Positions 1-64,000 of a stretch of 64,000 nucleotides of DNA are shown here, in pieces (the first letter of the stretch is position 1; every line of letters begins with the position of its first letter). Origin of the DNA: Podarcis gaigeae (taxonomy: Eukaryota); assembly GCA_964106915.2 (NCBI GenBank), contig OZ066931.1; one strand, 5' to 3'. A program made the position numbers and the translations under genes. The notes beneath the pieces are model-generated. The model had not been told where the DNA came from. It ran no database searches and saw only the letters and a program-made list of their open reading frames with translations.

Positions 1-1672
1 CCACTTCAGGTCTAGAAAAGTAGGCCAAGAGAGACAGGAAGGGAGATTCTAAGACTGGTTGTTCTGCATTTACTTTGACCCCAAATCACTTCTCTCAGGG
101 CAAAGAAACAGCAAATTTAAATAAAGTGTGCATGGCTAAATTTCTAAAGTTTCATATTCCAATGATGAACCGGCTGTGACTGACATTTATTCTCATTCAT
201 TCTCCCCCTCCCATCAGCATTTAGTGTGTGAGCTTCCTGGGGCAGGTACATGCCTATTGCTTAAGTATAATGCCAGCACTTGTTTAGCTAAGCCAGCTCA
301 CATCTTCTCATAACTTCCTTAGTTCCTTCATATTCAGGGTGACCAAGAAACAAGCCAGGATGGGGTTACAGATGGGAGTAGACACGTTTGCCACAAGGGG
401 CATGGAGTAGTTTTTATCTGTCCAGAATATGCCAATTGGTGTGTTTGCCCTTAAAGGTAACCGTTTGCCATTCATTCCTATAAGAAAACAAAGTACAATA
501 CTCGGAGCCAAGACTGCAGGGAGGGTAAAGCCTACTATCTACTGATAATTGGTCTCCTGATGCTCAAAAGCAAGGGATCCCACAGAGGACTACATCATGA
601 CCATCCCATCAATGACCCCAGGAGTCAACTGTGGCAAGGCTGTTCTGCATTCTGTTTTTATAAGAACATTGACACCCACCCTTCAGGGTTGTCAGCTTGT
701 CAGTTATGCATGTGTGAATGCACAGAGATCACAACTGGTGGTGCAGGTTGCTTAACTATAACAACTGCTATCAGTGCAGTCACACAATCTGCCTTCCTTC
801 CCCATGGCAGGCGCCTTTTCTTTGTGATTTACACTTGACATCTATGTGGCAGTTGCAAAGTTCCCACCTCACCCTCTGCTGCACATCCCTTGTTAGCTTC
901 TTTTCAAGGGGACAAGGAGCAGGCCCCAATCCTCAAGCTAGTTCTGTAACTTGTTCCTGAAACTGGCTCTGCACAGACCCCCAAACCCATGGGTATGCAC
1001 GACAGCACAGACTAGGCCTAAAGAATAGCAGGTATGGACTCTACTGAATCTCTCTTGTTACTTCTGCTTTTGGAACCTGGCACAGTTCAAACTATTTGAG
1101 CATATAACCCAACACAGAGAGGCCGCCTTTCTGTTCCATCAGGAATCAAACATGACTGATGAGCTCTGAGGGATAGCAGTGCAGGCAACAGTTTTAAGAA
1201 CAAATAATAATGTTAAATGTCATAGGAATTACACTGTAAGCAAGTGAGTTATGATAGTCTTATGAGTTCTATTTAAAACCATTTTGTAAAACTTAAGTGT
1301 CCGAACCAGAGAAATACAAATGAACTGGAACTGAACCCAAAATTCTAATTATTCAACCCAACTTCTTAGAACCTGCAGAGACACTCTTCTCCCGCAATTG
1401 GGCTTAGTGCACATGGTAAACTCAAGGACAATGAACAGGAAGATAATTCTGTGGCCAAAGGCATGTATACCCTGTTGAACATTCACAAGCCCAATACTTG
1501 GATGAAGTAGGGCAAAGGATCTCCTCATGACTTCTGAGCCAGGAGTAAAACCCAAAAGATCAGATGCTCAGGAGATCTGAGAGCTGGGGCCTTCATCTCA
1601 GCCACTGACTCTCATGTTTCCTAGGATCCTCCCATTTAGATATAATCTGCTCCACATTGCAGATAAACTCAC

Positions 1673-1750
1673 CTAGAGGAATAAGGTTGTTGTGGCCAAC
1701 ATTGGTGCCACCAGCAATCACGCTGCTGAGATCATAGGCTGTGGGCATCC
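1673..1750 (-). CDS. CARM1: CARM1 exon 14 (GMPTAYDLSSVIAGGTNVGHNNLIPL)
   Basis: ctgcag acceptor, G|gtgagt donor, 78 nt; matches the CARM1 C-terminal region. Confidence 0.95.
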
Positions 1751-3260
1751 CTGCAGCACGGGGTAGAAGGGAAGAGGGTGAGAAACGAGGAAGGCACTAA
1801 CCAAGACACACACACCTAGACCTTCAAGCATCCTGCCCAGCACCGTTGTGGCAGGAGAGGCCATTACATGGTAAGTGTTAAAGACGCATGAGCCTCTCCA
1901 AGCCACACACACTGCACCACCCCTCCTCCCATAAGCGGATTTTCAAAAGGGGGCAGGCTGTTCCAGGCAGGGATAGGGTTCTTCATGCAGAAGCTCTCCT
2001 GGGCAAACGCTGCAGTGAAGCTGGGCCGTAATCTGGTTCTTACAGAAAGATAAGAGAGGGGCTTCCTCACTCCACTCCACAGTACTTGGAAGTTCTCTCT
2101 TCCCTTCTATATGTCTGGCTGGGTTGCCTGAGAAAGAGATGCCTTGCCAAAATTGCCTTTGGAGGAGGAAGGAGTTGCTGCTTGAGAACTAGCTGAACAA
2201 AGGTGGATGGAATCTGGATTTTCTCTGTCGAGGAAGGCTGGCAGCCTTGTTGGAACCATCTCAGCAACTGATGGTGGCTACAGCACTTGCTGTGCCTGGG
2301 AGAGGGGACATAGGTGTTGGCCAACTCAACTCAGACAGGTACAAAGGGGGTGAACAGCAGTGGCCAGCGGAGAGAAGCCCAATAGGAGAATGGTTGGGGG
2401 AAAGGGAAATTTTCTCCCAACAGAAGCTGGGTAGACATCAAACATACACCAGGCTGCTGTACCCCCTGGGACAATAGGAGATTTATATTAATCACACTCC
2501 AAGTCCACTCTTCCTTGAAAAAAGCAGCTGACACAGGGCTCCCAGCAATCTCTCATCCACATCTGCTTAGTTTTACCAGTGCTAAAAGGTCACGACATTA
2601 GGTGCTCAGCAGAATGAGACACAACATTGAGCAAGATGCTGAGGGGTTACAGGCAGCTGCCTGCAGGTGACAGCAAGAAACACGAACAGAAAAATGTCGA
2701 CAGCACCAGTGCAACAGGTACTCCTCAGTCTCAGTGCTCCAGTCAGCAAATAGTAGTCAACATCAAAACGGTCAACTGGAAAAGGAAAATTCATGTCTGC
2801 TGTGTAAGTACGAGCATCATCATGTGTGAGCTCGGGGCAAGGAAGCCAGCTTCTTTCTGCTCTGAGGTAATTTCCAACAGACTGAGGGTATACATGCCAC
2901 ACAATGATCTACTGCAGAACCACCAGCAGGAAGATAAGGGCAGAGGCACGAACACCCCAAGGTTCTTGTAAGGATAGTAATTATATAGAAGTATGATATT
3001 CTGCATCACACATGTGCCAACTCTACAGAGAGAGAGAGAAAGGCAGTTGCCACATCCCAAGAATACTGTTCTAGTTGCAAATGATTTGCCTGATTAATGC
3101 TATGGACACAGTGTCAACAGGGCTCGCCCTTGGAGGAGAAAATTTGCTCTTCATCACCCCATAGCTACTCAACATCTAAACTCTGTGACATTAGCTAGAA
3201 AATCCTCCCACTTGTTATGCTTGCCTCTGCAGACTGCTCAATTTTGATTACATGGGTCTA

Positions 3261-3680
<420 letters not shown>

Positions 3681-5603
3681 TCACTCACACACACAAACAC
3701 CAGCGCCAATGTCAATACTCTGGAGATCAAAGCGCCCCAGTGGCTCATCATTCTAGACATAGTGGGCCATTTCCAACCATCATCCAGAGGAGCAGGAGAG
3801 TCTTGTGGCAACTTAAAAGCACAATAAATTTATTGCGGCATAAGCTTTTCTGGAATCCATGAAGTGGGTTACACAATCTGGCATAGAGAGAGAAGCTAAT
3901 ACTGTGGGGCCAAGAGACCACTGAATGAAAGTATATGACATGTCCATATGCATTCAAATGCATTCTAGGATTTTATAAAAACATCTACCTTTGGTTTAAG
4001 AGAAGAACACACACCAAAGCAAAATTCTGCTTTTAGCTTTAAAAAAGAGGAGACAGGGGGATAGCTTACCTGAATGTTTATGCAGATAATGAACTGATGT
4101 TTCAAGTAGTAAAATACAGAATATCTCTATCCCTCACTCACTTACACACACACATGGATGTATTGAGCACTGCCCAATAGATAGCCATGACAATCATTGC
4201 AAAATGTTCAGTTGCCTATTGCAGCAGTGCTGTTCCTGCTACTTTCACTTTCTTGCAGGGTAGAGCCTGAAGCACTTTGAAAATTTGAATACACACATGG
4301 CAGGACACATAAAAAAAACCCCTCTCTACAATACTGTGTCTCCAAAAAGCTATTGTCGGTAAGAAGTTGGTGCCAGAATTCCTCTGCCAAACTTTAATCC
4401 AAGGACAGCTCACAAAGTGCCATCCCATCATCCCAAAACAGTGTGGGTCAGTGATCAGGGATTATAGGAGTTGTAGCTCAACATCATCTGGAAGGCCACA
4501 GCTTAGCCATCCTCTCAAACTAAACCAAGTATTCGAGAAGTGGTGGCGATGCATGTTGTACAACACAGAGACTTTGCCATCACATCCCACCAGTAGAAAG
4601 TATGGGTCCCCCCAATAAAATTCAAAATTTGGCTTTGTAATTCGGAATTTATGTGATGTGATTTAATTTGATGTGATTGGCCAGTTAATAAAAATTATTT
4701 TTAAAAAATAGAAAGCAAGAGCAACTATTCTGCTTGCCACTGTTTTAAGGGCTCCTGTCCAAAATGCAAGATGCAGAGAGGCAACTATGCCACTGGATTT
4801 CTAGGGCTCCAGCAGTCTCTGGCCAGGAGCAAATATCTTTAAATATCTGCACACTAACCTTTCCTCACCCACTCAAGATAGATCACAACATGAATTAGCA
4901 AGAAGTTGTTGGAAATAAAAGCAAGGACTAACTACATGTGAATGTTTTAAGGCAGTAGAATCTGATTTACAACAAACCAGGACCCAAATGAGGAGATGTC
5001 TCCCTTCTCATCAAAGAAGCACCTAAATTGACTCATGCTTAGATTCCTAAGTGTGAGCAGTGAAATAGCCTGGTTTGTGGAAGATGGCAAGTTATTCAAA
5101 ATCTGGCTGGCCACTGAGGGAAACCCAGATACTGGGTGAGATGATATGTGGGGTAATCCAGGGGGGCTTCTTATACTCTTAGCCTTGCTGAAAGGGCCCA
5201 CATTCTAGTGGTTCACATTTATTCATACTATTGGGGGGGCTCACCCCAGAAGATAAAGGAGGAATAGGAAGAAATATGCATCTTCCTGTCCCCTTGCTTT
5301 CCTCTCACCAGCAAAAAGCTATCTGACTATACTAGTAAGAAAGGAATGCATTTCTGCTCCTTTCCTACCCCATTTGCCTGAAATTGCTGCGTGTCTTTCC
5401 AACCCAGCCCCCGATCCCTCCCAACACAGGTCATGAAAGCAAAACGATTCAATCAGGAAGAGTTAGCTTGCTTCCCCTGCCAGTCTGCCCAGTGAAGACT
5501 TGCTTTAGAGTTAGGCAGAAGTAGTTCCCTGAAAAGCAGTTCCTCAAACACACTGCATCCTCACTCACACAAGCACACATTTAAAAAAGCAACAACTTTA
5601 CTA

Positions 5604-5792
<189 letters not shown>

Positions 5793-6658
5793 TCAGCAGG
5801 GCCATTTCTAATGGAGACCAGGACTCTGCAGGAGGGTGAGAGAATCTTGCTTATTGGGAAAGGAGATGGAGACACCGGCAAGAAGTCCGGCAACATACAC
5901 TTCCCAAGTGTTGCAGAAAGCTCACCTTCTGCTCTACCAGTTCTACCTGGACGAGGGATATCTTAATTTATTGATCTTTAGCCTACTTTTCAACAGTTGT
6001 TCCTTAAGCGGGTTAGAGCTAAAATATTACAGTGTAAATAAAATTATAGTGACAATGATGGAACATTAAAAACAACATCTTAGCAGCAGTTTGTCTGAAG
6101 AGAAATGTCTTAATAGCTCATTTAAGAGGGCCTGTTTACTGGATATATCACACGGGAGTGATTTCAGAACTTGGGGGACCATCACCAAAAAGGATAATTT
6201 GGGGGCAGCCACCAGCATGATTGGATTCATGTCTCTTAATCTTAACTGCAGGCCTCCCTGATTCTATACTTTCAGAAGTCTTCGCAATGGCAATAAGCCG
6301 GCAGGCACAAAGGAGTGTAACTGGACTCAGATAAGGCCTAAAACTCAGGCTCTTTCCTAGTGTGAGTCACAGGAGAAGTTGGGGCAAATCCCCAAATGTC
6401 AGGAGTGCAATGCGCTTGCTCATACTGCTGGGTTCTACGAAGCAGAGTGAAACACCAAAATGACAGCTGTAACCAAAGCAAGCTGTGCAAAGGGAAGACA
6501 GGCAAATATTGCTCACAAGATCTTTCTGAAGTGCAAAAAAACTGCTAGCAGCCAAGAAGGCTAAGCTTGGATTCAAGTTACACAAGCCCAAAAGTAAGTT
6601 GCATCTTCCTGTTGGGAAAGTAACTATTATCCCTATTTATTGATGAAAAGGTAACAAC

Positions 6659-7291
6659 CAGGGTGAATTTGATTTAAATCAAATCGATTTAAATAACTAT
6701 TTAAATCACTAGTCAGTAAGACTTGATTTAAATCATTTTTTTTATAGAAAGACTCATTCTTGATGGTAAATCTTAATATTTACAACCAGAAGAAGGTTTC
6801 ATTTTTGGAATAAAAAATTTTCAGAGTAGTCTTTCCAAATTACTGATTTGGTTATACTAGTATAAATACATAGACAGATAATTATGAAATTATTGTGAGG
6901 TTTAATAAGTTAACTTTATATTTGGACAACTTTTCTGCTGTACTTTATTGGAAGGAGAAAAATAATCATTTCCTTAATAACAATTTATTTAACTAAAACA
7001 GTAACATTATAGCATATGTATCCCTGTTTGTTAATTGATGTAGTTAAACAAAACAAAAAAAATCGAGACTGAATTTTAGCACACATGAAAAACTTAAAAC
7101 AAATCCATATTCCCTGATGAAGAGCCTTTGGACTATAATGTAACTTAAATAGAAAACTAGCTTTAGAAATATTTTCCCTCCAAAATCATTTTATTTTAAA
7201 AATCCGATTTAAATAAAAAAATCCAATTTATATCCAAAAAAATCTGATTTTTAAAATTTATTTTTTAAATCATCAATTTTTTCCCACCCTG
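6659..7291. mobile_element. Non-autonomous hAT-type DNA transposon, AT-rich
   Basis: Termini CAGGGTG...CACCCTG; perfect 8-bp TSD GTAACAAC (6651-6658 and 7292-7299); subterminal ATTTAAAT repeats at both ends. Confidence 0.85.
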
Positions 7292-7448
7292 GTAACAACT
7301 TAATCAGCCTGGCACATAGCTTTGAACTCATCTTTCTCTGGTTCAAGTCCAGCACACAACACCCTAGACGACACTGCCGCTGCAGAATCTGACCTGGCTG
7401 CAAGAGGGCTTGTTTTTCCATGTGGCTGAGCTGGCCCCTCTCAGCTTA

Positions 7449-7613
<165 letters not shown>

Positions 7614-8840
7614 TCATGTTTAGACACAAGGACTTGAGTTGTCACAAATCCACATCCTACCCATCTCAGATTGCTCTGTTTCCCAACTGTCAGCATATCC
7701 CCAGCTGCAAAGTAGCTGCACTCAGGCCTGACTTGTCATATACCAATCTGTTTTCACTCTCCACAGAGAAACCAAGGCTCCTGTTTTTCCTCTTCAAGTC
7801 AGTCCCTCTTGAAAGTTCAGTTTGGTGGCAGGTGTGCATTTTTGAAGCACCTGTCAATACTTTCCTGCTTGATCTTGCTTTCAATGGTTAGTGTTACAGT
7901 ACAGTCCTTTTAGTCAACTTTTATTAGTGCTTAAATCAATTTTAAATTGATTAAATTTTAACTAGCTGAAGCTTCACTTGATTAATGAGTGAGAGCCAAC
8001 TTTAATTAGAAAGGGCACAATTAATAGTAGACTTGTTACTTTTTGAGGATATTTTGGTTCTGTTACGTTAGCAGTAACAGGAAACTGAAGATATGCTTTC
8101 CTTCTAATCATTATAGTCACTTTTGTGGACTAGTGGTTGTTGAAAACAACAATTCTCAAAACGCTATTATATTCAATCACAAAACACACAAAGTAAACAC
8201 AGCTAAAATACTTTAAAAACAGTGTAATAAGAGAGTATCTCCTCCAAAACACCCAACAGAACAGGGCCACCTTAGTCTGCTTGCAAAACAGTGACACAGC
8301 AAGACAAGCAGATCTCCCAAGGGAGTTCTTTCTAGTGCTTTGAGACAATTACAGAAACAATTTAGCTATGTTTTGAAACTAATATGGCATCCATAAAAGG
8401 TAGTCGCTGCAATAGGACCTCATTAGATAATCTCAAAATCTCCCATGGGAGGCAGCATTCTCCCAAGATAGCCAGGGTTTTAAAAATTAAGAGCTTTAAA
8501 ACCAACCAGTACCTTAATTGGACTTGGAATTAAATAAAGAAACAAAATGAGAATTGGCAAGCAAGCATTCGCTCTATCAAACTGTGCAGCCAAGAGCAAA
8601 TTTAGCGTTGTGAAGAAATGCAAGCTTCCATTTACTATCCCGAGGGCTGTTTTTTTCTAAATATGTTTCCCTGCTGCCAAGTTAAACAAACATATTTACA
8701 TTCATCTACCGAAGGACACAAGTCAAAAGATAATTTAATTTGAACTTGCCAGTTTACTGCAGTGTAGGAGTGATAATCAGTTATCTGTTTTATAAAATCC
8801 AAGTTCTGATGGGAGGAAAGAGCACTTTTGCCACCACTTA

Positions 8841-9332
<492 letters not shown>

Positions 9333-10320
9333 CATGTATGTGCATGTATGTATGTAGCTGGAGATTTGAGACTGCCTCTGTCTCATATAGAGGCCATCTA
9401 AGATCTTCCTTTAAGTTGGGTCTTATCAGGCTGTCGCTCCCACTTTCTCCAGCTGCACTAATCAATAGTGTGTGGCTGCTTTCTTAAGGGTACTGTTTTT
9501 TTGCTTTTTTCATTCTAACCTGAATATAAATTTTGGACGTTCACATTTTCAGAAGGTCAAAAGATAAGAGCCACCTCGCTGATACAGACTTGAGACATGC
9601 AAGAAGTATGCATAGTCATTCTTCACTAGACGATTGTATCTTGTCATTGCTCAACAGCCTTCTTCTGAAAACAAGCCCAACCTGGATGTGGGTGGGAAAT
9701 AGTTAAGACTCCATTGGCTTGAGGAAGGTTTTTTGACTTTGTATTTTTGTATAGGAAGTGGCAATACAAGAGACTCCCCATGAGACAGTACCAGAATCAA
9801 GACCAGAGGCCCTGCTCTCCAACCAACTTGTAAGACTTGTAAGACTCTGTTGGAAACCAGAGACTGAGCGTTCTCCATGTTTGAAACTCCCAGAGAAATA
9901 TGGCTTTGTCACTGCTGATTTTTAGGAAAACTCTGAAGAGATTTTTATTCTAATCTGTGTCTGATCTATTTACTATGCTAGAAGAATTTTAGCTGCTGGT
10001 GCTTTTAAATTAATGATTAAACTGTTGCTATTTTGATTTATTTTAAAACCTTACTTAAATTTCCCTTCGCTGGACAGTGTGCCCTCAAAAACAGGTTGTA
10101 ATTTTTTGAATGAACCATAAATAGCCTCAGCAGACATGGCCTGAAACCTCAACAAGCAGAGTGATGGATGGTAGAAAACACAAAGAACAGGAAGTCAACT
10201 TGAACAGTTCTTAAACGTTGGCCCTCCATAGTTTGGAACTCTCTTATACCAACTCAGCCCATTTTTGTTTATCCTGACCCCTGAGTCTGAGGTCTCCTGC
10301 AAGCCACTAGACGGTTTCTA

Positions 10321-10686
10321 AAGGTAAGGTAAAGGGACCCCTAACCATTAGGTCCAGTCGTGACCGACTCTGGGGTTGTGGCGCTCATCTCACTTTATTG
10401 GGCGAGGGAGCCGGCGTTTGTCCGTAGACAGCTTCCGGGTCATGCGGCCAGCATGACTAAGCCGCTCCTGGCAAACCAGAGCAGCGCACGGAAACACTGT
10501 TTACCTTTCCGCCGGAGCAGTACCTATTTATCTACATGCACTTTAACGTGCTTTCGAACTGCTAGGTTGGCAGGAGCAGGGACCTAGCAACGGGAGCTCA
10601 CCCCGTTGTGGGGATTCGAATCACCGGCCTTCTGATCAGCAAGGCCTAGGCTCTGTGGTTTAACCCACAGCGCCACCCGTGTCCCT
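10321..10686 (-). mobile_element. Sauria SINE, full length
   Basis: tRNA-like head at the right end, (ACCTTT)n tail; 12/13 TSD TAGAC(G/T)GTTTCTA (10308-10320, 10687-10699). Confidence 0.92.
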
Positions 10687-10710
10687 TAGACTGTTTCTAG
10701 CGAACCTTAG

Positions 10711-10968
10711 AGAGCCAGTGTGGTGTAGTGGTTAAGAGCGGCAGTCACATAATCTGGGGAACCGGGTTCGTGTCTCCGTTCCTCCACATGCAGCTGCTGG
10801 GTGACCTTGGGCCAGTCACACTTCTGTGAAGTCTCTCAGCCCCACTCACCTCACAGAGTGTTTGTTGTGGGGGAGGAAGGGAAAGGAGGTTGTTAGCCGC
10901 TTTGAGACTCCTGAAGGGGAGTGAAAGGCGGGATATCAAATCCAAACTCTTCTTCTTCTTCTTCTTCT
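10711..10968 (+). mobile_element. tRNA-derived CORE-type SINE (Squam3-like)
   Basis: Box A-like GTGGTGTAGTGG, box B-like GGTTCG, CORE-like TGGGTGACCTTGGGCCAGTCAC, (CTT)n tail. Confidence 0.8.
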
Positions 10969-11258
10969 TAATTGGTTAAAGGGTCAAGGGAAGAAGAATG
11001 GGCTCCTATGCAGGACCAAAATATGGTTCAGGAAAGACTGCCAGGCTACTTTCCTCTGGCTCTGCCACACAACAGTAACAATACAATCATGAAGACTCAT
11101 ACACTGGCATGTACTGCAGTGACAATATCTTTTTCTTTTTCTCTTTTCTTTTTTAAGGACGGAAACAGTGTAACTTTGGCTTCTCCCACCCCTGTGTAAC
11201 AGACAGTTGGGAGCCAGACTGGATTATCTCTCTGTCTCCTATAAAGGGGATAACATAC

Positions 11259-11344
11259 CTGTGCAAATCCGCTTCTTTGGCGTCTAAGAAGTTCACTGTG
11301 TATTTAACAGATTTGGCCATTAGAATCCTGATATCAAAGGTGTC
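11259..11344 (-). CDS. CARM1: CARM1 exon 9 ([29 protein letters not shown])
   Basis: cccaag acceptor, AG|gtatgt donor, 86 nt. Confidence 0.97.
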
Positions 11345-11737
11345 CTTGGGAAGAGAAGCACATAAATGAAAACCTCTGGTTGGGTCAGGAAGTGGAAAAC
11401 TACAAGTCTGAGCTGCTCTCCACTCACTTCCACTCCCAGACAAATGTAAAGAAGACAGACAACAGACTACTAACCTACTCTGAGGGCCAGAAGATGCTTG
11501 TGAATATTATGCCATACAACAGAACAATGCCTTTCTTCCCTGCCACCCTAAGAGGGAAGCAGAGATGAGCATCATGGTTGCCAGCCTTGCTCTGTTCCAT
11601 GCAAAACAGTGGCATGAACCAAGACACACTACTCCCCCAGTGCTCAGTGCTTCCTTCAGATGGCAATATCAGTTCCCTAGTGTTTACTTGCTCCATTTGA
11701 AGAAGTCAGACCTGGGATAAGTTACAGGCCACCCAAT

Positions 11738-11884
11738 CAAAACAAAAAAATTCCTTCCAGTAGCACCTTAAAGACCAACTAAGTTAGTTCTTGGTATGAG
11801 CTTTCGTGTGCATGCACACTTCTTCAGATACACTGAAACAGAAGTTTCCAGACCCTTCTATATAGTGAGAAGGTGTAATCTGTA
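11738..11884 (-). mobile_element. Short Penelope-like element terminal fragment
   Basis: 14-bp TSD ACAGGCCACCCAAT (11724-11737, 11885-11898); minus strand carries a hammerhead core followed by GTCTTTAAGGTGCTAC, resembling reptile Penelope pseudo-LTR ends. Confidence 0.75.
11794..11831 (-). ncRNA. Minimal (Penelope-type) hammerhead ribozyme motif
   Basis: Minus strand reads GUAU-CUGAAGA-A-GUGUG(CAUG)CACAC-GAAA-GC-UC/AUAC: complete CUGANGA/GAAA/UH core, 5-bp stem II, 4-bp stem I, palindromic AGCU in place of stem III. Confidence 0.75.
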
Positions 11885-12307
11885 ACAGGCCACCCAATTT
11901 CACCTTTGTTTAAATGTGTCTAACAGCAAAAGCATAAAACTGATGGCTCTCTATATAAGAAAAATGCTTATGTCAGGTGCACTATGGTTTTCAAAATTAA
12001 AGTATAACAGGTGTTCAAGCCATCAAGAGGAGGCTGGAAGCTTGTGGGTTCTCATCAACTGGGCTGATTACTGGTTGTGCTACTTGTGAGCAAGTAACCA
12101 AGCTAGCACATGGTATCAGTCTCTAATGAACACACACAGGCTGTGGTGATTAGACTCCAAAAGCTGGAACCCCCCCCCCCAATTTCTTCTGACAGAAGCT
12201 CCCTTAGGAAGGCTCCGAGGACTAGAGACAGCTCTCAATCACATTTCATCCTTCCCCCTCACCATGCTCCCACCATCAGAAAGAATGTCAACTTTTGCCA
12301 CAACATG

Positions 12308-12700
12308 TCGGTCCTGTATACCTGAAGGAGCGTCTCCACCCCCATCGTTCAGCCCAGACACTGAGATCCAGCGCCAAGGGCCTTCTGGCGGTTCCCTCAT
12401 TGTGAGAAGTGGGGTTACAGAGAACCAGACAGAGGGCCTTCTCGGTAGCGGCGCCCGCCCTGTGGAACGCCCTCCCGTCAGATGTGAAGGAAATAAGCAG
12501 CTATCTTATCTTTAAAAGAAATCTGAAGGCAGCCCTGTTTAGGAAAGTTTTTAATATTTAATGCTGTATCATTTTTAACACTCGATTGGGAGCTGCCCAG
12601 AGTGGCTGGGGAAACTCAGCCAGATGGGCGGGATACTATTAGTATTATTATTAATAATAATAATAATAATAATTACTACTACTACTACTACTATTATTAT
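12308..12700 (+). mobile_element. L2-clade LINE 3' fragment with (AAT/TAC)n tail
   Basis: Encodes an ORF2 C-terminal remnant (RAFSVAAPALWNALP...LKAALF), then 3' UTR GCTGCCCAGAGTGGCTGGGG and a microsatellite tail; several other copies in the window. Confidence 0.85.
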
Positions 12701-12727
12701 GATGTCAGCATTATAGGACAGACTTAC

Positions 12728-12809
12728 CACAACAGGCTGCCTGAAATATTCATCTACTGCTGCACCCCGAAGTGCAGACAAGTCTACCCCATGGAAGGAT
12801 GGCTGATAC
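12728..12809 (-). CDS. CARM1: CARM1 exon 8 (YQPSFHGVDLSALRGAAVDEYFRQPVV)
   Basis: ttgcag acceptor, GTG|gtaagt donor, 82 nt. Confidence 0.97.
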
Positions 12810-13133
12810 CTGCAAGACAAAACACAGCAGGCTAGGTGACTTGGGAGGGTCCGGGTATCCAAGGATGCACCAATGTGAGGTTTCAAATACCAGTCTCCTC
12901 CCAAAGAACCAATACTGGAAAGATAGCAGTTACACTGCAGAGGACCATGGAGGTTCTTCTCTGCTATCTAGAAGACTAGGAAAGATGGGACTGCTAAGGT
13001 TTACCCAAACCTGAGTCTGTCTGGCACAGATCAACACTGCAGTTTGTTACATGAGCAGCTAGTTTTCTGTCAGGTAAACTGCAGCAGTTGTGGAACTGGG
13101 CTGAGAGCATTGCTTCCTAGGAAAAGTGGCTTA

Positions 13134-13253
<120 letters not shown>

Positions 13254-15315
13254 TTATTTATTTACAGAAATATACTTATGGTCCCCTTCCAATTCTAACA
13301 AAGAAAAACCCCAAGGTGGATAACTTCAGGATATGGAGGGGGGGGAGATCTGGAAAAAAAATTAATGAACAGGTTAAAAATCAGACAGAATAGCAGCTAG
13401 GATTGATCAGGTTAAAAAGAAAAAGAAATTGGGAAGACAGTAAAATATAAACAAGTTAAAAGAGATAGGAGCAGCAGGTAAAAGTAGAGTGAGATTTACA
13501 AAACAAAACTGTCAATAATAAATCTGTTCTTGATTTATTTAATCAAATCTTGATTTATTTAAAGTGGCACCATGAATGCCTTCAAACCACTAATGTCCTT
13601 AACACTGCTGCACCTTGAGTCACTGCCACAAGCATTTGAAGGAAATCAACAGCACCTCAGCCAAAACCTTCCCACAGAATTGACTTGAGTTCAATCCTGA
13701 CCACTGCCCCACTGTATCACCTCACCAGGAGCCCACTGAAGAAGTGTCTGTTTCAAATGATGCCGGTTGTTCCTCGCGGTGCATTTATTATTCACTTTCC
13801 GCATAGCTTCTTCTCTTTAAAACTGGTTTTTATTTGATCTACTGTTTTTATGGGGAATGCTTCCATTGTCAGCATCATCCTTCAGCCTCTACCAAGCTTC
13901 TGATGAACACCAGCAATGATGCCTTGCTAATTAAACAACCAATAGAGGGAGCGTCTCTATAAATCAAGGCGTGACCACTTTTAATGTTAATGTTTATTGT
14001 TTTAATGTTCTACTATTATAAAGCATGACAATTTTGCAATTCCTTCCAGTAGCAAAATTGGCTGGTTGAGTGCAAATCAGTCTGGAAGCAAAATGGGGTC
14101 ATCCAAGAAAAAGGCAGTGGATATAATACACCTGAGTGACTTAATTTGTAAATTTAACAAAAATATATATATATTTTTAAGTCAAAGTGCACAACAGGCA
14201 CCTGTGAGCCTCTGGGACCAATGGCTTAGAGGTAAGAAAATAGTAACTCATTATCTGAAGAGTGAACTTCCAGATTTGCACTGCACAGCAATAAGACCTC
14301 CTGTCTTTGTTGCTTTTTAGGGAGCAGGGTGGAAGGACCATGACTATGTAACTAAGCTGGATTTTACCATTTTGAACTAGAAATGGGGCAGGCTGAGTGC
14401 TTATCAATGCAGTCTATGACTGAGAGCAGTTATGGTGCCCACCACAAAAAAAGAGGGGAGAAAATGGCTGGTGGATTGGAAACATCTGAAACACAGAATG
14501 TTAGGATGTCAGCTGAGTAAAATGGGAGGAAAATGGAAGGCAGAGGAAAGAGAGAGGAAACTGGCCTGCTGAAGCTCACTGAACAGAGGTAGCGTTGGGA
14601 GCAGGGGGCACCCATTGATGCTATACGGTTAATGGAACTCCTCTCCCTGTCTATACGGGGACATTTCAGAAGGAAGGAATAGAGAAAGCCTTTTCCCTTT
14701 CACTCTCTCCAGAGCCACTGCCACCCCAGCTAATACAACTCAGATGCTCAGGTTTAGAACAGGAAGCTAGCCATGAACCTAACCCCTCTTAGTGCTACAG
14801 AGAACAATAAGAGGCTCCTACCTAAGGCTGGCTGGACCCTGAACTGCAGTGTTTGAGGGCAGGGGTGGGCAGAAGATCGCTGGGTGATTTGCAATAGATT
14901 AGCAAGCATTCCTGACTCCCAGCTGTTTTACCTTACCAGTGGCCAAAATGAAGAACACTAAACTGGAGTAACTTTTGTGCTAAATTATCGAGAGGTCAGT
15001 TTAGTTCAGGTATTGGAGAGGTGGGTGGTATTGTTTTGGTTTGTTACTAGATTACGTATTTTTGTGTTTTTATATTATAAGCCTCCCTGTGATCCTCAGA
15101 TGAAGGGTAGTTTAGAAATTTAAATAATAATAATAATTAATAAAAATACTGAAAACGAATTCCCAGGATCTGAATGTGCTCAGATGAATCTTGTTGTTCA
15201 ATTCTAACAGCATGTCTTTTGTATCTAGCTCGAATGGACAAACTTCGAGAATCAAGTAAAAAAACCCACAAAGTAGATCTGTCAAACCCGAAGTCTGCCC
15301 ACGCTTGATCTAGGG

Positions 15316-15480
15316 CAGTGGTTCCCAATTGTGGATTCCCCGTTTTTCAAAAGCCAATTTTTTGAAAATTCTCCTATCTGTATGGTAGTTTTTGTTTTGT
15401 GAATGGTGCCACAGACTCCCTGGGTGAGTTACACAGACCCCCTGGTGTCCATGGCAGGGACCACTAATTGGGAACAACTG
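15316..15480. mobile_element. hAT (Charlie-like) MITE
   Basis: TIRs CAGTGGTTCCCAATT / AATTGGGAACAACTG; 7/8 TSD (A/C)TCTAGGG; shorter relative at about 32131-32195. Confidence 0.7.
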
Positions 15481-17497
15481 CTCTAGGGCACATATGGGAA
15501 ACCCATGCAGCCTGCAGCCCACAGGCTCCCTCTTCACTGCCCAGCAGTTGACTGGTGCCAAAGAGCACTTTGCTCAGCATGCTGCTTTGCTGCTTCGAGT
15601 GTAAGTCAGTGGGGAGAAGGCACACAATAGGAATGCTGAGATCGCCTTGCACACTGCACTCCTGCTCCACTGGCCAGCTGCTTGAGGAAGCACACCAAAT
15701 GGAAAACTCCACACACAATTGGATCTCAACATGCTGGGAGGAAAGGTTTAAACCTCTCTCCTCCCACCCTGATGCTCTAAGAATAGGGGGAGGGAAAGGG
15801 GAGAGAGAGTGCACAAGAGAAGGGAAAGCTGTGCCTGCTTTAGGGAAGATTGGATCCAAGCCCCACTTATCACTGGCTCCAGCCCCGCATTCCACATGGC
15901 CCTCAGGATCAAAAAAGGGAAGAGTAATAGACTGCAACACCTTCTTGCAGGTCCAACGAATTCCTTGTAGGATTGATTTATGATATGTCTTTTTTAGGGG
16001 GGGATTCCTTGTTTTAGCTCAGGTGTAGAAGTTAGTTGAATGTCAAAAACACCAGATGTAAAAGGGTGAGTTTGAGCAGTTTAGGAATTTAGATACGAAG
16101 GCCCTTTGCTTCTGGCTACTTAGATGTTGTCATTTTTGGAAGTTGAAAGAATTCCCAAAATGCATGTTTACGTTGCTAGGGGGTGCCTTTGCTGGTTTCG
16201 AAAAATCCATTGTGTAGGATCAAACTTGCTAAGTTAAAACGTTTCCATTTTACTCAATGGAGAGAGAATTGTGGGCGACTTACCTAGTGAACGCTCCGTT
16301 GTGCTACTGAGGCCTGCTTGGAGAGGGAAGAGCTGCATCGGCACAGTGGAGCCTGCCGCTTGCTTCCCTTTAGTCTGGTGGGGCAAAGTGGAGGAAATTG
16401 GGCTTGGCGGATGTGTGCCGTTAGGCATCATCCACACCAAATTCCTCTTCTTCAAGATGGATTGGGGTTGGGGGGGGACTCCCTCCCCCCACAAGCACAC
16501 ACTCCCTCCCATATACACACACGCTGTAGAGAAGTTTCAGGTCTCAATGTGCACCTTGCTGTACTCCCTGCAGTCCACTAAAGCCAATCCACTACATTAC
16601 AGGAAGGGTAGGGCTTCAACATCCCTCCACCCTGCAATGCACGGGACTGGATGCACACTATGATGTCGGAACTTTAAAAAGCTTAGAAATTACAACAAAG
16701 GATCAAGTTTTCGTAAGATAAGCTTTGCAAGGGACCAGTTGTGAAAATGAAGGGATTTGAGGCTTTGCATGCAAATTTTATTTTTGCTGATTTCTGTCCT
16801 GCCCTTAAACATCTTATTAAATACTGACTTAACACCACTGACGCCAGATTCACCGCTGCCCCAACCTGCAAAACAAGTGAATCAGGGCTGAAAGACTAAC
16901 AGAAAATACTGGAGTGCATGAAGCCTATGCTGTAAGTGAGCACCACATGCAAGATGACAGAACATGTTTAGGGCTTACAAACCGCAGAAATTGAGGCAGG
17001 TGCATTAACCTGCCAGTTTTCATGCTTTCTGCTGCATGGGTGAATTTGGAACAGCTTTCTCTTAAACCAAAGGCTTTTTGATCAGAGCCCCTACTATAAA
17101 CACTGACATACAGAAGCTTTGCATGGCTTCCTAATCCTTCACTCTTTGGCCCACCTCTACTTTATACTAGCATCAAAAGGTGAGTGAACCCCTGTTTAAA
17201 ACCATGAACAGGAAACCAGGTCATCCCCAACTCTTCCTTCACCAGCATCTAAGGCAGACAGAGGAGAGTCACATTAAGCAAAACAGAGTAGGGTCACCTC
17301 CTGCAGTCTGCAAGATTATTGCCGTATTAAAATGCACACCCCTCATATTAAAATATTATTCTGCAGGTACTTGAAGCACCACTTACTTATTGAGTAACCC
17401 AGTGCCACTTTGGCTTAGTGTGCCAGAAGAAGCCTTGACAAAAGCTCTTCTGCCCGCCCAAGCCCCATCACTGCACCACTGGCGCAAGAGGAAATCA

Positions 17498-17695
<198 letters not shown>

Positions 17696-17797
17696 TCAGA
17701 AAGAGACTAGTCACTCACAGAAATTCCCCACCTGTTTGGTCCTTAGTTATCTTTTGTGAGAAAGGGATGGATACTTTTAAGGGCTTCTCTAACAGTA

Positions 17798-18005
17798 CAG
17801 TCATACCTCAGGTTGCGCGATTTCGGGTTGTACACTGAGCCGAACCCGAAAATACCGAAACAGTTACTTCGAGGTTTCGGCGCATGCGCAGAAGTGATGA
17901 ATCGCGACCCACACGTGCGCAGACGCATGGGTCGCAGGTTGCAAAAGCTGCGGGTTCCGAACGTGCCTCCCCCACGGATCATGTTCGCAACCCAAGCGTC
18001 CGCTG
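17798..18005. mobile_element. Tc1/mariner-Tigger-type MITE
   Basis: TA-flanked; degenerate TIRs CAGTCATACCTCAGGTTGCG / CGCAACCCAAGCGTCCGCTG; CpG-rich. Confidence 0.7.
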
Positions 18006-18772
18006 TATACCAAAAACAATATTATCCCAGACAGGTAGATAAGATACTCAGGGTTGCTGCTTATGTCACTGTCAGGACTGGGGACATGGAAACAAGTTCA
18101 GCAGGTGGCTAAGCAGTTCATCTTGACCTTAAGCAATGAATTCCTCACACTGAGATGTCAGGCCAGAATCAGATGCTTTGTTGGCTCTTTTTGTCATCTG
18201 CTCTCTGCTGGACTGGTAGCAGCTGCAGTACAATCTTTTGGACCAGCAGCGGAGGTGGTGCTGCAGTTCCAGACAGCTGCCACAGCGTGCAGTGTTAGAA
18301 ACTGAGATATGAAAGCTAGGAGCTAAATGGCACCTTAAACCTAGGTTATGGGTGCAGCAACAGAATCTCTAGGCACACTTTTTAATAACAAGAATACAAA
18401 GTTGAAAATGAATGAACTGCAGCTAAAATATTATGTTCACTTTTCATATGCTCCAGCCCCTATCCCCCTAATATTCTTAAGAGGGTCTCTTCTCTAGTCT
18501 ACAGGGAGTAGTTGGAAGTGGGGAGGCAGGAAAAGGTCCTCCTTTCCTTCCACTCTGCAGTTTTACTCTGAAATCTTAGGCAAGGTACTGCAACCAGAGC
18601 TCAGAAACTGCTCGCGCTAATGAAATTCCCTGTCGCAAAATGCGCCTAGAACAATCAGAGTTTAAAACCTGGGCACCTGGGACCCCATGATAAGAGTCCC
18701 CAGTTTCAGACACCTGGTGTCTTACAGATATGTTTTATACTTGGGTAGAGATATCCTGATACAAAAAACATA

Positions 18773-19088
18773 TAACAACAACAACAACAACAACAACAAT
18801 TTTTTTATACCCCGCCCATCTGGCTGGGCTTCCCCAGCCACTCTGGGCGGCTTCCAAAAAAATATTAAAATACTATAATACATCAAACATTAAAAGCTTC
18901 CCTAAACAGGGCTGCCTTCAGATGTCTTCTAAAAGTCTGGTAGTTGTTGTTCTCTTTGACATCTGGTGGGAGGGCATTCCACAGGGTGGGTGCCACTACC
19001 GAGAAGGCCCTCTGCCTGATTCCCTGTAACTTGGCTTCTCGCAGTGAGGGAACCGCCAGAAGGCCCTCGGTGCTGGACCTCAGTGTCA
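18773..19088 (-). mobile_element. L2-clade LINE 3' fragment with (GTT)n tail
   Basis: ORF 18883..19089 RQRAFSVVAPTLWNALPPDVKE...FRRHLKAALF; reverse-orientation relative of 12308-12700. Confidence 0.87.
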
Positions 19089-19589
19089 CGGGACGTTCCC
19101 TACAATATATTCACAACCAGACTGTGAAGTAGGTTAGGCTGTTCCAAAGTGAATTTCATACGTGTGCTCAAAAACCTTCCTTTGGACTTCTCCCCATCTT
19201 GACCTTCGAGATAATCCGAGCCAGATCGTCATACAAAATGCACACAAGCCGGAGGAGCTAAGAGCATGGGAAGTCAAACAAAGATTTATGATTTGGCTTA
19301 ATATGATTTGGCTTAATATTTGGACTGTTGGGTTATTTTATAATTCAGAATGTTTTTAATGTGGCCATTATTGGATTGTTAATTTGGAAAACTTAACAAA
19401 TATTATTTTTAAAAAATTAATAAAATGCACACAAGCAAACTGATTGTATGGGGGGAAAGATTATTAATTCCACCCTTGCACTGAAGCCTGGTTTCTTCTC
19501 AATGCCTAAATCAACACCACTTTCTCTTTATAAGGATAGAGCAGCACAAGGAAGAGAAGGGAAACTGTCCTGTCAGCTGCAAAATGTTA

Positions 19590-19799
<210 letters not shown>

Positions 19800-20365
19800 T
19801 CAAGTCACTAAGCATAAGCAAATTCTCTCATCTCCCAAATGACTTTGTAAATTCATTAAATATTTGTATAACAGAAAGTTAGTATGTAACACAAATTCTA
19901 ACCAAACCAACTGCAAAATTCTAAAGTGTGGAATATTTCCATCTTTGAAGGAGGCAGTTCCAGTGCCCAGAGATTTTAAGTGGCAGTGTCCTCATATCAG
20001 AGAACAAGCCAGCCAGCTAGAAGCATTTAAGCATAAGACTTCATTCTATGACTTGTCCTGACCTAGTCAACATTTCTTCACTGACCCTGGAATTCCACTG
20101 CCCAGCGGTGGTGTACAGACAGAATTTCTTAGGATTCAGTTCAGGACCCTGGCCATGGGCATCAGGCCACATCTATTTTTAAATTTAATGTTATAAACTG
20201 CTTTTCAAATGCTCACATGTTATATACCACTTTTCAAATATGCGAAATAGATAACATTTATTTTGAACACAGAAGAAATGCAGCCTGGGTGTGAAACTTG
20301 CAGACATTTGGTCTTGCCTTTCACGAATTCTGCATTATTAGGAGGTGCCTGTACTGCTTGCATCA

Positions 20366-20518
<153 letters not shown>

Positions 20519-21244
20519 CTAAAGGGAAACAAAAAGCCTCTGCTAAAGCCGGTAAACATTTAACTCGAAGAAAGAAGCACCTCACTCAATATAAGCATTC
20601 AGTATCCAAAATGACAGCAATGCTTACGAGTAATTGCTACCAGAAGAACTCACTTCTTGCACTCACTCACTCTCCATGCGACAGTGCTGTGGAAGCCACT
20701 TGGAAATATTAAATGCACAGATATTGCCAGTGTACAAGCCCTGGTGATTTTAGTTTGCAGAACTACTCTTGACACTACACTGTCCCAGTTTCTGACAACG
20801 GCCAGCATATGCATCCAGCAATCTGCACAGTTGCAATTAAGGCCCATGACCTCATGATTTTGAAGAAAGCTGTGCCCACAATTTGGCCAGTTCTTTGAAT
20901 GCTTTACAGCACACCGAGAATCTATGCAGGATTCCAGTAGACATCCTCCTATCATTCAGCCCTTAACTGAATGCTCATCCTCCTATCATTCAGCCCTTAA
21001 CATACAACTTTTGCTTTGCTTCCCAGAATTCCAAGCCTCCTCCCCAAATCCCTACCTCAACAGCTGGAAAAGTTAATGAATGAGTAGCAAACAAGCAGAT
21101 ACACTCAATTAGCAGAAGTCCCTTGTTTACCAATAAGAAGCTTTAAAAATCCAACTTGCAAGAGACATACATTTGGAAATGAACACAAGGAACTTATAGT
21201 GACACACCAGAAAAAAGCATCAGCTGTTGAACTCACCCACCTAC

Positions 21245-21351
21245 CTGAAAGTACTGCACAGCAGAAGACTCTTCTGTACGCTCACTGAACACAGACTGCT
21301 CAATGTTGTGGCCCCGACAGTTTTTCAAGATATTATAAAATGAGCAGAAGT
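21245..21351 (-). CDS. CARM1: CARM1 exon 3 ([36 protein letters not shown])
   Basis: ttttag acceptor, CAG|gtaggt donor, 107 nt. Confidence 0.97.
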
Positions 21352-21781
21352 CTAAAAGAAAAGTCAAACACGGCCTGTTTAGCATTCAAATGTCACTGTT
21401 CAGACCCAACACAGAACTTGGAGAACTAACAGGCAATACACTTTCTGGGGGATAGAGACTAGGATGGCAGCAAAAGGAGAGGGGCAATCGTCTCATATGC
21501 TGTGTTGTACCTATGTGGGCTATTAACATAGCATCTAGCCCTCTGACTGTATAATGCTTCACAGCCACAGCGACAAGCAAGTCAGAGACCACATAGCACC
21601 CTACAGTCAAGGCACTAGCATTGCAGATCAGACGGCTGCCCATATAAAGTGTATCTGGTGCCATCTTGAACCCAGCAAGGTTATTTTCTTCTGAAGTTGT
21701 TTTTAAGGAAGCAATCTGGAGTTTCACAGCCCCTTGAGCAGCAGACGTACATAAATCAAACACAAATCTGGTGGTACGTAC

Positions 21782-21907
21782 CACTTGGCGTTGCGAACTG
21801 TATAAGAACGCTATTACACCCCAGTGTAATAATGAAAGACTGCTTGCCCACTCGACTGCATTCCGTCTCCTTCGACACAGAACACTTGAACACGCAAACA
21901 TCGTCTT
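21782..21907 (-). CDS. CARM1: CARM1 exon 2 (QDDVCVFKCSVSKETECSRVGKQSFIITLGCNSVLIQFATPS)
   Basis: ccacag acceptor, G|gtacgt donor, 126 nt. Confidence 0.97.
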
Positions 21908-22013
21908 CTGTGGAGAGAATGGAAGGAAAGAAGAAAATAGAATCAGTGACTCCATCAAATGCTGAAAACATTTGTCTCCTAAAAGATGGGAGACAAGGGC
22001 AAATATCCAAATA

Positions 22014-22255
22014 CAGTGGTACCTCAGGTTACATACGCTTCAGGTTACATACGCTTCAGGTTAAAGACTCCGCTAACCCAGAAATATTGTTTCAGGTTAA
22101 GAACTTTGCTTCAGGATGAGAACAGAAATGGGGCTCCAGCGGCGCAGCAGCAGGAGGAGGCCCCATTAGCTAAAGTGGTGCTTCAGGTTAAGAACAGTTT
22201 CAGGTTAAGTACAGACCTCCGGAACGAATTAAGTACTTAACCTGAGGTACCACTG
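22014..22255. mobile_element. Tigger-type MITE, family A
   Basis: TA TSD; TIRs CAGTGGTACCTCAGGTTA / TAACCTGAGGTACCACTG; second copy at 36707-36932. Confidence 0.9.
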
Positions 22256-23292
22256 TATCTCATTCCTCCACCACACACACCCTAAATCTGTTGCAGGGTT
22301 TCCTCTAGTCCTCTGGAGCAGATCTGTGACTTCCGCAGAACGGTGACTTCTGCAGAAGCAAGAACCTGAATTTCAAGAACTTCCTAATCTTCATTACAGC
22401 AAAGAAATGCCTCACTACCTGTAGCCATTCCCTACTGCTATTCAGTAAGGTGAGTAGGCACCTGTTAGTTCACATCAAACATATTTCTAATAGTTATATT
22501 TCTAATAGTCCCCTTTGGTGGGTCATTTTGAAGAAAGTTCATATGCAGTCAAGATTTTTTTGGTTTGGATTATAGGAAAGCTGAACCCTAACCAGTGACA
22601 GGCTTTTGCTTCATTTACCTTTCATGCACTCAGTGCCTAGCACGTGCAAGGTTTGCAATAGCGTTATTCGGTTTTCTTTGTTTTGCACGTATGCTACAGT
22701 GAGGGAATTCCTCCAACCTATTCTTTTTTATCTCTTATGCTTGCATATGTCCATTCATGAGAAACTTTCCCCACATGGTAAATTATATTATCTCCCTGGC
22801 AGATGTATTGCTTAATTCTCAAGTTGTGGTTTGTCAGCAATCTTCTCTCATATTCAGCCCTCCTTAAGGTGCCAGTTAGGCAGCTAGTTAGTATTTGTGA
22901 AAGCTGTTTGAATGGAAACTGAAAGTTTAAGGTATTTGTCACATTTAGTTTTCAAATGATAATGTATAAGGATATAAATAAAATTTATTATTATTATTAT
23001 TATTATTATGCTTGCAAAAGTATATGTTGTCCCACCTACCTATATTCATGATTTGCTTTTTTACATATGTTTAGCATAATGGATTCAAAGGTTATATACC
23101 CTATACAGCAACATCACAGTGGGCTCTTCTAAAAGTAGGTAGTTCTTACTCTTGCACTCTTAAAGGTAAACTTTTGAGGCTGTAAAATGTGTTCTCAATA
23201 TTAATTCAGGGAAAAGATGTGCATCAGCTATGAGAAATTTTGGAGAACAGTGCCTAGCCCCCAATACTAATTAATCTTATATAAACAGGATA

Positions 23293-23614
23293 CAGTGGTG
23301 CCCCGCAAGACGAATGCCTCGCAAGACGGAAAACTCGCTAGACGAAAGAGTTTTCCGTTTTGGAGGTGCATCGCAAAACGAATTTCCTATGGGCTTGCTT
23401 CGCAAGACGAAAATGTCTTGCGAGTTCCTGCGGGTTTTTTTTCCTTCCCCCCCCCCTTTTTCTAAGCCGCTAAGCTCCTTATCCGCTAAGCCGATAAAAG
23501 CCGCTAATAGCGCTAATCCGCTAAGCCGTCAATGGGCTTGCTTTGCAAGACGAAAAAACCGCTAGACGAAGAGACTCGCAGAACGGATTCTTTTCGTCTT
23601 GCGAGGCACCACTG
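23293..23614. mobile_element. Tigger-type MITE, family B (short copy)
   Basis: TA TSD; TIRs CAGTGGTGCCCCGCAAGACGAA / TTCGTCTTGCGAGGCACCACTG; repeated CGCAAGACG and CCGCTAA motifs. Confidence 0.9.
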
Positions 23615-26600
23615 TAAAATGAATAACCCACTGTAGATTCCAAGTCAATCCAAACTCTTCCTAAGCATCTTAATAATCCATCCAGGGTGCACTGTGGGCT
23701 GAACAAGTTAATCACATGCTGGCAAAGGTTAACAAGCAGAATAATTTATTCTGTCAACAGTTTAGGTTTAACAGTTTGGGCAATACTCTGTTCAGACGCT
23801 AGTCCACTTAATCATGCCCTGAGGAAAAGCAGCCCTGAGCATCTTTTGAGTCAGGATGGCTTGTCAAAAGGAAAGGGGGAAAGGAAGGAAGAGGGTTCAC
23901 CTCTGTCTTGCAGAATCTATTCAGCAGTGTTTGCATCTGCTGTGGATCATAATGTCTGAGTGTCTAAGAAATTATTTTGATGTCAAAGTGCCTTCTCCAG
24001 TAGGGCTCTCTCCAAACCCTTAAAACATATGGAGAACCTCTGTCCCAGGTAACTATCGGAGGCTATGTCCATAACCACCAAGCATGTTGCAGAACCACAA
24101 CTGAATTCACGAGGCAGCAGGAGAAAACTCAACTGTTTCAGCAAATGTTGATGTTGGTTTTAGCTAAATGTCCTGTTATTTTTATGACAGCACTCTTGTG
24201 GCAGAGCAAGCTGTCTTATATGCAGTATTCAAAGAAACCTGACTAAGATTTCATAAATATATTTCAGGAACCAATGAGAATAAATGCAATAGCTCAGCAA
24301 TGTCATATAACACAAGCCCGGAATGCAGTTGAAAGCCAGTAGTCAAGGCCTACATGTCTTTTTGTGCTACTGAATCGTTGCCAATTTAGGTGCGCAACTG
24401 TGAAATTTCTATTCACACGTAAAACTTGAAAAGTATCAGAATTTTCCAGAAACAAGGGCTGGTAATTACTGGAAAGAACAACGTTTTTCCATGACCTGGA
24501 AAGTTCACTTGACAGGGTCTAAATATACATTGAAACATATCATGATGCAATGCATCTTGCATTCCCTTCCTTTTGAAGACAGGTGCTTGTTTAATCTGGG
24601 GTTCACATTCAAAATGCTCAATAGTGTTCAGAACACTCCAGAATAAAAAGTGTCGTGCCTGAGTCATCAGAGACAGCACACAGCTTTCTGTCTTGCATCT
24701 TTTGACAGGGAAATGGGTGCAGGGATCAAGATGGGTTCGTTCTTTTAAACCGGGTCTTGAGCAATGTACCAAATCCCATTCTAATATTTCAAGGCTCATC
24801 TTGAATTCAAGAGCTCAACATACTACATCATAGAAGGCCCAGAATCCTACCCTGAGTGGTTCAGAAAAGAAGGCCCTCTCCTTTTAATATGAGGTTGAAT
24901 ATAAGTGGTTACTCAAGTGACAAGATCAAACATAGCACACTTTCCTTAAAGAACAAGATTCCGAATGCTGGGGCTTCTAAATAATATAATCCTGGGACCA
25001 CATCAATCTCTGTTATTCCTATAGTACAAAAAAAGAGTGCTTCCTGGAAATGAACATTCATTTCCTCTGTTGGAAAGGAGCACCAGGCTGTGGGCACCAA
25101 ACACATTCACCCTCACAACCTCAGATTGCCCCACAGGCAAGCATTCAGAATACAAGCACAGAATGTCACAGAATACAAACACAGCATCCTTTTGGTAACA
25201 CCAGTGGGCACTCTTGTAATTTATTTTAGTTTATCCCAAGCATCAAACTGCCCTCTTGGCTCCTGTATAATAAATGAATGAAACAACCAGTGCAAAACTG
25301 TCTGAAATTGAAGCGTAAAGACATTGCGCAATTTTTATACTAAGAGTTCGGAGAGGGACCTGACAATTTTGAGGGGTTTTTTTCCTTTTGTTTGTTTTTT
25401 ATTCTAAAGCTCTGCTCATTCCCCTGGATAGATTATGGCATGTTGTCCTGGGACAAAAAGCCGAGAGGACAGGATGGAGGTGAAGAGGAAAAAAATCAAG
25501 AGTTCCACCAAGCAATCTCCCTGCAACACCAAGAGCTGCCAATTCAATGACAGGTCAGAGACAAGGCCATGAGCTCAGTTGGAGTCATTTTACTGCACAA
25601 TGTAGTAAAATTAACACAATGAGGCTTGGTCTCCCTGAAGACATAAGCAGCCAGGATAGGATATGAACAATGCCTCAGACTGAAATTGACTGGAAAGGCA
25701 AGGGTTAGCCCAAGACAGGGAGGGGATAAAAATCCCAGAGCAGTTGTGTGCCTTGCAAAGAACACAATTCAGATCCTAGAAAAGAGAGCCCTGCCTTTTC
25801 AAGATTCTGCTTTTGAAAGCTATTCAATGTAAATGTCTCTCATGCACATTAATTAAGCTGTCAAGCTGGGCCTCCAAGTTCTTTGTGAGTGATAAAAGGG
25901 GCACAGCAGATGTGCCCTGGGCTTCCATACACTGAGCACAAAAGGGCTGAATGCTTGGTGAATTCAAAAAGGCCGCCAGAGTTTGTCACATCAGAGTTGG
26001 ATTCATGAGATGAGATGCTTGCCTTGCTTCCACTCCAGAGTCCAGCTTTCTTCTTCCAATAGCAGGCTTATTCCAAGGGTGCAGCTTGTGTCTCACCCAC
26101 CTCCCAAGATTTTATCTATGCTAAGCTCCAATGCTAGTACTGCAAAGCCAGAAAAAGTTGCTGCATTGGAAGACATTTCTCCTTAGGTACTTTCTCTGTG
26201 TACTCCCAGCAAGTGCCAGGCTTAAATACAGAAGAGGAAAAATCAAAGACTGTTTATGTTATTATGTGATTGTTGTTCACAAATCAGGAGAAGCATCTGG
26301 AATAAGCATAAGCAATCCAAATACGGCCAATTTAGATTTTACATTTCCCAACGTTTAGGCTCATCTCCCTTACTGCTGTGAAACGAAATAAAATACTTTC
26401 AACTTGTATTACAATGGTAGTGGCATGCCTCAGACACATTATATTGTGGTATGCCTCAGGCACCATTTTCCCAAGCAATCCAGAGAGTTGCAAGCAGAAT
26501 AGTCCATGAAACCAAAGGCTGATCCTCACCCGCTCTGTTACATCCCAATAATCCTTTCCCTAAATAAAGATTAGTGGCTAGGTGCCTCACACACCATTAC

Positions 26601-26834
26601 ACCAATCCCAGCAACCAGGAATGTGTGGATGTCACCGGAGAACCAACATGGTTGTACTTAGTTCAAAAACAATCTGTAATCATGTTCTGAATATGATTTA
26701 AGTATGGAGCAAGCAAGAGAGGAAGCATGTCTCTTAAGGTGGCTACTTGTCCTGGGAAAGTGGGGGGGGGGGACACCTCCTTTTTGTACGACCCACAGTT
26801 TGAGAAGCACCAAGGAATTTTAGTCCTCAAAAAA

Positions 26835-27400
26835 GCAGATGGTAACAGCAGTCACAAAATTAAAAGATGCCTGCTTCTTGGGAGAAAAGCAATGACAAAC
26901 CTAGACAGCATCTTAAAAAGCAGAAACATCACCTTGCCAACCAAGGTCCGTATAGTTAAAGCTATGGTTTTCCCAGTAGTGATGTATGGAAGTGAGAGGT
27001 GGACCATAAAGAAGGCTGATCGCCAAAGAATTGATGCTTTTGAATTACGGTGCTGGAGGAGACTCTTGAGAGTCCCATGGACTGCAAGAAGATCAAACAT
27101 CAATTCTTAAGAAAATCAGCCCTGAGTGCTCACTGGAAGGACAGATTGTGAAGTTAAGGCTCCAATACTTTGGCCACCTCATGAGAAGAGAAGACTCCCT
27201 GGAAAAGACCCTGATGTTGGGAAAGATTGAGGACACAAGGAGAAGGGGACGACAGAGGACGAGATGGTTGGACAATGTTCTCAAAGCTACTAACATGAGT
27301 CTGACCAAACTGCGGGAGGCAGTGGAAGACAGGAGTGCCTGGCGTGCTCTGGTCCATGGGGTCACAAAGAGTCGGAAACGACAAAGCAACAACAATAATA
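26835..27400 (+). mobile_element. BovB (RTE) LINE 3' fragment
   Basis: RT C-terminal remnants LLLGRKAMTNLDSILKSRNITLPTKVRIVKAMVFPVVMYGSE and LRLQYFGHLMRREDSLEKTLMLGKIE..RRRGRQRTRWLD, split by a frameshift near 27098; (CAA)n tail. Confidence 0.95.
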
Positions 27401-28396
27401 AAATACAATAGCCCTTTTAGGTGCCACAAGGCTCTTTGTGGATCTTGCTGTAAAGGTACAAAGAATACTAAATAAGGAGAAAGGGTATGTTAGTGCACAC
27501 AACACTACTCTAGCCAGTGCTTTTTACATAACCTATGACTTTTACTTAAAACACTTGCAGACAGTGTATTTATCCTAGATGTACAGAGGGCAGAGCCCAA
27601 TCAAGGTTGCCTGTCACTAGCATATCCAACCCACCACAAATGTCAGTCACACATTCAACGCTTTCCCCATGTCACTACTCTGTACAAATGAAAAAAGGCT
27701 ACGCAGAAACTTCAGCTAATATTTTGAGTGTATGCAAAATATGTAGATTTACACATGTAGAGACTTCAATCATGAAATCATTACTCTGCTACAAAACACC
27801 CATGACTTACACGCCAATGTACTGGGTTGATTCCAGTGCTGCTCGCTCTGCTCACACAACAGACTTCTGCTTGCACAACAGGACGTCTCCCTTGACCCAT
27901 CTCCCTGGCAGCACCCCCTGCCCAACAGTGCACCGCCAAAATGTGTTCCAGGCGGCGGTGGGACAGGCTGGAGCAGATGGTGGGGGTATCATACTGCACA
28001 AGCATGACGTCACTCACAGAGAATTGGATATAACACACTGCATTTAAAATGCTTTGTTTAAAAGTTAAAAGCATTAGTATTCAGTAGTTTCATTTCACAG
28101 AACAGAATTATGGGGATTTTCTACAAAGGATACTTTGCTAATGTTAATGAGTAATAGGATCAGTGCTGGAGCACTGGACAGCTGTGGTCAATTACTGCAT
28201 GAAACCAAGAAAGCCCTTCTGCAGATTGGCAGGCTGCCTTTCTTTGCATCATGGTGTCGTCTGAATTTGAAAAAGCCAGAGAGGTAACTCCTTGCTCCCT
28301 AGCCATCTTAGATTATGGCTACACAGACCTTGTCTGAGCTCCCCCAGCGTTCTAAATAAATGCCAAGAACTATGCAATCCTTTGATCAATGACATG

Positions 28397-28565
28397 CCGT
28401 ATTTTTTGCACCATAATACTCACTTTTTTCCTCCTAGAAAATAAGGGGAAATGTCTGTGCGTGTTATGGAGGGAATGCCTATGGGTGGCATGCCTACGGA
28501 TTTTCCTCCTCTAAAAACTATGTGCGTGTTATGGTCGGGTGCGTGTTATAGAGTGAAAAATACGG
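28397..28565. mobile_element. pogo/Tc2-type MITE (short copy)
   Basis: Termini CCGTATTTTT...AAAAATACGG then TA; related to 31315-31573. Confidence 0.75.
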
Positions 28566-31314
28566 TACATTTGAACACTGTTAATAGCTTAGAATTTAAT
28601 TTAATATGCATAAATCCAACAAAAAGTGAGGCATGCTTAAGCCAACTGAAAGAAATGGAATTAAGCATACCTATTTCTCCACTGGATTTCGGTCACAACT
28701 TAACTTGGGTTTTGTAGTAATACAATTCTACTAAAATAATTAACTGCATTACCTAAAGACGTAAAAAAAATCAACTGACAAGGTTTTTTTATGGCCAACC
28801 ATATTGCTTTCACTCTTGCTTATAGACCCTGAGACCACTACAATGAGTTAAATGGGTAGAATTCACTTATAACAGGGATTCTAACTACAGTATGAATGCA
28901 TCACAACAAAAATTCCCTTACTGATAGCAGTTATGCAGTGATTACTCCACCTGACAGCGTGGTGTAGTGGATCCATGTTGCATATGGATCAAAGAGATTC
29001 AGCTTCAATTTTCTACTAGGCCAAGTCATTATCTTTCAAGAGAAATAGCGAAGCAAATGTATGGTGAACTGAATACAAAGGAGATACCTTGAAAACTAGA
29101 AGGAAACAGAAAAGATTGATGCCTGTCTGAACATCTTCAGACATATGAGTTTAATGTGTTAGCCAAGTAAAGGAAGCAATAGCCAGAGCCCAGATAGTAG
29201 GCCACAGAAGTTGGGACCAAAGTGAAATGAAATGACATGAAGCACCTTAACTATTACATCTGTATCTCATTTGATAACTGAATAGTGGATAAGGTACTTG
29301 ATTTCTTCCCAGGTTTGGCTCCACCACTACAGGCTGAGCTGGATTCTGGCTATTGCTCCATTTACTTGGCTAACAAATATAAACACATAATACTTCAGGT
29401 TTGTGGGCTCAGAGCAGGCATTGTTTTTTAGCCTTTAGGCCAAGACCCAATACCAAGCAGAGTGTGCTCAGGGTAGGCACCAATCTTTTCTGTTTCCCTT
29501 ATATCCTCCTCTTTAGCAGAAACAACATCCTCACCAATACTTAGCATTTATATGATGCTTTGGAGGAGTCAAAGGATTTCACATGTTTTACCTTGCAACC
29601 CATGACGGAAACAAGATTTGCACAAGGTCTCCCATCTTCACAGTCCAGTCTGGACTCTACACTACACTAGCTCTCTAGCTCTTCCAGGTCTGCATTCTCT
29701 AACTTTGTATACTACAGCAACACATACACAAGTTCTACAGCCCAGCTACATAAGATGCAAATGTGTAAGAGGTATACAGTCCCTAAAATTCCCTTCTCCT
29801 CTGAATAACTGGTTAAGTCCTTAGTTGTGCTAGGCAACAGTGGGCCTTTATAATGCATAACATTACTTAAACAGTCCCAGTAAAGAACAACAGAATTTAG
29901 CTAAAATCTGCAGAAGCATTAAAATTGAACAGGAGTCATTACTCTAATTCTTAAATACTAAATAGTGCATGGGCGGGGAACACACATTAGTCTAATGTCT
30001 ACCCAGTCCAAACCAATAATGTTCACAAGGAACAATCAAGCAACCTTATGTCCCTGTCTAGTTGAAGTTCATTAGCTACATATGTGGCAAGTTATTTGGA
30101 AGGGAGTACAGTACCTGCTGGATGTCTGCCAGGGTTTCTATTACACTTGCTTGCTGCTGTGCTGAATTTCTACTGGGGGACTCGCTATCTTTACTTTTCT
30201 TGTAAAACTGATACAATCTGTCTTCTCAGTGTAAAATTTACATAGAGTATCTCTTGGGTGAGGGATAGAAAAGTTCAAAATTTCAGAAAAATCAGGTGGA
30301 AAATGCACGTTTAAATCATGAAGGCAGAAATCCCCCTCCCTCTATATATCAGAAAACTAACAAATCTGAGTTCCAGTTTATGTTTGAAAGCAATCGTATG
30401 TGAAGTTCTCCTCATCTTGCATGCATATTGTAGTATTCAACTACCATATTGCTGAAAGAAATTCAGGGCTGCACCTTCATTTTTTGAAACTCTCTGGGAG
30501 ATGAATGAAAAAATATCAATTTTTATCTGATTTCTGTGAAATTTAAATAGCTTATTATTCACCAATAGAAAGCTCAGCTAACAGAATACTAAAAATATGG
30601 TCACACCTTAGTTATACAAACGCTCCCTCAGCTATATGATCAATGGATACTAAGGATCTGAGTGCTGCTGGATTTCCAAGTAGCACTTAGCTTAAATAGT
30701 GAAGCAGGACTATCATCTGCATACGGTCGTAATGTATTTTGTTAGCAACTGGAAACTTTGCCTGATAACTGTCAGGCATTAGAAGAAACTTTCCAGTGAT
30801 CAGATTGCACTACTAAACACCATTCCTTTCTTTTCTGAAACTACCAGGAACATGTTAAATAGACCTCTGGCCAGCTCTCACATTCCTAACTCTGCCCCAT
30901 CCAACCAGAAAGGATGTGTCAAATCAATCAGCTGTCACTTTCATTCAACCCCAAACAACCAAGGAAATATGGCTGACCGGACTGAGATTACAAAGCAATT
31001 TTTTCAGTCCTGACTGGCCTTACCATATTTTAATCAAGGTATTGTAAGAAGCTGACCCAGTATTTCACTCATAAGGGAAATGTTTTCAAGGCATAAGAGG
31101 TGCCCCACACTTCACTATTATCACGAGCCCTGTTACTTGCCTGAATAAGGGTCACTTACTTACAAGTAAGAGCCTCTGTTTACATATTTTGCGTGGCAGT
31201 CGGGACAGTGGCATCTCTTTTAGATTTTGCATGCAGTTGTCATGGCTGTGATGGGTCGTAGGTGCCCAATCCCTGTCAAGCCCTTTCTACTAGGTAATGC
31301 CAACATATTACCTA

Positions 31315-31573
31315 CCGTATTTTTTGCTCTATAAGACTCACTTTTTCCCTCCTAAAAAGTAAGAGGAAATGTGTGTGCGTCTTATGGAGCGAATGCAGGC
31401 TGCATAGCTATCCCAGAAGCCAGAACAGCAAGAGGGATCGCTGCTTTCGCTGCGCAGCAATCCCTCTTGCTGTTCTGGCTTTTGGGATTCAGAATATATT
31501 TTTTCTTGTTTTCCTCCTCCAAAAACTAGGTGCTTCTTGTGGTCTGGTGCGTCTTATAGAGCGAAAAATACCG
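31315..31573. mobile_element. pogo/Tc2-type MITE with an internal long hairpin
   Basis: TA-flanked; TIRs CCGTATTTTTTGCTCTATAAGAC / GTCTTATAGAGCGAAAAATACCG. Confidence 0.82.
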
Positions 31574-34500
31574 TATGTTTGTGCTTAGCACATCTGTAAG
31601 GGGATCAGTTTGTGTATAAAATATATACTTCTAGTCCCTGAACTACCATCAGCAGAGTGGCCCTGAGAAAAGAGACATTGGGAACCCCTGTTTTACAGCA
31701 TTATTTTGGATAGAAGTCATAATTTAGTAGGAAATACCGTTTAAATAAGATCCAATAGTTCACCTGGTATTTTTCCTTTTGGTAATTAGAAAAAAGAAAA
31801 GTAAGTGGTAGAAGGAAAACAAGAAACTTGTTAGGGCTTAGAAAGAAACCTGGAAAAAAGGAGCTGTCAATTTCCCTTCAAATCATCTACTGAGCATCCC
31901 TTGAAATCAAAGTCGCAAGAGAAAGCTTAGGACGACAACATAGAAAAAACTGTTGCTTGATAAACAAACTATAGTATCCCTTTCTCAAGATGTGGGGTTA
32001 GTAGTTTGCCCACATGCCCACCAATACACTATGGACGGAGGTCTTTCTTGGCTTTTAACATGAAGGTTTCCTTCACAACAGATTAAACCTGAGAAACTAC
32101 AGGCACAAGCATCAGGTCACTTACCCTAGAAGGGTGGTTCCCAATTAGTGGTCTGCAGACCCAACGGGTCCGCGTAACCCAAATGGGAACCACTGCTCTA
32201 GAAGAATGTTCTGAAAGCTGCTGCTTGAGAAGTGAAGTTTTGTCTCCTGGTAACCTGGAGCAGCAGCAAAGCTTAAAGAATTCACTTTTGTGACATGGTT
32301 CGAAGGTTTATATTCCATGCTCTTTCCAGTTTTTTATATTTTCTTGAGTTGTTGATGTAATTCAGATTTTTGTCATCTTTTATTCTTTTACATATTTTAA
32401 TGTGTGTTTTTTTATATTTGACTGCAGCCATTCTGGAGATCTTCTTGTTGAGGAAAAGAAATAACTTGTATCTATTCACAAAGTTACCAAAAGTCCAGTC
32501 TGAGGTTTGCAAGGTGTATCTAAATGTCAGCTAGCAACTAACTTCTACAAGAGGTGAGATGGGGAAAGTATACAAGGTATACTTTCAAGAATGCTGGTAA
32601 TGGGTCTGGAGGGATAATATCAAACTCACTTCTTTTTTATGTGATACCAGAATTTGCTGGTGGACACCAAGCGTGTGTTTGTTTTGGTTAATGCAAAATG
32701 ACTGTTGCTGTTTGTTTTGCATTTATTTGCATACTTCACTGAAAAAATCAGTAACGCTATATTATTAAAAAGAAAATACTGGTAATGGAGGTTGCAGTTT
32801 GCAGAGTGTGTTTCAGCATACTAAAACCAAGCACTAGAGGATAGCGCATTATCTTATTTCTTTGTGCTCTCTCTTGTTAGAAGACAACACCAAATCTCAG
32901 AGTTATTTGAAGTAAAGTTTTGTGAGGCTTGTGTCCAATACAATGTAGGCACTAAAAATGCCTAGTTAAGGGGTCCAAAACAGCAAGCAGGACAGTGGCA
33001 CTTGCAAGAGAAAGCACCTCCCGTAGCAGAAATCACTCCTGTTTTAGGCTGAACCCCTTGAGCCAGCTGCTTCTAAAATGTCACACTGCTCAGTGCTGGT
33101 AGTAGATATACCAACCAGTATACAAATTTAATTAATAATAACAACAACAACCTTCTCTGGAGTTTTAGATTCCCTTCAAACTGGATTTTGAGAAGCTGAA
33201 AAGGTTTCAGAAGACAGCTGGAAAGACCTATGTGTAGCCTAAAGAGAGGATTAAGGAGGACCCATGTTGAGTTCTCAAATGTTTTAAACAAAAGCAACAA
33301 ACAAGAGCTCTGCAAATTCACATCTACCAATGAGTTGTTACACTAGTGCATGAAAGCAGATGTCAAAATATTTTCCTCATATTTAACCTAAACTAGCAAC
33401 AATTCAGTAAAGCTGATGAACACCTAAGGGAAGTTATAGATTCTCAACCACCACACTGGATTTGTCAGAATTATACAATTCCTTCAAGATGGTGAGAGTA
33501 ATCTACTGAAAAAGCAATTTTGTGTGTTTGGCTGATGAGTTTTACAGTGGTGTAAGTTTTCAAGAGGGGGAAACCCTATTCAATCTAGGGTAACTTCCCT
33601 ATGCCAATTTGGGTAAGTTGCAAAAGAAAGTTTTATGATACCCCAGACAGCAACCTATTTATTGCAGTTTATTTTACTTGCATTTAATGAGTAAATCTAA
33701 AAACGGAAACTGCCATGCTTGCCTAATATTGTATTTGCAATTGCATTCATTCATTGTTACTAATGACCTTATGGAGCAATCATTTTTCTGCAGAAAAATA
33801 AAAGCACTAGAAAAATGCCCACCCATTGTTGGGTCTCGCCTTGGACAGCCTTGCAAGGAGTGAATCTTCCAGAGTCAAGCAAAAAAGAAAGCAGGCCTTT
33901 TGAAAGACAAAAACCTATTCACTTGGCAGCATTTGCACTCCTGAGTCTCGCAACCTTCCCTAGAGAAACCTGTCTCGTACATTAGCTTGGTGGTTTCTTG
34001 CTGTTCCCTGCAACACAAGAGAAGTATGTGGCCAGCTTCATGGGGGCTTTTGTTTCAATTTCAACCAGTTAACAGGTCGATTGTCATGGAGGCCATAAAC
34101 TCCTAAGCCAGCACTAAAGAGTCATCATGTATGCTGAAGTTTACCAAAATTTCCACATCACTTGTCAGACCAACTAAGCCTGAACAGGGTGCCTGTTGGG
34201 CAACAGAGTGGTCAATTCTACTGCAGCTGTATCCCCTGACCCTGTTATTGCAGGCCCGGAACACCAAGAGCTCACTTGGTATGCAAGCTAGAAAGGATTA
34301 GAGATCATGTATACGAAATATTCTGAACCTGTCAAGTCCAGCACTGAGTTGTAGTCACCCTACTGAGGAGTCATGATGCATTGTGTTGCAACACACAGGA
34401 TTGCAGTGCTTTCATTCTAATAAAGTCAGTGGCTTCTTTCCACAGCTTCAAGTCTTCCTGCAGTTGTCTCCGTAAGAGGCATCATCATCAAGCAAGAATG

Positions 34501-34760
34501 ACAGCTAAAAGCACACAGAGTCCACTCTGTGAGGCACTTACTGGCTAAACCTAGTAAGTGACTATGTTCTCTGCAGGTCTAAATGCAGGCACTTCTAGGG
34601 CGCCCAATTCAAGGCTGATTCTGTTGTCAATATATGCACACCTATTGGCTGCAGCCTGCTCCTTCCTTTATTGATGTGAGAACATTAAAAGGCTTTAAAA
34701 TGACAGCATCTTTGGATAACTTCCATGGTAACAATTTGGTCCCCTTTTGAACCACACCCT

Positions 34761-35109
34761 GGGACGCGGGTGGCGCTGTGGGTTAAACCACAGAGCCTAG
34801 GACTTGCTGATCAGAAAGTCTGTGGTTCAAATCCCCGCGACGGGGTGAGCTCCCGTTGCTCGGTCCCCGCTCCTGCCCACCTAGCAGTTCAAAAGCACGT
34901 CAAAGTGCAAGTAGATAAATAGGTACCGCGCTGACGGGAAAGTAAACGGTGTTTCCGTGTGATGGTCTGGTTCACCAGAAGCGGCTTAATCATGCTGGCC
35001 ACATGACCTGTATGCCGGCTCCCTCGGCCAATAAAGCAAGATGAGCGCCGCAACCCCAGAGTCGGCCACGACTGGACCTAATGGTCAGGGGTCCCTTTAC
35101 CTTTACCTT
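34761..35109 (+). mobile_element. Sauria SINE, near full length
   Basis: GGGACGCGGGTGGCGCTGTGGGTTAAACC head; (ACCTTT)n tail. Confidence 0.92.
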
Positions 35110-36706
35110 ACTCCAGTTTCATTGCACTTTTCCATTTTCTTCCTAATACTAGGAATCCTTTCCACCAATCATTCAGAGAATGATGCACTTGATAGAAGTG
35201 TTTCTGTCCCAGAAGCTAAAAGCCGCTTGCACTACTCTGCTACGTATGACTGACTTGGGCTGCAATCTTAACTCCACTTACCTAGAAGCCCCACTGAATT
35301 GAATAGTACTTACTTCTGAGTAGACTTGGTTCAGCATTGCATTGTTACTTGGGAACCTGGAACTACAATCCTGTACACATTAGCAGGTCCTTTTGAAGGA
35401 CCTAGCTAACTAAACATACTCAAAGCACAGCATTAGGATGTCACAACTGCAGCGGAATCTGCCAGTGGTGTTGCAGAGTAGCTTAAACTGGGAGCTGCGA
35501 ACTAGGAAGATCCAATTCAGATCTTATGCAGACATAAGCTCATTAGGCAACCTTTGACAACCCCAGCCTCAACCTGGGATGATAAAACTGGTCTATTTTA
35601 CTGAACTGGATTACTAAGATAATGAACAGAAACTTTAAAGTACTATACAGTCACTAAGTATTGTTATTACAATGGTGTAAATACTTCTGAGTAGCCATTG
35701 GCACCAGTATATGAACACACTCTTAAAATGCCATTTGTATCCAGGACAAATGAACCTCACTACATATGCTTCTATAGTTTGATGACTGACTTGACAGTTC
35801 TTTCTTCTGATATTCAAAACAACCTCTTAACCCAGTTTCAAAAAAAACCTGTCAGATTTTGGACCTGTTTGGCTTCCAGGCCAAAAATAAACTTAAGGAT
35901 CTTCTCCACATTAGCCGAATTTTAAAATGCCCTATTGCAGTTTTAATCTCATGTACTGACCGAAAAAAATCTTTTAAAATCTTTACTTACCTGGCCTTTC
36001 AACCCATTTACTTTTTTGTCTTCTAAAATCACAACAGACATTTCACATTCAGCTTTAACCACTATGTCCCCCCCCAAAAAAAAAACTTTTTTGAAATCAG
36101 CTATTGATGTGATAATTTAAGAGATGGCTTGGGGGAGGAGGGAATCAACTTCTACTACTTTAGTTAAGGTACTTCAGATGCTAGACACACATCTGCATCT
36201 CTTTTTGAAGAACCAACTGGACTCCCTGCAAGTTTGCCATAAGACTATGAAAGCCTTTCAAGGCAACACAGAACTAGTCATCCAACAGGTGAAGTATTCC
36301 AAGAAACCAGTCAGCTTGTGTTTAAGAGCAAGAAGCAGAGACAGCCACTCAGCACAGACCAGGCAGATTACCACTGTCCCCACTTGGCCACAATATTCAA
36401 TGGGTGACCTTGGGCCAACCGCTGCCTCTCAACCTAACAACCCACCTCGCAGGGTTGTTGCGAGCATAAAATGTGGAGGAGCAGAATTTCTGTATTCCGC
36501 CTTGAGCTCTCTGGAGGAAAGGCAGGACAAATGCAACGGACTGCAAGAATAATGAGCGATCACCCCGGCCCATTCCTTCAAAGGACGATGCCTGCCTGCC
36601 CCATCTTAAGAACATAAGGATAACCCCTGATGTATTGGGACAATTCAAGCCTGTCTGCCTGGCCCAGCACCAGTGCTTTTTTTTTCCTAAAAAATGTTTA
36701 CAGGTA

Positions 36707-36932
36707 CAGTGGTACCTTAGGTTACATACGCTTCAGGTTACAGACTCCGCTAACCCAGAAATAATACCTCGGGTTAAGAACTTTGCTTCAGGATGAGAAC
36801 AGAAATATTGTGGCTGCGGTGCAGCAGCAGTGGGAGGCCCCATTAACTAAAGTGGTGCTTCAGGTTAAGAACAGTTTCTTGTTAAGTACAGACCTCCGGA
36901 ATGAATTAAGTACTTAACCCGAGGTACCACTG
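36707..36932. mobile_element. Tigger-type MITE, family A
   Basis: TA TSD; TIRs CAGTGGTACC / GGTACCACTG; close relative of 22014-22255. Confidence 0.9.
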
Positions 36933-37039
36933 TACTGTCATTTTGACTCAAGGAAATCACCATTTTATAGTTCAAACCCTGCTAAATTAATATAGTAAAC
37001 GGACAAAAGTACAAAGATTCACAAAGTGTTTAGGGGTAT

Positions 37040-37990
37040 GCATACCCCTGCGTCCCCCCAGAAAAAAGCACTGCCCGGCACCTCAGCACATGCCCATCGT
37101 GGCACAAACATGCAAACTATCCCTGGGATGCAGGGCCGGCTCACCCACGAGGCAAGGCGACTGCCTCGGGCGGCAGGATCCCAATGTCGGCATTTCATCC
37201 CAACCCCCGTCCCTGAGGCACCTCTTCCCTGACCGCCTTCCTCCTCGGTACGGGGAGACTTGGAGGAAGAGTGAGGCGGCGCCATTCCGGGGGGACCGAA
37301 GTGCCGGTCCCCGTCCCTGGAAGCGTGGCGGAGGTGCGGCACTCTCCACATGCCCAGAGGAACCGGCGCGGGCCCTTTCGCGCCCCAGCCAGCCATCCAT
37401 CCATTCATCCACCCGTCCCTCAGCCCGAGCAGGCCCCTTCCCCGCGCCCGGCCACCTGCCCCGTCTCTCGCCTCCACTCACGGCTATAGAGGGCGAGGCA
37501 GGCGGCGTCGGGCCCGGTGCGGGCCTCGAGGCGGAGCGCCTGCTGCTCCTGGTGCCGCTGGATCTCGCCGTTGGCGTCGCCGATGGTCAGGAGCCGCACG
37601 CCGGGGAAGACCGACACCGACGCCGCCGACGCCATCTTGGCATCCCAGGCCCGACCCGCGGCCGCCGCTGCTGCTGCTGCTGTGAGGGGCGCCGAGGAGG
37701 AGGCGCAGCAGCAGGAGGAGAGGCCGGAAGCCGCGCCTCCTGAGCGCTGCCGCTCAGCCAGTGGGACAGCGCCCCGTGCGGGCGGCGGTGGAAGGAGCTC
37801 GCCGCGAAGGAGCCAGTGGACGGGGGGGGGCCGACAAGGGCGGAGGAGGGCGACCCCTGCCGGCCGACAGCGGAGACAGCGCCCGAGGGGAAAAGCGGGC
37901 GAAGGGGAAAGAGGCGAGGTTAAAGGGCCGAAGCGATCGTGCGTGCATTTCCGGATCCCAAGCGCGGCGGCAAATTCCTGCATTGTACGG
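37040..37990. promoter_or_regulatory. CpG island / CARM1 promoter and exon 1
   Basis: Sharp rise in GC and CpG density; GGGCGG boxes; YY1-like CAAGATGGCG overlapping the CARM1 ATG. Confidence 0.88.
37482..37635 (-). CDS. CARM1: CARM1 exon 1 coding part (MASAASVSVFPGVRLLTIGDANGEIQRHQEQQALRLEARTGPDAACLALYS)
   Basis: Strong Kozak aagATGg, C|gtgagt donor; phase 1 matches exon 2. Confidence 0.95.
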
Positions 37991-38040
37991 GGCAAGGATG
38001 CAGTTGGCATGCATTGCAATTCATGGGCAAACTAGTACCT

Positions 38041-38047
38041 ATTATTA

Positions 38048-38118
<71 letters not shown>
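38041..38118. repeat. (ATT)n microsatellite upstream of the CARM1 CpG island
   Basis: About 25 near-perfect ATT units. Confidence 0.95.
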
Positions 38119-38119
<1 letters not shown>

Positions 38120-38439
38120 TCCTGTATGTGCGGAGCAAAAGCAGAGTGGGTATTCATTGAAATGGCAAACTCTGTAGTTGTTGTTGATTTATTTATCCCC
38201 TCCCCCTTTTCCCTGACAGGGACTCAAGGCAGCTTGTAGATAAAATGGGAACAGCAAAAAACATAGAAAAGAAAACAACTATCATAAAAAAAGCTTTTAA
38301 TCATTAATAAAATTAAAATCATATATAAATATAAAAAACTAGTCAAGCAAGTAGGAGCGCAGAAGAGGTTTCTTTCCCTTACAGTGCTTTTCAAATAAAC
38401 TGCACTGCCATAAAGAAGTGGTGGCAGCAGCCAGGGGAT

Positions 38440-38441
<2 letters not shown>

Positions 38442-38484
<43 letters not shown>

Positions 38485-38590
38485 TTTTCTTATTTACATG
38501 CCGCGCTTCTTGCCACAGCCACTCTAGGCGGCTCCCAACAGAATATTACAAACACAATGACACATTAAACAATAAAAACTTCCCTAAACA
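38442..38590 (-). mobile_element. Short L2 3' end with (ATT)n tail
   Basis: CAGCCACTCTAGGCGGCTCCCAACA and AAAACTTCCCTAAACA match the other L2 copies. Confidence 0.65.
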
Positions 38591-39294
38591 AGTTCTTTTG
38601 AGAAGTCTTGTCATTGACTAATCTCCAAGTTCAGAGGCCATATAAGGCAGATGCGCAAGGGACCGCTTTGCGTTTTGGTTTTCTTAATGTAATTATTCTA
38701 TGCACTCTATAATAACAATAATAAAGTTCAACAAAAAAGATAGACAAAGATGTTATGTATGTATGTATGTATGTATGTATTTACTTACTGACTGACAAGG
38801 TCCACACTCCCCCCCCCCCCCCCGAAGAAGCTTAACAGAACGCAGAGGCAACAGGGGAGCTTTTCCCTCTAGAAGGAAGGGTGGGACAATCAAAATTTAA
38901 AAACAGTGTTGCCAGGAAGCTAAAACCAACCCCTTCTGACATGCTGCTTTGCCTGTATGCAATAGTCCCCTCCTCCTTGCCCCTGCAAGGAAGTGCTCAC
39001 AAACATACAAATCTCCCACTGAAGTGGTACAGTTCCTGCGCAGCTTCATTCTGCAAAGTGGTTGATGTGGCCACCAAAGCTTCAAGGAGATGTTTGTAGC
39101 AGGACAAAGGAACCAAGTATGGTGTGAACAGAAATAAAGTTACACTGTGTGGAGGAGAGCAGTTCTGGAAATAGAGCAGAGAACTGAGAGCAGCAGCTGT
39201 TCTGAGACCAGGGAGGTTGAAGTCTGAATTGCCCAGTGTTGAGAAATATTGGTCATTCTCCATTAAACTCACTTCCTGTTGCATCATAGTTTGC

Positions 39295-39510
39295 AGCGCC
39301 AGAGCGGGGAAATCTGTAGTGGCTTAGAATGTGAGACATGGACTCATGGTTCAAATCCCAACTGCAATAAAACTCCCAGGGCAACCCTGACCAAGTCAGT
39401 TATCTCTCAGCCTAACCTGCCTCACAAGGCTGTTGTGAGAGGGGAAGCAGTATGCGTGCCACTTTGAGTTCTTTGGAGGAAGGGTAGGGTAAAAATAAAG
39501 GAAATAACAA
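39295..39510 (+). mobile_element. Degenerate CORE-type SINE
   Basis: GGTTCAAATCCC box B; CTCTCAGCCTAACCTGCCTCACAAGGCTGTTGTGAG core-like segment. Confidence 0.55.
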
Positions 39511-39653
39511 GTAAAAGGGGATTGAGCCCATTTATCTGTGCAAATTAACTGACCAGCATCATTCTTGGTATCTGTCTCCATTCGTGGCCCTCACTTAGGC
39601 TTAATTTCAAGATAATTCCTCCTTGCACCATGAGCCCTGAAAGCCAAAATATA

Positions 39654-40041
39654 GGTAAATGGTAAAGGTATGGTAAAGGACCCCTGGATGGTTAAGTCCA
39701 GTCAAAGGCGACTATGGGGTTGTGGCACTCATCTCGCTTTCAGGCCGAGGGAGCCGGTGTTTGTCCACAGACAGCTTTCCAGGTCATGTGGCCAGCATGA
39801 CTGAACCACTTCTGGTGCAACGGGACACCGTGATGGAAAGCAGCACAGAAACGCTGTTTACCTTCCCACCAAAGTGGTACCTGTTTATCTACTTGCACCG
39901 GCGTGCTTTCGAACTGCTAGGTTGGCAGGACCTGGGACAGAGCAATGGGAGCTCACCCCGTCACAGGGATTTGAACCGCTGACCTTCCAATCAGCAAGCC
40001 CAAGAGGCTCAGTGGTTTAGACCACAGCGCCACCCACATCC
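39654..40041 (-). mobile_element. Sauria SINE
   Basis: (AAAGGT)n tail, conserved core, head at the right end. Confidence 0.9.
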
Positions 40042-40066
40042 TGAAATACCAACTTATAACACCATA

Positions 40067-40390
40067 AAAAGGTAAAGGGACCCCTGACAGTTAAGTCCAG
40101 TTGCGAACGACGCTGGGGTTGCGGCGTTTGTCCGCTCCGCAGACAGTTTTTCTGGGTCATGTGGCCAGCATGACTAAGCCGCTTCTGGCAAAACCAGAGC
40201 AGTGCACGGAAACGCTGTTTACCTTCCCGCCAGAGTGGTATCTATTTATCTACTTGCACTTTTTGGCGTGCTTTTGAACTGCTAGGTTGGCAGGAGCAGG
40301 GACCGAGCTCACCCCATTGCGGGGATTTGAACCTTTTGATCAGCAAACCCTAGGCTTAGTGGTTTAGACCACAGCGCCACTCACATCCCA
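40067..40390 (-). mobile_element. Sauria SINE with 13-bp TSD
   Basis: TSD TTATAACACCATA (40054-40066, 40391-40403). Confidence 0.92.
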
Positions 40391-41313
40391 TTATAACACC
40401 ATAGTCACTCCTTAATGAGCTGGTACATTCCTTGCAGTGGTCAGTAGACTTTCCTCAAACATAGCTGCTTAAATAGAAAGGCTCAGTGTAACACACAGAT
40501 GAGCTCAACTTTCTTTTTGGGGTGTTTTTGTGCGTTAGAATATGCTTCTCATTTTCACTGAGACAGAAAACGACTTCAAGAGATTATGCTGAAGCCAAAT
40601 ACATCTGCCAAGCTGCTTGGTCCATCTTCTACCCCAATACAGGTTAAAAAAGTAGGTTTTATGCTGGAAAGGGAATCTAAGATGCAGAGGAAGGAGCAGC
40701 ACAGCTGAAGAATGCAGGGTCACCGCTGCTGTTGTCACCAGAGCCCAGAGCCCCCGTTCTTGGCATCAGATGTCCTAGACCTCGCTCACTTCCTAGCAAG
40801 GCAAACAAACAGAAGTTTAAATCCAGAAACACTCCAAAAGAATGGCACCTTCTATCTGGATTCAAAACTGGATGCTGCAGACTGCAAACTGGGAAAGAGA
40901 GGAATCTCCATGGTCCCTGCAGCCCAGATTTTGTGGAGCCCAGATTTTGCTTTAGGATGCTGCAATGTTGCGCTGCATCCTGAATTTTTTTTGCAGTTAG
41001 GTGTGTATGCCTCTCCATGTGACTCTCTCAAGAAGTGCGTGCTGTCTGAGAACATTTGCATTTATTTATTTAATATCCCACCCTTACTCCCAGAGGGGCC
41101 CTGGGCCCATCTAGCCCAGAGGCCAGCTGAATTAAGCCAAAGGCCCATCTAGCCCAGAACTCTTTTCACAGTGGCCAACCAGGTGCATACAGGAATCCTG
41201 CAAGCCAAATCTGCTCACAAGAGTACTCTCTCCAACTACAATTGCCAGCAACTGGCATTCAGAGGTGGGCTGCCTCCGATAGTGGAAGTAGAACACCGCA
41301 GTGGCGGCTGGTG

Positions 41314-41591
41314 AAAGGTAAAAAGGTAAAGGACCCCTGGATGGTTAAGTCCAGTCAAAGGCGACTATGGGTTTTGCGGTGCTCATCTCGCTTTCAGGCC
41401 GAGGGAGCTGGCGTTTGTCCACAGACAGCTTTCTGGGTCATGTGGCCAGCATGACTAAACCGCTTCTGGCGCAATGGGACACCGTGACGGAAACCAGAGT
41501 GCATGGAAACGCCGTTTACCTTCCCACCACAGCAGTACCTATTTATCTACTTGCACTGGCGTGCTTTCGAGCTGCTAGGTTGGCAGGAGCA
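41314..41591 (-). mobile_element. 5'-truncated Sauria SINE nested in an old CR1 3' UTR (about 41130-41660, minus)
   Basis: SINE core and tail; flanks resemble lizard CR1 3' UTR (GGCCCATCTAGCCCAG...CACAGTGGCCAACCAG). Confidence 0.8.
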
Positions 41592-41674
41592 ACTGATAGC
41601 CACACCTTCCACAAATTTGTCCCCAGAGTTCCTTAGCCACTGCTGGCATTTCCTGTGTGCAGGGTGCACGAGGG

Positions 41675-41793
41675 TGGCCTTGGGTCCCCAGGGGCTGAGG
41701 GACTACAACTCCCATAACCCCTAGCTACCAGGACTAGGGAGGATGGGAGTTGTAGTCCAACAAAGTCTGGGGACCCAAGATTGAGAAAGGCTG
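41675..41793. mobile_element. Palindromic hAT-type MITE
   Basis: Inverted arms TGGGTCCCCAG..GGACTACAACTCCCAT / ATGGGAGTTGTAGTCC..CTGGGGACCCA. Confidence 0.65.
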
Positions 41794-42378
41794 CAGTAGG
41801 GTATGGCAGCAGATTGGCAGTAGGGGAAAGCATACTCTCCAACATTTTCTCACCCAAATCCAGAGCATACCCCACCCTGCTGCCACCCCACCCCATCCGC
41901 TGTAGTCACCCCACCCCACAGCGGTGTTCATGTTGTTGCCTGCTGAGGGAAGGCAACTGACTAATTTACATGTATGCAAGTGAAGGATCAGTAGTAACCA
42001 TCTTAGCTGAACCAAAAGAGCAGCCTGCCTGATGGACCAGTTTCCCTGGCAAAGGAACAGTTGGAAAATATTATGCAAGCCACTGCAGATACCAGTTTCT
42101 TCTCAGCAAGAGCTTATGCCACAACAGATATGTTCATTAGTCTTTAAGGTGCCCCCAGAATGCACTATTGCTTTTGATCCTGGAAAGTTATTCTCAATTT
42201 CCCAGTGTTTTTAGAAGGCAAAGCAAAACACTTGGTTGCAGGCACTTAAAGAAAGTCTGAGGATATGCGATACAAATGCTGCTGTTTTCAGCAGAATAAA
42301 ATAAAAACTGTTCTTTTTGTCTCAAACATGCAAATATGCAGGCAATTGCATTATTTTTGAAGGTTAAGTCACCCAGTT

Positions 42379-42384
42379 TTTATT
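42379..42384 (-). terminator. Candidate HIDE1 poly(A) signal AATAAA
   Basis: Minus-strand AATAAA about 340 nt past the stop codon; not verified. Confidence 0.45.
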
Positions 42385-42725
42385 CATCTCCTTCCAGTCT
42401 TGCCACAGCCCCAGAGCTGAAGAACTCTCAAAGTTCATCCTTATTGTTCCTACTTTTCCCAAATCAGGAATTCCAGAAATGGATGGAATCGGCAACATCT
42501 TCCCCACCTCCACATGACCCAAGTTCCGAATGTGTGATTGGCAGTGGAAGAGAACTTAGAAAGGCGAAGATGGAACTTTGTGATGGCAGGGACCAGGAGA
42601 CTCTGGCCAAAAACACTCGATGAACTCTGTTTCTGTTGATGATCTGAGAGGAACAACTTGCAGGTTATGGATGTCAGGGAGGAAGATTATCAGAGAGATC
42701 CTGAGCCGTGTGATCAAGTGAAAGG

Positions 42726-42848
42726 TCATTCTGATCCTCTAAAAGTACAAAAATCTGGCTTTTCCACAGAGCAGCGGGATGAAAGTCTTGTACTTGTAGG
42801 TGATGAGATCCAAGCACCGTTGTTCTCTATAGTTTCCTGGTCCGTTTT
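42726..42848 (-). CDS. C19orf38: HIDE1 last coding exon (KTDQETIENNGAWISSPTSTRLSSRCSVEKPDFCTFRGSE*)
   Basis: cgcaag acceptor, phase 0, TGA at 42728-42726. Confidence 0.85.
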   Translation of the reverse strand, partial: KTDQETIENNGAWISSPTSTRLSSRCSVEKPDFCTFRGSE

Positions 42849-43146
42849 CTTGCGAGATAAAAATGCCAAGATGGAGATAAATTAAGGAGACAAAAAAGAC
42901 TAGAATGGGAAGAGCTAAACCATGGGAATGAGCTTTACATAACAGCCAAATCACCATTAAATTTCTCTCTCTCGTGATACATTGGATGCCATAACATATA
43001 TCCTTGCTACCCAGCTCTTTTTGTGACTGCCTTAGGGTTATTCCTAGCAATGGAGAGACTGCTTTATAATAGCCCACAGAACTCTCTGATCTCAATTCCT
43101 AAAAGCAACTAGATTCCAACTTCTGGCTCCCGTGTTAACAACTTAC

Positions 43147-43184
43147 CATTGTAATAGTGTACATGGAGTTATCAAAGGATGTCT
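43147..43184 (-). CDS. C19orf38: HIDE1 exon 7 (ETSFDNSMYTITM)
   Basis: ccgcag acceptor, ATG|gtaagt donor, 38 nt. Confidence 0.88.
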
Positions 43185-44094
43185 CTGCGGAAGAAGCAGC
43201 GTGAACAAGGTTACTTGATAACTGAATAAACTTTCGTTACACAAATGTCATAACATCTAAAAGCAACCAAACAACACATTGATCATGTGGGATCGCACAG
43301 AATCAAGGAAGTTATGGTATGTAGTGGTAAGATTATCAACACCAACTCTAATTCTTTTTCATTGAACTGATGGGTGTAATCTTTGTTTTTTCAGTGAAAA
43401 AAAAAGGAAAGGGGGTGGAAAGCATTCAATACAAATGAATTTAAAAGTTATTCTGCTACTTTACTTTCTGTCCCTCCTTTCTCTCTGGACCTTTCCACTC
43501 ACTGTCAGCACAGCAACATAACATAGGAACAAGGTTTCTCTTACAGTAGTCTAGAGATACCAATAATAGGAATGGAACACAGTATGTAATATGCCTGCAT
43601 CTCCCCCTGTTTGTAGAGTATGGTTTTGGGCTGGAGAGAATTTGTTTTGCTAAGGCAAAGCTTTCTTTTTTCTGGGCATTGGGCCACCAACATGAGCAGT
43701 AGTCCTTTCCTCCTCTGTTCCTGGCTTTGTCTGCTTTTAACTGGGCCAGACTCATTTTTCACCTGTATTTCTTCAGTTCCTGATGTAAATAATACGTTGC
43801 CAATGATAAGCAAACCATCACTTGCAAAATCTGGGTTGTGATGCGAAGTGAATGGGCTCCTCTCTTTTGCATGCCAATGAATATAAAGTTGCAGAGCCCT
43901 GCTCAGGGATAAGAGCACAACCGATATCCTTGACCCCATTGCTGGGTCTTGTCCTAAGCTCAGCATTCAGGTGGTATTTGTGACCACTGATCTCTCTCGG
44001 CTGATGCTTCACCTGCCTCTGATACACAAATGCAAACAGAAGCAGCCACGGAAAATGTGCAGTCACACGTCCTTGGCACTTACATTTAACATAC

Positions 44095-44138
44095 CTGTGG
44101 CGGGGTAGCTTGTTTCTGTCCAGCAGGAGTCCAGTACC
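44095..44138 (-). CDS. C19orf38: HIDE1 exon 6 (VLDSCWTETSYPAT)
   Basis: gcttag acceptor, G|gtatgt donor, 44 nt. Confidence 0.88.
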
Positions 44139-44469
44139 CTAAGCAAATAAAAATATATATAACTAACGGGAATATCTTGCAATTCTGCAGTTCTTGTTAG
44201 CTCTCCCAAAGAAAGCTGCCTACATCAGTTTACCGCCAGGCTAATTTATCCTAATTTATCAGGTTTGATTTATCCTTTCAGGCACAGGGACAAGACCCCG
44301 TTTCCTGGGTCTGTTGTATAGACAAGTAGATTTCAACTAGAGTAAGCTCTGCCCTCTGCTGCATGGAGTGTGGTGATCGCTATAAGCAAGGCTGCTTGTT
44401 CGCCCTTCACCCTTTCTAGGACAAGCATCTAATATAACCCCTTTGTGTTCCGTGTTGCTTTTCTATTGT

Positions 44470-44613
44470 GCCTGGATAGCTCAGCTGGTTAGAGCATGGT
44501 GCTGATAATGCCAAGGTTGCAGGTTCAATCCCTGGACAGCTGCATATTCCTGCATTGCAGGGGGCTGGACTAGATGATCCTCGGCGTCCCTTCCAACTCT
44601 ACAATTCTTTGAT
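44470..44613 (+). mobile_element. SINE with tRNA-Ile-derived head and CR1-derived tail
   Basis: TAGCTCAGCTGGTTAGAGCATGGTGCTGATAATGCCAAGGTTGCAGGTTCAATCCC followed by TTCCTGCATTGCAGGGGGCTGGACTAGATGA...CCCTTCCAACTCT. Confidence 0.8.
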
Positions 44614-44833
44614 CGTCAGCCCTTAGCTGGGGAAAACTTTCTTCAAAGCAAGCCCCTCAGGAGAAACATCCACAAGGGGAAAAGCTACTCTCTGCCTCTG
44701 CCCAGATAACTCCATACTCTAGCCAGGCACAGGTCTGCTCCGCTGCACCCCCCGACTTTCAGGACACATCGGAAATATTTCACCTTGACCAAAGTTTTTT
44801 GAAACTGTATAAATGGGGGTGAGCCCCTCTCAC

Positions 44834-44858
44834 CTTTGCTTCTTTCTTCTCTCTTTAA
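44834..44858 (-). CDS. C19orf38: HIDE1 exon 5, basic juxtamembrane micro-exon (FKERRKKQR)
   Basis: tactag acceptor, AG|gtgaga donor, 25 nt; phases 1 and 2 fit both neighbours. Confidence 0.82.
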
Positions 44859-44979
44859 CTAGTAAAATGGGAAGAAACAAGAGGGAAGTATCAGAAAAGG
44901 AAATGCAGTCGTGTCATTATTAGGCACTCTGAGGGTACAAAGTCCCTACTGCTTGTGTCCAGTTGAGGGCTGCAATTTT

Positions 44980-45313
44980 AACAACAACAACAACAACTTT
45001 ATATGCTCCCCCCCCCATCTGACTGGGTTGTCCCAGCCACTCTGGGCAGCTCCAAACAAAAAATAGTAAAAGTACAACACAACATCACACACTAAAAACT
45101 TCCCTGAACAGGGCTGCCTTCAGATGACTTTAAAAAATCATGTAGCTGTTTATCTGTTTGACATCAGCTGAGAGGGCATTCCACAGAGTGGGTGCAACCA
45201 CCCCAAAGGCCCTCTGCCTGGTTCCCTGTAACTCCGCTTCTTGCAGTGAGGGAACCGTCAGAAGGCCCTCAGAGCTGGACCTCAGTGTCCGGGCTGGACA
45301 GTGGGGGTGGAGA
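44980..45313 (-). mobile_element. L2-clade LINE 3' fragment
   Basis: ORF 45130..45318 RTLRSSSEGLLTVPS...RAFGVVAPTLWNAL; (GTT)n tail. Confidence 0.85.
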
Positions 45314-45674
45314 TGCATGCCATGCTTATGGCATACGTCACCCAGCTTGTGACCCTCTAGGAGTTATAAACTTCCTGCCTTTTACCCCCATGCATAACAA
45401 TGGCTTTTCTTACCGCCCTGCAGATACCTGGGCATACATTGCTCTGTCCTTGCGGGCCCCTTCATAGCCAGCTCTAGGCCTTATTCCTAACAGAGATCCG
45501 GGAGTTTCAAGAGCATGCACCCAACGAGAGGGGTTGTTGATGCGTGCAGCAGCCACGCTTCCCTGCCATCTGCACACGTTTTGGCAATCCACTTCACACA
45601 CTGGCCAGATGTGGAAATGGCAAGGTGTGGGGATGGGGGCATTTTTACCTTGACAAGGATTAACTAACCGGAAA

Positions 45675-45768
45675 CATAGCTGTCAACTTTTCCCTTTTCT
45701 TGCGAGGAATCCTATTCAGAATAAGGAAATTTCCCTTAAAAAAAAAAAGGGAAATGTTGACAGCTATG
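45675..45768. mobile_element. About 90-bp mini-MITE (hAT-like)
   Basis: TIR CATAGCTGTCAAC / GTTGACAGCTATG; flanking duplication AACCGGAA; second copy at 60394-60483. Confidence 0.8.
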
Positions 45769-47422
45769 AACCGGAACTGGGTCAGCAATGTGAATACTAA
45801 GGTGAAACTACTCAGAGGTGGCGTGTGGTGAAATTTTTCATAGGAGAACAGATAGGGCCTCAGGCACCAGGGGGAGAAATGTCACACAGGTGAGCATCTT
45901 TCTGGGCTTGGGAAGGAGGAGCCACGCCTCTGACAGGATGCTGAAGACCTCCTGCCTCCTTCCCAAAATCAGTCAGGCTGTGGGAAGGTGGCAGGAGGGC
46001 TCTTGGACCCTGTCTGGAGCATCATGCCTCCCTCCCTAAGCAAGGTAGAAGCTTCCCAGGCTTTGGGAAGGAAGCACCAGACTTTAAGACTTAAATACTC
46101 TAATTTACCAGGAACATTTGGGGGACTGGCCTAGTCTGCCATGTTCACCGACTGCGCACCACCGCTAGTAAGAAAATGTACCTAGTGTTTCCTACAACAC
46201 CATAGGACCCTTTAGCATTTATGAGGCATTGCTTTCCATAATCAGCTGGAAGTGGCTTTAAAATGGTGTTTCTACATGGCAATTAATAATATAACTTTAT
46301 TATTTAGTAATGCTTAGCCCCATGGCCAGAATACTGCCATAATATTTACTCAGAAGTAAGTCCCATTCAGCAAAGGTCCTCTTCAGTTTCCCCTTTAACT
46401 AGAAGCTTCCTCTTTGCGTCTTCTGTCCCTATATTAGCCCCGTTCAGCTAAATTGTTCCTTAGTCAGTTCCTGTTCGCTGCTGGAGTGGGGGCTAATTAC
46501 TGGTCTCCTCTCTGCAGCTAAAGTTTTTTTTAAATTGAAATTTGTTTTTAATTGAAACAAATATGGGGAAAATGCACAATAAAGAAAAAAGGATGCAAAA
46601 ATAAGTATTCACATATTTTACACACATACACAGACATGGTAGCAGTGTTGGTCCATAAGAAAAAAACCTCAGAAATTTATAGTTGGATGATATCTTTATT
46701 AGGACCAACCAAAATGTCACAATCTTGTGGCAAGCTTTTAATCAGGAGAGATATTACAGGAAGCAAGGGATGAGGAGGATGATACTAGTATTCATTTTCT
46801 TTTTAAACACACAGTTGCAATTAGATGAAACAGTGTTTTTTTTTTAAAAAGGAGTTATTTATTTGGCTGCAAAGAGGAAACCAGTAATTAAAATATTCTG
46901 CCTCTCTGCATAAAAACAGTACGGTAACTGATTAATTCAAGGCGAATCTCACAGTGAATGGGAAGGAACTAACTACAGAGGTTACAAGGAGGAAACTTCT
47001 AATTAAAGACACAGTAGCCCTAGAAAGCCATAATAGTGCTGTTCCTGCTCATATTGTATATTACTAAAGAAAATTGGTCTGCAATGGGCTGATAATGATG
47101 TCATCTGGATTCTCCATTTAAGAAAGTAATTACCTTTCAGAGCAGAGAGAATATAAATCTTTCAGATATTTTACAGCTAAAGCTTGTCTAGTAGTATAAC
47201 CCCCTTATCCAGATTTCCATCAGTGTCGCATATCGTGCACTCACGGTTAGGGACTGTTTTGGCAAAATCTTTGTCGTCAAGTAATATACCAAGAGGCCAC
47301 AAAGTGAAACAGGGTCTGTAAGAAAGTCCTAGAGGTTTCCAACCTAGGCTAGGCATCATCCTTATTGGCCAGTGCCCTTAAACAGGAAGATTAGACATAT
47401 TCATTTTCTGAATTCCACATAC

Positions 47423-47515
47423 AGCGTCTCAATGCAACTGCAGCCACCAGCAGGATCACAGCCAGGAGCAGTACTCCAACTACACTCAGGACAACGGGGA
47501 GAACCCAGAAAGGAC
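47423..47515 (-). CDS. C19orf38: HIDE1 exon 4, transmembrane (GPFWVLPVVLSVVGVLLLAVILLVAAVALRR)
   Basis: ttccag acceptor, T|gtatgt donor, 93 nt; hydrophobic helix. Confidence 0.9.
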
Positions 47516-47765
47516 CTGGAAATGGAGGCAGCAAGTCAGCTACAGTTAATGCAAGAGAACAAAGCAAGAAAATACAAATCTACTTTTCTGGAGTGTGGAT
47601 CAGTGTGTGTGTGTATTTGTCCTCTTTCTCTCCCCTATCCTGACCCAGGTAAGCTCCAAAAGGCCTTTCGGCTGCACTTCCGTGCATCTTTCCCCAAACA
47701 TTTCCCCAGCAGCCCTCTGACACGTTTCCCAAACGCTCACTGCTTATCTTCCCTTTAGCGCCTAC

Positions 47766-47819
47766 CTTTTGAATCAGATCTTGGCTGAGCTGTTGGAGGG
47801 AAAGTGGTCAAGCTGGATG
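47766..47819 (-). CDS. C19orf38: HIDE1 exon 3, Ser/Thr/Pro stalk (ASSLTTFPPTAQPRSDSK)
   Basis: Long polypyrimidine tract then tttcag; AAG|gtaggc donor; 54 nt, phase 1-1. Confidence 0.7.
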
Positions 47820-48091
47820 CTGAAACAAAAAAGAAAAAGAAGAGATGACCGGGCAGCTTTTCCTTTTTGAGAGGAATGTATAAAATGTAAAAGAAATATT
47901 GGTTTGCTAAAATTAGTCGTCTCCCCACCCCTACAAGAGCCAAACAGGGTCTCCAGGGAAAGAAAAAAAGGTGCTTCCAGATAATTAAAAGATCCAATTT
48001 TTCTGTTGGCACATTTGGTACATCAGCTTCTACATATTCTGGCTTTTTTTCAGTCTTGGATTGCAATGATCTCAGGCAGGCAAGCAAGCCC

Positions 48092-48535
48092 TGATAAGAA
48101 GTAATGAGTCTCCAGCAGTTTTATGTATGTTTATTTACAAAAAAACACATCCAGAGCACGGCTTCTCACCTGCTCACATTGACGATAGTTGGTCAGTCTG
48201 AATCTTTGCTCCTCCCACAGCAGGAAGGAAGCCAAACTCCCGTCCTTCCCCTCTTGCCCTTCTGTTGTCTTCTGATCTTATTTTTCACTTGACTTTCACT
48301 TGATACACTCAGTCCTCTGCTTATCTGCTGATTGCCTAGCAACACTCTGGCTGCCTCTTAATTCTCCCGCTTCTTGAGAGCTAACAGTGTCTTCTTCTGG
48401 AAGCGGGAGTCAAACTGCCCCTTCTCGGCTCTGTCAGCCAGCTCTCATCTGCAGAGTCTGTCTCTCTCTCTCTCACTTAGCTCAATTTCTGAGCCTGACT
48501 CTTCCCCTGCGCTGTGGTGAGCCACGTTCCTGACA
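48092..48535 (-). mobile_element. Possible solo LTR
   Basis: TG...CA termini with imperfect inverted ends (TGATAAGAA / TTCCTGACA); minus-strand AATAAA at 48135-48130; no TSD seen. Confidence 0.4.
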
Positions 48536-49031
48536 TGGGTATTGATTGCTATTCCACTGCGCATGAGTCACACCAGTGGGCAGAGCTTGACAGAATGTCT
48601 CCAGGTTGCGTTTTCCTGCCCATCCTCAAAGTCAGTCCACCATGGACCTGCACTACCAATTAAAATTTATACAAAATTTATACATACACTGCTGTGGTGC
48701 AACGGTTAAAGTGTTGATCTAGGACCCATTCAGCCACAAAGCTCACTGGGTTTCATAGATCAATTTAATCTTTCATTATGGCTTGTTTGTGTTTCCTTTC
48801 TGTCCCATCACCTTCCAGGGAGAGAAATCATGATCCTCAGCATACTATCTAGACTGCCCAGCACTTCTAAGAATACCAGGCCAGGGTTTGTATGTTTTTA
48901 AGAGGAGGGCTTAGGAAATGAATCAGTGGTGGTCCCTTTTAGTGCTCCAACAGGTTTCCAAGTTTGTCAGCTGCTAATTGCAGGCCCTGACCAATATTGT
49001 GAAAACCCTGCCAGAGCAAGGGATATCCCTA

Positions 49032-49180
49032 CCAAGGTATAGCTCAGTTGGTTGAGCATGAGACTCTTAATCTCTGGGTCATGGTTTTGAGACCATGAGT
49101 GAAAGATTCCTGCATTGCAGGGGGTTGGACTAGGTGACACTTATGGTCCCTTCCAACTCCATGAGTCTGTGATTCTGTGA
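49032..49180 (+). mobile_element. SINE with tRNA-Lys(CTT)-derived head and CR1-derived tail
   Basis: TAGCTCAGTTGGTTGAGCATGAGACTCTTAATCTC followed by TTCCTGCATTGCAGGGGGTTGGACTAG...GGTCCCTTCCAACTC and a (GATTCTGT)-type tail. Confidence 0.8.
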
Positions 49181-49729
49181 ACATATTCCCAACCCTTTCC
49201 CTATAGCAATGGTTCTCGAAGGTTGTGGCACGCAACACTGATGTGGCAGAAGAGGATGGCAAGTGTGGTGGGAAAGATTCCAGGATAATCAAAGAAGCAT
49301 TTTAACACTTCAGTGCAGTGTAGTAACCAGGCATGTCCAAAAGTCTGTTTCGGGGGCTGGTCGGTTTAATCCGGCCTACCTATCGAGGTTATTTCCTGGG
49401 ATAACATTGTAAAAAACCTCAACAAGTTCAATCCTAAAAGCACAACTTTGGTTGGCCCTCACGGCCCTTCACTTCATCAAATCTGGCTCTTTTTGAAAAA
49501 AGTTTGGACACCACTGGAACATATTTTTTATTATTTTAGTTGTGTTCTATGTTATAAATCAAGCATTGCTAGGAATTGTGTGCCCCCCCCCAGTGTATTT
49601 CATTCATATATATATTTGTTGTGGTGCGAGCAAATTTTTATTTTGAAAGTGTGACCCAGGGCGGGGGGGAAGTTTGGGAACCTCTGCCCTAGAATCCAAA
49701 AGTCAAGACTCTCACCATACTATGTAGAT

Positions 49730-49923
49730 CAGGGTTTTCCAACCTTTTAATGCCGATGATACATTTTAGACATGCATCATTCAGTTTTCCTAGCAAACCG
49801 GAGGTTAAACTAACCCCTTTCCAGCCCCAGGAGGAGCACAGGAAGTGTTCACACAACACACCTAAACACTGCAGCTGACACACTAACATGTCAGTGTCAC
49901 GACACACAGTTTGGAAAGCTCTG
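49730..49923. mobile_element. hAT-type MITE (part of a MITE cluster at about 49200-49925)
   Basis: Termini CAGGGTTTTCCAA / TTGGAAAGCTCTG; another at 49328-49516 (CAGGCATGTCCAAA / TTTGGACACCACTG). Confidence 0.55.
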
Positions 49924-50025
49924 GTATAGCCTCTACAATGGGGCATGATGTGGATCATGGCTTGCAAGCGGTGCGGGTGCGACCAATCCCCCAAAAGGAG
50001 CTCATCTAGCTTTGGTAGCACTCAC

Positions 50026-50349
50026 CTTCCACTGTAATCTCAAGGAGGTTGCTAAACTCAGACGGTTTCAATGCACTTCCATTGTAGATGCCAAACTGGC
50101 ACTTGTACTGCCCTCCGTCACTGCGAGTGATGTTCTCCAGAAGGAAAATAACTTGGTGCTGTGCTTCTGCGGCATGCACAACCTGCAGCGGCTCCCCGTG
50201 GCTCACCTTGAACAAATAAAACAAGGCATCCTTGTACTGCCTGGGTGCCAAACAAGCAATCTTAATGGAGTCTCCTTCGTTGAGTATGTCGGAAAGCACA
50301 TCCAGAAAAATAAGTGGAGAGGGAAGAAGGCTGGAAGCCACCAAAGAGC
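50026..50349 (-). CDS. C19orf38: HIDE1 exon 2, Ig-like domain (GSLVASSLLPSP...IKIACLAP...DGGQYKCQFG...LEITVE)
   Basis: tttcag acceptor, G|gtgagt donor, 324 nt phase 1-1; two Cys and the DxGxYxC motif. Confidence 0.93.
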
Positions 50350-50381
50350 CTGAAACAGCACAATGGAAAGAGTGAGGTTTC

Positions 50382-50425
<44 letters not shown>
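50382..50425. repeat. (AAT)n microsatellite
   Basis: About 14 AAT units, 33 nt upstream of the HIDE1 Ig exon acceptor. Confidence 0.95.
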
Positions 50426-50427
<2 letters not shown>

Positions 50428-51088
50428 CAGTTTCATCAGTAACGAGGTGGTACTTTCAAAAGGCACAGCCAAGTGATTGTACGAATAGGAATCTGCTGAA
50501 GCAATGCTAGTCTTTCCTACAGCAGATGTGGTATAGATGTTCACCTTGTCTTGATCAGTTTTTGTGAGCTCTCAAATCATGAAAAAAAAACAACAAAAAA
50601 CAGGCATAAGTATTATGGTCAAATTTTCAGAAAATTCAGAGTTGGTGTTCTTAGACTGGGTGGGTGGAGTGTTCTTTGGGTGCTTTCAGACTGGCTGTCT
50701 AGTTAAGGTTGTTTCCACCTTGGGCATTTACTGTGGAATAACCAGCCTTTTAAGAGGACATAACTTAATGATCAAAACACCCTGCCCCAATATTTTTCCT
50801 GTCAAGCTTCTGTTGTCACCCTGCTTCCAAGCTCAGAAAACCCAAAATTCATGTATCGATACAAACCTCCTTCTTTTCCCTTCTTGTTCAAATTATTTCA
50901 CTTTATCTGTCCACTGAAAATTTTCAATAAAATATAAATGTTTGGAATTGCCTGCCACTCATGCCTTTTTCCTGCCCTTTGCTCTGAATGCTGTAACTTC
51001 CCCTTTCCAACAATTACTACATCAGAGGGGCCTGTTCTTGCCCTCCTTTTCTGCTCAGGTCTTCAAGTGAGAGAAGCAGTACAGCAAA

Positions 51089-51906
51089 CCAATAGACCCC
51101 ACCTGGAGTCCTGCGTCCAGTTCTGGCCACCACAATTTAAGCAGGATATTATCATGCTGGAATGTGTGCAGAGGAGGGCAACCAAGATGATGAAGGGCCT
51201 GGAAACCAAGCCTTATGAGAAACGGTTGAGGGAGTGGGTATGTTTAGCCTGGATAAGAGAAGACTGAGAGAAAAGAGGACAGCCATCTTCAAGGGCTGTC
51301 ACGTGGAGGATGGAGCAAGCTTGTTTTCTCCTGCTCCAGATGGTAAGACTGGAACCAATAGCTTCAAGTTACAAGAAAGGGAATTCTGACCAAATATCAG
51401 GAAGAACTTTCTGGCGGTAAGAGCTGTCCGACAGCGGAAGGTGGTGGCCTCTCCTTCATGGGAGGTTTTTAAGGACAGTTTGGATGGCCATCTGTCAGGG
51501 ATGCTTTAGCTGAGATTCCTGCATTACAGGGGGTTGGAATAGATGACCCAGAGAGCCTAGGGCTTGCCAATCAGAAGGTTGGCGGTTCTAATCCCCATGA
51601 CGGGGTGAGCTCCCGTTGCTCGGTCCCTGCTCCTGCCAACCTAGCAGTTCGAAAGCACGTCAAAGCACAAGTAGATAAATAGGTACCACTCCGGCGGGAA
51701 GGTAAACAGCATTTCTGTGAGCTGTTCTGGTTCGCCAGAAGCGGCTTAGTCATGCTGACCACATGACCTAGAAGCTGTACGCTGGCTCCCTCGGCCAATA
51801 AAGCGAGATGAGCGCCGCAACCCCAGAGTCGTTCGCGACTGGACCTAACAGTCAGGGGTACCTTTACCTTTAGGGTCCCTTCCAATTCTACAAATATATG
51901 ATTCTA
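51089..51906 (+). mobile_element. CR1 LINE 3' fragment interrupted by a Sauria SINE
   Basis: [44 protein letters not shown] (CR1 RT C-terminus); tail resumes after the SINE at 51872 (AGGGTCCCTTCCAATTCT). Confidence 0.92.
51549..51871 (+). mobile_element. Sauria SINE (5'-truncated, nested in CR1)
   Basis: Conserved core and (ACCTTT)n tail. Confidence 0.9.
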
Positions 51907-52862
51907 ACCATTCTATAATGTAACTGCACAGCAGAATCCATTCAGCTCCGCCACAAAATTGGCTACATATGATGTTGTTGGGCTCCTGGAGGCCAATTCA
52001 TATTTCTTCCCCTTACGTTGCGAATGCCGCAGAGCAAAATTCACACTATGCTTGCAAGCTTCTCAGCTTCTGAATTGAGCAGTGAACCTACTTTGCCCTT
52101 CTTGTGCTTCTAACGTCGTTTTAAGAACCTATCCAAATTTTGGCCTATGGGAAAAGCTTTCCCTAAGGCTTTTTAATATTTATAAAATGCTTTAGTTATT
52201 TAGAAAGCTTTTTAACAATAAAAGAAAAAGTACTGATGTTTTGCATTAATGCTTGGGCAAAACATCATCATCAAAATTATCATCAAAATTATATAAACAG
52301 GAATCAGCTGTAATATATAAACAAGAATCATATGAAAAATGATAGAGATGGTGATGTTTGGTTTTGTGCTCTTGCACACACACCTTACAAAATTCCATGA
52401 AAGTGTGCAACAGGGCACTATCCCAAACTGAATATTATAGAACGCTATCAAAAATTCCAGCCTGCTTTGTTTATTTATGACCGCTTTCCTTGTCAGATAT
52501 GAATTTGTTATTTAGGCCACAATTGTGATTACCCGTGTTTTCGCAAAGCCTCATTCCCTCTTCTAATCTTTTTTTTTATTTTCAATTGAGCATTGCAGGC
52601 TGTTTAACAACAAATAATATTTCCTCACCTTCAGCCCTCCTCTTTGTAACAGGTCTTCTTAGAATCCCATCCAATGGTTTAGTAAGGCCGAAGCCTACTC
52701 GAAGAGTCAACATCTCAGTGTAACATTGACAGTAAGTTGCCTACCGTACAAGCTAACACCTGGTTAGTTTTCCCTCCCTTCATTTTTTCCCCTCTCCCTT
52801 TGGGGTAGCTGTCAGAAAGTCCTTGCACAAAAGAAGGCATTAAAAAATAGCAGAAAACATAC

Positions 52863-52896
52863 CAGCTAGCAGAAGAAAGAGAATTTTCAGATCCAT
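52863..52896 (-). CDS. C19orf38: HIDE1 exon 1, signal peptide (MDLKILFLLLA)
   Basis: Kozak accATGg, G|gtatgt donor; phase 1 joins the Ig exon. Confidence 0.85.
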
Positions 52897-53474
52897 GGTT
52901 TTGTGGAGCATTTTGTATCTTTTGTAAACAGAGATGGAAAAAGCCAACTGTTCATTGCAAATTCCTTGCAAGATGTGAAAGAACAAAAAAAGAGAAGGCA
53001 ATTTGCTTAATGTGGAGTTTCGCCACCTAAGGAGGAAATTGCAATCTGTCCAAAGTTACAAGACCTTTCAACTTCCTGTTGCGAATATGACTTTATTGTT
53101 TCCCTCTCAAATCCATTGCCATAACAAATGCACAATCACTGGTTGCTTTGTAACTACTGTAAGAGCTTCCCTATTGTAAAGAGTGTCCTGTCTAGCCCTG
53201 CAGAACCCAGAGTGCTCCCCATGACAATGAAACAGGGTGCCATGGGCAGAGATCCAGCACTGTTTAGAATACGCAACTATACCTCCCACGTGGCATTAAT
53301 GACAGGATTTGTAAGCCAAAAGACAATGGGAAGGCTTTCCCTATTTGCCTCCCTTACAGCAGAGGAATATTTCAGGTCATTGGGAGAGTCAAAATGACTT
53401 CAGGATGGCTCTCCTGTACTATTTCAGACACATGGGTTATATATTTAGATATGTGTGCATTTATGAATATTTGT

Positions 53475-53805
53475 GTGGGTTAAACCACAGAGCCTAGGAC
53501 TTCCCGATCAGAAGGTTGGCGGTTTGAATCCCCGTGACAGGGTGAGCTGCTGTTGTTCAGTCCCAGCTCCTGCCAACCTAGCAGTTCAAAAGCACGCCAG
53601 TTCAAGTAGATAAATAGGTACCGCTCTGGGAGGAAGGTAAATGGCGTTTCCGTGCACTGCTCTGGTTTGGCAGAAGCGGCTTAGTCATGTGGCCACATGA
53701 CCCGGCAGCTGTACGCTGGCTCCCTTGGACAATAAAGCGAGATGAGCGCCACAACCCCAGAGTCATCCGCAACGGGACCTAACAGTCAGGGGTACCTTTA
53801 CCTTT
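53475..53805 (+). mobile_element. Sauria SINE
   Basis: Near-full-length body and (ACCTTT)n tail. Confidence 0.9.
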
Positions 53806-53865
53806 ATTCTGTATTGGAGACCTTTGAATTCTTCTAACACCTAGAACCAAGGAGATAAGTAACTA

Positions 53866-54310
53866 TCTGAAGGCAGCCCTGTATAGGGAAGTTGTTTTAA
53901 TGTTTTATTATGTCTTTATATATGTTGGAAGCCACTCATAGAATGGCTGGAGCAGGCCAGTCAGATGGTTGGGTTATAACAACAATGTATAGAGTAAGAG
54001 AACAAGGAGAACACACATTTAAAAAAGATTGGAAAATGTTTATTGAATATATGGGTGAAAATTGTGCACATTTAAAAACGCTGGCATCATTCAAGATAAA
54101 TTCAACAGTGTAGATAAGTTTTGATGGATGTAAGAATGGAATACTGAATGGTTTAGTTTATGTAAAATATGCAGGGATTTATGGTATGTAAATTGAACCA
54201 CGGAAAGAGAAGAAGGGAAGTCATTGATTTAAGGTTGTTTATATGAATATTCTAAAATGTAAAACAGAAAAAAATAAAAATTTAGCAAAGAAAGAAAGAG
54301 AAAGAAAGGA
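53866..54310 (+). mobile_element. Short L2 3' end followed by a probable L1/Tx1-type 3' end with A-rich tail
   Basis: TCTGAAGGCAGCCCTGT L2 motif; ...KKDWKMFIEYM remnant then an AT-rich UTR and A-rich tail. Confidence 0.5.
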
Positions 54311-54449
54311 AGAAAAGAACGCCCCTATTCAATGTTGGAGGATATGCCTGAGGACAAGACCCCTTGTCGGGTCTCTTGCGCCCATGGCCAGTCAGGGGAA
54401 CCAATTCTGCAATGGGCCAAGGACCCCGGAAATATTTTTGTAAGAGGAT

Positions 54450-55250
54450 GGGCTCCATGCAGCGGATAACACGAGCCACGCTGCCTCCTTTACGCGCGGC
54501 TTTCTGCCCGCCGAGTTTGTCCGATCAGCCGCTTCGGCTTGCCCTGAGAAAGACAAAGCGATGGACAAATCGAATAAGGAATAAGCAGAAGGGAGGGAGA
54601 AAGAAAAATGCGGCCCCGGGCCCCGTCGGAGCGCGAGGCTGCAGCTGCTCTGTGCGCGCCCTCCGGCGCCGGCGTCCCGCCCGAGCGCGGCCGCCTCTTC
54701 CTCTCCAAGGAGGCGGCCCGGCCCCGCTCTCCTTCCGGCGCCAGGAAGGACCCCGACGATGGCGGCGGCCGCGGCCCTTGCGCTCGGGCTGCCGCTGCTG
54801 CTCCTGGGGGCGCCCCGAGGGGTCCCCGGCCAGGCCCACCCGCCGCCGCCGCAGGACGCCGAGTTCACCTTCCTGCTGCCGGCCGGGCGCCGGGAGTGCT
54901 TCTACCAGGGCGCGCCGGGCAACGGCTCCATGGAGCTGGAGTACCAGGTGAGGCTGGGTAGGGGTCCACAATCCGGCCCCCAAAACCAGGCGCATGGGGA
55001 TTGGAGGGGGGCAACCGGCCCTCTTCTTCCTGCTCAGCCCCTGGTGCTGGTGGCAGAGGGGAGCGGGGGGGTAGACTGCCCCCGAAGGTGGAGTTCCCCC
55101 TTGGCTACCGCGACGGAGGCTGTGCGCGCACAGCGCTGCCCTTTGCTCCGCATCCAGGAGGACGTTAGTCGCGATCCGTATCACTTTCTTAGGAAACGCT
55201 GCTTTTGTATGCACTTCCCCTACACGCCCCCCCCCCCGCGCCACCACCAA
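54450..55250. promoter_or_regulatory. CpG island / TMED1 promoter and exon 1
   Basis: High GC and CpG density spanning the TMED1 ATG. Confidence 0.88.
54759..54947 (+). CDS. TMED1: TMED1 exon 1 (signal peptide and start of GOLD domain, [16 protein letters not shown])
   Basis: acgATGg start, CAG|gtgagg donor, 189 nt. Confidence 0.95.
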
Positions 55251-55974
55251 ACCAGCTTTGATCCGAACTGGGTGGGAATGAATGACCTGGCTGCGTTTTA
55301 AGCCAGCGGAACCATGGAGCCTTTAAGTATTGCGTTCTGTGTGGATTTATCAGCAGCCAGATGACTCGCATGTTTTTTCTTCTAGTAAAACAAAACCCTG
55401 TAACTTTTCGAGACAGTTTGAGCAGCCAATGTATCTGACAGATCCCTCTTAAAAGCCGTTTGCCATTGCCTTGCCAAGTTTTTATTGTTTCCTTAACTTA
55501 ACTTTTATTTAAGTTAAGTGATGAATTAATATGTTTAATTTCATAATGTGAAGATCTAAGGATGTTAATGTTTAAGTTAAATTTTATAATAACTGTGATT
55601 TGGAAAACCGTTAAAAGGACCTGCAATGAAATTCAACCAAGGGGAAGCGAGGAAATTACTTAACAATGTTAATAAGTGTAATTTTTAATAAGGCTATGAT
55701 TTATGTTTGTTTGTCTTATGTGTTTGTTGGTTTATAATGTTGTGAAAACTAATTAAAACAAATTCGGAGTTTTTATTGTTTCCTTCCTAGTTGCCCAGCA
55801 TAGTTACCCTCAGAACAGTCTTGCAAAGCGGGCTGGGTTTTTAAAAAGTTGCTCAGCTCCAGCAGGTTGCCTGATATTCAAATAAAGATTTGTAGCCATT
55901 TGCCACTTCTCATTGGTGGCTTTTCTGGGCATAGTGGCTCTTTCCATCATGCAACTCTTGCTGTTGCCATTTAG

Positions 55975-56072
55975 GTTATTGGTGGAGCAGGACTGGACGT
56001 TGACTTCTCCTTGGAAAGTCCTTCAGGCACATTGCTGGTTGATGAATACCGGAGATCGGATGGGGTTCACAC
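55975..56072 (+). CDS. TMED1: TMED1 exon 2 ([33 protein letters not shown])
   Basis: atttag acceptor, AC|gtgagt donor, 98 nt. Confidence 0.96.
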
Positions 56073-56484
56073 GTGAGTCATGCTGCTTTTATGCTTTGGA
56101 GTGAAGGATAATTAAGTGGCACTGAGTGGGGAGGGCCAGAGGGGCAGTGGCTCTGGGTGAATTTTTTTGGGGGTGCATTTTGCTCCTCGCCTCCCTGCCA
56201 GCCCTGTGCCACTGCTTGGCTCTGGTGGGCAGTGGGGGTCACTCCCACAGCATATGCGAGGGCTGGAAGTGGGCTCCATTCACCCTCCACGCCCCCCCCC
56301 AGGCGCGCATACCCGCTGGGATACTCATGAGAAAGCCATTGCTTGCCCATGGTCCAGGTGCTTTTACAAGTAGCAAAAATATGAAGAATTTGTGTATCTG
56401 ATTATGATTGTTTAATGCACTTTGGCTAGTCCAGCTTTGCAGGATATATCTGCCTTCATCACCCTCTTTGTTGGTTTCTTTCAG

Positions 56485-56668
56485 CATTGAGCCTACGGAG
56501 GGAGGAGATTACAAGCTGTGCTTCGACAACTCCTTCAGCACTATATCGGAGAAGTTGGTGTTCTTTGAACTGATCTTTGACAGCGCCCAGGAAGATGAGG
56601 ACTTGAACAATTGGGCAGAAGTGGCCGAACCAGAGGAGATGCTCGACATAAAGATAGAAGACATTAAG
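56485..56668 (+). CDS. TMED1: TMED1 exon 3 ([33 protein letters not shown]...IEDIK)
   Basis: tttcag acceptor, AAG|gtgggc donor, 184 nt. Confidence 0.96.
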
Positions 56669-58379
56669 GTGGGCAAAGAGGCTACAGGAGAAATGCCTAG
56701 TGCTGAGATGTGGTGGAGTTAGGCAGAATAACAGTGGCATTCGATGGGAAAGAGACCAGGATAGCTCCACTCTTCTGCAACTGTGCACAGAGTAACCTTG
56801 CCAGACAAAGCAGATGGGGTCAGCTGCTGCCTGGGCTTCCAGGTATTTAGCTGATGCAGGAGGAATGCTCCACAATGGGAGCCTAACAATTAGTTCCTTT
56901 CCTGGATCTTCACTCCCCTTTTCCAAATGCCCCATGCCTGATGGGGATGGGTGGGAAAGAGTACCTGCATTTCTGAAGCGCTGGCCAAAGCCCTGCAAAT
57001 CAACCCAAGTCCTATGTGTGGAATGGATCTTCCCATCATTACTGTCAGTACGTGGCTAGTGGCTTAATAAATTAGGATGTTCACATTTGTGGCTTTGCCC
57101 CTAAGAGACCTACCATTTAGGCTTTGCTGAAGAGGTGAACATGGTAATTGACACACTTGTGTGAATTAGTGTCTGTTTGTGTGTGTAACTTTGTATTAAT
57201 GTAGCATTTTTATATGTAACACTGTAGTTTCGCGATCGTTTTTTAAAAAAATACCTGTTGTGCCTTCAGTTTTTTGTACACCACATAGATACATTTTTGA
57301 TATATTAAGCAGTATAGAAATTAAATAATCCATCAACTACATAGGTACATAAATTTGAAATAGACTCATGAGTAATTTTGGGTTAATACTAGAGGTAGTT
57401 GTTAATCAAAGCCCTTCCACTGTGTTCCAGAAATTGTGTTCAGAAAGCAGCTCCCTGTTGTTTCAAGACCCATTTATTTTATTTTACAACATTACCTATA
57501 TGGCAGAAATCTTTTCAGCTCCCCAAACCAGAGGGTGACTTGGTTCAAGGAAGGCTCCTGATTAATATTAACAGTGCAAGTTGGTCAACTAGCCAATTTC
57601 AAGTCATAAGGTTACAAAGCTGACTTGTTTAACTGAGTAGTATTTGTTTTAAACCAGGAATCTTGGTTTTTGTTGTTTTTTAAAAAAGGTACATCTAACA
57701 AAATTCCTCCTCAGCTGCACATCAGGGGAAAATACTGTGTCCAACTCATGGTGCGCAGGGTGTGGTCCGAAGGCACATGATGTGCAATCACCCTGCTGAA
57801 GCTAAGCAGCTCTGGGTCTCATTGTTGGTAGTGGCAGTACTTGCCAGGCACTTTGGTACACGTGGACTTTGAGACCAGAAATGCAGACAGCAGGTGTCTT
57901 CTTGTTACCGCCTTTGTGGCTTAGTACTCTGGTTAAAGAAGAAAATGAAACTAGCTGTTACTCTTAATAGGTTTTGGCAATCATTGCAAACCTGCATTTT
58001 CACTGCTTTGAAACAGTGCAAAGGCAACAGAAGGAGTAATTTTTTAATCCAGCCAGGAAAGGTTTTTCAATATCTTAGAATTATTTGGGTCAGCGTAAAG
58101 GGAAGGTACAGATCTGTCAGGAATATCTCTGGGGTTGTGGTACATGAATGCACAGTGATTCTTCATGGCGTTTTAATGGATGTTGAAATACTTGTGCTTA
58201 AGTTCTGATGGTCACGACAAAAAATTTTTTGGTTAACAATAATAGACATGGTGCCTGATCATTTGTTAGGTGAAGAATCTGACTCCATGTGATTTGAATT
58301 TGGCTACAATGGTTTCCTTTGCCCCAAAACACATCTTTGCTCCAAACACATCTATTCTCCTTTGTTCTCACCATTGTAG

Positions 58380-58598
58380 GAATCTATTGAAACGATGAAG
58401 AGCCGCTTGGAGAGAAGCATTCAGATGCAGGCCCTGCTGCGAGCCTTTGAAGCTCGAGACCGCAATTTACAGGAAAGCAACCTGAGCCGAGTCAACTTCT
58501 GGTCAGCTGTCAATCTCTCTGTGCTCCTGGTGGTGTCATTTCTCCAGGTGTACATGTTGAAAAGCCTCTTTGAGGACAAGAGGAGAGTCTGGACGTAG
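58380..58598 (+). CDS. TMED1: TMED1 exon 4 (coiled coil, TM, tail FEDKRRVWT*)
   Basis: ttgtag acceptor, 219 nt to TAG; total CDS 690 nt (229 aa p24-gamma protein). Confidence 0.96.
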
Positions 58599-60253
58599 CA
58601 GGAGGAGAAATGGCACCCCCTTTTTACCTATACGGGGCAGGTGTCCAGAAGAATGCCAACACCCATATTGCCAAAGCTCAGTACTGTCCCAAGTGTAGCT
58701 GCCATTTCTGTCATGAGTCTCTTTACAGAAGGGGTTAAAATATCACAGCCAAGGTAAGGGAGGGATTTGGGGTGGGGACTGAACACCCCCACACCTTGTG
58801 CGATGGTGGCAACCTGTCGAAATTGAGAGCAGGATGAGGGAGTGCAAGAATTGGAGTTGTTAGGCAGTACACAACAAGCAAAAACAGCTGTTCTTCATAC
58901 ATTTCAATAGCTCCTCTGTTTACAATGAAGGGCCGGTGCTTCTCAATGTACTACAGCTTGCAGCGGAGTTTGCCTCTTGGCCTTAAAACTTTGATATTCT
59001 GCATCAGACGTCATCAACATGTGCCTTAGCAAAAGTCGCTGGTCTGGCTGGAAGCAGCTACGCCCCGGCCACTTTTGCTGTTGAGAGGCTCCTAGCCTCT
59101 GCTTTTTCCATGAAATCTCCCTGCCCTAAGAAGCCCCCAATACTTAAGGGCATTAAGAAAACTCTCCTAGTGGAATTGGTAATCTTTACCACCCAGGCTT
59201 CTGGGTTTGATTTTCCTCAGGCATGACTACATGAGGAGTATAATCACTGCTAAAGACTCCCATGGTCAGCAATCTGCAAAGGGTGAAAAGGCCTGGTTTT
59301 GCACTCATTTGGTGCTAGTGTGTCCCCGATCTAGCATTCCGATTTTCAGCAGAAAGCAAGCAGAATGTGGCGAATTTTATTCCCTTGGGAGGAAATTATT
59401 GCCTTTCCAAGACTCTTCAAGTATCTTTAAATGTTAGGAACTGTGAGCAAGTAAACTCCTGATTATAGAAGGCTGACCTGCAGAGCACATGAGCTCTTGA
59501 ATACATCTGGTGGAATTCTTCTCTGTTTATCTTCTGCTCAGGACTTGAGCACCTTGGGAATTCCTTACTAGATTTAGGATATGAGAAATTTCACAAGTAT
59601 AACTTGGGCCTAAATTACAAAATGGTGGCAGATTAGTGTTGTGTTCCATGCTGTGATGAAGCACATTTGCATTTCAAGTGGGCACGGGTGGTGCATCTTC
59701 TCTTCTTCCCGCCACAGTTACACCAGCAGACTGCTCAGCTCTGATATCAGTAGTGAGACAGGCTGGGAGAGGGCTGTGCAGAACAAGTGGGCAAAGGAAG
59801 AATTTAGCACTGCCCTGGCAGTTTACTTTGTGCCCTCACTATAGACATTATTGAGGGACTTCTGAAATACACTCCTGGTACTTTCACTGGAGATTAAAGT
59901 TGAACATTCAAGAGTAATAGAAACCCCCAACCCCAAATAGCCTTTCAGATGGGCTGCTGCATTTCACTTCACATTCTTAGTACGTTAAAATTTCCTTGGA
60001 TGTGGCAGTGCATTAGCCCGAGCTAACTGTTCAACGCTATTCCACTGACTGCTCTTCAGGGCAGGATGCTGCCAGTTCCCATAGCTGCATCCCAGATCAG
60101 CTGGTTTCTGGCGGCAAGAAACAGCTGTGTGTGCGCTCACACTATAAAAAGACTTTGTTTGGGCTTCCTGATGTCAGAGAATGCCTGGCATAATGGGAGG
60201 CTGCTAGTGTTCACCCCTTTTCTAAGATTGTGTAGGCCATTGTCTTGTGGTTC

Positions 60254-60259
60254 AATAAA
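60254..60259 (+). terminator. Candidate TMED1 poly(A) signal AATAAA
   Basis: Canonical hexamer about 1.65 kb after the stop; ATTAAA also near 59893; unverified. Confidence 0.4.
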
Positions 60260-60393
60260 TGGTCTTTGAATTGGAGCTTGTCCTCTCCTGAATCTGTCAT
60301 TGGTCTTGGGTTACAAGAAGATTGGTAACATACTTTTCCTTTTGAGAGTGCTTCTTGTCTAGAGGTAGTAAGCACAGGAAGATGGGCCTGAAC

Positions 60394-60483
60394 CATAGCT
60401 GTCAACTTTTCTCTTTTCTTTCGAGGAATCCTATTCGGAATAAGGGAATTTCCCTTAAAAAAAGGGAAGCATTGAAAGCTGTG
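60394..60483. mobile_element. About 90-bp mini-MITE, second copy
   Basis: Same body as 45675-45768; 7/8 TSD (G/C)CCTGAAC. Confidence 0.78.
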
Positions 60484-61604
60484 CCCTGAACCCGTCCCAC
60501 TTTTCATTTCATTTAAACTGTGATGCCAAATCACTCAGCCCATTTTTATTCTCCTGCCCCAAGCATCTCCGATTCCAAAGCATTTTGATGTCTTGCAGCA
60601 CACCTACTGGTGGGAACGTCACTACAGGAGCGAATGTCTTATTTTTCTCTCATTCTTCAGGTTGCAATACAAAATCCATAGCATGAAATTTGAACCCTCA
60701 TGCCACTTAGATACAAAAACCTTCTCTGAGCAGCACCAGCAGGATTGTGAAAGGTGCTTAAAGAGAGCCCCTGTCTCCAACTCTTAATATATGCCACCAA
60801 TTATTGATGTAACCCGCAAAGAGGCATGAGCAAGGTCACAAGATGATCCCTGTAGCAAGAGAGTTGGGCTCAGATACTTCGCAAGTCAAAACAAGACAAG
60901 AAGAAGGTGGGACTGCTGGTCCCAGGCACCCCCCCTCCCAAAATGTCTTGATTTGGAGCTGAAGGACCAAGGAAAAATGTGGAGGCGTGGATGGAAAGTT
61001 GCAAGCAAGCACAATTTGACTTCAGGGTATACCTGTTATCAAGTCTCCACTTCTGGTATTTGAACTTTGTGGAGCATGAGCCAGTATATGAGAGCCTTAA
61101 CTCTCATCTTAAATCAGGTTTTTTAAAATCATCAAATTTACAATTAGCTGACTAAACTATTTTTATAACCAAAAAATTGAATTGTCTCTAAATGGACTTG
61201 TATAGTAATAGAATGCTGTGCTGTGATTTACAGCCAAATTAGCGATGCTAACAAGACAGATGCACACAAAACAATCCATAAAAAGTGTAAATAACTTTTT
61301 TAAGAGACAGAATTGAAAAACGCATTTGTTGTAAAACAAAAATATGCTACTTAAGAGCTTCTGGAAGTCTGAGACATGCTGCCTGCAACAGTGAAGGTTG
61401 AACATAACTTTGTAGCTAGCAGGTAGTTTTGAAATTCATTCTTGAGGTGGACTGATGGTTGTTCATCCTTCGTTATTCTGCTCTTCATTTTTGCGAGAGA
61501 TAACTCCAGAATTATAATAAAATGCAAGCTTTAAATTTTTTAAAGAAGTATAGTGGAAAATGTGAACATACTTGTAGTTATTCACCATTGCTATATAATG
61601 TAAT

Positions 61605-61862
61605 CCTGGACACTGAGATCCAGTGCCGAGGGCCTTCTGGCGGTTCCCTCCCTGCGAGAAGCGAAGTTACAGGGAACCAGGCAGAGGACCTTCTCAGTAG
61701 TGGCGCCCGCCCTGTGGAACACCCTCCCATCAGATTTCAAGGAAATAAACCACTATCTGACTTTTAGAAGACATCTGAAGGCAGCCCTGTTTTGGGAAGC
61801 TTTTAATATTGGATGAATCATTGTATTTTAATATTTTGCTGGAAGCTGCCCAGAGTGGCTGG

Positions 61863-61907
<45 letters not shown>

Positions 61908-61915
61908 TACTACTA
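61605..61915 (+). mobile_element. L2-clade LINE 3' fragment with (AAT)n tail
   Basis: Same sequence family as 12308-12700. Confidence 0.85.
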
Positions 61916-62722
61916 TATAATGAAAGTACTATGCATTTTGGTCAAATCTTATAGGTCATGCTAATTAGGTGCTTTATAAAGTATGGCGTATGTACCTTTC
62001 CTCAAGAAATGAAGTTGTCACAAGGCTGACAGCATGGATCTCCTTGCAAGTATTTCAGTATGAACGCATTCTTCATTGCTAGTCAACAAGATCTTCTAAC
62101 TGGTACACTGTTTGTATTGAGACGTCCCCAGGTAGGTGCAATTGCTGAGCATGTAACAGCCCTTCTGAGTGCTTGATCACCGCTGTCCACAAGGTACATT
62201 TTTCTATAGGGACTGGCCATGATGAAACTACTATAGCAGGCAGCAGCTGCAAAAAGATGTCCCAATGTGCCCTGCAAAGGCTGTCTGCAAAAGCTTGCTC
62301 ATTTGTATTTGGTTGTTCCATGATCACTTGTTTTAATTTGAGAGGGAGGAGAGCTATAGGGGTACCTGTCCTCTGGGTGAGGAGGCACTTAAAAACAACT
62401 GGGTTAATCCTTTTCTGCGAATGCTGTTCAATTGGTATGTGATCCCTCATGGTCTAGGACACCCTGTGTGACCAGTAATAGAACACATTGCCCCTACTGT
62501 AAACAGACTTCATTTACCCTTAGTGATACCAGCACACAGCCAAAACTGCCTGAGTATGAAGCACTGTGACGTTATCACATTGAGCATGATCACTTGAGAA
62601 AGGGGCAGGAAACAGCACCTATATGTAAGGAATCAGTGGCTGTAGGTAATCATAAACATATAAGATTAATATATTAGCCATAGCTAAATCTCCTTAAGCC
62701 TTATTAATTGGGGTTACCTTTA

Positions 62723-63666
62723 CAGTGGTGCCTCGCAAGACGAAATTAATTCGTTCCGCAAGTTTTTTCGTCTTGCGAAGCACGGTTTCCCATAGGAATG
62801 CATTAAAAATCAATGCGTTCCTATGGAAACCGCCTTCAGACCAGGTCCGGGACAGTCTGTCCCCCGACCTCCTCTGAAGGCTTGGGGGGGGGGACAAGGG
62901 CTTTTCTTCCCACCCCCAGCATTTTAAAAAACCCCGGGACATCCGCTGTCCCAGGGTTTTTTTAAATGCTGGCGAGCGGGGGGCGAAAGTCTTTGCTCCC
63001 CCCCACCTGCCTTCAAAAGCCGTCCGGGACAGCGGAGAAACACGCTGCGTTTCTCCGCTCTCCCGGGAAGGCAGGCAGGGGGGAGCAAAGACTTTTGGCC
63101 CCCGCCAGCCTTCAGAAGAGGTCCTGGACCTCTTCTGAAGGCGGGCGGGGGACGAAAGTCTTTGCTCCCCCCCGCCTGCCTTCAAAAGCCGTCCGGGACA
63201 GCGGAGAAACATGCTGCGTTTCTCCGCTCTCCCGGGAAGGCAGGCAGGGGGGAGCAAAGACTTTTGCCCCCCACCAGCCTTCAGAAGAGGTCCTGGACCT
63301 CTTCTGAAGGCCGGCGGGGGGGCAAAAGTCTTTGCTCCCCCCGCCTGCCTTCAAAAGCCGTCCGTGATAGCGGGAAGCGCTTCCCTGCTATCCCGGACTG
63401 CTTTTAAAATGCTGGTGGTGGGGAGCAAAGCCTTTCGGCCCCCGCCGGCCTTCCTGGACCTCTTCTGAAGGCCGGAGGGGGGGAAAGGCTTTGCTCCCCA
63501 CCGCCAGCATTTAAAAGAGGTCCCCGGAGATTTCCCTATGGGCTTTCTTCTTGCGAAGCAAGCCCATAGGGAAATTCGTCTTGCGAAGTGCCTCAAAAAA
63601 CGGAAAACCCTTTCGTCTTGCGGGTTTTTCGTCTTGCGAGGCCTTCGTCTTTGCGGGGCACCACTG
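62723..63666. mobile_element. Tigger-type MITE family B, long copy with internal fold-back repeat array
   Basis: TA TSD; TIRs CAGTGGTGCCTCGCAAGACGAA / TTGCGGGGCACCACTG; ends match 23293-23614 in the opposite orientation. Confidence 0.88.
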
Positions 63667-63916
63667 TAGCTTGTTTTATTGAGATATTGTGCAACTGCCT
63701 CCCATCCAAAAGTCAAACTGAACAGGGCCAAACAACCATTTGGGTTTAAGGCTGGTGCATAGAAGTGCCTCAAGGAAACTCAATTTGAGCTTTAGTTTCT
63801 TCTGCTCACTACCTCCTGAGTGTAGAAATTTTGAGAACCAATGAAAGACAACACACTCACACACAGAGACCCCAACACCACTGGCTGCCAGAGATTTTCC
63901 ACCAGCAAAATTTCCC

Positions 63917-63932
63917 TTTATTTTAGTTTATT
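63917..63932 (-). terminator. Tandem minus-strand AATAAA signals, probable 3' end of the convergent gene (DNM2 by synteny)
   Basis: AATAAA at 63932-63927 and 63922-63917, followed on the minus strand by a GU-rich tract (GGTGTTGGGG...GTGTGTGAGTGTGTTGT). Confidence 0.5.
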
Positions 63933-64000
63933 AATAGGATACATAATGGAGGCACTTATCTCAAACTGTTGGGATCTTTTTTTTCCATCTAAAGAAGAGG

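Follow-up and report, generated by a model that had tools for sequence, protein, structure and literature searches.

A minimal hammerhead ribozyme motif lies in an intron of a protein-coding gene in the 64,000-nucleotide stretch of Podarcis gaigeae DNA analysed here (hereafter the window), and it raises the question of whether the pre-mRNA of that gene is cut by it or whether the motif is carried passively by an inserted repeat. The gene was identified as CARM1 on the minus strand, one exon of which matched solved CARM1 chains (E 1.4e-33). Because eight CARM1 coding exons precede the host intron, the first of them near 37,640, this is intron 8 when coding exons are counted. The exon layout and the minus-strand reading thus agree with the initial annotation, which had placed the hammerhead in sense orientation within CARM1 intron 8. 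The predicted cut site is located 930 nt past the donor and 453 nt ahead of the acceptor. Divergently from CARM1, exons on the plus strand at about 54700-56720 resemble a gene of the TMED/p24 family, with a signal peptide and a GOLD-like segment, for which human synteny would suggest the name TMED1. A tandem repeat with a GC-rich unit of 169 bp (2.4 copies, 94% matches) was observed at 62971-63373.

The reading of the minus strand from 11831 to 11794 given in the initial annotation was reproduced letter for letter, with all catalytic core bases present (Table 1), and the scissile bond is predicted between 11798 and 11797, from C17 at 11798. A descriptor of minimal hammerheads (min-HHRs), applied to both strands, had one match in the window and none in 150 simulated 64-kb sequences (3rd-order Markov), and no second hammerhead was found with it. 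The Rfam hammerhead models, proposed in the same annotation as a check, returned nothing: the whole window at gathering score gave two matches, both tRNA-like, and the region 11500-12100 at E ≤ 10 gave five weak matches, all unrelated to hammerheads. This silence was discounted as a test of absence because min-HHRs lack stem III. The fold of the 38-mer is no more stable than those of its own shuffles (z −0.44); identification of the hammerhead relies on the core letters and the stems rather than on folding energy. Elsewhere in the window, an older 5′-truncated remnant related to the insert repeat was observed at 42107-42169, with the hammerhead sense on the plus strand (nhmmer E 0.044); of the ribozyme it has retained a decayed 3′ half, the downstream box is likewise present, and the CUGA core has been lost. 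The tRNA-like matches on the plus strand at 44477-44535 and 49040-49096 cover model positions 8-63 only and are likely heads of tRNA-derived SINEs.

Table 1. Features of CARM1 intron 8 and of the insertion that it carries, in window coordinates.
Feature	Positions	Strand	Description
CARM1 coding exon 8	12728..12809	-	
CARM1 intron 8	11345..12727	-	1,383 nt
CARM1 coding exon 9	11259..11344	-	
Target-site duplication, right copy	11885..11898		Identical to the left 14-mer
Target-site duplication, left copy	11724..11737		14 bp, exact; single copy at the empty site in runs X5 and X10
Insertion	11738..11884	-	147 bp; one copy of a high-copy repeat, likely a Penelope-like element (PLE) pseudo-LTR (pLTR)
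Junction filler	11876..11884		9 bp; absent from family contigs, which carry other letters past 11875
TATA-like box	11857..11864	-	7 of 8 matches to the TATA-box consensus TATAWAWR; first base 11864, 30 nt before the initiator A
Initiator-like TCAGT	11832..11836	-	Putative transcription start A 11834, 3 nt before stem I
Minimal type I hammerhead (min-HHR)	11794..11831	-	38 nt; from core letters and stems and the published min-HHR consensus (PMC4209133 Fig. S3)
Stem I, 5′ strand	11828..11831	-	4 bp, pairs with 11794-11797
Core C3-A9 and extra A ahead of G10.1	11820..11827	-	CUGAAGA 11827-11821, extra A 11820
Stem II and loop	11806..11819	-	5 bp, 4-nt loop; all 14 bases a perfect palindrome (palindrome test, self-match)
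G12-A13-A14-A15.1, AGCU and C17	11798..11805	-	G12 11805; AGCU 11802-11799 replaces stem III; C17 11798
Predicted masking segment	11754..11774	-	Prediction; pairs with 11840-11821, covering stem I and core
U-rich 3′ end of the insert copy	11738..11753	-	Family 3′ ends cluster at 11737-11756

The claim of a 147-bp insert between perfect 14-bp target-site duplications (TSDs) was confirmed, 11738-11884 being flanked by identical 14-mers. These are a genuine duplication, because single contigs of the public runs X5 and X10 skip exactly 161 bases, that is, 147 + 14. The insert is shortened at both ends in comparison with longer members of its family, whose contigs continue beyond 11875 and beyond 11738; past 11738 an extension of about 20 letters is shared in 4 of 4 runs (30 letters are visible per loose end). 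An optional 3′ tail of 30-40 bp is described for part of the PLE copies in the accessible part of PMC8557442, and TSDs of 8 and 10 bp for rotifer pLTR elements in that of PMC3846280. Within the right junction, the bases 11880-11885 are reverse-complementary to 11722-11727 in the target, from which we infer that the filler arose by templated fill-in.

Part of the region 11300-12800 is contained in 20 of the 23 listed public runs (9 studies), and four of the 23 were compared over 11450-12150. The empty site was found in one contig each of X5 (organism label C) and X10 (organism label E). The run X4 comes from organism label A, which had the highest share among the listed runs and is the best-matching species, though from a sample other than that of the top run. 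It holds the filled right junction, on a contig that spans from 11849 in the insert to 12150 in the flank; it showed no empty-site joint, its coverage including the right junction and leaving the left one outside. Over about 500 bases of flank, X5 departs from the window at three places and X10 at about 11, with a 25-base gap in addition, so that the flanks of the empty-site contigs are diverged from the window by about 0.6-2%. The insertion is recent, because two runs from other species hold the empty site in such little-diverged flanks; these are 2 of the 2 other-species DNA-like runs examined, and the insertion is accordingly non-conserved. These sequence comparisons would make it very recent or still polymorphic, postdating very shallow splits or segregating across them.

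The repeat itself is abundant. In the three DNA-like runs 8,134, 7,178 and 8,787 contigs were found on the insert, and the summed contig depth there exceeded the flank depth by a factor of 1.7-2.2 x 10^5 in each of the three, a depth that is not to be equated with copy number. Two core positions are frequently altered across the family, G12 in 11.6-12.9% and C11.1 in 9.7-10.8% of its depth in these runs; they are the two bases of one CpG and the changes fit CpG decay. At all listed variable places the window copy agrees with the family majority. Most likely, family copies decay after insertion, and the hammerhead of the window would be intact because the copy is young. A separate observation concerns X15, a run guessed to be RNA and bearing another organism label, where depth upstream of 11834 is 6% (31-43% in the three DNA-like runs), depth is level across the cut site, and changes amount to 2% at G12 and 1% at C11.1, versus 10-13% in the DNA-like runs. 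That pattern would be compatible with short, uncleaved RNAs that were begun at the initiator in young copies, with the proviso that contigs cannot show RNA starts or levels.

The ends of the family members bear on how the copies were made. Rotifer pLTRs are known to have a TATA box with an initiator (Inr) (PMC3846280), and in Drosophila a promoter within the pLTR has been described (PMC2377424), as far as the accessible parts of these reports go. The best-supported 5′-side ends of the family of the insert fall at 11831-11833 and have unrelated flanks; 61-70 contigs end at 11831 in each DNA-like run, with a flank agreement of 0.37, that is, with many unrelated flanks. No loose ends at 11797-11798, the predicted cut site, occurred among the matches listed (24 rows, with 536 further rows). 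Relative to the ribozyme, only 6-13% of the family depth reaches the TATA region. From these ends we infer that many copies would derive from uncleaved RNA begun at the promoter at 11834. The window copy would derive from read-through RNA and kept the promoter, because it extends to 11875.

Two further observations were made on this part of the repeat. Inspected by eye, 7 of the 56 min-HHRs in Fig. S3 of PMC4209133 carry UCAG shortly ahead of the CUGA core, and an initiator beside the ribozyme may recur across several PLE families. Among the joints on 11799-11857, 6 of the 12 listed (17 further rows) link the 5′ part of a copy to 11799-11803, which corresponds to GAAAGC just ahead of the cut site; the 5′ parts span 11820-11857, four of them at 11833. 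This suggests either that older copies have a favoured point at which new ones were inserted, or that partial tandems are present.

With regard to the origin of the repeat, the initial annotation had described a minimal hammerhead delivered by a Penelope-type mini-insertion between TSDs. The min-HHR features, the TSD and the empty site support the ribozyme type and the insertion, and the PLE origin itself is likely. The boxes CUGANGA, GAAA and NUH of PLE min-HHRs are all found in 11831-11794, together with the extra base between positions 9 and 10.1 (A 11820), the G10.1-C11.1 pair (G 11819 with C 11806), the short helix I and a helix II of at least 5 pairs (4 and 5 bp, respectively), and a palindromic 15-16 segment (AGCU) where helix III is absent. 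The repeat also shares with PLEs the large dispersed family, the short TSD and the promoter motifs of the pLTR. Inverted 5′-truncated copies adjoining direct copies are given as typical of PLEs in the accessible part of PMC8557442, and three opposite-strand joints were found in family contigs, a trait seen in the family and not in the window copy. One database protein, P0002, runs through the insert repeat in one orientation and afterwards in the opposite one, that is, as an inverted pair. Taken together, the ribozyme type and these structural hallmarks indicate that the repeat is likely a PLE terminal repeat (pLTR).

Searched against protein sequences, the read-through translation of the insert gave two candidates (P0002 and P0003), both of them spurious short ORFs over other copies of the repeat, in which no Pfam family at the cut-off and no RT or GIY-YIG was found. 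They read these copies in the frame of the ATG in loop II, which in the window opens a frame of 9 codons (11813-11784, minus strand). Pattern scans yielded 29 metagenome and 12 prokaryote loci, none of which aligned to the insert apart from one match of 39 bases (79%, E 0.006); these 41 loci were rejected as family members on the alignments, and most look like chance matches. Apparently unrelated minimal hammerheads were observed in the metagenome loci L016 (277-304 and 1357-1384), L012 (277-304) and L011 (31-61), the two of L016 being inverted and about 1.1 kb apart, which is a PLE-like layout.

The same repeat might instead be a non-autonomous family, SINE-like or made of retrozyme monomers, that has a PLE-type hammerhead and is mobilized by the machinery of another element. 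Many copies are apparently short, running from 11831-11833 to the U-rich end, the clean 14-bp TSD fits LINE-type insertion too, the protein search gave the result described above, and the accessible part of bioRxiv 10.64898/2026.07.22.740005 reports retrozyme monomers dispersed in vertebrate genomes. However, no tandem array was found at the locus (none among 24 tandem-repeat rows) and no canonical stem I/III is present, the family sequence runs upstream of the promoter and past the 3′ end, and the inverted joints are typical of PLEs. This reading also overlaps with a PLE origin, because a derivation of retrozymes from PLEs has been argued (bioRxiv 10.64898/2026.07.22.740005, in part). It is regarded as improbable and would have the same consequence for CARM1.

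The promoter of the insert could matter to the host more than its ribozyme, the sense TATA/Inr starting an internal CARM1 transcript from exon 9 onward and a CARM1 protein without most of the catalytic domain. The spacing of exactly 30 nt between the TATA-like box and the Inr A, at which family ends pile up, agrees with such a start. The insert is among the minority of copies that keep the TATA region, an in-frame ATG lies in exon 9 at 11320, a donor-like site (6 of 9) lies at 11766, and pLTR promoters have been published (PMC3846280 and PMC2377424, in part). Nevertheless, in the unspliced transcript the ATG of exon 9 comes after eight others, and the insertion is non-conserved, which makes this possibility quite improbable. 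Core promoters that lack upstream activators are usually silent within the body of a transcribed gene, and this was counted against it as well.

The behaviour of the ribozyme in the intronic RNA was approached by folding with nearest-neighbour energies, in which core contacts, Mg2+ and protein are omitted. Pairing of 11774-11754 with 11840-11821 was predicted with probabilities mostly of 0.8-1.0 in three folds. The probability of an open core with both stem I and stem II in place was 2e-4 for the transcript from 11834, 1e-6 to 6e-5 in local read-through folds, and up to 0.003-0.05 in unlimited-span folds of 251-701-nt windows. For a growing transcript it was 0.03-0.15 with the 3′ end at 11790-11770 and 0.01-0.13 at 11720. 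The upstream UUCAG was rejected as the main blocker of the core in read-through RNA, its pair probability being 0.001-0.21, and the downstream segment dominates. Of 638 tiles on the same strand, only 4 reached the duplex energy of the masking helix (−17.4 kcal/mol). A selected switch is unsupported, since 110 and 72 shuffled downstream segments, out of 500 each, masked the core at least as well. Masking of the core is thus, in these models, the likely state and not a demonstrated switch.

The statement of the initial annotation that PLE hammerheads cleave poorly as monomers is in line with the accessible part of PMC4209133, in which a single min-HHR did not cleave and dimers or trimers showed low cleavage. 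It had further proposed that the CARM1 pre-mRNA carries a latent self-cleavage site, which could be activated by other Penelope-derived RNAs through the palindromic AGCU. For such a dimer of the 38-mer, the double hammerhead was predicted at −11.1 kcal/mol versus −14.6 kcal/mol for two monomer ensembles, a deficit of 3.5 kcal/mol relative to the free monomers. The predicted dimer ensemble is led by the far stronger stem II palindrome (−31.1 kcal/mol), with stem III unformed, and with the core masked in addition these models do not favour activation through AGCU.

There remains the reading that assisted cleavage in trans, by PLE-derived RNA via AGCU or, more plausibly, by the PLE protein, measurably alters CARM1 splicing or turnover in carriers of the insertion. 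All core bases are present on the transcribed strand, possible partner copies are abundant in the genome, and the folding models predict a brief window for stems I and II before the masking segment is made (P 0.03-0.15). The PLE hammerhead of the anole cleaves only with the PLE protein, and does so once it is added (PMC11167929, in part). On the other side, the accessible part of the same report describes protein binding as needing ORF sequence outside the pLTR, uncleaved RNA as the main insertion template, and RNA-seq with neither read starts nor read ends at the cut site. Even cis dimers are slow to cleave, according to the accessible parts of PMC4209133 and bioRxiv 10.64898/2026.07.22.740005, in the latter of which 1 of 9 frog dimer elements was cleaved; hammerheads without contacts between stems I and II failed in cells (PMC10761166, in part). 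In the frog, 42-44% of the copies are intronic, yet they are depleted in introns after normalization (bioRxiv 10.64898/2026.07.22.740005, in part), which suggests that some intronic copies do cost fitness and counts against the reading of a passive passenger. The predicted disadvantage of the trans double hammerhead and its competition with the palindrome dimer, the empty site in both other-species runs and the lack of family ends at the cut site among the matches listed also count against assisted cleavage, and an effect of it on CARM1 is highly improbable. Intronic cuts are, moreover, often tolerated through exon tethering. The proposed effect on splicing or turnover of CARM1 is thus unsupported, the site being empty in 2 of 2 other-species runs and the family being abundant and decaying in its core. 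A similarly slight chance is given to a composite in which this reptilian PLE family spawned SINE-like short RNAs that start at the TATA/Inr, 3 nt ahead of the hammerhead, and whose core stays closed through the 3′ segment of the element unless the PLE protein releases it; during activity of the element, protein or RNAs would then cut sense intronic copies in trans. Were it true, lineage-specific insertions would make the CARM1 pre-mRNA and many other genes sensitive to transposon activity.

The preferred explanation, held with high confidence, is that the insert is a recent TSD-flanked copy of an abundant repeat, likely a reptilian PLE pLTR, whose hammerhead is likely intact only because of its youth and which is predicted to remain uncleaved and to be spliced out without effect. 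Uncleaved PLE read-through RNA would have been reverse-transcribed from a nick at the target (target-primed). Copying would have begun in the U-rich 3′ end at 11738, passed the ribozyme, the initiator and the TATA box, and halted at 11875, where the cDNA end would have been joined through the 9-bp filler with formation of the 14-bp TSD. The shorter family copies starting at 11831-11833 would represent transcripts from the own TATA/Inr promoter of the pLTR. Within intron 8 the ribozyme would have no cis partner for stem III and, in the folding models, its core would be mostly paired with the downstream segment of the element; any RNA partner would pair through the 14-nt palindrome of stem II, leaving the active fold incomplete.

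The locus itself matters little, as one of very many copies in a class of which intronic copies are common in PLE-carrying vertebrates, and the insertion is a clean presence/absence marker among close relatives. The coincidence of the family 5′ ends with the TATA/Inr start, and not with the cut site, agrees with the uncleaved PLE template seen in vitro (PMC11167929, in part) and bears on the question of what PLE hammerheads do. If assisted cleavage of intronic copies were true, it would constitute a transposon route to the regulation of host pre-mRNAs, for which the insertion polymorphism would provide a natural control with and without the insert.

A literature search that was thin on subscription papers found no joint description of CARM1 and a hammerhead; for the insert family, where it was also without repeat databases and several supplements, it likewise found no description. 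Among known systems, the domesticated intronic hammerheads of RECK, CTCL/C10orf118 and DTNB (PMC6155905, in part) resemble the insert in being type I and located on the sense strand of an amniote intron. They are conserved in birds, mammals or reptiles and have contacts between loops I and II, whereas the insert is minimal and without stem III; neither conservation in the orthologous intron (X5 and X10 being empty) nor a canonical helix III, loop I-II contacts or an Rfam match was found for it. The non-LTR retrozymes, as described in the accessible part of bioRxiv 10.64898/2026.07.22.740005, are likewise short non-coding type I repeats, related to pLTRs and with dispersed monomers that are often intronic; they are, however, tandem arrays of at least two hammerhead units, while the insert is a single unit with one descriptor match and no tandem repeat. 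The same source reports that PLEs are not found in birds or mammals, and this, with the turtle origin of the nearest published motif, by itself points to a non-avian reptile host, probably a lizard.

A lizard PLE, the Poseidon element PAc of Anolis carolinensis (Frangieh et al. 2024, PMC11167929), likewise has a hammerhead in its pLTR; its uncleaved RNA template and its optional 3′ 'tail' resemble the template proposed for the insert and the extension seen past 11738, a likeness drawn from the published descriptions. Its nick is AT-rich with an ATT motif, and the inferred nick of the insert falls in AATT (11735-11737/11899), a comparison that concerns one site only. PAc carries an ORF, which starts in stem II, whereas the window copy carries none.

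The closest correspondence is with the PLE min-HHRs of Cervera and De la Pena 2014 (PMC4209133, in its accessible part). These share with the insert the CUGANGAH core with one extra base, the G10.1-C11.1 pair, a 4-bp stem I, a 5-bp stem II, a 15.1-16.1 segment that is palindromic and has no loop 3, flanks that are U-rich on the 5′ and AU-rich on the 3′ side, and an occurrence as dispersed single copies. The insert differs from the published entries in its 4-nt loop II, which gives the 14-nt palindrome, and in having C and not U at position 17, and its family sequence is absent from the 56 entries of Fig. S3. The nearest of these is from the turtle Chrysemys picta bellii, which is not marked in that figure as lying in a recognizable PLE. 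Compared by eye, its stem I (GCAU/AUGC, in the insert GUAU/AUAC) and its stem II (GUGGG/CCCAC, in the insert GUGUG/CACAC) each differ from those of the insert by one compensatory pair. The stem covariation to which the initial annotation had pointed is therefore found in two pairs against the turtle entry, a result in favour of the structure, but not within the family, where none reached 5% of the depth. Judged by its sequence, the insert family is a further example of the PLE min-HHR type already described.
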